Shown here: piece by piece, positions 1 to 13,348 of the stretch
How positions within the stretch are numbered: position 1 is the first letter of the stretch
Layout of the letters: the number at the start of each line of letters is the position of its first letter
Virus record (IMG/VR): IMGVR_UViG_2565956618_000002
Direction: 5' to 3' (one strand)
DNA: 13,348 nt
Source: a virus
Taxonomy: Duplodnaviria > Heunggongvirae > Uroviricota > Caudoviricetes
Translations under genes and position numbers: made by a program
Notes under the pieces: generated by a model
Seen by the model: the letters and a program-made list of their open reading frames with translations, nothing else
What the model was told of the DNA's origin: nothing
Databases searched by the model: none

Positions 1-547
1 CGCACTCATCACCGCGATAGGTCCAGGTGCAGGTGTTGGCCAGCATGATACGTCCCGGAAAAACAGCGCCGTCCGTTTCCGTCGGCGTGGACAGTACAAA
101 AGAGGCACTCACCGCGCTCAGTTCGCTGCACTGCTCAATGCGCCAGCGGCTGATCACCTCCTGCTCCGGATCGGCGTCGCTGTTTCCGTTGACGAAGTTC
201 ACCGCATCCAGAAAACGGGCGTAAACCTTACGCCTGACCACCGTTCCGCCGACCAGACTCTGCAGATCTTCCACCATCCCGGTGACCATACCGTACAGGT
301 TAGAAACCGTCAGTGTCGGACGGGCAGCACTGCCCTTGCCGTTCAGTTCAAATCCCGTCCCCTGAATGGGGTATACCTGATACTGCCGCCCCTGCCAGAT
401 AACCGGCTCACCTTTTTCGTTCTGCTCATTACAGAAAAAATAACGTTCACCACCGACCTCTGTCAGATCGATTTCCCAGAGCACCACCTGGGCTGACTGA
501 GTGAGGCGTGTCGTCTCATGATGTGTTTCCTGTGGAATATCCTGCAT
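1..547 (-). CDS. L: Minor tail protein L (tail tip assembly), N-terminal part only; gene continues past the window start
   Basis: ATG at 547..545 preceded by AGGAGG. Manual translation gives MQDIPQETHHETTRLTQSAQVVLWEIDLTEVGGERYFFCNEQNEKGEP..., near-identical to lambda gpL as recalled. Follows M as in lambda. The ORF track misses it because there is no stop inside the window. Confidence 0.9.
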   Translation of the reverse strand, partial: MQDIPQETHHETTRLTQSAQVVLWEIDLTEVGGERYFFCNEQNEKGEPVIWQGRQYQVYPIQGTGFELNGKGSAARPTLTVSNLYGMVTGMVEDLQSLVGGTVVRRKVYARFLDAVNFVNGNSDADPEQEVISRWRIEQCSELSAVSASFVLSTPTETDGAVFPGRIMLANTCTWTYRGDEC

Positions 548-556
548 CAGAGCCTC

Positions 557-886
557 CTATGCCACGACCTGTTCAAAATCTGCCGTTATGGTTACCCACA
601 GCGCCCCCACGCTTGCCGACCATTTACGACAAACCACCCTGATCGGTTTCCAGTCATAAGGTGGCGTCCACTGAAATGCACGGACGCCACCGTGCCGTTC
701 CAGAAAGGCTTTTAAAGATGGGTGGTCACATTTACGAACACGTATCGTCACGCTGTAAGTCGACAACTGGTTATTCAGTCCCGCCGCACGACGCTGTTCA
801 TAACCATCGCCCAGCTTCACTGTCACCACTTTCGGCTCTGATACCACATTCATATCCGGGCGCACTTTCCAGTGAAACGTCTCCAT
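557..886 (-). CDS. M: Minor tail protein M
   Basis: 109-aa ORF (METFHWKVRPDMNVV...WTPPYDW...FEQVVA), same length as lambda gpM and clearly homologous. Its ATG overlaps the H stop codon (TAATG). Confidence 0.92.
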   Translation of the reverse strand: METFHWKVRPDMNVVSEPKVVTVKLGDGYEQRRAAGLNNQLSTYSVTIRVRKCDHPSLKAFLERHGGVRAFQWTPPYDWKPIRVVCRKWSASVGALWVTITADFEQVVA

Positions 887-3800
887 TACCGATATGCTCC
901 ACTTAACCGACCACCATCACGGGCCTGCTGTTGCATAAAGTCCGCTGCCGCTTTTTTCCCGAGGTCATAAACCGCCTTCAGGGCAGCCGGACCTATCTGC
1001 CCGTTCGTGCCATCGTTATTGATCTCGATGTTGTACTGCGGGGCAAACATCGCCATACCTGAACCACCAATATCCGCCACAACCCCCAGCTTACCGTCAG
1101 CACCACGACGCAGTGGCAGAATGGCTTCAGGTCCCGCTTCCCCCATCACACCCGCGCCTTTTGCAAAAGCAAAAAACGTCGGACGGTTAACCACCGTGCC
1201 ACTGTAACGACTCAAATCAGCAGACTGATAAATCCCCCCATTGGCATTCAGGGAAAGGCTGCTGAGATCAAATCCCAGTACACTGCCAATCCCTTTTATC
1301 GATTTCATCATGGTTGCCTGCGCCAGGATTTTCGCCATATCTGACAGCACAGAAGAGGTGAAGGATTTGAAATTGAGTTTGCCGGTAGTGACAAAAGTTG
1401 CCAGGCCATTTCCCATGTTGCTGAAGGCTGACGAGAACACCTGTTCTGCTGTTCCTGCCGTATTATCTGCATCCACGGTAAAATTCTGAAATGCACGCAG
1501 GACTCCGTTTTTCCAGTTACCCTGCACAACTTCAAGCTGTTGCCAGTAACGGCGATTCTCATTCAGTTGTCGGTTCAGGCTCTCCGTCAGCGCCTGCTCG
1601 GCCTTTCTGTAGTCATCCGTGTTATATGTTCCTTTCTGCTCACTATCCCGCCTCAACTGCTCCAGCTGTTGCTGGTATTTCTGGCGAAGACTCAGTTGTA
1701 CCTGATATCGCTGCCGCTGCTGATCACCCATACCCACCGTGGCGATATCCAGGTCATGTTGCTGACGCTGAGCGCGCTCTTCTTCAGCCAGTTGACTGGT
1801 CAGCTGAATTGTTTTTTTCTTCAGCTCGTTGAGTGCCGTCTGTTTCTGAAGCTCCTGCTGTTTTACATCCAGCAGCGTCAGTGCCTGAATCAGTTCATCT
1901 TTACGGGCCAGCACACTCTTTTCATCTGCCGTCAGTTTTTTCCCGTCCAGGTCGCTGATGCGCTGCTGCAGAGCCAGAAGCTGTTTATGCGCTTCTGTCA
2001 TCCTTTCCGTGGCAATGCCTGCTGACTGTCTGGCAGCAGCAATCTGTCCTTCCACCTGTGCCTGTTGCTGACTGTACTGCAGCAATAACCGGGTGGCCTC
2101 ATCATTACGGGGTTCGCGTGTTTTTTTCTTACCGGATGCCAGGGCTTTCTCGTAACGTTCATTTTCACGTTGTATCGCCGCATCCCTGACAGCCTGATCG
2201 GCGTACTGCATGGAATTAATACGCGCAATTTCACGCTGATGTCGTGCTGCTTCCGTTTCATTCATCCGGTTCAGTGCAGCATTTTCAGCATTACGGCGTT
2301 TCTGTTGCTCCTGATAATTCTGCTCTGCCTGCTCTTTTGCATCCTGCAAATCCTTCTGGCGTTTTTTCTCCTGAAGCTCGTTAAGACGCTGCTGATCGTA
2401 CTCAACCTGAGAAGATGATGCCGTCCAGGGGAGTCTTTTCGCCCGCGACACTTTCTCCTGTAAAGCGGAAATCTGTTCATCCAGCGAGTCTTCACGACCA
2501 ATATTCATGGCCGCATCCCAGAAACGACTCCATAAATCAGACAGATACTTCAGCGTACTGCCCAGCGCATTGAGGTTATTATCAATATCCGCAGTACGCC
2601 GACCGGTTTCCTCTGCCAGTGCAGACATGGCTATCCGTGCCGCATCACTGGACCGCCCCTGTTCCCCAAGGACGCGTATCTGCTCAAGCTGAGTGGCAGT
2701 AAGAAAATGCAGCTCATTGTCCAGAGCCTTCGCGGCATTTACAGGATCATCCTTCAGCCGCTTAAACTGATTTATGGTATCGCTGACCGACTGGCCAACC
2801 GATCGCTCCATCTGTGCGGCAGCTCTCGCCACCATACCGATATCGTTTCCACGAAATGCACCACTCCCCACCACCTGAGCCAGCGCACCGGCTGCAGCAT
2901 GTTGCGTGATACCATTCCCGGAAATAGCACGACTGAGCGTCCACAGCTGCCCGGCAGTGACTCCGGCATAATGCCCCGTCAGCGACAACTGGCGGTTAAA
3001 TTCTTCCCCCTCCTTCTGACCATCATACCAGGCTTTACCCAGACCATAGACGGCCGCGGCAATACCGCCAATAACCCCGCCCAGCATCATGCCTTTCGGT
3101 GACATCAGTGTGTCTATCCATCCGGCACGGTTAGCCAGCGTTATCCCGGATCCCCTCAGCGCACCTAAATTGCCGCGAGCCAGTTCAACTATCAGAACGC
3201 CTATCTCCTGGCGGGCCGCTGCACTTTTCAGACCCAGCGAATGCGTGGCTTTTCCTGCCTGCTCCATTTTGCGGATATACACTTCTGCAGCACTGCTTAC
3301 CCCCAGCTGGGCAGCCTTAGCACGAAGCAACTCAGAAGAAGAAAGATTCTGGCGGGTTGCCTGCTCTTTAAGCTGACGGATAAACGCCACTTTCTGTCGG
3401 GTAGCCTCTTCCTCAGCCTGTGTAAGAACACGGGTTTTCGCAGTAACCTCAGAAATCAGCGCCAGATAATCCTGCTGACCAATCCCGCCACTGTTTCTGG
3501 CCTGTCGGATCTGCTGCTGAATACGCTGTAATTCCTGCAGCCCCGCACTGGCCTGTTTCACACTGTCAATCTGACGATAAAACGCAGCAGCCGCTTTATC
3601 CTGAGCCTCCGCCAGAGCCATGGCCTGCGCCTGTTCCTCGCGCATTTTCTGGCTCAGTGCCTCCATGCGCTGGCGGGTTTTCTCCACCTCGCGGGCCATG
3701 CGTTCATGAGCCTGTGCGTTCTTCTCCACCGTCTGCGCATGGACGGATGCGGCTGTTGCAGCCGAAGAAGCTGCCTGCGTTGTCTGCCGGGCGGCCTGAG

Positions 3801-3951
3801 TCTGACGCTCCATAAAACGCTGCATACGGGCAGAAGACCGTTCTGCATCGCTGGCTGCACCATTCAGAAGGTTTTTGATACGGGGAATTTCATTTTTAAA
3901 CTCTGCCGCATCAATCCCCAAATCAATGACCAGGTTGGCTATCTGGTCCAT
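886..3951 (-). CDS. H: Tail tape measure protein (lambda gpH-like), about 1021 aa
   Basis: Long ORF. N-terminus MDQIANLVIDLGIDAAEF resembles lambda H MAEPVGDLVVDLSLDAARF; C-terminus INNDGTNGQIGPAALKAVYD...RDGG closely matches the lambda H C-terminus; centre is Q/E/R/K-rich coiled coil. Start placed at ATG 3951 (GGAGG upstream); the track's 3981 start is a TTG extension. Confidence 0.9.
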   Translation of the reverse strand: MDQIANLVIDLGIDAAEFKNEIPRIKNLLNGAASDAERSSARMQRFMERQTQAARQTTQAASSAATAASVHAQTVEKNAQAHERMAREVEKTRQRMEALSQKMREEQAQAMALAEAQDKAAAAFYRQIDSVKQASAGLQELQRIQQQIRQARNSGGIGQQDYLALISEVTAKTRVLTQAEEEATRQKVAFIRQLKEQATRQNLSSSELLRAKAAQLGVSSAAEVYIRKMEQAGKATHSLGLKSAAARQEIGVLIVELARGNLGALRGSGITLANRAGWIDTLMSPKGMMLGGVIGGIAAAVYGLGKAWYDGQKEGEEFNRQLSLTGHYAGVTAGQLWTLSRAISGNGITQHAAAGALAQVVGSGAFRGNDIGMVARAAAQMERSVGQSVSDTINQFKRLKDDPVNAAKALDNELHFLTATQLEQIRVLGEQGRSSDAARIAMSALAEETGRRTADIDNNLNALGSTLKYLSDLWSRFWDAAMNIGREDSLDEQISALQEKVSRAKRLPWTASSSQVEYDQQRLNELQEKKRQKDLQDAKEQAEQNYQEQQKRRNAENAALNRMNETEAARHQREIARINSMQYADQAVRDAAIQRENERYEKALASGKKKTREPRNDEATRLLLQYSQQQAQVEGQIAAARQSAGIATERMTEAHKQLLALQQRISDLDGKKLTADEKSVLARKDELIQALTLLDVKQQELQKQTALNELKKKTIQLTSQLAEEERAQRQQHDLDIATVGMGDQQRQRYQVQLSLRQKYQQQLEQLRRDSEQKGTYNTDDYRKAEQALTESLNRQLNENRRYWQQLEVVQGNWKNGVLRAFQNFTVDADNTAGTAEQVFSSAFSNMGNGLATFVTTGKLNFKSFTSSVLSDMAKILAQATMMKSIKGIGSVLGFDLSSLSLNANGGIYQSADLSRYSGTVVNRPTFFAFAKGAGVMGEAGPEAILPLRRGADGKLGVVADIGGSGMAMFAPQYNIEINNDGTNGQIGPAALKAVYDLGKKAAADFMQQQARDGGRLSGAYR

Positions 3952-4650
3952 AACGCACACCTCCGGAAATACCTTCCCCAAGATGCATCAGTTCTTCGTC
4001 CGTTCGCTCCGGTATCCCGTTCTCTTCCGGTAAAAGGCTGAAATCAGCCACCGCAGCATCACTGCTACCGGACACCATTCTCACGATCAATGCCTTCAGC
4101 GAGGCAAACTGCGCATCCATCCACACATCACTGAAGCTCTGCATCCGGAAATAATCGCCCCACTCACCAAGCTCAGTGGCCGACATTTCCGACAGCATCC
4201 GCCGCCAGTCTGCCCGCCGGAACTCCCGGGCAAGCCGCATGACAAACTGCATTTCCCGCGTCAGGACTTTTCCGGCGTCAGCACCTCATGCTCCAAATCC
4301 CCGGCATTCTCAATGACTCCCATACCGCTCAGCGACAGAACCATCTCCGCCCCCGCTCCCAGGGCATCATACGACCATGTTGTAATAACGGATGCGCAAA
4401 GCGTCTCAACATCCTGAGACTGTTCCGCATTCCACAGTGAGCGGGAAACCAGCCAGGCATTGATATCCATCCCCATCCGCAGAAAAGCAATCTGTCGTTC
4501 AGCCTCCGGCAGTTCTCCCTCTTCGGCATCAAACTTTGCCGTTCGCTGCTGAACAAACGCCAGATATTCAATTCTCTGCAGCCCGGACAGCTCACTGAGC
4601 ACCACGGACTGCTTTTCATAATTAAACGTGCCCTGTTTCAGAAACATCAT
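3923..4650 (-). CDS. Tail assembly chaperone G-T fusion made by programmed -1 frameshift near the end of G
   Basis: The T-frame ORF (MQFVMRLAREFRR...) is open upstream through the G stop in the -1 frame. Reading GGA AAA GTC CTG ACG CGG GAA ATG CAG... joins the frames at the run GGAAAAG (plus-strand 4267..4273). Position and arrangement match lambda G/GT. Confidence 0.7.
4261..4650 (-). CDS. G: Tail assembly chaperone G
   Basis: MMFLKQGTFNYEKQSVVLSELSGLQRIEYLA... resembles lambda gpG (MFLKTESFEHNGVTVTLSELSALQRIEHLA...). ATG at 4650 with GGAG upstream; the track start at 4689 is a TTG extension. Confidence 0.85.
   Translation of the reverse strand: MMFLKQGTFNYEKQSVVLSELSGLQRIEYLAFVQQRTAKFDAEEGELPEAERQIAFLRMGMDINAWLVSRSLWNAEQSQDVETLCASVITTWSYDALGAGAEMVLSLSGMGVIENAGDLEHEVLTPEKS
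4267..4273 (-). other. Candidate -1 frameshift slippery site GGAAAAG
   Basis: Minus strand reads ACG CCG GAA AAG TCC TGA in the G frame; the T frame is GGA AAA GTC.... Lambda uses GGGAAAG at the equivalent place. Confidence 0.5.
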
Positions 4651-4662
4651 GTTCTCCACCTG

Positions 4663-4688
4663 CAAAAAAGCCCCGGATAACCGGGGCA
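4663..4688 (-). terminator. Candidate intrinsic terminator between V and G
   Basis: Minus strand reads GCCCCGG-TTAT-CCGGGGC followed by TTTTTTG: a 7-bp GC-rich stem, 4-nt loop and T-tract just after the V stop. Confidence 0.6.
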
Positions 4689-4707
4689 AATGATGAGTAT
4701 CGTCCTG

Positions 4708-5451
4708 TTAACCTGCGGCGCTGACAGCCACCGCAGCCACTGCCACAAAATCGCCGTCAGAAGTCATGCCCACAATGCTGACACTGCCCTGCTTCACGCC
4801 TTTCACCGTGGCCACAAGCCCGTTCAGGGTCACCGTGGCAGTCTGTGGATCTGTCGAATGCACACTGATCGCTTTGTCACTGGCTCCGTCAGGTTTTACT
4901 GTAAAGGTCAGCGTGGTGGTTGCTCCCACTTTTACACTGGCAGATGCCGGTGCCACCGTCAGCCCGGTAACGCTCACTGTTTCAGTGCCTTCCTCTGCCA
5001 GATACGGACGCCCCACACCGCTGATTTTCACTGTGCGGGTCATCACGTCTTTTGAGGCAATGGTTTTACCCAGTGAGCTCAGCCAGCCACGGAAAACATC
5101 AACAGTGCCGTTGGGATATTTGATACGAAACGCGCAGACTTCACCGGAGTCGAACAACTGAACCAGTTTTTTCTGCCCGCTGTCACCCGGACGCCAGGCC
5201 AGCGTCGCCGAAGTATCACCGACGGATTTCTGCCCCTGGGTTGTCGTTTTCCAGTCTGCATCTTCATCATCGAGATAAGTGTCATCTTCTGCATCAGCGG
5301 TCATTTCGCCAGGTTGCAGATCCTTCACCATCGCAAGACGCAGCCAGTCAGTGTCCGATAAAGGGTTCGCAAACGCATCGCCCTTGCCGGTGTACATCCA
5401 GAACGTCGTTCCCGCACCTTTCGTTTTTGCCAGTGGATTTGGTGTGGTCAT
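4708..5451 (-). CDS. V: Major tail protein V with C-terminal Ig-like domain
   Basis: MTTPNPLAKTKGAGTTFWMYTGKGDAFANPLSDTDW...LDDEDADW...YPNGTVDVFRGW... closely matches lambda gpV. ATG at 5451 with AGGAGGT 5 nt upstream; the track start at 5457 is GTG. Confidence 0.93.
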   Translation of the reverse strand: MTTPNPLAKTKGAGTTFWMYTGKGDAFANPLSDTDWLRLAMVKDLQPGEMTADAEDDTYLDDEDADWKTTTQGQKSVGDTSATLAWRPGDSGQKKLVQLFDSGEVCAFRIKYPNGTVDVFRGWLSSLGKTIASKDVMTRTVKISGVGRPYLAEEGTETVSVTGLTVAPASASVKVGATTTLTFTVKPDGASDKAISVHSTDPQTATVTLNGLVATVKGVKQGSVSIVGMTSDGDFVAVAAVAVSAAG

Positions 5452-5462
5452 TGCCACCTCCT

Positions 5463-5876
5463 TTAATTCGTGTACGTGATCTGGTACGTGATTTCCGCCA
5501 TCGCCCAGGTGGCCATCTCATTATCACGTTGATAGTTAAAACCGAGAGGGATCAGGGTGTCGATGAGTCCGGAAAGTGCCGGTATATCATTCAGGGCCGG
5601 GAAAATGGTGCTCTCCATCCACATATCCAGCTCTGAATCCGGTGCCTGTGCCCGGATGAAGACAGCAATATGCAGAACAGCCTGCCAGTCATCTTCATCC
5701 GTCATTTTTCCGGTGTACTGAGCATCACTCAGCCACACCGCCACGGCAGGCAGTTCCTGCGCATCAATAAATGCCGGAAGCCCGTCAAAAAACGTGGCGC
5801 TGTCTCCACACTGTTCCCGAAGGCGTGCCAGTACGGCCTGGCGGATTTGTGTATGTCGGTTCATCGGGTCAGCCAT
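5463..5876 (-). CDS. U: Tail terminator protein U
   Basis: ...ATFFDGLPAFIDAQELPAVAVWLSDAQYTG...PDSELDMWMES...DIPALSGLI...ITYQITY matches lambda gpU. ATG at 5876 (GAGG upstream); an alternative ATG at 5864 overlaps the Z stop as ATGA. Confidence 0.9.
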   Translation of the reverse strand: MADPMNRHTQIRQAVLARLREQCGDSATFFDGLPAFIDAQELPAVAVWLSDAQYTGKMTDEDDWQAVLHIAVFIRAQAPDSELDMWMESTIFPALNDIPALSGLIDTLIPLGFNYQRDNEMATWAMAEITYQITYTN

Positions 5877-6439
5877 AACCTCAGTTGTTGTTTCAGTGCA
5901 TACCCCAGCTGTTTCGGCATTTCCGCAGCAATAATGCGGTCGCGGGCATCTTCAAATGCCTGTGTCAGCGGTCCGGACAGCGGGACTTTCACCACATCAA
6001 TGGGGTAACGATTTTTGCCATCAATACGCCGCATCACATGCCAGCGACCATTCGCCAGTTGCTGAATAAACGCATCCCGGAAAAGATATTTACCCACCTT
6101 CAGCACACTGCCACGGTACTGCAGTTTTCCACCACGCCGGGCCAGTCTGACCCGGGCTGTCCCCAGCTTAATAGCGGGCAGATTGCCCCGGTTAACGCGG
6201 ATCCTGGCCGTCATTTTTCCTGACGGACTGGCTTTAAACACCCGGACACGCTGACGTACCAGTTTCAGGGGGATCCCTTTCACCTGGTTATCTCCCGCAA
6301 CGGTATTCCCGGCAACCTGCCGGGTGGCGACCGAGACCGCTTTCTGTGCCACACGGTTTATCGCCCATGCGCTGGCCTGTGGCACCATACGGGTATCAAG
6401 GCTGTTCAGATTACGGATGGCATTCTCAAGCCCCTTCAT
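5861..6439 (-). CDS. Z: Minor tail protein Z-like (tail completion)
   Basis: 192 aa, the same length as lambda gpZ, and in the lambda Z position between FII-like and U. ATG at 6439 with AGAGGTG upstream. Confidence 0.7.
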   Translation of the reverse strand: MKGLENAIRNLNSLDTRMVPQASAWAINRVAQKAVSVATRQVAGNTVAGDNQVKGIPLKLVRQRVRVFKASPSGKMTARIRVNRGNLPAIKLGTARVRLARRGGKLQYRGSVLKVGKYLFRDAFIQQLANGRWHVMRRIDGKNRYPIDVVKVPLSGPLTQAFEDARDRIIAAEMPKQLGYALKQQLRLWLTR

Positions 6440-6450
6440 CCCACACCTCT

Positions 6451-6726
6451 TTACTCAATAAAGATCATTGGCTTACCGTTAAAACGTTCATGCCGTGTGA
6501 CCGTCCATTGTTGTCCGTCATAAACAACGCGATCCCCGCGCCGTGGGCGGTATCCCGAAGAAAACACCACCAGAGAGACCGCAGGTCCGGACAGAGCATT
6601 CAGCTCTGCCAGTGTTTCTCCCGGGATCACAGTCATATCGACATCATTAATCGAGGCTGTCTTTCCCATCTTTCTAACCGTGATAGCATCCATACGCGCT
6701 GCCAGCCGGGAAAAGGGATCAGACAT
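6451..6726 (-). CDS. Head-tail joining protein (lambda FII-like)
   Basis: 91 aa. MSDPFSRLAARMDAITVRKMGKTASI... and ...RRGDRVVYDGQQWTV resemble lambda FII (MADFDNLFDAAIARADETIRGYMG..., ...RRGDTLTIGEENFWV) as recalled. Sits between head genes and Z. Confidence 0.65.
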   Translation of the reverse strand: MSDPFSRLAARMDAITVRKMGKTASINDVDMTVIPGETLAELNALSGPAVSLVVFSSGYRPRRGDRVVYDGQQWTVTRHERFNGKPMIFIE

Positions 6727-7042
6727 TGAGTTTTACCGGCACTTCTTCTGCACTGGTTCCGGCATCTGCCCAGACAACCCCGACCAGCGGATCAGAGCCG
6801 CTGTTAGTCAGCTGAACTTTTCCGGACTTCAGATAAACCTTCTTACCCGTTTTCATGTCATCCGTTTTCAGCTTAGGCAGCATAAACACACCTTCGGTCA
6901 TGCCGTCGCCTGTTTCACCCTGTGGAATATCGGTCAGCGCCACCGCAAAAACATCGCCCACCTGCACCAGATCTCCGCTGCTGATGGCTGCACTGGCAAC
7001 AATCGCCACCGTTTTTCCTTCTTCTACAAAATTCTTTGCCAT
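6719..7042 (-). CDS. Small head-associated protein (DUF2190-like), function unclear
   Basis: 108 aa from ATG 7042 (MAKNFVEEGKT...), GGAG upstream. Immediately downstream of the capsid gene, where such small proteins commonly sit in HK97-like head modules. Assignment by position and composition only. Confidence 0.55.
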   Translation of the reverse strand: MAKNFVEEGKTVAIVASAAISSGDLVQVGDVFAVALTDIPQGETGDGMTEGVFMLPKLKTDDMKTGKKVYLKSGKVQLTNSGSDPLVGVVWADAGTSAEEVPVKLNV

Positions 7043-7084
7043 AACTGTCTCCGCACAGCCCCGTTCAGGGGCTGATTTCAGGTA

Positions 7085-7106
7085 CAAAAAAAGCCCTTAC
7101 GGGCCA
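7085..7106 (-). terminator. Candidate intrinsic terminator or attenuator after the capsid gene
   Basis: Minus strand reads GCCCGTAAGGGC followed by TTTTTTTGTAC, about 25 nt after the capsid stop (7129). Short 4-bp stem, so weak. Confidence 0.45.
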
Positions 7107-7128
7107 TCAGAGTTGTTGTCTGCGACGT

Positions 7129-9087
7129 TTACGCCGTACATTTCACCAGACCGCGGTGATCAACTGGCGCGACACCGGCGTCAATACGCACTTTCGTTGT
7201 CACGCCATCCACACTGAAGCCCTCCATCTGATCAATATATGGCGTATCCACACCGTTGAGATAAGCCACTTCAATCGTATCGGAGCCTTTTGACGCAGCC
7301 AGGTAGAAGGTGGTCTGGCTGTTATCATCAAGACGAGGCTCTGCAATAACGGTCGCAAAATCTTTCACCGGGTTAATAATACCGGCGTTAATGTCAGCCC
7401 CCTTGACACTTGAGGAGCGAATGACCTGGTTAGCAACAGACTCCATCGCCGTCGGTACCAGTACGAACGCAGGACGAATATTCAGATGACGCTCCCCCTC
7501 TTTCTGAACGCGCATCAACTGGCGGGCTTTATCCAGCGATGCCACGTCCATTGCAGCGCTCTCCAGTACGTTTGCATGTTTCGCTTTATCGAACAGACTT
7601 ACATTATCTGTGGAGATTTTCGGGTTAGACGTCAGAATGGCATAAACCAGATCGGCAATAGTGGATTTCGCCGCACGGCCCAGTTTCATCGGGACATCGG
7701 TCAGCATATTCAGATCATCATTGATAATGGCCTGACGGGTGATACTGAACAGCTCGCCATAGGTCGCCAGTGCAATAGTGGCCTGTTTATCTCCGGTGGT
7801 GACGTATTTATATTCCGCCCCTTCACGCACCTGACGCAGAGCACTGAAGCCCCCCATACCCACACGATGGGCAATTTTAAAATCAGACAACTGACCTTTC
7901 CGCGTCCACTGTTCATAGGTTTCAGGGGCATCTTCCCAGCCCTGCAGAATGGCTTTGTTCGCAACATCCAGCAGAATATTACCGAAGTCAGACGTACTGT
8001 GTGTGAACGCCGCACCGACCATCTGCATCGGGTTATAACCGGAAACCCCAATACCCCGTTCAGTTAGTGACATACGGGCATATTCACGCAGGGTCATCCC
8101 GTTGTAGACATTATCACGTTCGGTTTTTTCAAATCCGGCACGCGCCATCAGCGCCTGGCGGATCCCGTCCCCCACAAAATTACCGTTACCGGCATAAATA
8201 TGAGCCGGGGTATTTTTATTGGATGGCGTGGACTCGCGCCCCATCTCGTTCAACAGCTTTTCACGGGCCTGCTCCAGCGAACATTCAGGATCGGCAAGAC
8301 ACTGGGCCTGCAGCATCTGATAACGCCCGCCAAACATGGCAAACAGATCATTAATACCGTTTACACGCGCTTTTTGCTCTGCCAGTACCTGCGCACGGAT
8401 ACTGTTTTCATCCACCACGGGTGCTGCTGCCTGCACTGGCGTCCGGGAGGCTGCAGGTTCATCATCCTGTACGCGTGGAGCACTGTTGCGTGGCGGAGTA
8501 ATCATGTTTCGAATGGATTCCGGCATCTTTTTAAATTCCTCTGTACGTTTTGACTGAATACATGCCATTGCCTTAACGGCTGGTGTCACCTGATCAGCAA
8601 ATCCCTGTGCCAGACATTCGGCACCGGACATCCAGGTCTCATCCGCCAGCATGGCAGCAATTTCATCGGTGGTTTTCCCGGTTTTCTGTGCATAAGCGGG
8701 TAACAGAACCGCCTCAACTTTATCGAGCAGGTCGGCATAGGTGCGCATGTCCTCCGCATCACCGCCCGTAAAGCCAAATGGTTTATGAATCATCATGAAG
8801 GAGTTTTCCGGCATAATGACCGGGTTTCCCACCATCGCAATGACCGACGCCATTGACGCCGCCACACCGTCGACATAAACGGTAATGGACGCACCATGTG
8901 TTTTCAGTGCATTAAAAATGGCGATGCCTTCAAAGACATCGCCACCCGGTGAATTAATATGGAGATTAATGTGGGTGATATCGCCCAGTGCATTCAGATC
9001 ACTGATAAACTGCTTCGCTGTAACACCCCAGAAACCAATCTCGTCATAAATATAAATATCCGCGTCACTCTGGTGACCTGCCTGCAT
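7129..9087 (-). CDS. Prohead protease (ClpP-like) fused in frame to an HK97-fold major capsid protein
   Basis: N-terminal part has ClpP-like motifs (IYIYDEIGFWGVTAKQFISDL, INSPGGDVFEGIAIFNA, GVAASMASVIAMVG, MIHKP); C-terminal ~340 aa has major-capsid character. Start tentatively ATG 9087 (MQAGHQSDADIYIY), about 652 aa; weak RBS, so the start is uncertain. Confidence 0.8.
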   Translation of the reverse strand: MQAGHQSDADIYIYDEIGFWGVTAKQFISDLNALGDITHINLHINSPGGDVFEGIAIFNALKTHGASITVYVDGVAASMASVIAMVGNPVIMPENSFMMIHKPFGFTGGDAEDMRTYADLLDKVEAVLLPAYAQKTGKTTDEIAAMLADETWMSGAECLAQGFADQVTPAVKAMACIQSKRTEEFKKMPESIRNMITPPRNSAPRVQDDEPAASRTPVQAAAPVVDENSIRAQVLAEQKARVNGINDLFAMFGGRYQMLQAQCLADPECSLEQAREKLLNEMGRESTPSNKNTPAHIYAGNGNFVGDGIRQALMARAGFEKTERDNVYNGMTLREYARMSLTERGIGVSGYNPMQMVGAAFTHSTSDFGNILLDVANKAILQGWEDAPETYEQWTRKGQLSDFKIAHRVGMGGFSALRQVREGAEYKYVTTGDKQATIALATYGELFSITRQAIINDDLNMLTDVPMKLGRAAKSTIADLVYAILTSNPKISTDNVSLFDKAKHANVLESAAMDVASLDKARQLMRVQKEGERHLNIRPAFVLVPTAMESVANQVIRSSSVKGADINAGIINPVKDFATVIAEPRLDDNSQTTFYLAASKGSDTIEVAYLNGVDTPYIDQMEGFSVDGVTTKVRIDAGVAPVDHRGLVKCTA

Positions 9088-9100
9088 CCTGAACCAGGAA

Positions 9101-10609
9101 TTATTCTTCGGACTGGTCGTCGGTGTGCTGCGGCTCCTGTCGTTTCGTTGCGGCACTGCTGCCTCCTTTATCACTGGCCGGATCGGTATCAAATACCAGA
9201 TCCAGCTTGCGGTTTTCATCAATTTCGGCCTTGCGCCGACGTTTGACATCATCCGGATTACGACCACCTGCACGTACCCAGTCTGATTCTGTCGCCGCTC
9301 CACCACGAATCTGAATTTTCCAGGCCTCAGCCTCCTTAACAGGGTCAATCCACGGCATCACCGGTCCGGAATACACCGCGGTATACAGTGAAGATCGGTC
9401 CAGATCGCGGGGTAGCCTGATAACACCGGATGCCACAGCCTGTTTCAGCCAGGCACGGTACATCGGGCGGGTGACGGCACCAATAAACCAGTCCTGCAGG
9501 ATCAGGTAGCCATCAGTAGATTCAACCAGCTCCTGACGCTGGGCGCTGTAAGTGCCGTTATAGTTGCGCGCTGTACTGGAAAAACTCAGACGACTGCCCG
9601 CAGCCACGGCACGCAACTGACCATTACGAAAAGTTTCAAGGTTAGGATTGGGGCGATCCGACTTCACCATTCCGATTTCTTCGCCGGGTTTCAGATCGTC
9701 GTAAATAATGCCTGGCTGAATGGTAAGCTCGCGTTCATTCTCCTTGCTGTCATTACCATCCGTTTCATAGCTCTGTCCGTCGCCTTTCCGGATGTACATC
9801 CCCAGAGCAGCGGCGATCCTTGCTGCAGTCAGCTCAGAATCTTCATACTCTTTCAGAGCACTGAGGCGGATCAGCACACCGGACAACAAAGACGTCCCGC
9901 GCATCTGGTGCAGACGGCGAACAAATTTAAGATGCAGCATTCGCTCTGCATCCACTTCTTTGGTTTCCATCTGCCGCCCGGATACGGGACGGCTTTTATA
10001 CACCAGATATTTTTCGGGACGCCCCCAGTCATCAACAAACACGCCCTGATTCAGCCTGTTGCTCTCATCACTGGTCATGGGAATAAAGTCCGGCTCGAGC
10101 GCCTCCAGCCAGAAATGAACACCGGCAGAAGGCGTCAAGCTGTTTATGCGCCCGGAAACCATCTGGGCAAACACCTCACCATCGCGCAGCCAGGTACGCA
10201 GCATCAGACGTTCCAGCATCGGACGGGTAAACTGCCCGGTGACTTCCGGACTGACAGACCATTCACTCCATCGGGTGCGTATCTCCGCTGCCAGATCACG
10301 GGCAATGGCCCCATTGCGTAATACCGGATGTGGCTCGACAATAATCCCGTTTTTCCCCACCACCCGTTCTTCCAGCTTGTCAAATACACCAATGACCAGA
10401 TCGTGGTTGTTATCAAGGTAACGGGCCTGCTCACGTAACGACACGGCCCCGTACTGGCTTAACTGGTCGGCAGTTCGGTTCTCCCGTCGGGCTTTGTGTG
10501 TCCGCGTCGTTTTTACGGCCTCATAAGCCTGAATCACCGCACGGGAACGCAGCCTTGCCGCTTTCCATCCTGGTGAAAAAACGCCAATCACATCATCAAG
10601 AATTGCCAT
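9101..10609 (-). CDS. Portal protein
   Basis: About 503-aa ORF between the gpW-like gene and the protease/capsid gene. ATG at 10609 overlaps the W stop (TGATG). Not similar to lambda gpB by eye, so the call rests on position and size. Confidence 0.8.
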   Translation of the reverse strand: MAILDDVIGVFSPGWKAARLRSRAVIQAYEAVKTTRTHKARRENRTADQLSQYGAVSLREQARYLDNNHDLVIGVFDKLEERVVGKNGIIVEPHPVLRNGAIARDLAAEIRTRWSEWSVSPEVTGQFTRPMLERLMLRTWLRDGEVFAQMVSGRINSLTPSAGVHFWLEALEPDFIPMTSDESNRLNQGVFVDDWGRPEKYLVYKSRPVSGRQMETKEVDAERMLHLKFVRRLHQMRGTSLLSGVLIRLSALKEYEDSELTAARIAAALGMYIRKGDGQSYETDGNDSKENERELTIQPGIIYDDLKPGEEIGMVKSDRPNPNLETFRNGQLRAVAAGSRLSFSSTARNYNGTYSAQRQELVESTDGYLILQDWFIGAVTRPMYRAWLKQAVASGVIRLPRDLDRSSLYTAVYSGPVMPWIDPVKEAEAWKIQIRGGAATESDWVRAGGRNPDDVKRRRKAEIDENRKLDLVFDTDPASDKGGSSAATKRQEPQHTDDQSEE

Positions 10610-10821
10610 CAGAACCTCGCCAGCCGGTACCCGGGATGCCCCCGTCGTCGTGTAATCAGAGCCGCAAGGCGGCGCTCCCACTCCTGCCGTCCCTGCCGGA
10701 TCTCAGATAAGTTTTCCATGGTCATCTGCTGACCATTAAAAGTGACGGATTTTCCGTCCAGCACCGCCATTTCAGCTTCCGTATAACGCTGAATCATGGC
10801 TTCAATATCATTCTGATTCAT
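10609..10821 (-). CDS. W: Head completion / head-tail joining protein, lambda gpW-like
   Basis: 70 aa from ATG 10821 (GGAGG 6 nt upstream). C-terminus ...ITRRRGHPGYRLARF resembles lambda gpW ...TQRRRGPAGFYV. Its ATG overlaps the terminase stop (ATGA). Confidence 0.75.
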   Translation of the reverse strand: MNQNDIEAMIQRYTEAEMAVLDGKSVTFNGQQMTMENLSEIRQGRQEWERRLAALITRRRGHPGYRLARF

Positions 10822-12650
10822 AACCATCCTCCGGAAGTCAGCCAGGGGTTAACATCGTCAGTTACTGTTTTCTTCCGTTTTTGTTTTTTAACAGGCGTGG
10901 ATACCGGCTCCGGTGAGGGTGACGGTTCGGTACTGTCCGGGACACACTCCAGCCAGGTTTCCCGGCTCGCCCACTCCGGTGCATCCGGCCAGCGGATCTT
11001 TTCGTATCCATGCAGAATGACCAGCGCCTCGGCATACACCATCAGGTCAAAAGCTTCGTTGGCACCGCGACCCGGCTTACTCCATTTCCCGTCACTGCTC
11101 CGCTCTTCATACGTCAGTTCGTCGTAAAACCAGCTCCCCAGCCAGTCAGGGAAATGCACATAGCCTGGACCTGGCGAGTCACGCCATAACGCGTTATTCA
11201 CCCGGTCTTTCAGGGCATCCGTCTGAAGAAGCCAGAGCGGCACATCACCTGCGGCCTGCGCCCGGCGGCCCGTTCGTCCGGTGTTATCAGGGAATGTACG
11301 GCTGATCAGTTTTGCGCGCCGGATGCTGTCGCCCTTAAACAGGTAAATACGTTTACCAAGGCCATCACGACGGCAACGACGCCAGAATTTATAGGCATTA
11401 TCAGTGACCCCGTCTTCACCGCCGGAATCCACCGCCATTGCCATCAGTCGCATTTGTTGAGAAGGATCGGAGGCCAGCGGCCAGCTTTTATGAAAAACAT
11501 CCGTCAGCAGGACATCCCAGTCTTCCGGATAGCTGGCCGGATCAATTCGCTGGCTCTCCCCGTCGCAGTCACTGCGCAATGACTGCGTGATGTTGTAACG
11601 ATCAATAATCCAGCGTTCGCCACGGCTGCCATAGCCCGTTACCTGAACCACAAAACGGCGATGACGTCCCGCCTGCACATCCACTGTCGCCACAAGGAAA
11701 TTAACGCCATCCGGAACACTGCGGGAAGGAACTGGCTCTGCCCGCTGCTCAAGCAGTTCACTTTTTCGTTGCTCCATGCTGGCACGAGGAAGATAAGGCA
11801 ATCCCCAGTCGGTGTTGATAACCGCCCTGAGTGTTTCTTCGCTTCCTGTCGCTTCATACTCCTGTTCTGCAGTCAGTAATTTGTAAACCAGTTGCGCCCA
11901 GGTCTGATACGCAGCAGCTGGCCCTTCCATCCAGAAACTGGCGATACGGGAGCGGCGCGGTTCACCGGAAACGTTGCCGTTACGATCAATGACCTGACCT
12001 TCACGTAACCAGACTCCTGCACTATTGAGCTCACGCTTTTTCTCCGCAGTGATAATGCCGCTGCAGTGCGGGCAAAGTAGATACGCCGCCTCACTGGCTT
12101 TAAAGGGATCCGGTTCATTACGGTAGCCGGTCATGGCATCCATAGCTGGCTGAAAATATTCACCGCAGTGCGGACATGGCCAGTACCAGCGGCGGCGGTC
12201 ACCACGATTGTAAAGGGAAAGAATACCAGTCGTCGGTGGCGCTTCATGAGGCGACTTACGTCGCCATTTGCTGTCGCAGATGTCACGTCCCGGCGAGCTC
12301 TCCACCAGAGTCATCCCGGCGGACATAAATGTGGTGGTACGTTTTGAGGCCAGGGAGAAACCATCACCCTCGCTGTCGATATTCTCCGGAAAACGGTCGT
12401 AATCGGTTAAGGCGACAAACCGGTAATCCGACGACGACATAATGTTGACCGAGGGCCAACCAATTTTAAGGAACGAGCCATCCCTGAACGTCTTATCATG
12501 GACATTATTGTCGTTACGACGTGGACTCATTCTTTTCTTTACCGCCGCACTGCTTCTGAACGTTCTGTCGAGGCGCTTTTTAGAATGCTCGCGGGCCTTA
12601 TCTGATGCGCCGCGCGATAAATGCACTCTATCTTGTGCGATAAATGGCAT
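10818..12650 (-). CDS. Large terminase subunit (lambda gpA family), apparently 5'-truncated and possibly inactive
   Basis: 610-aa ORF with strong gpA-like regions (WPCPHCGEYF zinc-finger-like motif as lambda ACPHCGEE; VALTDYDRF near the lambda Walker B VAGYDE). No P-loop/Walker A motif is present, and similarity starts around lambda residue ~95-125. The frame is closed 30 bp below the invertase stop. Confidence 0.85.
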   Translation of the reverse strand: MPFIAQDRVHLSRGASDKAREHSKKRLDRTFRSSAAVKKRMSPRRNDNNVHDKTFRDGSFLKIGWPSVNIMSSSDYRFVALTDYDRFPENIDSEGDGFSLASKRTTTFMSAGMTLVESSPGRDICDSKWRRKSPHEAPPTTGILSLYNRGDRRRWYWPCPHCGEYFQPAMDAMTGYRNEPDPFKASEAAYLLCPHCSGIITAEKKRELNSAGVWLREGQVIDRNGNVSGEPRRSRIASFWMEGPAAAYQTWAQLVYKLLTAEQEYEATGSEETLRAVINTDWGLPYLPRASMEQRKSELLEQRAEPVPSRSVPDGVNFLVATVDVQAGRHRRFVVQVTGYGSRGERWIIDRYNITQSLRSDCDGESQRIDPASYPEDWDVLLTDVFHKSWPLASDPSQQMRLMAMAVDSGGEDGVTDNAYKFWRRCRRDGLGKRIYLFKGDSIRRAKLISRTFPDNTGRTGRRAQAAGDVPLWLLQTDALKDRVNNALWRDSPGPGYVHFPDWLGSWFYDELTYEERSSDGKWSKPGRGANEAFDLMVYAEALVILHGYEKIRWPDAPEWASRETWLECVPDSTEPSPSPEPVSTPVKKQKRKKTVTDDVNPWLTSGGWL

Positions 12651-12680
12651 CCACGCGGCGTTTCATTATTTGAAAAAGAA

Positions 12681-13253
12681 TTACATTTCAGGTTGCGTTA
12701 TGACAGTCCCAACAGGGTGATAGCGGTAGATCGTTGACAGTCCAATATCATAGATAATTGCCAGCCGCTTTCTGTCATACCCTTTCTGGAGCAATCTTGC
12801 GATCTGCTCATGCTGCTCCTTCGTCAGTTTCGGGCGACGTCCTCCAACTCTTCCTTGTGCTCGCGCAGCAGCCAGTCCTGCCAGCGTGCGCTCAACTATC
12901 AGTTCACGCTCCATTTCTGCCAGTGCACCCATCATATGAAAAAAGAACCTTCCCATCGGAGTGCTGGTATCGATTGAATCCGTCAGACTGCGAAAATTGA
13001 CACCTTTTGCGCGTAGCTCTTCTGTGAGAGCAATGAGGTGTTTCATTCTTCTACCCAACCGATCCAGCTTCCAGACCACCAATGTATCCCCTCTTTTAAG
13101 GCACTTTAAAGCGCGTTTCAGGCCTGGTCGTTCCGACTTGGTTCCGCTCATTTTGTCCTCAAAAATCTGTTCACATCCTGCGCACATTAATGCATTGCGT
13201 TGCAAATCTGTGTTTTGGTCATTTGTTGACACACGTATGTAGCCAATCAGCAT
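12681..13253 (-). CDS. pin: Serine DNA invertase of the Pin/Gin/Hin/Cin family
   Basis: MLIGYIRVSTNDQNTDLQRNALMCAGCEQIFEDK...GDTLVVWKLDRLGR...GRFFFHMMGALAEMERELIVERTLAGLAAARAQGR.GGRRPKLT... is almost co-linear with e14 Pin and Salmonella Hin as recalled; catalytic Ser in YIRVST. ATG at 13253; the track's extension to 13343 starts at a non-ATG codon and is not used. Confidence 0.93.
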   Translation of the reverse strand: MLIGYIRVSTNDQNTDLQRNALMCAGCEQIFEDKMSGTKSERPGLKRALKCLKRGDTLVVWKLDRLGRRMKHLIALTEELRAKGVNFRSLTDSIDTSTPMGRFFFHMMGALAEMERELIVERTLAGLAAARAQGRVGGRRPKLTKEQHEQIARLLQKGYDRKRLAIIYDIGLSTIYRYHPVGTVITQPEM

Positions 13254-13307
13254 TAAAAATACTCCCTTTTGAGTGGTTAAAGTACTGAGATAATGTGGGG
13301 AGGATTT

Positions 13308-13333
13308 GAGAGATAAACGTTGGTTTGGGGGAA
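13308..13333 (-). other. Candidate invertase crossover site (hix/gix-like), about 55 bp upstream of pin
   Basis: Minus strand reads TTCCCCCAAACCAACGTTTATCTCTC; it matches hixL (TTCTTGAAAACCAAGGTTTTTGATAA) at 15 of 26 positions, including the AAACC-AA-(G)GTTT core. The right half is diverged. Confidence 0.3.
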
Positions 13334-13348
13334 GGCTCTGCATTGCCT

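What the first reader, a model, noticed from the sequence alone, without database searches (positions are those of the whole stretch)
886..3951. Tape measure protein about 170 residues longer than lambda H, with lambda-like ends
The N- and C-terminal segments match lambda H, but the Q/E/R/K-rich coiled-coil centre is expanded (about 1021 aa against the 853 aa I recall for lambda). Because tape-measure length sets tail length, this predicts a proportionally longer tail than lambda. The conserved C-terminus suggests the same tail-tip and ejection interactions.
Basis: partly seen in the sequence, partly recalled or inferred. Interest (0 to 1): 0.35.

Follow-up and report, generated by a model that had tools for sequence, protein, structure and literature searches.

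The report
Ordinary long-form lambdoid tape measure gene
This is an intact, already-annotated tail tape measure gene of a very common E. coli prophage type (mEp460/cdtI/Ayreon); its 168 extra residues over lambda H are one block near the N-terminus, also present in phage phi80, and not an expanded centre, so the finding is ordinary.

Summary
The gene is real. It lies on the minus strand at 886-3951 and encodes 1021 aa, with the Pfam domains TMP_2, TMP_4 and Tape_meas_lam_C. It sits between the G/T chaperone genes and M/L. Both ends align with lambda H (853 aa) to within one residue, so the extra length is internal and not a mis-called start or stop.

The extra length is not in the central coiled coil. 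It is one contiguous 171-aa block (aa 57-227), rich in Ala/Gln/Glu/Arg, free of proline and predicted helical. The block lies between the conserved N-terminal 56 aa and the TMP_2 domain. The centre is only +15 aa and the C-terminal tail is -16 aa. The same block is present in phi80, Gifsy-1/2, Fels-1 and mEp043/213, and absent from lambda and N15.

The last ~46 codons are lambda-like at the DNA level. They correspond to the gpH helix that binds gpI in lambda cryo-EM structures.

The protein is 100% identical to an annotated E. coli ATCC 25922 gene and about 99% identical in DNA to the tape measure genes of phages mEp460 and Ayreon. About a third of complete E. coli genomes carry it.

A tail about 25 nm longer than lambda's is a reasonable inference from the ruler rule but has not been shown. 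The only published figure, for Ayreon ("+/-120 nm"), does not support it. Verdict: already known, low interest.

The parts
886..3951 (-). Tail length tape measure protein gene (1021 aa plus stop). The ATG at 3951 overlaps the 3' end of T by 29 nt, and the stop shares its last base with the M start codon.
   Evidence: Annotated with the same boundaries in mEp460 and E. coli ATCC 25922 (WP_000372037.1, 100% nt identity).
3784..3951 (-). Conserved N-terminal segment, aa 1-56. It is expected to be the head-proximal end of the ruler.
   Evidence: 33% identity to lambda H 3-57. 24/56 identical to phi80.
3271..3783 (-). N-proximal 171-aa block, aa 57-227. It is absent from lambda H and N15 gp16 and accounts for the whole net length excess. 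Composition is Ala 20%, Gln 14%, Glu 9%, Arg 9%, with no Pro. Predicted alpha-helical.
   Evidence: tblastn finds it in phi80, Gifsy-1/2, Fels-1, mEp043, mEp213, LLS, and Klebsiella and Aeromonas phages. AlphaFold2 predicts helices 15-153, 159-200, 205-216 and 219-237, at low confidence. There is no tandem repeat and no significant self-similarity.
2674..3270 (-). TMP_2 domain (PF06791), aa 228-426. It includes the hydrophobic Gly/Ala-rich stretch at about aa 283-312 (window 3016-3105), equivalent to lambda H 116-140.
   Evidence: The hydrophobic segment is placed by alignment to lambda H, and the lambda segment is described in PMC12617516.
1522..2673 (-). Central Q/E/R/K-rich region, aa 427-810, including TMP_4 (616-693). 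Its length is nearly the same as in lambda (384 vs 369 aa).
   Evidence: A crude heptad score of my own is high here, which is weak evidence.
1297..1521 (-). Tape_meas_lam_C domain (PF09718), aa 811-885.
1030..1296 (-). Gly-rich C-proximal region, aa 886-974. It corresponds to the region of lambda H near the H to H* cleavage (about lambda 690-710). It is closer to Gifsy-2 and HK97 than to lambda.
   Evidence: The cleavage region is from PMC12617516. Cleavage in this protein was not tested.
886..1029 (-). Lambda-like C-terminal ~47 aa plus stop. It is the equivalent of the gpH helix (lambda 818-849) that sits on the gpI trimer in the tail tip.
   Evidence: 32/48 identical to lambda. DNA similarity to lambda begins at about window 1024. 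Matches PDB 9e7m chain Ha at aa 986-1016. Literature.
4261..4650 (-). Tail assembly chaperone G gene (Phage_TAC_2).
   Evidence: Gene call in L008.
3923..4252 (-). T reading frame (Phage_tail_T). It is in the -1 frame relative to G and open across the G stop. It is probably expressed as a G-T frameshift fusion as in lambda.
   Evidence: The fusion is inferred and not shown.
557..886 (-). Distal tail protein M gene (Phage_min_tail), 55% identical to lambda M.
1..547 (-). Tail tip protein L gene, 5' part (it runs off the contig end), 91% identical to lambda L.
4708..5451 (-). Major tail tube protein V gene (Phage_TTP_12 plus a Big_2 Ig-like domain), 55% identical to lambda V. This is the subunit whose stacking the tape measure limits.

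Best explanation
Window 886-3951 (minus strand) encodes the tail tape measure protein of a lambdoid prophage of the mEp460/cdtI/Ayreon type. This type combines a Gifsy-2-like head module with a lambda-like tail module.

Expected mechanism, by homology with lambda gpH:
- The protein is a largely alpha-helical rod.
- Its C-terminal helix (aa ~975-1021) anchors on the gpI/gpL tail-tip complex.
- The G and G-T chaperones coat it.
- gpV hexamer rings stack around it until its N-terminal end is reached.
- On infection it is ejected to help form the trans-envelope channel. The hydrophobic segment at aa ~283-312 is expected to take part in this.

Compared with lambda H it is the 'long form' of the family. 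It carries one extra 171-residue helical block (aa 57-227) between the conserved N-terminal 56 residues and the TMP_2 domain. Phi80 (1045 aa) and Gifsy-2 carry the same block; lambda (853 aa) and N15 (838 aa) lack it. Everything downstream has lambda-like length.

If the block is part of the ruler at ~0.15 nm per residue, the tail tube should be about 25 nm longer. That is about 6 more gpV rings, or ~38 against lambda's 32.

Shown: gene identity, domain order, position of the extra block, distribution of the block, and the mosaic lambda-like 3' end. Inferred: the assembly mechanism, the helical rod conformation and the longer tail.
For: - Domains and family.
- Alignments to lambda H with flush ends.
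- Landmark segment lengths in six tape measure proteins.
- The block is found by tblastn in phi80, Gifsy-1/2, Fels-1, mEp043/213, LLS and others (48-69% id).
- Helical prediction for aa 15-237.
- No internal duplication.
- Gene order terL-portal-protease/capsid-...-Z-U-V-G-T-H-M-L.
- Identity to lambda tail proteins: V 55%, U 54%, Z 50%, M 55%, L 91%.
- C-terminal match to the solved gpH fragment. gpH 818-842/849 binds the gpI trimer (PMC12617516; PMC10721106). gpI is conserved in mEp460.
- Ruler rule: deletions or duplications in lambda H and in the TM4 and TP901-1 tape measure proteins change tail length in proportion (114 aa to ~17-20 nm). Sources: PMC1796659, PMC5099701.
- Lambda has 32 gpV rings.
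- The identical gene lies in an apparently complete prophage of E. coli ATCC 25922. Viable phages mEp460, Ayreon, Tritos, cdtI and phi458 carry genes 95-99% identical in DNA.
Against: - The only tail measurement found for a phage with this protein is Ayreon's '+/-120 nm'. That is shorter than lambda's ~150 nm, not longer. It is an unreplicated approximate value in a genome announcement, so it weakens the longer-tail inference without overturning it.
- The AlphaFold2 model has low confidence (mean pLDDT 52.8).
- No experiment in lambda tests whether residues inserted this close to the N-terminus count towards length.
- In this contig terL is truncated, so this particular copy may not be made into particles.
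Confidence: 0.85

Rival explanations
1. One reading: the central Q/E/R/K-rich coiled coil is expanded relative to lambda H.
For: The central region (aa ~500-800) is indeed rich in Q/E/R/K. It carries a ~32-aa segment (about aa 760-790) that lambda, phi80 and N15 lack.
Against: The net length of the region between TMP_2 and Tape_meas_lam_C is 384 aa, against 369 in lambda. The local insertion is offset by deletions elsewhere, and the C-tail is 16 aa shorter. 171 aa of the 168-aa net excess lie at aa 57-227, upstream of TMP_2.
Confidence: 0.03
2. The extra length is an annotation artefact: a mis-called start or stop adds a terminal extension.
For: An in-frame TTG 30 nt upstream (3981) would add 10 residues.
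Against: The ATG at 3951 has a GGAGGT Shine-Dalgarno sequence. The first 56 aa align with the first 57 of lambda H, and the last residues align flush. The same boundaries are used in phage and RefSeq records.
Confidence: 0.01
3. The N-proximal block is not part of the ruler. It would fold back, sit in the neck or terminator region, or serve only in ejection and channel formation. Tails would then be no longer than lambda's despite the longer protein.
For: The Ayreon tail is reported as '+/-120 nm', against ~150 nm for lambda. In TP901-1, about 127 residues at the ends do not contribute to length. AlphaFold2 breaks the block into four helices, which could pack.
Against: The Ayreon value is rough and has no stated method. 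In TP901-1, deletion or duplication of N-terminal regions changed tail length in proportion. The block has the Ala/Gln/Glu/Arg-rich, proline-free composition of ruler segments. From my memory only: phi80, which carries the block, was reported to have a longer tail than lambda, with the difference mapping near H (Youderian thesis, cited by Katsura and Hendrix 1984). I could not check this here.
Confidence: 0.1
4. This copy is a relic in a defective prophage and makes no particles, so its length has no phenotypic consequence in this strain.
For: In this contig terL lacks its first ~90 codons (GpA_ATPase profile positions 66-247 only) and is preceded by a Pin-like serine recombinase gene. No terS or cos is present in the contig.
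Against: The tape measure ORF is intact and 100% identical to the copy in ATCC 25922, where terL is full length. All 13 other structural ORFs are intact. The junction occurs in none of 5,426 complete E. coli genomes, and the window is a whole 13.3-kb contig of a draft assembly. The junction may therefore be a misassembly or a recent inversion. This rival concerns expression, not what the gene is.
Confidence: 0.15

Closest known systems
Tape measure proteins of phages mEp460 (YP_007112087.1), Ayreon, Tritos, cdtI and vB_EcoS-569R4, and E. coli ATCC 25922 WP_000372037.1
   Same: Same gene. 3066 nt; 100% nt identity in ATCC 25922 and 96.5-99.4% in the phages. Same neighbours (T upstream, M downstream) and same annotated boundaries.
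   Different: Nothing of substance. In this contig the upstream terL is truncated.
Phage phi80 tape measure protein (YP_007947940.1, 1045 aa)
   Same: Same architecture, including the 171/172-aa N-proximal block (77/171 identical) and a TMP_2 domain of identical length (142/199 identical).
   Different: The central and C-terminal parts are diverged (about 20-27% identity). The phi80 C-terminus is not lambda-like (8/47 identical in the last 48 aa, against 32/48 for lambda).
Salmonella phage Gifsy-2 tape measure protein (STM1041, 995 aa as annotated)
   Same: Closest full-length relative outside E. coli among those compared: 63% identity overall, with the block, the ~32-aa central insertion and the same C-proximal region. 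The head module is also Gifsy-2-like (protease-capsid fusion).
   Different: The annotated Gifsy-2 protein lacks the first ~32 residues, probably because its start is called too far downstream. Around the INNDGTNGQIG motif it differs, where the window matches lambda exactly.
Lambda gpH (NP_040595.1, 853 aa)
   Same: Homologous N-terminal 56 aa, TMP_2, Tape_meas_lam_C and C-terminal gpI-binding helix. The distance from the start of TMP_2 to the C-terminus is the same within 5 aa (794 vs 799). Same gene order G-T-H-M-L.
   Different: Lambda lacks aa 57-227. It is only 25% identical over the shared 730 aa. Lambda-level DNA similarity is confined to the last ~46 codons.

Membership tests
Lambda-type tail tape measure protein (Pfam TMP_2 + Tape_meas_lam_C; PHROG 24) | TMP_2 domain (PF06791) above the gathering score | tested here: met
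   169.9 bits against a cut-off of 30.2; aa 228-426 cover profile positions 2-208 of 208
Lambda-type tail tape measure protein (Pfam TMP_2 + Tape_meas_lam_C; PHROG 24) | Tape_meas_lam_C domain (PF09718) above the gathering score | tested here: met
   78.9 bits against a cut-off of 23; aa 811-885
Lambda-type tail tape measure protein (Pfam TMP_2 + Tape_meas_lam_C; PHROG 24) | Gene lies between the G/T tail assembly chaperone genes and the distal tail protein gene M, downstream of the tail tube gene V | tested here: met
   V 4708-5451, G 4261-4650, T 3923-4252, H 886-3951, M 557-886 and L 1-547, all on the minus strand
Lambda-type tail tape measure protein (Pfam TMP_2 + Tape_meas_lam_C; PHROG 24) | Programmed -1 frameshift site joining G to T just upstream | tested here: inconclusive
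   The T frame is -1 relative to G and open across the G stop. The site at the equivalent position reads CCGGAAAAG, where lambda has GCGGGAAAG. Frameshifting itself cannot be tested here.
Lambda-type tail tape measure protein (Pfam TMP_2 + Tape_meas_lam_C; PHROG 24) | Long, predominantly alpha-helical protein | tested here: met
   AlphaFold2 on aa 1-500 is almost entirely helical, including a helix at 15-153, but mean pLDDT is only 52.8. Residues 501-1021 were not modelled. The centre has a proline-poor, Q/E/R/K-rich composition.
Lambda-type tail tape measure protein (Pfam TMP_2 + Tape_meas_lam_C; PHROG 24) | C-terminal helix that docks on the gpI trimer in the tail tip | tested here: met
   aa 986-1016 match the 32-residue gpH chain of PDB 9e7m (E 1.7e-5). 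32/48 C-terminal residues are identical to lambda. The partner gpI is conserved in mEp460. This is sequence-level evidence only; the contact itself was not tested.
Lambda-type tail tape measure protein (Pfam TMP_2 + Tape_meas_lam_C; PHROG 24) | Protein length sets tail length | not testable with these tools
   It needs EM of particles and deletion mutants. The only published value for a phage with this protein is Ayreon at '+/-120 nm'.
Lambda-type tail tape measure protein (Pfam TMP_2 + Tape_meas_lam_C; PHROG 24) | C-terminal proteolytic processing (H to H*) | not testable with these tools
   The Gly-rich region equivalent to the lambda cleavage zone is present (aa ~886-965), but cleavage is a biochemical property.
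Long-form subgroup (phi80 / Gifsy / mEp460 type) | About 170-aa helical block between the N-terminal ~56 aa and TMP_2 | tested here: met
   171 aa in the window, 172 in phi80, 168 in Gifsy-2, and 0 in lambda and N15. tblastn hits to the block alone in 37 phage records.

The most novel reading that the evidence does not exclude
The 171-residue N-proximal block might not be counted by the ruler. Phages of the mEp460/Ayreon type, and by extension phi80, would then build lambda-length or shorter tails with a tape measure protein about 20% longer. The block would serve another role, for example in the neck or in the trans-envelope ejection channel. That would be a natural exception to the rule that tape measure length is proportional to tail length within one homologous family.
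Probability: 0.1. Interest if true: 0.45.

Novelty: already known. Interest (0 to 1): 0.08.

Why it matters
It matters little. Tape measure length variation among lambdoid phages, and its link to tail length, is textbook. This exact protein is already annotated in sequenced phages, and a copy at 90% or more DNA identity sits in about a third of complete E. coli genomes. The useful residue is a correction: the lambda/N15 'short form' and the phi80/Gifsy/mEp460 'long form' differ by one discrete N-proximal helical block, with the rest of the ruler conserved in length. That makes these phages a clean natural pair for testing whether N-proximal residues count towards tail length. In addition, the 3' end of H is a lambda-like mosaic patch that travels with L and I, consistent with co-transfer of interacting tail-tip parts.

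Tried and rejected
- **Internal duplication as the source of the block.** BLASTP of aa 54-295 against the rest of the protein and against lambda H gave nothing below E 0.03. TRF found no tandem repeats. Rejected.
- **Length distribution from the 5.8-billion protein search.** I queried with aa 1-300. The hits were nearly all partial proteins of 525 aa or less, so they showed only the host range of the block (E. coli, Shigella, Salmonella, Yersinia, Klebsiella), not full lengths.
- **Coiled-coil prediction.** No dedicated tool was available. I used a crude heptad score of my own and AlphaFold2 secondary structure. Both suggest helix, and neither is strong.
- **Tail-length literature.**
  - The cdtI paper (PMC1964815), the phi80/Lula paper (PMC3510586) and Xu et al. 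2014 (PMC3907469) are not held.
  - The phi458 paper shows EM but gives no numbers.
  - Searches gave nothing on phi80 or Gifsy tail lengths.
  - One search was a badly framed search and returned poly(A)-tail papers.
- **Source of the terL/recombinase junction.** An exact 38-mer scan of genome contigs found nothing, and megablast against complete E. coli genomes found no record spanning it. A protein look-up showed that the window is the entire contig KI531065.1 of GCA_000488315.1. The other side of the rearrangement therefore cannot be seen.
Full report
**Observation**

The ORF list shows one long frame on the minus strand, 886..3981. Translation and the upstream sequence place the likely start at the ATG at 3951, 8 nt after GGAGGT.

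Pfam finds TMP_2 (aa 228-426, E 8e-50), TMP_4 (616-693) and Tape_meas_lam_C (811-885, E 3e-22). PHROG 24, 'tail length tape measure protein', matches from residue 1 to 1021. Lambda H, taken from NC_001416, is 853 aa.

**Where the extra residues are**

- BLASTP against lambda H gives two collinear pieces: q2-56 with h3-57 (33% identity), and q289-1021 with h122-853 (25% identity, E 2e-50).
- A global alignment pairs the first and last residues of both proteins, so neither end overhangs. It places all large query-only gaps between q54 and q295.
- Pfam landmarks agree. TMP_2 starts at 228 here and at 54 in lambda. Tape_meas_lam_C starts at 811 here and at 627 in lambda.
- A six-protein alignment gives these segment lengths (N-terminus | block | TMP_2 | centre | lam_C | C-tail):

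| Protein | N-term | Block | TMP_2 | Centre | lam_C | C-tail |
|---|---|---|---|---|---|---|
| Window | 56 | 171 | 199 | 384 | 75 | 135 |
| phi80 | 57 | 172 | 199 | 391 | 73 | 151 |
| Gifsy-2 | 24 | 168 | 199 | 381 | 72 | 150 |
| Lambda | 54 | 0 | 203 | 369 | 75 | 151 |
| N15 | 55 | 0 | 203 | 374 | 75 | 128 |

The 168-residue excess over lambda is therefore one discrete block, aa 57-227 (window 3271-3783). It lies between the conserved N-terminus and TMP_2. The central Q/E/R/K-rich region is essentially lambda-sized.

Its description of an expanded centre is wrong.

**Nature of the block**

- Composition is 20% Ala, 14% Gln, 9% Glu and 9% Arg, with no proline.
- It has no significant similarity to the rest of the protein or to lambda H. 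The gene has no tandem repeats. It is therefore not a recent internal duplication.
- AlphaFold2 on aa 1-500 with a 22-sequence alignment predicts almost pure helix. One helix runs 15-153, followed by 159-200, 205-216 and 219-237. Confidence is low (mean pLDDT 52.8), so this is only supportive.
- tblastn with the block alone finds it in 37 phage records. These are the mEp460/cdtI/Ayreon group (97-100%), Fels-1 and Gifsy-1/2 (64-69%), and phi80, LLS, mEp043, mEp213, and Klebsiella, Enterobacter and Aeromonas phages (46-51%).
- The block is a conserved feature of a 'long form' of the family. The classical phage phi80 (1045 aa) belongs to it.

**C-terminus**

- The last 48 residues are 32/48 identical to lambda but only 8/47 identical to phi80.
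- Nucleotide similarity to lambda (77% over 1028 nt) begins about 46 codons before the stop and continues through M and L. Megablast also picked up a 61-nt stretch there that is 92-93% identical to lambda-group phages.
- Residues 986-1016 match the 32-residue gpH chain resolved in the Ur-lambda tip structure 9e7m.
- In lambda, gpH 818-842/849 forms a three-helix coiled coil seated on the gpI trimer inside the tip (PMC10721106; PMC12617516).
- L in the window is 91% identical to lambda L, against 55% for M and V.
- In mEp460, which is 97% identical to the window over 93% of its length, gpI is 74% identical to lambda gpI and its last 60 residues are identical.
The window itself does not contain I.

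**Context and how common the gene is**

- The window encodes, all on the minus strand: a truncated terL, a small W-like ORF, the portal, a ClpP-protease/capsid fusion, a cement protein, a Gifsy-2-family head-tail protein, then Z, U, V, G, T, H, M and the start of L.
- The whole window is 96-98.5% identical over more than 90% of its length to phages cdtI, Tritos, HannyBb, Ayreon and mEp460. The tape measure gene is annotated in them with the same boundaries.
- The gene is 100% identical in E. coli ATCC 25922 and other strains. 1826 of 5426 complete E. coli genomes hold a copy covering at least 80% of it.
- This is an already known and routinely annotated gene.

**Tail length**

- The ruler rule is well established. 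Deletions or duplications in lambda H, TM4 gp17 and the TP901-1 tape measure protein change tail length in proportion, at about 0.15 nm per residue (PMC1796659; PMC5099701).
- Lambda has 32 gpV rings and a tail of about 150 nm (PMC9022992).
- Applying the rule, 171 residues predict about 25 nm, or about 6 more rings.
- This is inference only. The one published number I found for a phage with this same protein is Ayreon, 'long flexible tails (+/-120 nm)' (PMC5764929). It does not support a longer tail. It is also an approximate value with no stated method, so I treat it as weak contrary evidence.
- From memory only, and not checked here: phi80 was reported to have a longer tail than lambda, with the determinant mapping near H.

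**Verdict**

The feature is ordinary and already known. The only open point is whether the N-proximal block counts towards tail length. A ring count would settle it.

**Other things seen**

- terL in this contig begins at GpA_ATPase profile position 66 and is preceded by a Pin-like serine recombinase gene.
- The junction (about 12599-12603) is not found in any complete E. coli genome or in the species-representative genomes.
- The window is an entire 13,348-bp contig of a draft assembly.
- The gene orientation is what an inversion between terL and the pin-proximal end of the tail-fibre region would give, compared with the ATCC 25922 layout. Misassembly is equally possible.

Noticed in passing
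window 12471-13348 (junction about 12599-12603): terL is truncated: the 610-aa ORF at 10818-12650 matches GpA_ATPase only from profile position 66. It is directly preceded on the same strand by a Pin-like serine recombinase ORF (12681-13343; Resolvase + HTH_7). No complete E. coli genome spans this junction. The window is a whole contig (KI531065.1, GCA_000488315.1). The layout fits an inversion of the structural module relative to pin, when compared with ATCC 25922, but it could be a misassembly.
   Followed up: partly
window 4251-4275: At the position of lambda's G-T slippery site GCGGGAAAG the window has CCGGAAAAG, a non-canonical heptamer GGAAAAG. A lambda-like GGGAAAT lies just after the G stop codon. 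The T frame is open in -1 across the G stop. Whether and where frameshifting occurs is unknown.
   Followed up: partly
window 1-1024: There is a mosaic boundary inside the tape measure gene. DNA similarity to lambda (77%) starts about 46 codons before the H stop and runs through M and L. At the protein level L is 91% identical to lambda and M only 55%. The parts that touch in the lambda tail tip (the H C-terminus, L and I) are the most lambda-like.
   Followed up: partly
window 7129-9156: A single gene encodes a ClpP-like prohead protease fused to a major capsid protein (CLP_protease + Phage_capsid_4), as described for Gifsy-2. The head module is unrelated to lambda's C/Nu3/E arrangement, while the tail module is lambda-like.
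   Followed up: no
window 1980-2217: A 238-bp stretch of the tape measure gene is 100% identical to an unannotated stretch near the end of the 254-kb Aeromonas phage AP1 record (MT713136, 251326-251563). This is most likely E. coli contamination or an assembly artefact in that record.
   Followed up: partly
window 1501-2500: AT skew on the plus strand is strongly negative (-0.30 to -0.35). This coincides with the central Q/K/E/R-rich part of the tape measure gene on the minus strand. It is probably a codon-composition effect (A-rich CAG, AAA and GAA codons) and not a separate feature.
   Followed up: no
L005 3872-6859 (Gifsy-2 STM1041): The annotated Gifsy-2 tape measure protein (995 aa) lacks the conserved first ~32 residues seen in the window, phi80 and lambda proteins. 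Its start codon is probably called too far downstream.
   Followed up: no

What the first reader, a model, noticed from the sequence alone, without database searches (positions are those of the whole stretch)
4255..4290. G/G-T frameshift is retained but on a non-canonical heptamer (GGAAAAG rather than GGGAAAG)
The T frame is open through the G stop in the -1 frame, so a G-T fusion is expected as in lambda. The slip site three codons before the G stop is G-GAA-AAG. A -1 shift would place the P-site tRNA on GGA with a G:U pair in the middle position, or slippage may rest on lysyl-tRNA at A-AAG alone. This may set a different G to G-T ratio from lambda.
Basis: partly seen in the sequence, partly recalled or inferred. 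Interest (0 to 1): 0.5.

Follow-up and report, generated by a model that had tools for sequence, protein, structure and literature searches.

The report
Tail-chaperone G/GT frameshift site, GGAAAAG type
This is the usual programmed -1 ribosomal frameshift that makes the G-T tail-assembly chaperone of lambda-like phages, here on the heptamer G_GAA_AAG, which differs from lambda's but is already annotated in phage N15 and is the commonest slip site in my sample of this gene family, so it is real but ordinary.

Summary
On the minus strand, gene G (Phage_TAC_2) ends at TGA 4263-4261. The T frame (Phage_tail_T) is -1 relative to G and opens only after its own TGA at 4288-4286. A shift into T must therefore occur within 22 nt, and G_GAA_AAG (4273-4267) is the only slippery motif there.

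- The GenBank record of phage N15 labels this same heptamer, at the homologous place, as the "slippery sequence for -1 translational frameshift".
- Gifsy-2 is annotated as a G+T frameshift hybrid.
- Among 88 unique G-T junctions collected here, 73 carry GGAAAAG and 12 carry lambda's GGGAAAG.
- Heptamer positions 1, 2 and 4-6 never vary. The preceding codon varies (GCG, CCG, CTG, TTG) but always ends in G.
- T has no conserved start codon.
- This cassette is present in 1841 of 5426 complete E. coli genomes.

One added lead: a Shine-Dalgarno-like GAGG lies exactly 10 nt upstream in the window, and in 9 of 19 related "short-tail" lineages. None of the 26 N15-type, lambda-type or canonical-heptamer lineages has it. 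I found no downstream RNA structure. The frameshift efficiency has not been measured.

The parts
4267..4273 (-). Slip heptamer G_GAA_AAG. The zero-frame codons are GAA and AAG; the -1 frame codons are GGA and AAA.
   Evidence: Sequence. Identical heptamer in 73 of 88 unique homologous junctions. The same heptamer is annotated as the slippery sequence in N15.
4261..4650 (-). Gene G, tail assembly chaperone: 129 aa from ATG 4650, or 128 aa from ATG 4647. Stop TGA at 4263-4261.
   Evidence: Pfam PF06894 Phage_TAC_2, E=7e-40. RefSeq annotates the same gene in E. coli genomes as gpG, phage tail assembly chaperone G.
3923..4285 (-). T reading frame, -1 relative to G. After the shift, decoding resumes at GTC 4267-4265 and adds 114 aa up to the stop at 3925-3923. 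The predicted GT fusion is about 242 aa.
   Evidence: Translation. Pfam PF06223 Phage_tail_T, E=4e-15.
4286..4288 (-). TGA in the T frame, which sets the upstream limit of the 22-nt shift window.
   Evidence: Translation of the three frames.
4282..4287 (-). Shine-Dalgarno-like GAGGTG. Its GAGG core (4287-4284) is followed by a 10-nt spacer and then the heptamer. It is a candidate 5' stimulator of the frameshift (inference).
   Evidence: Predicted anti-SD duplex of -9.2 kcal/mol. GAGG at a 10-nt spacer in 9 of 19 short-tail lineages with non-canonical heptamers, and in 0 of 26 other lineages. SD-like stimulators of -1 shifts act at 9-14 nt (PMC5009743).
4250..4252 (-). Internal ATG that public annotations use as the start of T. 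It is probably not a real start.
   Evidence: Annotated as the T start in mEp460 and by PGAP. The Met is replaced by I, L, R, K, T, S, N, H, V or E in relatives, and no usable SD lies upstream.
886..3951 (-). Tape measure protein gene (H-like), which overlaps the end of T.
   Evidence: Pfam TMP_2, Tape_meas_lam_C and TMP_4.
4708..5457 (-). Major tail tube protein gene (V-like), with a C-terminal Big_2 domain.
   Evidence: Pfam Phage_TTP_12, E=6e-67, plus Big_2.

Best explanation
A small fraction of ribosomes translating gene G slip back one nucleotide on G_GAA_AAG (4273-4267, minus strand). They do so with tRNA-Glu in the P site and tRNA-Lys in the A site. tRNA-Lys moves from AAG to the cognate AAA. 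tRNA-Glu moves from GAA to GGA, keeping its first- and third-position pairs and accepting a G:U at the middle position. Decoding then continues at GTC in the T frame. The product is a G-T fusion of about 242 aa (...LTPEK-VLTREMQF...) made alongside a large excess of the 129-aa G protein.

As in lambda, the G part would bind the tape measure protein and the T part would recruit the major tail protein. That functional step is inferred from homology. In this sub-clade a Shine-Dalgarno-like GAGG 10 nt upstream may raise the slip rate by pairing with 16S rRNA. That step is also an inference.
For: Shown here:
- Lambda-like gene order, with G = PF06894 and T = PF06223.
- T is -1 relative to G and open for only 22 nt before the G stop, and GGAAAAG is the only slip-capable motif in that stretch.
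- The G C-terminus P-E-K is invariant after a hypervariable linker in 23 aligned homologs of 53-89% identity.
- At the nucleotide level, 73 of 88 unique junctions carry GGAAAAG and 12 carry GGGAAAG. Positions 1, 2 and 4-6 are invariant. The preceding codon is GCG, CCG, CTG or TTG, always ending in G.
- Canonical and non-canonical heptamers occur at the same alignment position. Each of the two GGGAAAG groups has a GGAAAAG lineage as its nearest relative, which points to repeated G/A switching at position 3.
- The T-frame peptide is conserved from the slip site onward, and no start codon is conserved.
- The N15 record marks GGAAAAG as the slippery sequence, and Gifsy-2 is annotated as a G+T frameshift hybrid.
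- GAGG lies 10 nt upstream in 9 of 19 related short-tail lineages, and the Glu codon there is GAG in every one. This spacing is within the 9-14 nt range reported for -1 stimulators.
Against: No protein or reporter data exist for this site. In a reconstituted E. coli system, AUG GAA AAG gave mainly zero-frame product with wild-type EF-G, and its authors called it unfavourable for slippage (PMC6924986). Tetramer-type A_AAG sites without a stimulator are barely above background in vivo (PMC4066793).

I found no downstream RNA structure: the z-score was 0.08, and the consensus fold was weak with little covariation. Twenty N15-type lineages use the same heptamer with no SD-like element, so the SD cannot be a general requirement. 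GAGG could also simply reflect Glu-rich linker coding.

The prophage in the window appears truncated at its terminase end, so this particular copy may not be expressed.
Confidence: 0.85

Rival explanations
1. The frameshift is the same, but only tRNA-Lys slips, on the tetramer A_AAG (a hexanucleotide NNA_AAG type, as in B. subtilis cdd or IS1222). The P-site tRNA-Glu does not re-pair productively.
For: [quoted passage not shown] NNA_AAG sites are known natural shift sites. Family members with GCA as the P-site codon exist: GGCAAAG in L220 and GGCAAAA followed by TAG in L107, L108 and L293. In those, P-site re-pairing would be much poorer.
Against: Heptamer position 1 is G in all 88 unique junctions, although it is the third base of four different codons (GCG, CCG, CTG, TTG), while neighbouring third positions vary. 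That G pairs with C36 of tRNA-Glu, tRNA-Gly and tRNA-Ala in the -1 frame, so selection appears to act on P-site re-pairing. Tetramers alone are barely shifty without a strong 3' stimulator, and no such stimulator is found here.
Confidence: 0.25
2. T is made as a separate protein from the internal ATG at 4252, as current annotations show, and there is no frameshift.
For: Ayreon, mEp460, cdtI and RefSeq PGAP all annotate T as a separate CDS, and mEp460 and PGAP start it at this ATG.
Against: The Met is not conserved: it is I, L, R, K, T, S, N, H, V or E in relatives, and some relatives such as Gifsy-2 have no Met within the first 25 T-frame codons. The only purine-rich run upstream (GGGAA) lies 0-1 nt from the ATG, and the GAGGTG is about 29 nt away. 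The T-frame peptide is conserved upstream of the ATG, right up to the slip site. Lambda T is known to be made only as the GT fusion (PMC5009743).
Confidence: 0.05
3. The fusion arises from RNA polymerase slippage (transcript editing) on the A run rather than from ribosomal slippage.
For: The heptamer contains an A4 run.
Against: From general knowledge, and not tested here, productive transcriptional slippage needs runs of about 7 or more A or T. The conserved features (G at position 1, AAG rather than AAA at the end) fit tRNA re-pairing and not run length.
Confidence: 0.01

Closest known systems
Phage N15 genes 14/15 (NC_001901), annotated slippery sequence GGAAAAG at 10027-10033
   Same: It has the identical heptamer, in the same frame (GCG GAA AAG), at the homologous position of a homologous G/T pair (G is 33% identical and both are Phage_TAC_2). 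The T N-terminus follows the same pattern, GK[A/V]L..E..F.
   Different: The preceding codon is GCG (Ala) rather than CCG (Pro). The zero-frame stop lies five codons after the heptamer rather than one. There is no SD-like element 5-12 nt upstream.
Phage lambda G / G-T programmed -1 frameshift (G_GGA_AAG; Levin, Hendrix and Casjens 1993; Xu, Hendrix and Duda 2004, 2013, 2014, as cited in PMC5009743)
   Same: It has the same gene order, the same protein families, the same slip position in the alignment and the same A-site event (AAG to AAA). It is expected to give a low-level fusion with the same role in tail assembly.
   Different: Heptamer position 3 is A rather than G. The P-site tRNA is therefore tRNA-Glu, which must accept a middle-position G:U, rather than tRNA-Gly re-pairing cognately. 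The overlap is 22 nt rather than 61 nt. A GAGG lies 10 nt upstream here and is absent in lambda.
Salmonella prophage Gifsy-2 STM1039 / STM1041.1n
   Same: G is 55-57% identical. The junction CCG GAA AAG TCC TGA is identical. GAGG lies 10 nt upstream. The depositors annotated it as part of a G+G' frameshift hybrid protein.
   Different: The linker sequence differs, and Gifsy-2 has no Met at all near the T N-terminus.
E. coli dnaX and NNA_AAG hexanucleotide sites (B. subtilis cdd, IS1222)
   Same: All use a -1 shift ending in A_AAG decoded by the single tRNA-Lys. dnaX has an upstream SD-like stimulator at about 10 nt.
   Different: dnaX uses A_AAA_AAG and needs a 3' stem-loop. No 3' structure is detectable here. 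These are unrelated genes, so the comparison concerns mechanism only.

Membership tests
Lambda-type G/GT tail assembly chaperone with programmed -1 frameshift | Two overlapping ORFs lie between the major tail protein gene and the tape measure gene. | tested here: met
   The order is V 5457-4708, G 4650-4261, T frame 4285-3923, tape measure 3951-886, all on the minus strand.
Lambda-type G/GT tail assembly chaperone with programmed -1 frameshift | The upstream ORF is a gpG-family chaperone and the downstream ORF is a gpT-family domain. | tested here: met
   PF06894 at E=7e-40 and PF06223 at E=4e-15.
Lambda-type G/GT tail assembly chaperone with programmed -1 frameshift | The downstream ORF is in the -1 frame and has no conserved start codon of its own. 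| tested here: met
   Frame analysis. The first Met of the T frame is variable or absent in 38 distinct T N-termini.
Lambda-type G/GT tail assembly chaperone with programmed -1 frameshift | A conserved slippery sequence lies inside the overlap. | tested here: met
   GGAAAAG is the only candidate in the 22-nt overlap. Positions 1, 2 and 4-6 are invariant in 88 unique junctions.
Lambda-type G/GT tail assembly chaperone with programmed -1 frameshift | A GT fusion protein is made at a few percent of G and is needed for tail assembly. | not testable with these tools
   This needs a reporter assay, mass spectrometry or genetics.
Canonical X_XXY_YYZ slippery heptamer | Positions 1-3 are identical and positions 4-6 are identical, so both tRNAs re-pair cognately or by third-position wobble. 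| tested here: not met
   Positions 1-3 are G, G, A. The P-site tRNA-Glu would face GGA with a second-position G:U, as Peng et al. state for this sequence.
N15-type GGAAAAG slip site | The heptamer G_GAA_AAG, in frame, is at the homologous G/T junction. | tested here: met
   The N15 misc_feature equals GGAAAAG. The junctions align at the same columns.
Single-tRNA A_AAG / NNA_AAG hexanucleotide sites (cdd, IS1222) | A_AAG is in frame, and the 5' codon is read by a tRNA with extended wobble. | tested here: inconclusive
   A_AAG is present in frame. The wobble behaviour of tRNA-Glu on GAA could not be tested, and the primary paper (Licznar 2003) was not available. Conservation of position 1 argues for involvement of the P-site tRNA.
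dnaX-type stimulated -1 frameshift | An SD-like sequence lies 9-14 nt 5' of the shift site. | tested here: inconclusive
   GAGG(TG) with a 10-nt spacer is present and is positionally enriched in the sub-clade, at 9 of 19 against 0 of 26 lineages. Its function is untested, and N15-type relatives lack it.
dnaX-type stimulated -1 frameshift | A stable stem-loop or pseudoknot lies 5-9 nt 3' of the shift site. | tested here: not met
   The 87 nt downstream fold no better than shuffled sequence (z=0.08). The alignment fold is -9.2 kcal/mol with a covariation term of -0.78.

The most novel reading that the evidence does not exclude
In the cdtI/Gifsy-type sub-clade, which includes this window, the weak heptamer G_GAA_AAG may be paired with a dedicated 5' stimulator. 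This would be a Shine-Dalgarno-like GAGG held exactly 10 nt upstream inside an otherwise hypervariable linker. The phage G-T signal would then be a two-part, dnaX-like signal rather than a bare heptamer as in lambda. Separately, the invariant G at position 1 would mean that both tRNAs slip, with a tolerated second-position G:U in the P site. That is contrary to the in-vitro view that only tRNA-Lys can slip on this sequence.
Probability: 0.3. Interest if true: 0.4.

Novelty: already known. Interest (0 to 1): 0.2.

Why it matters
The main value is practical. This G-T cassette is in about a third of complete E. coli genomes. Phage records and RefSeq annotate T as a free-standing gene starting at a non-conserved ATG. 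The likely real product, a G-T fusion of about 242 aa made by a -1 shift at GGAAAAG, is therefore missing from protein databases. Searches limited to canonical X_XXY_YYZ motifs, such as the enterobacterial screen in PMC4066793, cannot find it.

For frameshifting specialists there is a modest point. Biochemists use this sequence as a poorly slippery control, yet it is the conserved natural slip site of a large phage gene family. The family offers natural G, A and C variants at heptamer position 3, and sub-clades with and without an upstream SD-like element. Together these form a ready comparative series for testing how P-site mismatches and 5' stimulators set low frameshift rates.

Tried and rejected
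- Downstream stimulatory structure: rejected. The single-sequence fold has z=0.08, and the alignment fold of 8 diverse relatives is weak with almost no covariation.
- Other slip sites in the overlap: none of the in-frame heptamers in 4285-4264 other than GGAAAAG allows A-site re-pairing.
- Independent T initiation: rejected because the Met is not conserved and there is no SD at a usable distance.
- Transcriptional slippage: rejected because the A run is only 4 nt (general knowledge, not tested here).
- SD-like GAGG as a universal partner of GGAAAAG: rejected, because 20 N15-type lineages lack it. It is kept only as a sub-clade-specific lead.
- Nearby zero-frame stop as a stimulator: considered and not supported. 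Its position follows the conserved T-frame residues (K-V-L-T against K-A-L-A), and it lies 0, 1 or 5 codons after the heptamer in different clades.
- Literature: full-text searches for GGAAAAG or "GAA AAG" together with slippery, frameshift or phage found no phage paper discussing this heptamer. Licznar et al. 2003, which holds the NNA_AAG data, is not held. Xu et al. 2004 could not be read, so whether it lists this heptamer is unverified.
- Collection scans: the genome-contig scan returned only 11 loci. The metagenome scan returned mostly E. coli-type duplicates and only one new distinct junction sequence, L404.

Full report
**What is there.** The window is the late (head and tail) region of a lambdoid E. 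coli prophage, with all genes on the minus strand. The order is: terminase large subunit, portal, ClpP-protease/capsid fusion, head-tail joining proteins, Z, U, major tail protein V (5457-4708), G, T, tape measure (3951-886) and M. The 821 bases around the finding are 99.6% identical to phage Ayreon and about 98% identical to phages cdtI and mEp460. The same cassette, at 95% identity or more, is present in 1841 of 5426 complete E. coli genomes, including O157:H7.

**Check of the observation.** G (Pfam Phage_TAC_2, E=7e-40) runs from ATG 4650 (a second ATG is at 4647) to TGA 4263-4261. It ends ...GAG GTG CTG ACG CCG GAA AAG TCC TGA. The T frame (Phage_tail_T, E=4e-15) is -1 relative to G. It is closed by TGA at 4288-4286 and then open down to the stop at 3925-3923. 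A ribosome can pass from G into T only within 4285-4264, a stretch of 22 nt. The only in-frame motif there on which an A-site tRNA can re-pair is G_GAA_AAG at 4273-4267. GGAAAAG as a bare string is not unusual (5 in the window against 2.0 expected). The signal lies in its frame, its position and its conservation.

**Conservation.** Homologous G proteins at 53-100% identity from E. coli, Shigella and Salmonella all end in P-E-K-(S/P/F)-stop. This follows a linker of about 20 residues that cannot even be aligned between clades. I collected 437 loci from viral, genome and metagenome collections and from annotated phages. They gave 88 unique 82-nt junction contexts.
- 73 contexts carry GGAAAAG, 12 carry lambda's GGGAAAG, 2 carry GGCAAAA followed by TAG, and 1 carries GGCAAAG. 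A further lineage, outside these 88, carries GGAAAAA followed by TAG.
- Heptamer positions 1, 2, 4, 5 and 6 never vary.
- The codon that supplies position 1 is GCG (Ala), CCG (Pro), CTG or TTG (Leu) in different clades, and it always ends in G. The third positions of the two codons before it vary freely.
- That G is what lets C36 of the P-site tRNA (Glu, Gly or Ala) keep its first-position pair after the shift. The pattern therefore argues that the P-site tRNA takes part in the slip.
- By pairwise identity, the lambda/Stx group (GGGAAAG) is closest to N15 (GGAAAAG). The Serratia/Symbiopectobacterium GGGAAAG group is closest to a GGAAAAG Symbiopectobacterium lineage. Position 3 has therefore probably switched between G and A more than once. 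This rests on identities, not on a formal phylogeny.

**T is not a free-standing gene.** The T-frame peptide is conserved from the slip site itself, as GK[V/A/I][L/F/A/I]xx[E/Q]xxF..LAREF.R.DWR.ML, across 38 distinct N-termini. The Met encoded at 4252 is I, L, R, K, T, S, N, H, V or E in relatives. The next Met position is L, R, Y or F in some relatives. In the window the only purine-rich run before the ATG sits right against it. This matches lambda, where T is made only as the GT fusion (review PMC5009743).

**Comparison with what is known.**
- The GenBank record of phage N15 carries a misc_feature "slippery sequence for -1 translational frameshift" at 10027-10033. Its sequence is GGAAAAG, read as GCG GAA AAG, and it sits at the homologous G/T junction.
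- Gifsy-2, whose G is about 55% identical and whose junction CCG GAA AAG TCC TGA is identical, is annotated as part of a G+G' frameshift hybrid protein.
- The heptamer is therefore non-canonical relative to lambda and to the X_XXY_YYZ rule, but it is an already recognised slip site. In my sample it is the majority type of the family.
- The nearest phage records and RefSeq still annotate G and T as separate genes.

**Mechanism.** The best-supported mechanism is a tandem -1 slip. tRNA-Lys moves from AAG to AAA. tRNA-Glu moves from GAA to GGA, with a G:U at the middle position.
- Peng et al. 2019 used exactly G GAA AAG in a reconstituted E. coli system as the less slippery comparison to G GGA AAG. 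With wild-type EF-G they obtained mainly zero-frame product, and they stated the second-position mismatch explicitly.
- Sharma et al. 2014 found A_AAG-type tetramers barely above background without a strong 3' stimulator.
- Lambda needs only about a 30:1 ratio of G to GT, so a weak site could be sufficient.
- I looked for stimulators. The 87 nt downstream fold no better than shuffled sequence (z=0.08), and an alignment of eight diverse relatives gives a weak consensus with almost no covariation.
- Upstream, the window has GAGGTG (4287-4282). Its GAGG core is exactly 10 nt from the heptamer, and the predicted duplex with the 16S rRNA 3' end is -9.2 kcal/mol.
- I grouped the junctions into 45 lineages, merging sequences that differ at 8 or fewer of the 67 positions compared. 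GAGG at this spacer occurs in 9 of 19 "short-tail" lineages with non-canonical heptamers. It occurs in 0 of 26 other lineages (N15-type, lambda-type and canonical short-tail).
- In the earlier 17-lineage grouping, the spacer-10 position held 8 GAGG, and no other position had more than 3. The Glu codon at that position is GAG in all carrying lineages, and the following codon always starts with G.
- The reported working distance of SD-like stimulators of -1 shifts is 9-14 nt.
- This makes a 5' stimulator plausible for this sub-clade. The lineages are not independent, the linker is Glu-rich anyway, and the N15-type lineages do without it. I rate it as a lead, not a finding.

**Rivals.**
- Slippage of tRNA-Lys alone is the main alternative for the fine mechanism. 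The existence of GCA-containing variants favours it. The invariant G at position 1 argues against it.
- Independent initiation of T and transcriptional slippage are both unlikely, for the reasons given above.
- This particular copy may be silent. At about 12603 the terminase gene is joined to a Hin/Pin-type invertase gene and lacks its 5' end, so the prophage looks defective. The G-T region itself is nevertheless intact and near-identical to that of viable phages.

**Verdict.** The finding is a correct reading of a known phenomenon on a known variant heptamer. The useful by-products are a family-wide table of slip-site variants, evidence that heptamer position 1 is under selection, a candidate upstream SD-like stimulator restricted to one sub-clade, and the note that public annotation of T in this very common cassette is probably wrong.

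Noticed in passing
window 12603-13348 (minus strand), junction near 12603: A Hin/Pin-type serine invertase gene (Resolvase plus HTH_7, 220 aa) directly abuts the cdtI-like terminase large subunit. The terminase begins only at cdtI nt 1047 and lacks about 50 N-terminal residues of the GpA ATPase profile. The invertase segment is 99.6% identical to a different phage type (503046 / P88-like, where it sits next to a tail fibre gene). The prophage in the window therefore looks rearranged or truncated.
   Followed up: partly
window 4670-4687 (minus strand): An intrinsic-terminator-like hairpin, GCCCCGG-TTAT-CCGGGGC followed by T6, lies between the major tail gene V and G. Ayreon, mEp460 and N15 annotate a terminator at the same place. 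It may lower G, T and H expression relative to V.
   Followed up: partly
window 7132-9348 (minus strand): A single 739-aa ORF combines a ClpP-type protease domain (residues 95-255) with an HK97-like capsid domain (residues 441-736). This is a protease-capsid fusion of the kind seen in some lambdoid phages. The ORF as listed also overlaps the portal ORF by about 250 nt, so the true start is probably further downstream.
   Followed up: no
L220 (N15-like viral contig); L107, L108, L293; L291: Rare slip-site variants occur at the homologous position: GCG GCA AAG (L220), CTG GCA AAA TAG (L107, L108, L293) and CTG GAA AAA TAG (L291). In the GCA variants the P-site tRNA could keep only its first-position pair. 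In the Providencia-like clade the zero-frame stop follows the heptamer immediately.
   Followed up: partly
proteins P0031 and P0046 (homolog search): Two database proteins of 212-215 aa are in-frame G-T fusions created by internal deletions in single contigs. P0046 reads ...WSYDA-GKVLTREMQF..., joining directly into the T frame at the slip-site codons.
   Followed up: no
window 4264-4285 versus N15 and lambda junctions: The zero-frame stop of G lies 0, 1 or 5 codons after the heptamer in different clades. In L091 the stop is kept one codon after the heptamer although the nucleotides differ (TAT TAA against TCC TGA). This may only reflect the conserved T-frame Leu codon followed by an A.
   Followed up: partly

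What the first reader, a model, noticed from the sequence alone, without database searches (positions are those of the whole stretch)
4651..4707. Strong hairpin plus T-tract inside the late operon, between major tail protein V and G
GCCCCGG-TTAT-CCGGGGC-TTTTTT on the coding strand lies in the 56-bp V-G gap. In a Q-antiterminated late transcript it would be read through, but it could stabilise the upstream message or attenuate expression of G, G-T and H relative to V, which is needed in large excess.
Basis: seen in the sequence. Interest (0 to 1): 0.35.

Follow-up and report, generated by a model that had tools for sequence, protein, structure and literature searches.

The report
Terminator-like hairpin between tail genes V and G
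A textbook terminator-shaped RNA hairpin sits between the major tail tube gene and the next tail gene of a common E. coli lambda-like prophage; it is real and evolutionarily maintained, but it is an ordinary feature already annotated in public phage records, and what it does has never been measured.

Summary
On the minus (coding) strand, GCCCCGG-UUAU-CCGGGGC (4687..4670) followed by U6 (4669..4664) lies in the 57-nt spacer between V (4708..5451) and G (ATG 4650). It is the only strict terminator-type hit in the 13.3-kb window on either strand; shuffles give about 0.02 per window.

The identical element is already annotated as a rho-independent terminator in phages mEp460 and Ayreon, and phage N15 has an annotated stem-loop at the same junction.

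Across 63 distinct V-G junctions, 23 are short (2-23 nt, lambda included) with at most a trivial 4-6-bp stem. All 39 junctions of 30-80 nt carry a GC-rich hairpin, built from at least six unrelated stem sequences and gained or lost at least six times. About 40% of the hairpins have no U-tract, so the hairpin itself appears to be what is selected, not termination alone.

Most likely model: RNA polymerase modified by the antiterminator Q reads through, and the hairpin then acts as a 3' stability barrier or mild attenuator. For unmodified polymerase it is a stop. This is inferred, not shown.

Similar hairpins follow low-copy genes I and J, which weakens the "V needs excess" argument. In this window the operon is also cut off from Q.

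Low novelty, low interest.

The parts
4708..5451 (-). Major tail tube gene V. ATG at 5451; the mechanical ORF extends to a GTG at 5457; stop TAA at 4710..4708.
   Evidence: Pfam Phage_TTP_12 (6e-67) + Big_2; 99.6% identical to the Ayreon major tail protein.
4651..4707 (-). V-G intercistronic spacer, 57 nt (60 nt if G starts at the second ATG, 4647).
4670..4687 (-). RNA hairpin GCCCCGG-UUAU-CCGGGGC: 7 G-C pairs, 4-nt loop, dG about -15 to -16 kcal/mol.
   Evidence: The stem core CCCCG/CGGGG is invariant in 17 diverged relatives whose spacers otherwise average 62% column identity.
4664..4669 (-). U6 tract immediately 3' of the stem, completing an intrinsic-terminator motif.
   Evidence: T5-T7 throughout the E. 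coli branch, degenerate in the Salmonella/Citrobacter branch.
4654..4660 (-). Shine-Dalgarno sequence of G (GGUGGAG), 3 nt before the first ATG and 6 nt before the second.
   Evidence: Predicted weak pairing with UCAUUU upstream of the hairpin occurs in this lineage only.
4261..4650 (-). Tail assembly chaperone gene G, the first gene downstream of the hairpin.
   Evidence: Pfam Phage_TAC_2 7e-40.
3923..4252 (-). T reading frame (the G-T frameshift partner).
   Evidence: Pfam Phage_tail_T.
886..3981 (-). Tape measure gene H, given as the mechanical ORF; annotated relatives start about 30 nt further in.
   Evidence: Pfam TMP_2, TMP_4, Tape_meas_lam_C.
7086..7105 (-). Sister element: hairpin GGCCC-GUAA-GGGCU plus a T-run, just after the protease/capsid fusion gene (stop at 7131..7129).
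   Evidence: annotated as a terminator in Ayreon and mEp460.
7056..7074 (-). Second hairpin in the capsid-cement spacer, CAGCCCC-UGAAC-GGGGCUG, without a U-tract, just upstream of the next gene's SD.

Best explanation
The element is a canonical intrinsic-terminator-type RNA hairpin (7 G-C pairs, tetraloop, U6) in the V-G spacer of a lambdoid late operon. It belongs to a set of such 'punctuation' hairpins that occupy nearly every long intercistronic spacer of these operons.

In a functional phage, RNA polymerase modified by the antiterminator Q must read through it, because all remaining tail genes lie downstream without a promoter of their own (shown by gene layout). The hairpin then forms in the finished transcript. 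There it most likely acts as a barrier to 3'-to-5' exonucleases after downstream cleavage, and as a mild attenuator. The head-to-V part of the message would thereby outlast or outnumber the G/G-T/H part (inferred). For polymerase that lacks Q modification it should be an efficient stop (inferred from its sequence features).
For: The motif is real and non-random. It is the only strict hit in 13.3 kb, against 0.02 per shuffled window, it ranks top in the looser scan, and the hairpin dominates the fold.

Selection acts on the hairpin. In 17 diverged E. coli/Salmonella/Citrobacter spacers, all 10 positions of the stem core CCCCG/CGGGG are invariant; only one other column in the spacer is (mean column identity 62%). 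The outer pair switches G-C to A-U twice and to G-U twice.

The position recurs. All 39 distinct V-G spacers of 30-80 nt carry a GC-rich hairpin, 38 of 39 beating shuffles at p<=0.05. The 23 spacers of 2-23 nt have at most a trivial 4-6-bp stem (best -5.4 kcal/mol). Stems fall into at least six unrelated sequence families, and at least six gains or losses are needed on a V tree.

The hairpin is kept without a U-tract in 17 of 39 spacers, including the N15 type and the Salmonella branch. This points to a hairpin-dependent role that does not require termination.

Context: Q (PF03589) and a chain of terminator-like hairpins lie along the late path in Ayreon and in the 100%-identical ATCC 25922 prophage. 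Lambda has similar hairpins after D, E and I.

From established knowledge rather than tests here: intercistronic hairpins stabilise upstream mRNA segments in malE-malF and papB-papA, and Q-loaded polymerase ignores terminator hairpins.
Against: No transcript, 3'-end or half-life data exist for this phage group in the material I could search.

Lambda builds the same tail with a 15-nt spacer and no hairpin.

As I recall it, Sampson et al. 1988 (reference confirmed, text not readable) concluded that lambda late-gene ratios are set by translation initiation, not mRNA level.

Similar hairpins follow low-copy genes I and J.

Covariation inside the lineage is not statistically significant because the stem hardly varies.
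Confidence: 0.5

Rival explanations
1. Safety terminator. Its selected role is to stop any RNA polymerase not modified by Q (spurious internal initiation, or read-in from upstream accessory genes or flanking genes in the lysogen). Tail genes would then be expressed only in the Q-driven lytic programme. Effects on V:G stoichiometry would be incidental.
For: The terminator motif is complete and strong. T5-T7 is retained in every E. coli-branch variant. Terminator-like hairpins occur in every late-operon spacer over 30 nt irrespective of the abundance of the preceding gene product, including after I, J and lom. In this window a co-oriented recombinase gene abuts the truncated operon, with no terminator-like site between it and terL'.
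Against: 17 of 39 V-G hairpins lack a usable U-tract yet are conserved, which a pure termination role does not explain. Half of all lambda-type V-G junctions, lambda included, do without the hairpin.
Confidence: 0.25
2. Translational device. The inserted hairpin uncouples G translation from the heavily translated V, and/or helps mask the G Shine-Dalgarno sequence, lowering G, G-T and H synthesis at the ribosome level.
For: Short-spacer junctions place the G SD within 2-15 nt of the V stop, allowing coupling, whereas hairpin junctions separate them by 34-72 nt. In the window's own lineage the minimum-free-energy fold pairs UCAUUU with AGGUGG, and SD accessibility is 0.02-0.13 against about 0.3 for shuffled 5' flanks.
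Against: Across all 39 hairpin junctions, SD accessibility equals the control (0.30 against 0.30). Only one lineage shows the effect, and marginally (10 of 100 controls as low for the window). The extension helix is weak, rich in G-U pairs, and absent from the centroid structure.
Confidence: 0.08
3. Neutral relic. The hairpin is a leftover terminator from an excised accessory-gene insertion ('moron'), or a recombination scar at a module boundary, with no current function.
For: The V-G junction is an insertion point. Two Providencia prophages carry a 1.35-kb insert with a KilA-N/P63C ORF there, and a Serratia prophage has a 236-nt spacer. Presence is patchy, with at least six changes on the V tree.
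Against: The stem core is invariant while loop and flanks diverge to 62% mean identity. All 39 long spacers consist of little more than a hairpin plus an SD. Stem families of different sequence recur at the same spot. A neutral palindrome should decay.
Confidence: 0.1
4. DNA-level palindrome: a protein-binding or recombination site acting on double-stranded DNA rather than RNA.
For: It is a perfect 7-bp inverted repeat. The fold is equally stable on either strand.
Against: At least six unrelated stem sequences occupy the same position, which argues against sequence-specific recognition. The T-tract lies only on the transcribed side.
Confidence: 0.03

Closest known systems
Annotated 'rho-independent terminator' between the major tail protein and tail chaperone genes of phages mEp460 (JQ182728, 8751-8774) and Ayreon (MF807953, 8742-8782)
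   Same: It is the same element, with a 1-3 nt difference in the 57-nt spacer, at the same position in the same gene order.
   Different: Nothing substantive. Those annotations are computational and carry no experimental evidence.
Phage N15 stem_loop 9596-9613, 'putative rho-indep. transcription terminator', between gene 13 (V) and gene 14 (G)
   Same: Same junction in a homologous tail module, a GC-rich 6-bp hairpin with a tetraloop, and an SD a few nt downstream.
   Different: The stem sequence is unrelated (CGGGGC/GCCCCG). It is followed by UUCCCCCC rather than a U-tract, so it is unlikely to terminate. The spacer is 37 nt.
Intercistronic hairpins of the lambda late operon (after D, after E, between I and J)
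   Same: Terminator-shaped hairpins inside a Q-antiterminated operon that must be read through. The I-J hairpin is nearly identical in lambda and in the prophage matching the window.
   Different: Lambda has none at V-G, where its spacer is 15 nt.
Intra-operon attenuators and stabiliser hairpins after the abundantly needed cistron (papB-papA, malE-malF REP elements, rplL-rpoB attenuator, T7 T-phi after gene 10). These are cited from general knowledge.
   Same: A hairpin directly 3' of the gene for the major structural subunit, with obligatory partial read-through into genes needed in lower amounts.
   Different: Those cases have mapped 3' ends, half-lives or termination efficiencies. Here nothing has been measured, and read-through is presumably provided by Q rather than by terminator leakiness.
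[quoted passage not shown]
   Same: The same positional logic in an unrelated siphovirus: a 12-bp stem plus TTTCT after the major tail subunit gene.
   Different: Different host, different tail protein family, no Q system; it too is only predicted.

Membership tests
Intrinsic (Rho-independent) terminator | GC-rich stem of about 5-14 bp with a short loop | tested here: met
   7 G-C pairs, 4-nt loop, dG -15 to -16 kcal/mol.
Intrinsic (Rho-independent) terminator | U-tract immediately 3' of the stem on the transcribed strand | tested here: met
   U6 at 4669..4664, directly abutting the stem. The opposite strand has no T-tract.
Intrinsic (Rho-independent) terminator | Release of transcripts by RNA polymerase at the U-tract, in vitro or in vivo | not testable with these tools
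   No transcript data were found in the literature searches.
Q-antiterminated lambdoid late operon (context) | Q gene and late promoter upstream, co-oriented with the lysis and structural genes | tested here: inconclusive
   Met in Ayreon (Q = PF03589) and in the 100%-identical ATCC 25922 prophage. Not met inside this window, where homology stops at 12603 and a recombinase gene follows.
Q-antiterminated lambdoid late operon (context) | Essential genes downstream of internal terminators with no promoter of their own | tested here: met
   G, T, H, M and L lie downstream on the same strand. No promoter-like site lies between the hairpin and H on the minus strand; the three weak matches in the window lie elsewhere.
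Intercistronic mRNA-stabilising hairpin (3' exonuclease barrier) | Hairpin conserved independently of a U-tract at the 3' end of a cistron | tested here: met
   17 of 39 V-G hairpins have 4 or fewer T in the next 8 nt. The stem core is invariant while T-tracts decay.
Intercistronic mRNA-stabilising hairpin (3' exonuclease barrier) | Processed 3' ends at the hairpin and a longer half-life for the upstream segment | not testable with these tools
   Requires 3'-end mapping and a rifampicin chase.
Moron (independent accessory gene cassette) | Own promoter plus ORF plus terminator inserted between two phage genes | tested here: not met
   The spacer is 57 nt, with no ORF and no promoter-like site. 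True insertions at this junction exist in Providencia prophages.
Any curated Rfam RNA family | Covariance-model score at or above the gathering threshold | tested here: not met
   There were 0 hits at gathering thresholds in the window. The only sub-threshold hit is SgrS at 16.5 bits against a threshold of 37.
SD-sequestering translational operator | Conserved anti-SD pairing that lowers SD accessibility | tested here: not met
   Mean SD accessibility is 0.30 against 0.30 in flank-shuffled controls over 39 junctions. Only the window's own lineage deviates.

The most novel reading that the evidence does not exclude
The V-G hairpin is one instance of a convergently acquired 'punctuation code' that does not depend on termination. 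On this reading, lambdoid late operons repeatedly insert unrelated GC hairpins at the same intercistronic positions (after capsid, after V, before J) to segment a 20-kb antiterminated transcript into pieces of different stability, and this sets virion protein stoichiometry at the mRNA level. Lineages without the V-G hairpin, such as lambda, would compensate by translational coupling.
Probability: 0.25. Interest if true: 0.45.

Novelty: already known. Interest (0 to 1): 0.2.

Why it matters
If the stabiliser or attenuator role were demonstrated, it would add an mRNA-level layer to the classical view that lambda late-protein ratios are set by translation initiation. It would also explain why terminator-shaped hairpins persist inside operons whose polymerase ignores terminators. 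On the practical side, these hairpins are compact, portable elements for tuning expression within synthetic operons. They are also relevant to annotation, because a 'terminator' inside a late operon should not be read as an operon boundary. As it stands, the finding is a correct spotting of a common, already annotated feature.

Tried and rejected
- Rfam. Nothing reached gathering thresholds. A sub-threshold SgrS hit (16.5 of 37 bits) is merely the terminator hairpin.
- SD-masking / anti-SD model. It was prompted by the minimum-free-energy folds and tested on 39 junctions against flank-shuffled controls. There is no general effect (0.30 against 0.30). Only the window's own lineage is low, which counts as one evolutionary event. 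Rejected as the general mechanism.
- Formal covariation in the E. coli/Salmonella lineage. Not significant (covariation score 0.098 against 0.083; 110 of 500 shuffles as high), because the stem core never varies. The evidence is therefore conservation plus between-lineage replacement, not within-lineage covariation.
- Whole-spacer folding z-score. It is weak (-1.97; -1.23 for 161 nt), so I used a motif-specific shuffle test instead.
- Internal promoter or moron in the spacer. None.
- Literature. Ten searches found no 3'-end mapping or RNA-seq analysis of this junction in any lambdoid phage. The LF82/Tritos paper uses prophage transcriptomes but not at this resolution. Sampson 1988, Liu 2013 and Casjens & Hendrix 2015 could not be opened.
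- A single-protein scan of viral contigs returned only relatives of 99-100% identity. That was useful for micro-variation but not for comparison, so I switched to tblastn against phages, one genome per species, and intermediate homologues.

Full report
**What is there.** All genes in the window run on the minus strand.
- The ORF at 4708..5457 (probable ATG at 5451) is the major tail tube protein V: Pfam Phage_TTP_12 at 6e-67, plus a C-terminal Big_2 domain.
- 4261..4650 is the tail assembly chaperone G (Phage_TAC_2).
- 3923..4252 is the T frame, and 886..3981 is the tape measure H.
- Upstream lie U, Z, a Gifsy-2-family head-tail protein, a cement/decoration protein, a ClpP-protease/capsid fusion, the portal and the large terminase.

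The spacer between the V stop (TAA, 4710..4708) and the G ATG (4650) is 57 nt, or 60 nt to the second ATG that PGAP prefers. On the coding strand it reads CAGGACGAUACUCAUCAUUU-GCCCCGG-UUAU-CCGGGGC-UUUUUU-GCAGGUGGAGAAC-AUG.

**Is it more than chance?** The isolated stem-loop has dG -15.0 kcal/mol, and the centroid fold of the spacer is that hairpin alone at -16.2.

The folding z-score of the whole spacer is unimpressive (-1.97), because GC-rich shuffles also fold. I therefore tested the motif itself. With at least 6 perfect pairs, a loop of 3-8 nt and at least 5 T in the next 7 nt, this is the only hit in the 13.3-kb window on either strand. Dinucleotide shuffles give 0.02 such sites per window at dG <= -15, in 1 of 100 shuffles.

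It is also the top site of the looser consensus scan, with 7 of 7 G-C pairs. On the plus strand the same hairpin is followed by AAAUGAUGAG, so it is a one-way element co-oriented with the operon. No Rfam family matches.

**Where the window comes from.** The V-G region is 97-99.7% identical to phages Ayreon, mEp460, cdtI, Tritos and others. Positions 1..12603 of the window are 100% identical to a prophage of E. coli ATCC 25922 and related strains, and 4457 of 5426 complete E. coli genomes match at least part of the window.

Two of these phage records already annotate this very hairpin: 'terminator' in Ayreon (8742-8782) and 'rho-independent terminator' in mEp460 (8751-8774). In phage N15, a stem-loop 'putative rho-indep. 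transcription terminator' is annotated at the homologous gene 13/gene 14 junction. The feature is thus already in the public record, though only as a prediction.

**Comparison across relatives.** I collected V-G junctions from four sources:
- annotated phages;
- one genome per bacterial species;
- intermediate V homologues;
- close viral contigs.

After removing duplicates there are 63 distinct junctions, and they are sharply bimodal.

Twenty-three have spacers of 2-23 nt that hold only a Shine-Dalgarno sequence. In the region scanned, 7 of them show no more than a trivial 4-6-bp stem (best -5.4 kcal/mol), partly made of V coding sequence and the SD. Examples are lambda (15 nt), phi80 and mEp213 (10 nt), Stx phages (13 nt) and Vibrio phages (2-4 nt).

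Thirty-nine have spacers of 30-80 nt, and every one contains a GC-rich hairpin of dG -7 to -15. Of these, 38 beat their own shuffles at p<=0.05, with a median p of 0.003. The extra length of the spacer is essentially the hairpin.

The stems fall into at least six unrelated families:
- (G/A)CCCCG(G)...(C)CGGGG(C/U) in E. coli, Salmonella and Citrobacter;
- (C)GGGGC...GCCCC(G) in N15, Kluyvera, Trabulsiella, Buttiauxella, Kosakonia, Atlantibacter and Leclercia;
- AGCCACA...UGUGGCU in Providencia and a Buttiauxella metagenome-assembled genome;
- GGCUCC...GGAGCC in Kluyvera and Klebsiella;
- AAAGCCCC...GGGGCUUU in Ewingella;
- GCCCCAC...GUGGGGC in Symbiopectobacterium.

On a neighbour-joining tree of V N-terminal domains, hairpin presence needs at least six state changes. 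That tree is a rough tool, given phage mosaicism.

**What is conserved.** In an alignment of 17 distinct spacers from the window's own lineage (V 70-100% identical), all 10 positions of the stem core CCCCG...CGGGG are invariant. Only one other column in the spacer is invariant, and mean column identity is 62%.
- The loop varies: UUAU, UCAU, UAUG, UUCG, GUUC, ACUC, UCUGU, AAAGA, GUGC.
- The outer pair changes G-C to A-U twice and to G-U twice.
- The formal covariation statistic is not significant, because the core never varies. The argument therefore rests on conservation within the lineage and wholesale replacement between lineages.

The U-tract is not uniformly kept. It is T5-T7 in every E. 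coli-branch variant, but UUCUAU, AUCUUC, UUUAC or UUUG in the Salmonella/Citrobacter branch. It is absent in the whole N15-type family, where the tails are C/U-rich, such as UUCCCCCC. Overall 22 of 39 hairpins have at least 5 T in the next 8 nt, and 17 have 4 or fewer.

A hairpin that persists where termination is no longer plausible points to a role for the RNA hairpin itself. Termination would then be an additional property of some versions, the window's included.

**Operon context.** Ayreon has a Q antiterminator (Pfam PF03589) followed by several annotated terminators, the lysis genes and then the structural genes. The ATCC 25922 prophage has the same layout.

In that prophage, every late-operon spacer longer than 30 nt holds a terminator-shaped hairpin: after Q, after the capsid gene (two hairpins), after V, between I and J, after J and after lom. 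Lambda itself has such hairpins after D, after E, between I and J and after lom, but not after V.

Because G, T, H, M, L, K, I and J are needed for a tail and no promoter-like site lies between the hairpin and H on the coding strand, a working phage must read through this site. That much follows from the layout. That Q provides the read-through is inferred from what is known of lambdoid late transcription.

**Mechanism.** My best reading, at confidence about 0.5, has three parts.
- Q-loaded polymerase passes the site.
- The hairpin then folds in the completed RNA and serves as a 3'-exonuclease barrier after downstream cleavage, and perhaps as a mild attenuator. This would raise the level of the head-to-V segment relative to G/G-T/H.
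- Unmodified polymerase terminates there.

This mirrors well-studied intra-operon hairpins (papB-papA, malE-malF, the rplL-rpoB attenuator, T7 T-phi), which I cite from general knowledge.

Four points count against it:
- there are no transcript data;
- lambda manages without the hairpin;
- as I recall it, Sampson et al. 1988 (reference verified, text unavailable) attributed lambda late-protein ratios to translation initiation;
- similar hairpins follow the low-copy genes I and J, so 'after the abundant gene' is not the whole rule.

The main rival (0.25) is a safety terminator that keeps tail genes strictly Q-dependent. It fits the complete terminator motif and the hairpins after I, J and lom, but not the conserved U-less hairpins.

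A translational role (0.08) was tested. SD accessibility in the 39 hairpin junctions equals that of flank-shuffled controls (0.30 against 0.30). Only the window's own lineage shows a weak UCAUUU/AGGUGG pairing.

A neutral relic of an accessory-gene insertion (0.10) fits the fact that the junction is an insertion point: two Providencia prophages carry a 1.35-kb KilA-N/P63C insert there. It does not fit the invariant stem. A DNA-level palindrome (0.03) is unlikely, given the unrelated stems found at the same place.

**A caveat specific to this window.** Homology to the lambdoid prophages ends at 12603. Beyond it, 12604..13348 carries a co-oriented serine recombinase/invertase gene (Resolvase + HTH_7) that is 99.6% identical to segments of P2/P88-like prophages. 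The large terminase gene is truncated at its 5' end, its ATPase-domain match beginning at profile position 66.

None of the 5426 complete E. coli genomes spans this junction. In this copy the late operon is therefore separated from terS, the lysis genes, Q and the late promoter. The copy is a defective remnant, a rare rearrangement or an assembly chimera. If the junction is real, the capsid and V hairpins here would simply act as terminators for any read-in transcription.

**Verdict.** The element is a conserved, recurrent but ordinary piece of late-operon punctuation that is already annotated in public records. Novelty: already known. Interest: about 0.2. The bimodal, convergent pattern at V-G junctions and the retention of U-less hairpins are the only mildly new points. 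They make the stabiliser-versus-terminator question cleanly testable.

Noticed in passing
window 12604..13348 (ORF 12681..13343, minus strand) and 10818..12650: A serine recombinase/DNA invertase gene (Resolvase + HTH_7), 99.6% identical to P2/P88-like prophage segments, is joined head-to-tail to a 5'-truncated large terminase gene. Lambdoid homology stops at 12603, and no complete E. coli genome out of 5426 spans the junction. This copy is therefore a defective prophage remnant, a rare rearrangement or an assembly chimera.
   Followed up: partly
window 7043..7128 (minus strand): The 86-nt spacer after the protease/capsid fusion gene holds two hairpins. GGCCC-GUAA-GGGCU plus a T-run lies at 7105..7086 and is annotated as a terminator in Ayreon and mEp460. 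CAGCCCC-UGAAC-GGGGCUG lies at 7074..7056, has no U-tract, and sits just before the next gene's SD.
   Followed up: partly
L188 (E. coli ATCC 25922 prophage) and L189 (lambda): Every late-operon spacer over 30 nt in the ATCC 25922 prophage carries a terminator-shaped hairpin: after Q, capsid, V, I, J and lom. Lambda has them after D, E, I and lom but not after V. The I-J hairpin is almost identical in the two phages.
   Followed up: partly
L160 2308..3663 and L163 (Providencia alcalifaciens / P. rustigianii prophages): A 1.35-kb insertion encoding a KilA-N + P63C domain protein sits exactly in the V-G junction, so this junction is also an insertion site for accessory genes. A Serratia prophage (L172) has a 236-nt spacer beginning with an 11-bp hairpin plus T7.
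   Followed up: partly
window about 4262..4280 (minus strand): The end of G lacks lambda's GGGAAAG slippery heptamer. The sequence there is CCGGAAAAGUCCUGA, so the G-T frameshift site of this phage group must differ from lambda's.
   Followed up: no
L128-L141, L151, L166, L171 (genome-contig hits): Representative 'genomes' of unrelated taxa (Pseudomonas, Neobacillus, Oceanobacillus, Kitasatospora, Shewanella, Chromatium, Leeuwenhoekiella and others) contain V-G DNA whose V and G proteins are mostly 100% identical to lambda's (V 92-100%). Many sit on short contigs with coverage near 1x. This is almost certainly lambda control-DNA contamination of those assemblies.
   Followed up: no
P0001-P0012: Several database 'proteins' of 331-396 aa fuse U+V or V+G Pfam domains. 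These are probably gene-calling read-throughs or frameshifted assemblies across these short junctions, not real fusions.
   Followed up: no

What the first reader, a model, noticed from the sequence alone, without database searches (positions are those of the whole stretch)
7129..9087. Single ORF encoding a ClpP-like prohead protease fused to the major capsid protein
A protease domain with ClpP-like serine and histidine motifs, a linker, and a capsid domain are in one roughly 650-aa reading frame. This would give built-in delivery of the maturation protease and a scaffold-like delta region, in contrast to lambda's separate C, Nu3, D and E genes. The start codon is uncertain (weak RBS at 9087, 14-nt overlap with the portal).
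Basis: partly seen in the sequence, partly recalled or inferred. Interest (0 to 1): 0.4.

Follow-up and report, generated by a model that had tools for sequence, protein, structure and literature searches.

The report
Known phage protease–scaffold–capsid fusion gene
This is an intact copy of a well-described prophage head gene (the Gifsy-2 / mEp460 type) that makes the capsid-maturation protease, a scaffold-like segment and the major capsid protein as one polypeptide; it is real but ordinary, being present in about 40% of complete E. coli genomes and already named as such by NCBI.

Summary
One uninterrupted minus-strand frame (stop at 7129) encodes an N-terminal ClpP-like protease (Pfam CLP_protease, aa 31-191), a variable Pro/Ala-rich linker plus a scaffold-like helical segment (about aa 200-380), and a C-terminal capsid domain (Pfam Phage_capsid_4, aa 377-672).

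The whole protein scores 985 bits against NCBIfam NF045540, [quoted passage not shown] (cut-off 475). It is 100% identical at DNA level to the E. coli ATCC 25922 prophage gene and about 99% to phages mEp460, cdtI and phi458. It is 69% identical to the Salmonella phage Gifsy-2 "tripartite capsid gene" product, studied by cryo-EM in 2010.

Two details need correcting:
- **Start codon:** the start is more likely GTG 9156, which has an AAGGAGG ribosome-binding site and gives 675 aa. It overlaps the portal gene by 56 nt.
- **ATG 9087:** this codon lies 13 nt after the portal stop, so there is a gap, not a 14-nt overlap. Its Met is not conserved in the family.

In passing, the prophage's large-terminase gene is cut at 12603/12604 by the end of a Mu-like transposable prophage, so this copy probably cannot package DNA.

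The parts
7129..9156 (-). Whole CDS of the protease-scaffold-major capsid protein fusion (675 aa plus stop), using the favoured GTG start
   Evidence: ORF. NF045540 985 bits against a cut-off of 475. Same coordinates as PGAP CDS WP_001136586.1 in ATCC 25922.
9162..9168 (-). Shine-Dalgarno AAGGAGG, 5 nt upstream of GTG 9156
   Evidence: Sequence. Anti-SD duplex -11.6 kcal/mol, the strongest of 59 in-frame start candidates.
9085..9087 (-).
   Evidence: SD energy only -2.2 kcal/mol. Met24 is not conserved: Gifsy-2 and MD8 lack it and only 13/128 family members have it. mEp460 annotation.
8572..9066 (-). ClpP-related head-maturation protease domain (aa 31-195). Catalytic Ser101 is at 8854-8856, His124 at 8785-8787, and the acidic Glu173 at 8638-8640.
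   Evidence: Pfam CLP_protease 31-191. NF045542 217 bits against a cut-off of 120. ClpP structures at E 1e-15 to 1e-20. Residue conservation.
8407..8571 (-). Junction and variable Pro/Ala/Thr-rich linker (aa 196-250), the least conserved and most indel-rich part of the protein
   Evidence: Alignment A1, columns 225-270. Conservation minimum 0.24-0.26 and gap maximum at aa 211-255 in 128 sequences.
8017..8406 (-). Scaffold-like (delta/Nu3-like) helical segment (about aa 251-380)
   Evidence: Collinear similarity to lambda gpC residues 191-425, which include Nu3 (E 0.008). This is the only region AF2 predicted with some confidence (helices 250-304, pLDDT 62-84). It is shared with protease-scaffold families phrog_94 and phrog_53 and with NF045541. 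The scaffold function is inferred.
7132..8016 (-). Major capsid protein domain (about aa 381-675), Mu gpT-like, HK97-fold family
   Evidence: Pfam Phage_capsid_4 377-672, E 6.6e-55, and Mu-like_gpT. The profile hits solved capsid proteins 8RKC (JBD30) and 9JOD (Mu) at E 9e-13 and 5e-12.
7086..7105 (-). Terminator-like hairpin GGCCCGTAAGGGC followed by a T7 run, 24 nt after the stop codon
   Evidence: The homologous site is annotated as a rho-independent terminator in mEp460.
9101..10609 (-). Upstream neighbour: lambda-family portal gene (502 aa). Its last 56 nt overlap the fusion gene.
   Evidence: Pfam Phage_portal_2. TIGR01539 458 bits. PGAP coordinates.
6719..7042 (-). Downstream neighbour: separate head decoration (cement) protein gene (107 aa)
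   Evidence: Pfam Phage_cement_2, E 1.4e-20. Annotated as 'head decoration' in mEp460 and MD8.

Best explanation
The gene is the single head-shell gene of a lambdoid (mEp460 / cdtI / Gifsy-2-type) prophage. It is translated, most likely from GTG 9156, into a 675-aa precursor with three parts: a ClpP-fold serine protease (Ser101-His124-Glu173), a flexible linker plus a helical scaffold-like segment, and a Mu gpT-like HK97-fold capsid domain.

The following mechanism is inferred from Gifsy-2, HK97 and lambda. The precursor co-assembles on the portal into a T=7 procapsid, with the protease and scaffold parts facing inward. Every shell subunit therefore brings its own protease and scaffold. The protease then removes the N-terminal ~380 residues and digests them, leaving a capsid protein of about 295 aa (~32 kDa). 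The shell expands during DNA packaging and is cemented by trimers of the separately encoded decoration protein (6719-7042).

Shown here: the sequence architecture, family membership, conservation of the catalytic residues, and synteny. Inferred: the assembly pathway, the cleavage position and the stoichiometry.
For: - **Domains and family:** Pfam CLP_protease plus Phage_capsid_4 in one frame. NF045540 full-length hit, 985 bits against a cut-off of 475. phrog_133 full-length hit, 1200 bits.
- **Close relatives:** 100% DNA identity to PGAP-annotated 'ClpP-like prohead protease/major capsid protein fusion protein'. The gene is present in 2125 of 5426 complete E. coli genomes. It is 99% identical to viable phages mEp460, cdtI, phi458, Ayreon and Tritos.
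- **Studied orthologues:** 69% identity over the full length to the Gifsy-2 gene, with the same gene order: terL, W-like, portal, fusion, decoration, connector, Z, U, V, G, T, H. It is 56% identical to MD8 gp5, whose paper describes protease, scaffold and MCP in one gene.
- **Family breadth:** more than 125 clusters at 50% identity are full-length fusions with E below 1e-97. They keep Ser101 in 127/128, His124 in 128/128 and an acidic residue at 173 in 122/128.
- **Capsid domain:** the C-terminal profile hits solved capsid proteins of JBD30 and Mu at about 1e-12.
- **Scaffold-like segment:** it is collinear with lambda gpC/Nu3.
- **No rival capsid gene:** no other capsid gene lies between portal and tail genes.
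- **Literature:** Gifsy-2 prohead protease and coat genes are fused (PMC12315714). Gifsy-2 has trimeric decoration at 3-fold axes (PMC8538268).
Against: - There are no experimental data for this exact protein.
- The cleavage site and the mature N-terminus are not known to me, because the Gifsy-2 paper itself was not readable here.
- Both AlphaFold runs failed (pLDDT 35.6 and 31.0). The HK97 fold therefore rests on sequence homology to solved capsids, not on a model made here.
- The third catalytic residue aligns as Glu173, not Asp.
- In this particular genome the prophage's terminase gene is interrupted. The gene may therefore never yield virions here.
Confidence: 0.95

Rival explanations
1. 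The gene encodes only a protease/scaffold protein (lambda C/Nu3 equivalent), as many GenBank records label it, and the capsid protein is encoded elsewhere.
For: Phage records annotate the orthologue as 'putative protease/scaffold protein', 'head-tail preconnector protein Nu3' or 'head maturation protease'.
Against: The C-terminal 300 aa match Phage_capsid_4 at E 6.6e-55. They also match solved capsid proteins of Mu and JBD30 at about 1e-12. Every other gene from portal to tape measure has a different assignment, so no other capsid gene exists in the module. Other records for the same gene say 'Major head protein' or 'Major Capsid Protein'.
Confidence: 0.01
2. The long ORF is an artefact: a sequencing or assembly frameshift merged a separate protease gene and a separate capsid gene.
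For: Most phages have a stand-alone ClpP-like protease. Only 80 of 1649 matching phage records cover at least 80% of the query. Artefactual read-throughs do occur at this locus: 1159-aa portal-protease-capsid proteins arise from scattered 1-nt indels.
Against: The same uninterrupted frame is present in 2017 complete E. coli genomes at 80% coverage or more, in Gifsy-2 and in MD8. More than 125 diverged clusters match in a single stretch across aa ~20-672. A curated full-length HMM exists for it.
Confidence: 0.01
3. Besides the full-length precursor, an internal in-frame start (for example ATG 8526, Met211, just after the protease domain) yields a protease-less scaffold-capsid protein. This would resemble Nu3 nested in lambda C, so that only a fraction of shell subunits carry a protease.
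For: Lambda makes Nu3 this way (annotation). Met211 sits at the protease/linker boundary and is invariant among close relatives. There is a GAGGA about 11 nt upstream (-6.0 kcal/mol). Full stoichiometry would put about 415 proteases in one T=7 procapsid, which seems excessive (inference).
Against: Met211 is not conserved in the wider family: Ala 34, Val 24, Thr 14 and Ile 14 of 128. The SD-like match is weak, has long spacing, and is explained by Glu-Glu codons. No promoter-like site lies inside the gene. There is no experimental hint.
Confidence: 0.05
4. In this genome the gene is an intact but functionally stranded relic. The prophage cannot package DNA because its large-terminase gene is split by a Mu-like prophage, so the fusion protein could at most build empty proheads.
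For: Homology to the ATCC 25922 prophage (99.98%) stops at 12603, which is 314 nt into terL. From 12599-12604 onward the sequence is the terminus of a ~38-kb Mu-like transposable prophage. The remaining terL ORF lacks the first ~105 codons.
Against: This concerns the locus, not what the gene encodes. The capsid gene itself is 100% identical to copies in other genomes. The other part of terL may be intact beyond the Mu-like element. A helper or recombination with another prophage could rescue the genes. The window ends before the rest can be seen.
Confidence: 0.6

Closest known systems
Salmonella phage Gifsy-2 'tripartite capsid gene' product (YP_001700678, 696 aa; Effantin et al. 2010, Virology 402:355)
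   Same: 69% identity over the whole length, and much higher in the capsid domain. Same order of protease, central segment and capsid. Same neighbours: lambda-type portal upstream with an overlapping start, and a separate decoration gene downstream. The fused protease and coat genes are stated in PMC12315714.
   Different: The N-terminal ~27 residues and the linker differ in sequence and length. Gifsy-2 has no Met at the position of ATG 9087. The host is Salmonella.
E. coli phages mEp460 (gp05), cdtI, phi458, Ayreon, Tritos and the ATCC 25922 prophage gene WP_001136586.1
   Same: 99-100% nucleotide identity across all 2028 nt. This is essentially the same gene.
   Different: Only the annotation differs. 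Starts are given as ATG (652 aa, mEp460) or GTG (675 aa, PGAP). Names range from 'Nu3' to 'major capsid protein'.
Pseudomonas phage MD8 gp5 'protease and major capsid protein' (PMC8508860)
   Same: 56% identity over the full length. The paper infers protease (about aa 15-210), a scaffold-like middle and an HK97/Mu-like capsid domain from HHpred and Phyre2.
   Different: Different host and a longer linker. No virion protein data were cited in the passages read.
NCBIfam NF045541 'prohead protease/major capsid protein fusion protein' (scaf_prot_MCP2)
   Same: Shares the scaffold-like plus capsid part: aa 220-672 align to profile positions 176-630, 402 bits.
   Different: The score is below that family's cut-off of 525. 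Its N-terminal protease part does not match the ClpP-like domain here, so it is a sister fusion family and this protein is not a member.
Phage HK97 gp4 protease plus gp5 (delta domain fused to capsid protein)
   Same: Scaffold function built into the capsid precursor and removed by a phage protease; HK97-fold shell (established knowledge; summarised in PMC8508860).
   Different: In HK97 the protease is a separate gene of a different family (herpesvirus-like S78/U35, not ClpP-like). HK97 cross-links its shell and has no decoration protein.
Phage lambda C / Nu3 / D / E
   Same: Lambda-type portal, terminase and tail genes. Weak collinear similarity of aa 120-324 to gpC residues 191-425, which include Nu3 (E 0.008). 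A separate small decoration protein is present.
   Different: Lambda's protease-scaffold (C/Nu3, S49 family) and capsid protein E are separate genes. There is no detectable sequence similarity to gpE (E 1.1) or gpD (E 0.95).
Phage Mu gpT and Pseudomonas phage JBD30 gp38 major capsid proteins (PDB 9JOD, 8RKC)
   Same: The capsid domain is homologous to them: profile E 5e-12 and 9e-13. JBD30 also uses trimeric minor capsid proteins.
   Different: These are stand-alone ~305-aa capsid proteins, with separate scaffold and protease genes (JBD30 gp33 and gp37).

Membership tests
NCBIfam NF045540: ClpP-like prohead protease/major capsid protein fusion protein | Full-length match to the family HMM above its curated cut-off | tested here: met
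   984.9 bits against a cut-off of 475; aa 32-674 align to profile positions 2-651 of 652.
NCBIfam NF045540: ClpP-like prohead protease/major capsid protein fusion protein | N-terminal ClpP-related head-maturation protease with catalytic Ser and His | tested here: met
   NF045542 217 bits against a cut-off of 120. Pfam CLP_protease E 2.9e-36. Ser101 and His124 align to the ClpP catalytic residues and are conserved in 127/128 and 128/128.
NCBIfam NF045540: ClpP-like prohead protease/major capsid protein fusion protein | C-terminal major capsid protein domain (HK97 fold, Mu gpT-like) | tested here: met
   By sequence: Pfam Phage_capsid_4 E 6.6e-55; profile against solved capsid proteins 8RKC and 9JOD at about 1e-12. 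The 3-D fold was not confirmed by a model made here, because both AF2 runs failed.
Gifsy-2-type tripartite capsid gene | Central ~200-residue segment with a scaffolding role | tested here: inconclusive
   The segment is present and moderately conserved. It is helical where AF2 had some confidence. It is weakly similar to lambda gpC/Nu3 (E 0.008). The function cannot be tested in silico.
Gifsy-2-type tripartite capsid gene | Position in a lambda-like head module: after the portal, before a separate decoration gene, with no other capsid or scaffold gene | tested here: met
   terL, W-like, portal, fusion gene, Phage_cement_2, connector, Z, U, V, G, T, H.
Gifsy-2-type tripartite capsid gene | Autoproteolytic removal of protease and scaffold to give the mature ~32-kDa shell protein; T=7 capsid | not testable with these tools
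   Needs virion or prohead protein chemistry and cryo-EM. Known only for Gifsy-2 from the literature (Effantin 2010, not readable here).
Cellular ATP-dependent ClpP (TIGR00493 and related equivalogs) | Score above the ClpP equivalog cut-off; stand-alone ~200-aa subunit | tested here: not met
   59.9 bits against a cut-off of 308.6 for TIGR00493. All ClpP models fall far below their cut-offs. The protein is related in fold and catalytic residues only.
NCBIfam NF045541: prohead protease/major capsid protein fusion (second type) | Full-length match above the cut-off | tested here: not met
   402.3 bits against a cut-off of 525; only aa 220-672 align.

The most novel reading that the evidence does not exclude
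The most novel reading not excluded is that the gene yields two nested products: the full protease-scaffold-capsid precursor and a protease-less scaffold-capsid protein from an internal start such as Met211. The ratio of the two would set how many proteases are enclosed in each procapsid, as a one-gene version of lambda's C/Nu3 trick. The evidence leans against it. Met211 is not conserved across the family, its Shine-Dalgarno match is weak, and no internal promoter-like site was found.
Probability: 0.04. Interest if true: 0.3.

Novelty: already known. Interest (0 to 1): 0.07.

Why it matters
The finding matters little as a discovery. The architecture has been published since 2010 and has its own curated NCBI family, and the same gene sits in roughly two of every five complete E. 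coli genomes.

Its practical value is for annotation:
- Many phage records still call this gene 'Nu3', 'protease C' or 'protease/scaffold' and so appear to lack a capsid gene.
- The start codon is annotated inconsistently (ATG 9087 or GTG 9156).

The biology of the family still has open points: cis or trans cleavage, how a ClpP-fold domain works when tethered to hexamers and pentamers, and the exact cleavage site. This window adds nothing new to them.

Tried and rejected
1. **AlphaFold2, full length.** The 675-aa protein with a 15-sequence alignment gave pLDDT 35.6.
2. **AlphaFold2, C-terminal domain.** The C-terminal 363 aa with 24 sequences gave pLDDT 31.0. Both models are unusable because the admissible homologues are all at least 73% identical, so no fold search was run.
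3. **Single-sequence search of the capsid domain against PDB sequences.** This gave only weak hits (E 2e-4). A profile built from 16 diverged representatives raised this to about 1e-12.
4. **Reading the Gifsy-2 paper (PMID 20427067).** It is not held, so the mature N-terminus reported there could not be cited.
5. **Internal-start hypothesis (Met211).** Rejected as a family feature.
6. **Programmed portal-to-capsid frameshift.** The 1159-aa database proteins suggested this, but it was rejected. The frame switches are scattered over 9133-9346, as expected of random 1-nt indels.
7. **Lambda-type GGGAAAG slippery site at the G/T junction.** Not found there; the 3 matches lie elsewhere and are at chance level.
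8. **BLASTP against lambda gpE and gpD.** No similarity.
Full report
**Observation.** The window's genes run almost entirely on the minus strand. The frame that ends at stop TAA 7131-7129 is open for 739 codons, back to 9348.

Pfam finds CLP_protease at aa 31-191 (E 2.9e-36) and Phage_capsid_4 at aa 377-672 (E 6.6e-55), plus a Mu-like gpT hit (675-aa numbering throughout). GVAAS101MAS and MMIH124KP align with the catalytic Ser and His of solved ClpP subunits. The position of the catalytic Asp is occupied by Glu173, next to Asp172. A protease domain, a linker and a capsid domain therefore do lie in one reading frame.

**Start codon.** The portal gene (lambda family, TIGR01539 458 bits) ends with TAA at 9103-9101. 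Its ribosome-binding site is indeed poor (-2.2 kcal/mol).

GTG 9156 is preceded by AAGGAGG with a 5-nt spacer (-11.6 kcal/mol), the best of all 59 in-frame start candidates. Several further points favour it:
- PGAP uses GTG 9156, while the mEp460 GenBank record uses the ATG.
- The Gifsy-2 and MD8 orthologues have no Met at the ATG-9087 position, yet they share the upstream SW(F/Y) motif.
- Among 128 diverse family members, that position is Ile or Leu far more often than Met (13/128).
- The Gifsy-2 and MD8 genes are also annotated to overlap the end of their portal genes, by 86 and 29 nt.

I therefore place the gene at 7129-9156, overlapping the portal gene by 56 nt. No experiment settles this.

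**Identity.** The full-length protein scores 984.9 bits against NCBIfam NF045540, [quoted passage not shown] (cut-off 475). The protease part alone passes NF045542, "head maturation protease, ClpP-related". Cellular ClpP models fall far below their cut-offs. PHROGs gives a full-length hit to phrog_133.

At DNA level the 2028 nt are 100% identical to the gene in E. coli ATCC 25922 and many other strains. A match is present in 2125 of 5426 complete E. coli genomes, and PGAP gives it exactly that name. Window 129-12603 is 99.98% identical to the ATCC 25922 prophage. Viable phages mEp460, cdtI, phi458, Ayreon, Tritos and others carry the gene at about 99% identity.

The protein is 69% identical over its whole length to the Salmonella phage Gifsy-2 protein, with identical gene order around it. 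It is 56% identical to Pseudomonas phage MD8 gp5.

**Breadth of the family.** In the phage collection, 1649 records match the protein but only 80 cover at least 80% of it. The stand-alone ClpP-like protease is therefore the common state, and the fusion is a recurrent minority.

In the library clustered at 50% identity, the 150 best representatives reach down to E 1e-97. Most are single-stretch, full-length fusions of 640-700 aa at 36-60% identity. In an alignment of 127 of them with the query:
- Ser101 is kept in 127/128.
- His124 is kept in 128/128.
- An acidic residue at position 173 is kept in 122/128.
- Conservation is lowest and gaps are most frequent at aa 211-255 (the linker).
- Conservation is intermediate at aa 256-375 and highest in the capsid domain.

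The protease is thus under selection as an active enzyme within the fusion.

**The capsid fold.** Two AlphaFold2 attempts failed (pLDDT 35.6 and 31.0). The homologues I was allowed to submit are all at least 73% identical, so I ran no fold search.

Instead I built a profile of the C-terminal ~340 residues from 16 diverged representatives and searched PDB sequences. It hits 8RKC/8RKX at E 9e-13 and 9JOD at E 5e-12, and nothing else below E 1. 8RKC is the capsid of Pseudomonas phage JBD30 (PMC11445458). 9JOD belongs to the phage Mu structure paper (PMC11915804).

The alignment places residue ~10 of these ~305-aa capsid proteins at about residue 393 here. The capsid domain proper therefore starts near residue 380. 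The MD8 paper reports HHpred and Phyre2 matches of the orthologue to Mu and HK97 capsid proteins (PMC8508860).

**The middle segment.** BLASTP against lambda gpC gives a weak but collinear alignment: aa 120-324 against gpC 191-425, 24% identity, E 0.008. It runs from the second half of the protease into the Nu3 scaffold part of gpC (Nu3 coordinates). Four further observations fit a scaffold-like, delta/Nu3-like role:
- The only stretch AlphaFold predicted with some confidence is helical (aa 250-304).
- The segment is shared with the protease-scaffold families phrog_94 and phrog_53.
- It is also shared with the second fusion family, NF045541.
- NCBI's own model names are "scaf_prot_MCP1" and "scaf_prot_MCP2".

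The function itself remains inferred. There is no detectable similarity to lambda gpE or gpD.

**Mechanism (inferred).** By analogy with Gifsy-2, HK97 and lambda, the 74-kDa precursor assembles on the portal into a procapsid with the protease and scaffold parts inside. The protease then trims off and degrades roughly the first 380 residues. The shell expands on packaging, and the separately encoded Phage_cement_2 protein (6719-7042) binds as a decoration. Trimers at 3-fold axes are reported for Gifsy-2 (PMC8538268). A terminator-like hairpin follows the gene (7086-7105) and is annotated as such in mEp460.

**Rivals.**
- *"Protease/scaffold only."* This label appears on many phage records. The capsid-domain hits and the absence of any other capsid gene in the module contradict it.
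- *Frameshift artefact.* Thousands of independent genomes and diverged orthologues exclude it.
- *A nested internal start at Met211.* This would be lambda Nu3-style, but it is unsupported. The Met is not conserved in the family, the SD is weak, and no promoter-like site lies within the gene.
- *Programmed portal-to-capsid frameshift.* Database proteins of 1159 aa join the portal to this protein, but their frame switches are scattered between 9133 and 9346. They are random single-base indels, made possible because this frame stays open 192 nt upstream of the start.

**Comparison and novelty.** This is the Gifsy-2-type tripartite capsid gene (Effantin et al. 2010, Virology 402:355; cited; the paper itself was not readable). 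The same architecture has been described for MD8-like Pseudomonas phages (PMC8508860) and for a third of Paracoccus siphovirus prophages (PMC6536676).

The useful by-products are two annotation points: the start-codon correction, and the fact that many GenBank records mislabel the gene.

**Side observation.** Homology to the ATCC 25922 prophage stops at 12603, which is 314 nt into the large-terminase gene. From there the window is identical to the terminus of a ~38-kb Mu-like transposable prophage. That element carries a DNA invertase and tail-fibre genes, then further along a MuA-like transposase, an ExeA/MuB-like protein, Gam and Mor. It sits next to a different host gene in each genome listed and splits a cysteine-hydrolase gene in strain N61.

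The end reads TGATGCGCCGCGCGATAAATGCAC..., with two GCGATAAATG repeats 23 nt apart. None of the 5426 complete E. coli genomes has this junction. The lambdoid prophage in this genome therefore has a split terminase gene and probably cannot package DNA.

Noticed in passing
window 12599-13348 (junction at 12603/12604); truncated terL ORF 10818-12650: The large-terminase gene of the lambdoid prophage is cut 314 nt from its start by the end of a ~38-kb Mu-like transposable prophage. The window holds that element's invertase gene (12681-13343) and its terminus TGATGCGCCGCGCGATAAATG..., with two GCGATAAATG repeats. No complete E. coli genome of 5426 has this junction, and the element sits in a different host gene in each genome listed.
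   Followed up: yes
window 9101-9348 (3' end of the portal gene): The fusion gene's reading frame stays open for 192 nt upstream of its start, inside the portal gene. Public databases hold at least 10 singleton 1159-aa 'portal-protease-capsid' proteins. Their frame switches are scattered over 9133-9346, so they look like random 1-nt indels or sequencing errors, not a programmed frameshift.
   Followed up: yes
window 7086-7105 and 7056-7074, minus strand: Two hairpins lie between the capsid gene and the decoration gene. GGCCCGTAAGGGC plus a T7 run is annotated as a rho-independent terminator in mEp460. CAGCCCCTGAACGGGGCTG lies just before the decoration gene's GGAG RBS. Together they may tune the capsid-to-downstream expression ratio.
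   Followed up: partly
window 9087-9099: A small inverted repeat TCCTGgttCAGGA ends on the A of ATG 9087 (minus strand). It would partly occlude that codon if it were used as a start.
   Followed up: no
window 3923-4689, minus strand (tail chaperone genes G and T): The lambda G/T-like pair is present (Phage_TAC_2, Phage_tail_T). The lambda slippery heptamer GGGAAAG is not at their junction, so the frameshift site must differ, if one is used.
   Followed up: partly
window 6451-6726, minus strand: The 91-aa protein after the decoration gene matches Pfam PF13856 'Gifsy-2'. That family is described as 'ATP-binding sugar transporter from pro-phage', and PGAP names the protein 'DNA breaking-rejoining protein'. 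Both names look misleading for what is positionally a head-tail connector gene.
   Followed up: no

What the first reader, a model, noticed from the sequence alone, without database searches (positions are those of the whole stretch)
12440..13348. Pin-type invertase directly abuts a large terminase that lacks its N-terminal ATPase start
Lambda synteny places lysis genes, cos and the small terminase upstream of gene A. Here a Pin-family invertase stops 30 bp before a terminase ORF whose first ~40 residues show no Walker A motif, with no small terminase in between. In known systems these invertases sit beside tail-fibre invertible segments at the opposite end of the late region. The simplest reading is a deletion or rearrangement scar joining the tail-fibre end of one lambdoid element to a decapitated packaging gene of another, making this a defective prophage. 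The aligned Walker B region reads DYDR where lambda has GYDE, which may indicate further decay, but that alignment was done by eye.
Basis: partly seen in the sequence, partly recalled or inferred. Interest (0 to 1): 0.6.

Follow-up and report, generated by a model that had tools for sequence, protein, structure and literature searches.

The report
Transposable prophage inserted into terminase gene
The invertase sits next to a headless terminase because a Mu-like (BcepMu-type) transposable phage jumped into the large-terminase gene of a resident lambda-like prophage. This is an ordinary gene-disrupting insertion, not a deletion scar or a new kind of terminase.

Summary
A 190-aa Gin/Pin-type invertase (12681-13253, minus strand) stops 30 bp before a 610-aa terminase ORF (10818-12650, minus strand). 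That ORF has no Walker A motif, and no small terminase lies between the two genes.

The cause is neither a deletion nor a join between two lambdoid elements. Window 1-12603 is 100% identical to an intact prophage in E. coli ATCC 25922, whose TerL is 699 aa. From the TG at 12603 onward the window is 99-100% identical to one terminus of a ~38-kb BcepMu-like transposable myovirus prophage. In other E. coli genomes that prophage splits many different genes and carries 6-bp target duplications.

The 610-aa ORF is a chimera: 16 codons read out of the phage terminus, fused to TerL residues 106-699. The predicted missing piece is residues 1-107 ending in DK, with the Walker A motif GPARTGKT, stopped by the element's terminal TGA. 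A protein of exactly that kind exists in the same strain (E. coli 907391, ESC92355.1) on another contig.

The invertase is in its normal place, beside the invertible tail-fibre segment of the inserted phage. The "DYDR" motif is a conserved signature of this terminase subfamily and occurs in isolated phages, so it is not decay. The lambdoid prophage is probably packaging-defective. Ordinary; low interest.

The parts
10818..12602 (-). 3' part of the lambdoid prophage's large terminase gene (TerL residues 106-699 of the intact 699-aa protein). It holds the Walker B region and the complete nuclease domain.
   Evidence: Zero mismatches over 7004 nt against E. coli ATCC 25922 up to window position 12603. 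ORF residues 17-610 equal intact residues 106-699. Pfam GpA_ATPase (profile 66-247) and GpA_nuclease.
12597..12602 (.). CTTATC: the copy of the 6-bp target-site duplication on this side of the insertion. It encodes D-K on the minus strand.
   Evidence: 6-bp flanking duplications in 4 of 4 complete copies of the element (GCTATC, TTTAGC, CTTTAT, TCAATG). The D-K codons occur both in this ORF and at the end of the N-terminal fragment ESC92355.1 from the same strain.
12603..13348 (.). Terminal 746 bp of a BcepMu-like transposable prophage, starting at the terminal TG and running to the contig end.
   Evidence: 99-100% identical to this end of the element in more than 1300 complete E. coli genomes. 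Nine sampled copies abut nine different flanking sequences, all diverging exactly before the TG. The full element was examined in strains N61 and 23070.
12616..12645 (+). Two GATAAAT boxes (12616-12622 and 12639-12645), at +14 and +37 from the terminus. They are putative transposase-binding sites.
   Evidence: The same boxes sit in the same register at the opposite terminus of the element in strain N61. The first box is also present there in strain 23070. That the transposase binds them is inferred.
10818..12650 (-). Chimeric 610-aa ORF, annotated ESC89464.1 'phage terminase large subunit'. It has 16 codons (MPFIAQDRVHLSRGAS) read from the element's terminal 48 bp, followed by TerL residues 106-699.
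   Evidence: There is no Walker A. Upstream of the ATG there is only a GTGG directly abutting it.
12681..13253 (-). Gin/Pin-type DNA invertase gene of the inserted phage (190 aa, Ser9 in MLIGYIRVSTNDQ). A good ribosome-binding site, AAGGGAG, lies upstream.
   Evidence: Pfam Resolvase plus HTH_7. 76% identity to Mu Gin structures 4m6f/3uj3. The same protein, WP_000904922.1, occupies this position in all copies examined.
13308..13333 (.). 26-bp invertase crossover site, GAGAGATAAACG-TT-GGTTTGGGGGAA. It marks the proximal boundary of the invertible tail-fibre segment.
   Evidence: In strain N61 the partner site, in inverted orientation, has the same inner half-site and central TT. The 229-nt inverted repeat (96% complementary, arms 1165 nt apart) starts at the position equivalent to window 13317.
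13317..13348 (.). First 32 nt of the inverted repeat of the invertible segment. The contig, and so the window, ends here.
   Evidence: The window is the whole 13348-bp contig KI531065.1 of GCA_000488315.1.

Best explanation
A ~38-kb BcepMu-like transposable myovirus integrated by DDE transposition into codons 106-107 of the large-terminase gene of a resident cdtI/Tritos-type lambdoid prophage in E. coli 907391. Its machinery comprises a Tn552/BcepMu-type rve transposase, a MuB-like ATPase, Gam and Mor. The insertion duplicated 6 bp (CTTATC).

The window is a short-read contig. It runs from the lambdoid tail genes through the 3' part of terL, crosses the insertion junction at 12602/12603, and continues 746 bp into the inserted phage. 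It stops at the inverted repeat of that phage's invertible tail-fibre segment.

The 'Pin' gene is the inserted phage's own Gin-type invertase. It flips the adjacent tail-fibre segment at the 26-bp site 13308-13333 and its distal partner, which switches host range. It has nothing to do with the terminase.

The 610-aa 'terminase' ORF is an accidental in-frame fusion of 16 codons from the phage terminus to TerL residues 106-699. It lacks Walker A and the N-terminal region, so it cannot power packaging. The 5' part of terL (residues 1-107, stopped by the element's terminal TGA) lies at the other end of the insertion.

What is shown: the junction position, the identity of both partners, the element's 6-bp duplications and many insertion sites, the missing N-terminus, and the presence of the complementary N-terminal fragment in the same strain.

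What is inferred: that the N-terminal fragment abuts the opposite (mor-side) terminus of one single copy of the element, that the small terminase and lysis genes sit just beyond it as in ATCC 25922, and that the lambdoid prophage is packaging-dead.
For: **Junction**
- Window 10600-12603 is 100% identical to intact terL in ATCC 25922 and many other genomes.
- Window 1-12603 is 100.0% identical over its full length to ATCC 25922, with 0 mismatches in the 7004 nt compared directly.
- Window ~12599-13348 is 99-100% identical to a different locus in more than 1300 complete E. coli genomes. No complete genome carries the junction itself.
- A three-way alignment shows the switch at ...CTTATC|TGATGCG.

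**Nature of the inserted element**
- In strains N61 and 23070 it is 38.0 and 37.6 kb. It splits a cysteine-hydrolase gene in one and fadL in the other.
- It encodes an rve transposase, an ExeA/MuB-like ATPase, Gam, gp16, Mor, a DUF935 portal, Mu F and G homologues, sheath, tube, baseplate, invertible tail fibres and the invertase.
- Its transposase is 68.5-69.4% identical to those of BcepMu and phiE255, and 98.6% identical to that of Escherichia phage PhiKM.

**Transposition signature**
- Nine copies have nine different flanks, all breaking before the same TG.
- 6-bp duplications flank 4 of 4 complete copies.
- The termini read TGAT...ATCA. In strain N61, GATAAAT boxes sit in matching register at both ends; in strain 23070 only the first box recurs at the opposite end.

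**The missing half**
- The predicted product is TerL 1-107 followed by TGA.
- That exact 107-aa sequence exists in NCBI. Its version starting at M23, ESC92355.1, comes from E. coli 907391 on a 112-kb contig.
- The window ORF is ESC89464.1 from the same strain, on the 13348-bp contig.

**Truncation**
- Pfam GpA_ATPase matches only profile positions 66-247.
- Walker A GPARTGKT at residues 72-79 is present only in the intact protein.
- Every sampled full-length homologue has 99-124 residues before the break column.

**Invertase in its normal context**
-.
Against: - The other junction could not be read at the nucleotide level.
- Both termini of the element begin with TGAT. The TGA stop after K107 therefore does not show which terminus abuts the N-terminal fragment.
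- NCBI also holds contig-end partial TerL fragments of 92-144 aa. A fragment ending at residue 107 is thus not unique proof on its own.
- Loss of packaging by the lambdoid prophage was not tested.
Confidence: 0.9

Rival explanations
1. Transposition-associated rearrangement rather than a simple insertion. Replicative transposition of the Mu-like phage would have produced an inversion, a deletion or two copies. The two halves of terL would then not flank one single prophage copy.
For: Some E. coli genomes carry up to 5 places matching this element end, so replicative spread does occur. Both termini start with TGAT, so the protein-level evidence cannot tell which terminus abuts the N-terminal fragment.
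Against: The D-K codons (GATAAG) are kept in direct orientation on both halves, as expected for a simple insertion with a 6-bp duplication. The window contig assembles straight through the junction and the invertase gene. This argues that the end is single-copy in this genome, which is an inference.
Confidence: 0.05
2. One reading: a deletion or illegitimate-recombination scar that joins the tail-fibre end of one lambdoid prophage to a decapitated terminase of another.
For: An invertase directly abuts a truncated terL with no small terminase between them.
Against: The break is exactly at the TG terminus of a transposable phage that has the same terminus at nine other loci. The invertase-bearing element is a BcepMu-like myovirus, not a lambdoid phage. 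The 5' terL fragment, with the duplicated D-K codons, is still in the genome. A deletion would have removed it and would leave no duplication.
Confidence: 0.02
3. Assembly chimera: the contig wrongly joins two unrelated loci.
For: It is a 2013 short-read draft contig that ends inside a repeat.
Against: The two partners share no repeat at the join, only one coincidental base. The join falls precisely at a biological terminus. The complementary fragment ends at the predicted codon. The same contig is recorded in 2 samples.
Confidence: 0.02
4. A naturally short terminase subfamily that starts at this position and is functional.
For: The ORF is open for 610 codons and has a complete nuclease domain.
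Against: Its first 16 residues are encoded by the phage terminus. Homology to every relative starts at ORF residue ~15-19, and those relatives have about 100-125 residues before that point, including an invariant Walker A lysine. The identical sequence is full-length (699 aa) in ATCC 25922 and in phages Tritos and cdtI.
Confidence: 0.01

Closest known systems
Burkholderia phage BcepMu and phiE255 (Bcepmuvirus); closest isolates are Escherichia phage PhiKM and Klebsiella phage KP12
   Same: The transposase is 68.5-69.4% identical to BcepMu and phiE255, 98.6% to PhiKM and 93.5% to KP12. The termini are TG...CA, which the literature describes as typical of BcepMu-related elements with an rve transposase related to Tn552 (PMC2628397). 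Early and late gene blocks are divergently transcribed, with Mor, gp16, Gam and Mu-type head genes. Inducible Bcepmuvirus phages from human-gut Pseudomonadota have been reported (PMC12629997).
   Different: This is an enterobacterial lineage. It carries a Gin-type invertase and an invertible tail-fibre segment at one terminus. Whether BcepMu itself has these was not checked here.
Phage Mu insertion mutagenesis, and the Mu Gin / G-segment system
   Same: Insertion at many sites disrupts the target gene and leaves a short target duplication. The invertase is 76% identical to Gin, sits at the phage end and flips tail-fibre genes.
   Different: The duplication is 6 bp, whereas Mu makes 5 bp (own knowledge). 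The transposase is of the Tn552/BcepMu type, not MuA. The genome layout differs from Mu.
Lambda gpA-family large terminase, as in phages cdtI, Tritos, HannyBb and mEp460
   Same: The 3' 594 codons are identical to the intact 699-aa protein. That protein is 99.4-99.9% identical to TerL of cdtI, Tritos and HannyBb. It is 24% identical to lambda gpA across both domains.
   Different: The copy in the window has lost residues 1-105, including Walker A. The subfamily as a whole has T-D-Y-D-R where lambda has the hhhhDE Walker B.
e14 Pin, P1 Cin and Salmonella Hin invertases
   Same: Same serine-invertase family and domain layout. The Hin DNA-binding domain is matched in PDB.
   Different: No direct sequence comparison with Pin or Cin was run here. 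The closest solved relative is Mu Gin.

Membership tests
Gin/Pin/Hin/Cin DNA invertases (small serine recombinases) | N-terminal serine-recombinase catalytic domain with the nucleophilic serine near residue 9-10, plus a C-terminal HTH_7 domain | tested here: met
   Pfam Resolvase E=1e-50 and HTH_7 E=1.6e-12. The sequence begins MLIGYIRVSTNDQ, which includes Ser9. 138/181 residues are identical to Mu Gin 4m6f.
Gin/Pin/Hin/Cin DNA invertases (small serine recombinases) | Sits beside an invertible segment bounded by inverted repeats that carry 26-bp crossover sites with a central dinucleotide | tested here: met
   The site GAGAGATAAACG-TT-GGTTTGGGGGAA lies at 13308-13333. In the complete copy in strain N61 there is a partner site in inverted orientation and a 229-nt inverted repeat flanking tail-fibre genes.
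Gin/Pin/Hin/Cin DNA invertases (small serine recombinases) | Fis-dependent recombinational enhancer within the 5' part of the invertase gene | not tested
   No scan for Fis sites was run.
gpA-family large terminase (functional packaging ATPase-nuclease) | N-terminal ATPase domain with a Walker A P-loop | tested here: not met
   The 610-aa ORF contains no [AG]xxxxGK[ST] motif. GPARTGKT (residues 72-79) occurs only in the intact 699-aa protein. Pfam GpA_ATPase is matched only from profile position 66.
gpA-family large terminase (functional packaging ATPase-nuclease) | Walker B / catalytic carboxylate region | tested here: inconclusive
   The region is present (LTDYDRFP) and matches the subfamily consensus in 38 homologues and in isolated phages. 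It is not a canonical hhhhDE motif. Which residue is catalytic cannot be decided from sequence.
gpA-family large terminase (functional packaging ATPase-nuclease) | C-terminal nuclease domain | tested here: met
   Pfam GpA_nuclease covers profile positions 1-294 of 294, E=1.3e-86.
gpA-family large terminase (functional packaging ATPase-nuclease) | Adjacent small-terminase partner gene upstream | tested here: not met
   None is present in the window. In ATCC 25922 and in phages Tritos and mEp460 the small subunit (DUF1441 / 'terminase small subunit') lies directly upstream of the intact gene. In this strain it should lie beyond the insertion.
BcepMu-like transposable phage (Bcepmuvirus-like) | TG...CA termini, with the same terminus found at many unrelated chromosomal sites | tested here: met
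   Nine different flanks all break before the same TG. The opposite ends read ...ATCA.
BcepMu-like transposable phage (Bcepmuvirus-like) | Short direct target-site duplication | tested here: met
   A 6-bp duplication flanks 4 of 4 complete copies. For the window's own insertion it is supported only at the protein level, by D-K codons in both halves.
BcepMu-like transposable phage (Bcepmuvirus-like) | rve (DDE) transposase related to BcepMu's, with a MuB-like ATPase, Mor and Gam | tested here: met
   Met in the complete copies in strains N61 and 23070. These genes lie outside the window, so their presence in strain 907391 is inferred.

The most novel reading that the evidence does not exclude
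The pin transcript may read out of the phage terminus, since no terminator-like hairpin lies between the pin stop and the terminus. It could then drive expression of the Walker-A-less TerL chimera. That protein would keep the nuclease domain and the oligomerisation surfaces, and it might poison the packaging motors of related lambdoid phages. On this reading the insertion would act as an inter-phage weapon or exclusion device rather than as a neutral knockout.
Probability: 0.03. Interest if true: 0.5.

Novelty: already known. Interest (0 to 1): 0.12.

Why it matters
It matters mainly as a cautionary example for annotation. The ORF is deposited as 'phage terminase large subunit' (ESC89464.1), but it is a chimera created at the junction of a transposable prophage. 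In a draft contig, the adjacency of an invertase and a terminase looks like exotic synteny.

Biologically, it shows one temperate phage knocking out the packaging gene of another in a clinical-type E. coli background. This is an expected consequence of near-random Mu-type transposition.

Two side observations could be useful to specialists. This E. coli BcepMu-like lineage makes a consistent 6-bp duplication. The terminase subfamily has a non-canonical but conserved T-D-Y-D-R Walker B region.

Tried and rejected
1. I looked for any complete E. coli genome that carries the junction. None of 5426 does.
2. I tried to fetch the 112-kb contig that carries the N-terminal fragment (ESC92355.1).
3. 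I tried to scan genome contigs for the predicted opposite junction.
4. An exact scan of genome contigs for the element terminus gave only a 1268-bp contig in a 'Moraxella osloensis' assembly. This is probably contamination and is uninformative.
5. I considered that the C before the TG might belong to the element, which would mean a 5-bp duplication. I rejected this because nine flanks show C, T, G or A at that position.
6. I considered that DYDR reflects decay. I rejected this.
7. Literature searches for the BcepMu target-duplication length and for phage PhiKM returned nothing usable.
8. The promoter and terminator scan of 12400-13348 found nothing.
Full report
**What is in the window.** All relevant genes are on the minus strand. 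In the direction of transcription they are:
- a 190-aa serine recombinase (12681-13253);
- after a 30-bp gap, a 610-aa ORF (10818-12650);
- a gpW-like gene, a lambda-family portal, a ClpP-protease/major-capsid fusion, head-tail genes, the major tail protein, the G/T chaperones and a tape-measure protein.

Pfam assigns Resolvase plus HTH_7 to the recombinase. To the 610-aa ORF it assigns a complete GpA_nuclease domain, but GpA_ATPase only over profile positions 66-247, beginning at ORF residue 16.

**Where the window comes from.** The 610-aa protein occurs on exactly one contig in the public collection, KI531065.1 of GCA_000488315.1. That contig is 13348 bp long, so the window is the entire contig. 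The protein is ESC89464.1, 'phage terminase large subunit [Escherichia coli 907391]'.

**The junction.**
- Megablast of 12200-13348 against 5426 complete E. coli genomes found no genome that covers the whole query. More than 1300 genomes match positions ~12599-13348 at 99% or better, and the neighbouring genes differ from genome to genome: irp2, fadL, yeiB, dcuC, lplA, upaG and others.
- The terminase side, 10600-12603, matches an intact 'phage terminase large subunit' at 100% in ATCC 25922 and hundreds of other genomes.
- Window 1-12603 is 100.0% identical to ATCC 25922 over its full length. There are no mismatches in the 7004 nt I compared directly.
- A three-way alignment puts the switch at ...GGGCCTTATC|TGATGCGCC..., between 12602 and 12603. 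One further base matches by coincidence.

**The intact gene.** In ATCC 25922 the terminase is 699 aa. It is directly preceded by a DUF1441 protein, then by lysis genes further upstream, which is the lambda-like order. The DUF1441 protein occupies the position annotated as small terminase in phages Tritos and mEp460. Residues 17-610 of the window ORF equal residues 106-699 of the intact protein. The Walker A motif GPARTGKT, at residues 72-79, is the only P-loop match in the intact protein, and the window ORF lacks it.

**What was inserted.** Two complete copies were examined.

| Strain | Length | Gene split |
|---|---|---|
| N61 | 38,007 bp | cysteine hydrolase |
| 23070 | 37,566 bp | fadL |

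The element encodes:
- an rve-type transposase, an ExeA/MuB-like ATPase, Gam, gp16 and Mor;
- a DUF935 portal and Mu F and G homologues;
- sheath, tube and baseplate proteins;
- an invertible tail-fibre segment and the invertase, about 80 bp from one terminus.

Its transposase is 68.5-69.4% identical to those of Burkholderia phages BcepMu and phiE255. It is 98.6% identical to that of Escherichia phage PhiKM. The literature describes BcepMu-related elements as having TG...CA termini and an rve transposase related to that of Tn552 (PMC2628397). Inducible Bcepmuvirus phages have been recovered from human-gut isolates (PMC12629997).

**Signature of transposition.**
- Nine copies, including the window, all diverge from their nine different flanks immediately before the same TG. 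The preceding base is C, T, G or A, so it belongs to the target and not to the element.
- In four complete copies the element is flanked by perfect 6-bp direct repeats: GCTATC, TTTAGC, CTTTAT and TCAATG.
- Both termini start with TGAT. In strain N61, GATAAAT boxes sit at +14 and +37 at both ends. In strain 23070 only the +14 box recurs at the opposite end. In the window the boxes are at 12616-12622 and 12639-12645.

**The other half of terL.** A 6-bp duplication of CTTATC makes a clear prediction. The 5' fragment should read through D106-K107 and stop at once on the element's terminal TGA, giving a 107-aa product. An exact-sequence look-up found that 107-aa protein in NCBI. It also found the version that starts at M23: ESC92355.1, HMPREF1593_04239, from E. 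coli 907391, on a 112-kb contig. That is the same strain as the window. Both halves of the gene, each with the duplicated D-K codons, are therefore present in one genome. This is what an insertion predicts and what a deletion excludes.

Three caveats apply.
- I could not read that contig.
- Both termini begin with TGAT, so the stop codon does not show which terminus abuts the fragment.
- NCBI also holds contig-end TerL fragments of 92-144 aa.

The window contig assembles through the junction and through pin. This argues that this end of the element is single-copy in the strain, which favours a simple insertion.

**The invertase.** It is 76% identical to Mu Gin (4m6f, 3uj3). In strain N61 a 229-nt inverted repeat (96% complementary, arms 1165 nt apart) brackets alternative tail-fibre and assembly genes right next to it. 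The repeat begins at the position equivalent to window 13317. The proximal crossover site is GAGAGATAAACG-TT-GGTTTGGGGGAA at 13308-13333. The distal site shares the inner half-site and the central TT. The contig ends 29 nt past the crossover centre, which is typical of a short-read assembly breaking at an inverted repeat. The invertase is therefore exactly where such invertases normally sit, but in a myovirus that has landed inside the lambdoid prophage.

**DYDR.**
- LTDYDR is invariant in phages Tritos (TerL 99.9% identical to the intact protein), mEp460 and mEp213.
- Across 38 homologues of 35-46% identity the pattern is h-h-h-[T/S]-[D/E]-Y-D-R-[M/F]-P. D174 is invariant and D172 is D or E.
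- In that larger alignment lambda D178-E179 fall on T171-D172.
- The motif is a subfamily signature, not decay.

**No natural short form.** A search of 1.84 billion representative proteins found 2032 relatives at E up to 1e-10. Homology to the window ORF consistently starts at its residue ~15-19. In 39 sampled full-length proteins, 99-124 residues precede the break column, and the Walker A lysine is invariant among the 38 homologues (lambda gpA has tyrosine at that column).

**Expression of the chimera.** The ATG at 12650 has only a GTGG directly abutting it, and no terminator-like hairpin separates it from pin. Read-through transcription is possible, but efficient translation looks unlikely. 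This was not tested.

**Verdict.** The mechanism is different from the one proposed. It is a recent simple insertion of a known kind of transposable phage, and the lambdoid sequence is otherwise identical to an intact prophage. Nothing here is new in kind.

Noticed in passing
window 12597-12645; L004 518-38524; L005 510-38075; L016; L017: The E. coli BcepMu-like prophage lineage makes 6-bp target duplications in 4 of 4 complete copies, whereas Mu makes 5 bp. Its termini read TGAT...ATCA, with GATAAAT boxes at +14 and +37 at both ends in strain N61. More than 1300 complete E. coli genomes carry a copy of this end at 99% identity or better, with up to 5 places per genome.
   Followed up: partly
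window 12380-12410 (codons for LTDYDRFP); intact TerL residues 168-177: This gpA-type terminase subfamily has no canonical hhhhDE Walker B. The conserved pattern is h-h-h-[T/S]-[D/E]-Y-D-R-[M/F]-P, with D174 invariant in 38 distant homologues. Depending on the alignment, lambda E179 falls on D172 or on R175. Which residue is the catalytic carboxylate is an open question.
   Followed up: partly
window 13317-13348: The contig ends 29 nt past the centre of the crossover site, inside the 229-nt inverted repeat of the invertible tail-fibre segment. The window edge is therefore an assembly break, not a biological boundary.
   Followed up: yes
L018 (CAXORL010000041.1, 'Moraxella osloensis' assembly) 999-1043: An exact copy of the 45-nt element terminus sits in a 1268-bp contig of a Moraxella assembly, with the flank GAAGAA|TGATG. 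It is probably enterobacterial contamination of that assembly.
   Followed up: no
window 7129-9156 (minus strand): A ClpP-like prohead protease and a major capsid protein are encoded as one 675-aa fusion ORF, as annotated in ATCC 25922 and in cdtI-type phages. The mechanical ORF list extends it to 739 aa, starting from a TTG.
   Followed up: no
window 3923-4650 (minus strand): The tail assembly chaperone pair (Phage_TAC_2 of 129 aa and Phage_tail_T of 109 aa) is in the lambda G/T arrangement. The G-like ORF ends ...CCG GAA AAG TCC TGA. No search for a slippery site for the usual -1 frameshift was completed.
   Followed up: no
NCBI protein clusters: Many TerL fragments of this prophage family are deposited as 'partial' proteins, with N-terminal pieces of 92-144 aa and C-terminal pieces of 540-616 aa. 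They mostly reflect contig breaks where lambdoid prophages share sequence. Fragment length alone therefore does not show a disruption.
   Followed up: partly

What the first reader, a model, noticed from the sequence alone, without database searches (positions are those of the whole stretch)
13254..13348. Possible hix/gix-like recombination site implying an invertible segment just beyond the window
A 26-bp sequence about 55 bp upstream of the invertase start matches the Din-family crossover-site consensus in its left half and central core (TTCnnnnAAACC-AA-GTTT). The spacing is similar to that between hixL and hin as recalled. The diverged right half is what a site at the border of an invertible segment might look like. 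If real, the invertase controls a switchable segment, classically alternative tail-fibre C-termini, immediately right of this window. No second site was found between the invertase stop and the terminase.
Basis: partly seen in the sequence, partly recalled or inferred. Interest (0 to 1): 0.55.

Follow-up and report, generated by a model that had tools for sequence, protein, structure and literature searches.

The report
Tail-fibre switch site beside phage invertase
The 26-bp sequence upstream of the invertase is a real crossover site of a textbook Gin/Min-type DNA-inversion switch that swaps phage tail-fibre tips; the switch belongs to a Mu-like transposable prophage that has jumped into the terminase gene of a second prophage.

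Summary
Observation confirmed, interpretation supported; the system is of a well-known kind.

- **The site.** On the - strand at 13333..13308 lies TTCCCCCAAACC-AA-CGTTTATCTCTC. It is unique in the window (0 of 200 shuffles). Its AA core is 67 nt upstream of the ATG of an invertase 77% identical to Mu Gin, the same spacing as gixR-gin in Mu.
- **The segment, seen only in relatives.** The window stops 27 nt past the core. E. coli genomes more than 99% identical over 12603-13348 continue into a 1.6-2.1 kb segment. It holds promoterless tail-fibre C-terminal cassettes and one tail-fibre assembly gene. It ends at an inverted partner site (TTCCCCCAAACC-AA-GGTAATTGAGGA) inside the tail-fibre gene, and some genomes have a third, internal site.
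- **Evidence of switching.** Repeat homology stops exactly at the AA core. Two isolates with the prophage at the same insertion point differ only by a clean flip of the 2,131-bp segment (2 mismatches in 10,747 nt after re-inversion). All four isomers of the three-site form occur in assemblies.
- **Closest known.** The sites nearly match the p15B Min "mix" sites. A homologous three-site switch in EPEC E2348/69 was shown experimentally to flip.
- **Correction.** The invertase and site belong to a BcepMu/phiE255-like transposable prophage whose end is at 12603. That prophage interrupts the lambdoid terminase gene.

The parts
13308..13333 (-). 26-bp crossover site ('site A', invertase-proximal): inner half TTCCCCCAAACC (13333..13322), core AA (13321..13320), outer half CGTTTATCTCTC (13319..13308)
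   Evidence: for sequence and uniqueness. for the match to published pix/mix sites. Searches show that inverted-repeat homology to the partner site stops at the core. One search shows a clean inversion between this site and its partner in relatives.
13322..13348 (+). First 27 nt of the invertible segment. This is the start of a promoterless tail-fibre C-terminal cassette, read on the + strand (GGT TTG GGG GAA GGC TCT GCA TTG CCT = GLGEGSALP). The window ends here.
   Evidence: every cassette in relatives begins GLGEGSALPVGVPVPWP. Phage Tail Collar domain; annotated as phage tail protein.
13254..13307 (-). Invertase leader, with a Shine-Dalgarno GGGAG at 13266..13262. A weak promoter may overlap the outer half-site (TTTATC 13317..13312, 16 nt, CATTAT 13295..13290); this is inferred only.
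   Evidence: The consensus scan found no promoter, so the promoter is my reading, not a tool result. The leader aligns without gaps to the Mu gixR-gin leader.
12681..13253 (-). Serine DNA invertase, 190 aa, of the Gin/Cin/Pin/Min (Din) subfamily. Ser9 lies in YIRVSTNDQ and the C-terminus carries an HTH.
   Evidence: translation. (Pfam Resolvase 8e-51 plus HTH_7). (77% identical to Mu Gin). (best solved structures are Gin 4m6f/3uj3). (86% identical to the EPEC prophage invertase).
12603..12680 (.). Terminal 78 bp of the Mu/BcepMu-like transposable prophage. It starts TGATGCGCC and has two GCGATAAATG repeats (12614-12623 and 12637-12646), probably transposase-binding sites.
   Evidence: homology in about 750 genomes stops here, next to a different host gene each time; identical end sequence at six different junctions; repeat coordinates.
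10818..12602 (-). Context, not part of the switch: a lambdoid terminase large-subunit gene (gpA type) that has lost its first 105 codons to the insertion.
   Evidence: the ATPase-domain match starts at profile position 66; the intact 699-aa gene in ATCC 25922 is identical to the window up to the junction at 12602/12603 (both sequences read T at 12603) and then diverges.

Best explanation
The sequence at 13308-13333 is the invertase-proximal crossover site of a Gin/Pin/Min-type site-specific inversion switch, carried at the right end of a BcepMu/phiE255-like transposable prophage.

Proposed mechanism:
1. Dimers of the adjacent serine invertase bind this site and an inverted partner site inside the tail-fibre gene, 1.6-2.1 kb to the right of the window.
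2. The invertase cuts both sites with a 2-nt stagger at the central AA, rotates the half-sites and religates.
3. This flips the intervening segment and joins a different promoterless C-terminal cassette to the constant N-terminal part of the tail fibre. The cassettes are Sv1 with its assembly gene, Sv2 and, in some genomes, a third cassette I call SvX. The phage's receptor-binding tip changes as a result.

Where a third, internal site is present, two nested inversions give four isomers and three alternative fibres, as in the Min system of p15B.

Shown here: the site, its position relative to the invertase, the invertase family, and (in near-identical relatives) the partner sites, the cassettes and the flipped states.

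Inferred: that the window's own genome has the same continuation; the chemistry (taken from Gin and Hin); dependence on Fis and an enhancer; and the effect on host range.
For: 1. The site matches the Din consensus, is unique in the window and is absent from 200 shuffles.
2. Its core lies 67 nt upstream of the invertase start, the same as Mu gixR-gin, and the two leaders align without gaps.
3. The invertase is 77% identical to Gin and its best solved-structure hits are Gin.
4. In relatives the 229-nt inverted repeat ends exactly at the AA core. The shared inner half is TTCCCCCAAACC-AA; the outer halves are CGTTTATCTCTC at site A and GGTAATTGAGGA at site B.
5. Strains AVS0662 and C7 carry the prophage at the same host position. 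They differ at 1,246 positions as deposited, but at only 2 of 10,747 once the 2,131-bp segment between the two cores is reverse-complemented. Polymorphisms 22 nt inside the arms moved with the segment.
6. The cassette next to the invertase in N61 is 99.6% identical to the cassette fused to the fibre gene in AF19, and the converse holds at 97.3%.
7. All four isomers of the three-site form occur in assemblies.
8. A variant inner half-site, TTCTCCTAAACC, travels with cassette Sv1 to different positions while the outer halves stay in place. This maps exchange to AAACC-AA.
9. The invertase is followed by Sv1 then tfa in 299 genomes, and by the flipped arrangement in 203.
10. The sites are near-identical to p15B mix sites. 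The internal site matches mixN''O' at 25 of 26 positions, and site B shares its inner half plus GGTAAT with mixQ''R' (my comparison with Table 3).
11. A homologous three-site system in EPEC E2348/69 has the same inner half and core and an invertase 86% identical. Sequencing and PCR showed four variants coexisting in culture (PMC4272514).
Against: The window ends 27 nt past the core, and its source genome was not found in any collection. The partner site, the cassettes and the switching are therefore extrapolated from relatives.

Assemblies give one consensus orientation per genome; no read-level heterogeneity was examined here.

No promoter was found for the invertase by the consensus scan. 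A Fis enhancer could not be pinned down.

The outer half-site lacks the distal GAA of the consensus.
Confidence: 0.9

Rival explanations
1. The flips seen between genomes arise from RecA-dependent homologous recombination between the 229-nt inverted repeats. The Din-like 26-mer at the repeat's edge would then play no role.
For: The repeats are long and 90-96% identical, which is enough for homologous recombination. Assemblies alone cannot show which enzyme acted.
Against: Homology ends exactly at the AA core of a consensus Din site at every copy. In the AVS0662/C7 pair the arm polymorphism nearest the core, 22 nt from it, moved with the segment, so the exchange lay within about 23 bp of the repeat's outer edge. 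The half-site variant TTCTCCT stays with its cassette while outer halves stay in place, which puts exchange in AAACC-AA. An intact Gin-type invertase sits 67 nt away.
Confidence: 0.04
2. In this particular genome the site is an orphan. The prophage would be truncated or rearranged just beyond the window, leaving no partner site and a segment that no longer switches.
For: The window stops 27 nt into the segment and the source could not be retrieved. Prophage decay is common, and some relatives carry degraded fibre genes (pseudogene fragments in L014).
Against: The 746 bp present are 100% identical to N61, which has a complete 38-kb prophage with partner site. The invertase ORF is intact. All eight relatives fetched whose sequence reaches that far have a partner site.
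Confidence: 0.06
3. The 26-mer is a chance resemblance, or merely a regulatory element of the invertase, and is not a recombination site.
For: The outer half matches the consensus only at GTTT. A weak promoter may overlap it (my reading).
Against: There were 0 of 200 shuffles with a match. The site's position is identical to gixR in Mu. It coincides with the inversion breakpoints in relatives.
Confidence: 0.01

Closest known systems
Min / mix multiple-inversion system of plasmid p15B (a P1-related plasmid of E. coli 15T-)
   Same: The inner half-site TTCCCCCAAACC and the AA core are identical. The internal site CGTTTTTATGCG differs by one base from mixN''O', and the fibre-proximal outer half GGTAAT... 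resembles mixQ''R'. In both systems several promoterless tail-fibre C-terminal cassettes are shuffled by one Din invertase. An identical invertase protein, with four cassettes, sits on a 93.5-kb plasmid carrying phage-like genes, which I take to be P1-like.
   Different: Here the system is carried by a Mu/BcepMu-like transposable prophage and has two or three sites in the genomes examined, against six in p15B. Identity to the Min protein itself could not be tested because the p15B sequence is not in the collections.
Gin / gix G-segment of phage Mu
   Same: The invertase lies outside the segment at the right end of a transposable phage. The core-to-start spacing is 67 nt in both. The proteins are 77% identical. 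In both, the segment carries alternative fibre C-termini read from a constant 5' part.
   Different: The Mu core is GA, not AA, and gixL and gixR are perfect inverted copies. Mu has two complete S/U sets, whereas this segment has one assembly gene and two or three cassettes. No com/mom genes follow the invertase (only 78 bp to the element end). The host phage has a BcepMu-type layout with divergent early and late operons, and its transposase is 68.5% identical to BcepMu's and 69.4% to phiE255's.
Three-repeat tail-fibre 'shufflon' of a P2-like prophage in EPEC E2348/69 (Goldberg et al. 2014, PMC4272514)
   Same: The architecture is the same: fibre gene, cassette, cassette, inverted assembly gene plus cassette, then invertase. 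The inner half-site and core are the same, and the invertases are 86% identical. Four coexisting variants were shown experimentally there.
   Different: It sits in a P2-like prophage. The cassettes are only about 73-76% identical at the DNA level, and the outer half-sites differ.
Pin / pix of the e14 element, and Cin / cix of P1
   Same: These are Din-family invertases beside an invertible fibre segment. pixR (TTCTCCCAAACC AA CGTTTATGAAAA) shares 11 of 12 inner positions and CGTTTAT of the outer half with the window site.
   Different: They are two-site systems in other phage backgrounds.
Hin / hix of Salmonella
   Same: Same invertase subfamily and same 26-bp site design with an AA core.
   Different: hin lies inside its segment, and the inversion moves a promoter rather than swapping coding cassettes. 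In the window the invertase is outside the segment.

Membership tests
Din-family (Hin/Gin/Cin/Pin/Min) inversion system | 26-bp site made of two 12-bp imperfect inverted halves around a 2-bp core, matching TTC---AAAC- -A -GTTT---GAA | tested here: met
   12 of 15 specified positions match (my count against the consensus). The inner half matches at every specified position, the core is AA, and the outer half keeps GTTT but lacks GAA.
Din-family (Hin/Gin/Cin/Pin/Min) inversion system | Adjacent small serine recombinase of the invertase subclass (catalytic Ser9/10, C-terminal HTH) | tested here: met
   Pfam Resolvase plus HTH_7. 77% identical to Gin. Top solved-structure hits are Gin, E about 1e-93.
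Din-family (Hin/Gin/Cin/Pin/Min) inversion system | Second site in inverted orientation with the same core dinucleotide | tested here: inconclusive
   It would lie outside the window, and the source genome could not be retrieved. It is met in relatives at least 99.6% identical to the window: TTCCCCCAAACC AA GGTAATTGAGGA, 1.6-2.1 kb away.
Din-family (Hin/Gin/Cin/Pin/Min) inversion system | Segment found in both orientations with breakpoints at the core | tested here: met
   Met in relatives. AVS0662 and C7 differ by a clean flip. Four isomers occur. Genome counts are 299 versus 203. The half-site variant maps exchange to AAACC-AA.
Din-family (Hin/Gin/Cin/Pin/Min) inversion system | Fis-bound recombinational enhancer, classically inside the 5' part of the invertase gene | tested here: inconclusive
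   The 5' coding DNA aligns well with Mu gin. A 15-mer of the G-N13-C form centred at +101 is shared with Mu and EPEC. No pair of such sites 48 bp apart is conserved. Fis dependence needs biochemistry.
Din-family (Hin/Gin/Cin/Pin/Min) inversion system | Staggered 2-nt cleavage at the core with a phosphoserine intermediate | not testable with these tools
   Inferred from Gin and Hin biochemistry (PMC3575834, PMC3798978).
Min-type multiple inversion system ('shufflon-like') | Three or more crossover sites that allow nested inversions and more than two alternative C-termini | tested here: inconclusive
   Some relatives have three sites and four isomers (L004, L007, L008, L012, L013). Others have two sites (N61, L003). 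Which form the window's genome has cannot be told from 27 nt.
Hin-type promoter switch | Invertase gene inside the invertible segment, with the inversion moving a promoter | tested here: not met
   The site is upstream of the invertase and the element ends 78 bp after the invertase stop. The segment lies on the other side and carries coding cassettes.
Mu-like / BcepMu-like transposable phage (the carrier element) | DDE transposase plus ATPase, Gam and Mor; insertion at many unrelated host positions; a defined end sequence | tested here: met
   The relative in N61 has all these genes. Its transposase is 98.6% identical to Escherichia phage PhiKM's, 69.4% to phiE255's and 68.5% to BcepMu's. The same end, TGATGCGCC..., abuts different host genes in each genome. 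In N61 the interrupted gene resumes at the far end, with GCTATC on both sides.

The most novel reading that the evidence does not exclude
The same inner half-site and core (TTCCCCCAAACC-AA) and near-identical invertases occur in three places: this Mu-like prophage, P1-like plasmids (identical invertase protein) and P2-like prophages. One invertase might therefore act in trans on all of them in a poly-lysogen. This would let cassettes be captured or exchanged between unrelated phages.

In addition, the single assembly gene is co-oriented with the expressed fibre in only two of the four isomers (I and IV). The switch might thus also toggle chaperone supply, not just the fibre tip. Neither idea was tested here.
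Probability: 0.15. Interest if true: 0.4.

Novelty: new member of a known kind. Interest (0 to 1): 0.15.

Why it matters
The finding matters little beyond correct annotation.

- **Correct labels.** The 'recombinase family protein' and 'phage tail protein' fragments at this prophage end are a Gin/Min-type host-range switch.
- **Assembly and comparison.** Contigs and gene calls around it will differ between isolates and within cultures for a trivial reason. This affects assembly and comparative genomics of the roughly 11-14% of complete E. coli genomes that carry it.
- **Prophage status.** The lambdoid prophage in the window has been inactivated by a Mu-like insertion in its terminase gene.
- **Prior reports.** Rearrangements of this prophage's fibre genes were noted without a mechanism in ST131 isolates (bioRxiv 10.1101/2022.05.07.487787). 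The site mapping here supplies that mechanism.

Tried and rejected
- **Finding the source genome.** No complete E. coli genome spans the terminase/prophage junction. Exact 33-nt junction scans of viral, genome and metagenome contig collections found nothing. The window's own continuation therefore stays unseen.
- **Promoter and terminator scan of 12550-13348.** It returned nothing. The weak promoter I mention is only my own reading.
- **Fis-site search in the 5' part of the invertase gene.** Candidate sites exist, but no conserved pair 48 bp apart was found, so no enhancer call was made.
- **NCBIfam.** It gave only sub-threshold hits to other serine recombinase models and was of no use for naming.
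- **Longer ORF starting at 13343 (220 aa).** Rejected. Alignment with Gin, the GGGAG ribosome-binding site and the RefSeq models (573 nt) all place the start at 13253.
- **Hin-type promoter switch.** Rejected, because the invertase is outside the segment.
- **Invertase belonging to the lambdoid phage that carries the terminase.** Rejected.

Full report
**1. What is in the window**

The - strand of 13348..13245 reads AGGCAATGCAGAGCC TTCCCCCAAACC AA CGTTTATCTCTC AAATCC...GGGAGTATTTTTA ATG. The 26-mer occupies 13333..13308, and its AA core is 13321..13320.

The ATG at 13253 opens a 190-aa ORF ending at 12681. It has a Resolvase catalytic domain (E 8e-51) and a resolvase HTH. It is 77% identical to Mu Gin over 181 residues, and its best solved-structure matches are the two Gin entries.

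The longer mechanical ORF from 13343 is not the gene. The start at 13253 aligns with the gin start, has GGGAG 8 nt upstream, and is the start used in all RefSeq relatives.

The pattern TTCNNNNAAACCNNNGTTT occurs once in the window and never in 200 shuffles. That base is how the published Din consensus is written (PMC3241671 Table 3).

**2. The invertase and site are not part of the phage that carries the terminase**

A search with 12600-13348 found 751 of 5,426 complete E. coli genomes, with 601 records at 99% identity or better. Homology always stops at window position 12602/12603. A different host gene lies next to it each time: dcuC, lplA, fadL, irp2, upaG, a FHIPEP gene and others. No genome spans the junction with the terminase.

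The common end reads TGATGCGCCGCGCGATAAATGCA... at every junction examined. It carries two GCGATAAATG repeats, at 12614-12623 and 12637-12646.

In strain N61, which is 100% identical to the window over 12599-13348, this is one end of a roughly 38-kb element that interrupts a cysteine hydrolase gene. The element carries:
- a DDE transposase, an ExeA-type ATPase, Gam and Mor;
- lysis, head and contractile-tail genes;
- a tail fibre and the invertase.

Its transposase is 98.6% identical to that of Escherichia phage PhiKM, 69.4% to Burkholderia phage phiE255 and 68.5% to BcepMu.

To the left of 12603, the window is identical (3,400 of 3,400 nt) to a lambdoid prophage of E. coli ATCC 25922, whose terminase large subunit is 699 aa. 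The window lacks that gene's first 105 codons. Consistent with this, the Pfam ATPase-domain match starts at profile position 66.

So the window shows a Mu-like transposable prophage inserted into the terminase gene of a lambdoid prophage. The finding lies in the last 746 bp, which belong to the Mu-like element.

**3. What lies beyond the window, judged from near-identical relatives**

In N61 the site is followed on the + strand by a promoterless 171-codon tail-fibre cassette (Sv1) and a tail-fibre assembly gene. Next comes, on the - strand, the end of the tail-fibre gene, whose last roughly 160 codons form a second cassette (Sv2). A 229-nt inverted repeat, 96% complementary, flanks this segment.

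The sites, read from inside the segment outwards, are:
- invertase-proximal (site A): TTCCCCCAAACC AA CGTTTATCTCTC;
- fibre-proximal (site B): TTCCCCCAAACC AA GGTAATTGAGGA.

Homology ends exactly after the AA core.

Other genomes (AF19, C7, AVS0662, EC11, AVS0575) have a third cassette of 514 bp (SvX), bounded by an internal site TTCCCCCAAACC AA CGTTTTTATGCG. Yet others have a 439-bp cassette instead.

Every cassette begins GLGEGSALPVGVPVPWP, which is encoded by the inner half-site and the bases after it. The cassettes carry a Phage Tail Collar domain, and the assembly gene is a Caudo_TAP family member.

In window coordinates the partner would lie about 1.6 kb (two-site form) or 2.1 kb (three-site form) to the right of 13320.

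**4. Evidence that the site recombines**

(a) Cassette Sv1 is next to the invertase in N61 but fused to the fibre gene in AF19 (99.6% identity over 518 nt). Sv2 shows the converse at 97.3%.

(b) Strains AVS0662 (a Swiss river) and C7 (Italian water) carry the prophage at the same nucleotide of the same FHIPEP pseudogene. As deposited they differ at 1,246 positions. After reverse-complementing the 2,131 bp between the two cores they differ at 2 of 10,747. The arm polymorphism nearest the core, 22 nt away, moved with the segment. Exchange therefore took place within about 23 bp of the repeat's outer edge.

(c) All four isomers predicted for a three-site system are present in assemblies:

| Isomer | Locus or loci |
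|---|---|
| I | L004, L008 |
| II | L007 |
| III | L012 |
| IV | L013 |

(d) A variant inner half-site, TTCTCCTAAACC, stays with cassette Sv1 whether that cassette sits at the internal site (L012, L014) or at the fibre-proximal site (L002). The outer halves stay in place. This puts the exchange point in AAACC-AA.

(e) Across the collection, the invertase is followed (directly or after one extra cassette) by Sv1 then the assembly gene in 299 genomes, and by the flipped arrangement in 203.

These data argue strongly against chance. They also argue against RecA-mediated exchange somewhere within the 229-nt repeats.

**5. Comparison with known systems**

- **Mu.** The annotated G-segment boundary lies 67 nt before the gin start. 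The window's core lies 67 nt before its ATG, and the two leaders align without gaps.
- **Published Din sites.** The window site shares 11 of 12 inner positions and CGTTTAT with pixR. Its inner half and core are identical to mixMI''L', mixN''O' and mixQ''R' of p15B. The internal site of relatives differs from mixN''O' at one of 26 positions. The fibre-proximal outer half begins GGTAAT, as in mixQ''R'.
- **EPEC E2348/69.** A P2-like prophage has the same layout and the same inner half and core, with an invertase 86% identical. Goldberg et al. showed by sequencing and PCR that its four variants coexist in culture (PMC4272514).
- **P1-like plasmid.** The identical invertase protein (WP_000904922.1), with four cassettes, is also on a 93.5-kb plasmid carrying phage-like genes, which I take to be P1-like.
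- **ST131 preprint.** A preprint on ST131 isolates noted rearranged fibre genes and an invertase in a 'phiE255'-type prophage, without mapping sites.

The system is thus a further member of the Gin/Pin/Min group, closest to Min. It is not Hin-like in layout, because the invertase lies outside the segment and coding cassettes, not a promoter, are moved.

**6. Mechanism and status of each step**

Shown:
- the site and its position;
- the invertase family;
- in relatives, the partner sites, the cassettes, the flipped states and a breakpoint within a few bases of the core.

Inferred from Gin and Hin biochemistry (PMC3575834, PMC3798978): binding of invertase dimers to each site, 2-nt staggered cleavage at AA through Ser9, subunit rotation and religation.

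Unresolved:
- **Fis and enhancer.** The 5' coding DNA aligns well with gin, and a G-N13-C 15-mer centred at +101 is shared. No conserved pair 48 bp apart was found.
- **Invertase promoter.** The consensus scan found none. A weak TTTATC-16-CATTAT overlapping the outer half-site is only my reading.

Not tested: any change in host range.

**7. Limits**

The window ends 27 nt inside the segment, and its source was not found. The partner site in this genome is therefore inferred from relatives that are 99.6-100% identical over the 746 bp available.

Assemblies give one orientation each, and no reads were examined.

**8. Verdict**

One correction applies: the switch belongs to a Mu-like prophage that interrupts the terminase gene.

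This is a textbook kind of system with experimentally studied close homologues, so it is of low interest.

Noticed in passing
window 12602/12603 (junction); 10818-12602: Prophage within a prophage. A Mu/BcepMu-like transposable prophage end (TGATGCGCC...) abuts a lambdoid terminase large-subunit gene that has lost its first 105 codons. The rest of the lambdoid late region (1-12602) is identical to a prophage of E. coli ATCC 25922. The lambdoid prophage should be unable to package DNA.
   Followed up: yes
window 12614-12623 and 12637-12646: Two direct GCGATAAATG repeats lie just inside the transposable prophage end. Similar GAGATAAAT(G/A) repeats sit at the opposite end in strain N61 (L006, about 25990-26010). 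They are probably transposase-binding sites. In N61 the host sequence GCTATC flanks both ends, so the target duplication may be 5 or 6 bp.
   Followed up: partly
window 12603-12680: Only 78 bp separate the invertase stop from the element end. There is no com/mom module, unlike in Mu.
   Followed up: partly
L003 12004-24750 plus L006 1-26020 (E. coli N61): The roughly 38-kb prophage has its early operon (HTH, transposase, ATPase, Gam, Mor) and its late operon (lysis, head, tail, fibre, invertase) pointing away from each other towards the two ends. This layout is unlike Mu's. A DNA adenine methylase and a nucleoid-associated protein gene lie between the two operons.
   Followed up: partly
L004, L007, L008, L012, L013 (invertible segment): The segment has only one tail-fibre assembly gene for three cassettes. 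That gene is co-oriented with the expressed fibre gene only in isomers I and IV. Fibres ending in Sv2 (isomer III), or in SvX in isomer II, would be made without co-transcribed chaperone.
   Followed up: no
L015 (plasmid pKY1497_2, 93.5 kb) 4634-9169: The identical invertase protein (WP_000904922.1) and cassettes about 98% identical lie on a plasmid with phage-like genes (probably P1-like), here with four cassettes. The switch module therefore moves between unrelated phage types.
   Followed up: partly
L003 14509-15258; L004 9014-10153: The constant part of the tail-fibre gene contains 168-nt tandem repeats (Pfam Phage_fiber_2) whose copy number differs between strains: 3 versus 6 copies, giving 531-aa and 667-aa proteins.
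   Followed up: no
window 7129-9348 and 9101-10681 (- strand): The lambdoid late region encodes a ClpP-protease/major-capsid fusion ORF. Its mechanical TTG start overlaps the portal ORF by 248 nt, so the true start is probably further downstream.
   Followed up: no
phage collection records PV468777.1 and CP025887.1: Two deposited 'phage genomes' that contain this region look like mis-bounded prophage predictions. PV468777.1 includes the host genes pflB, focA, ycaO, serC and aroA, and stops inside the invertible segment.
   Followed up: partly
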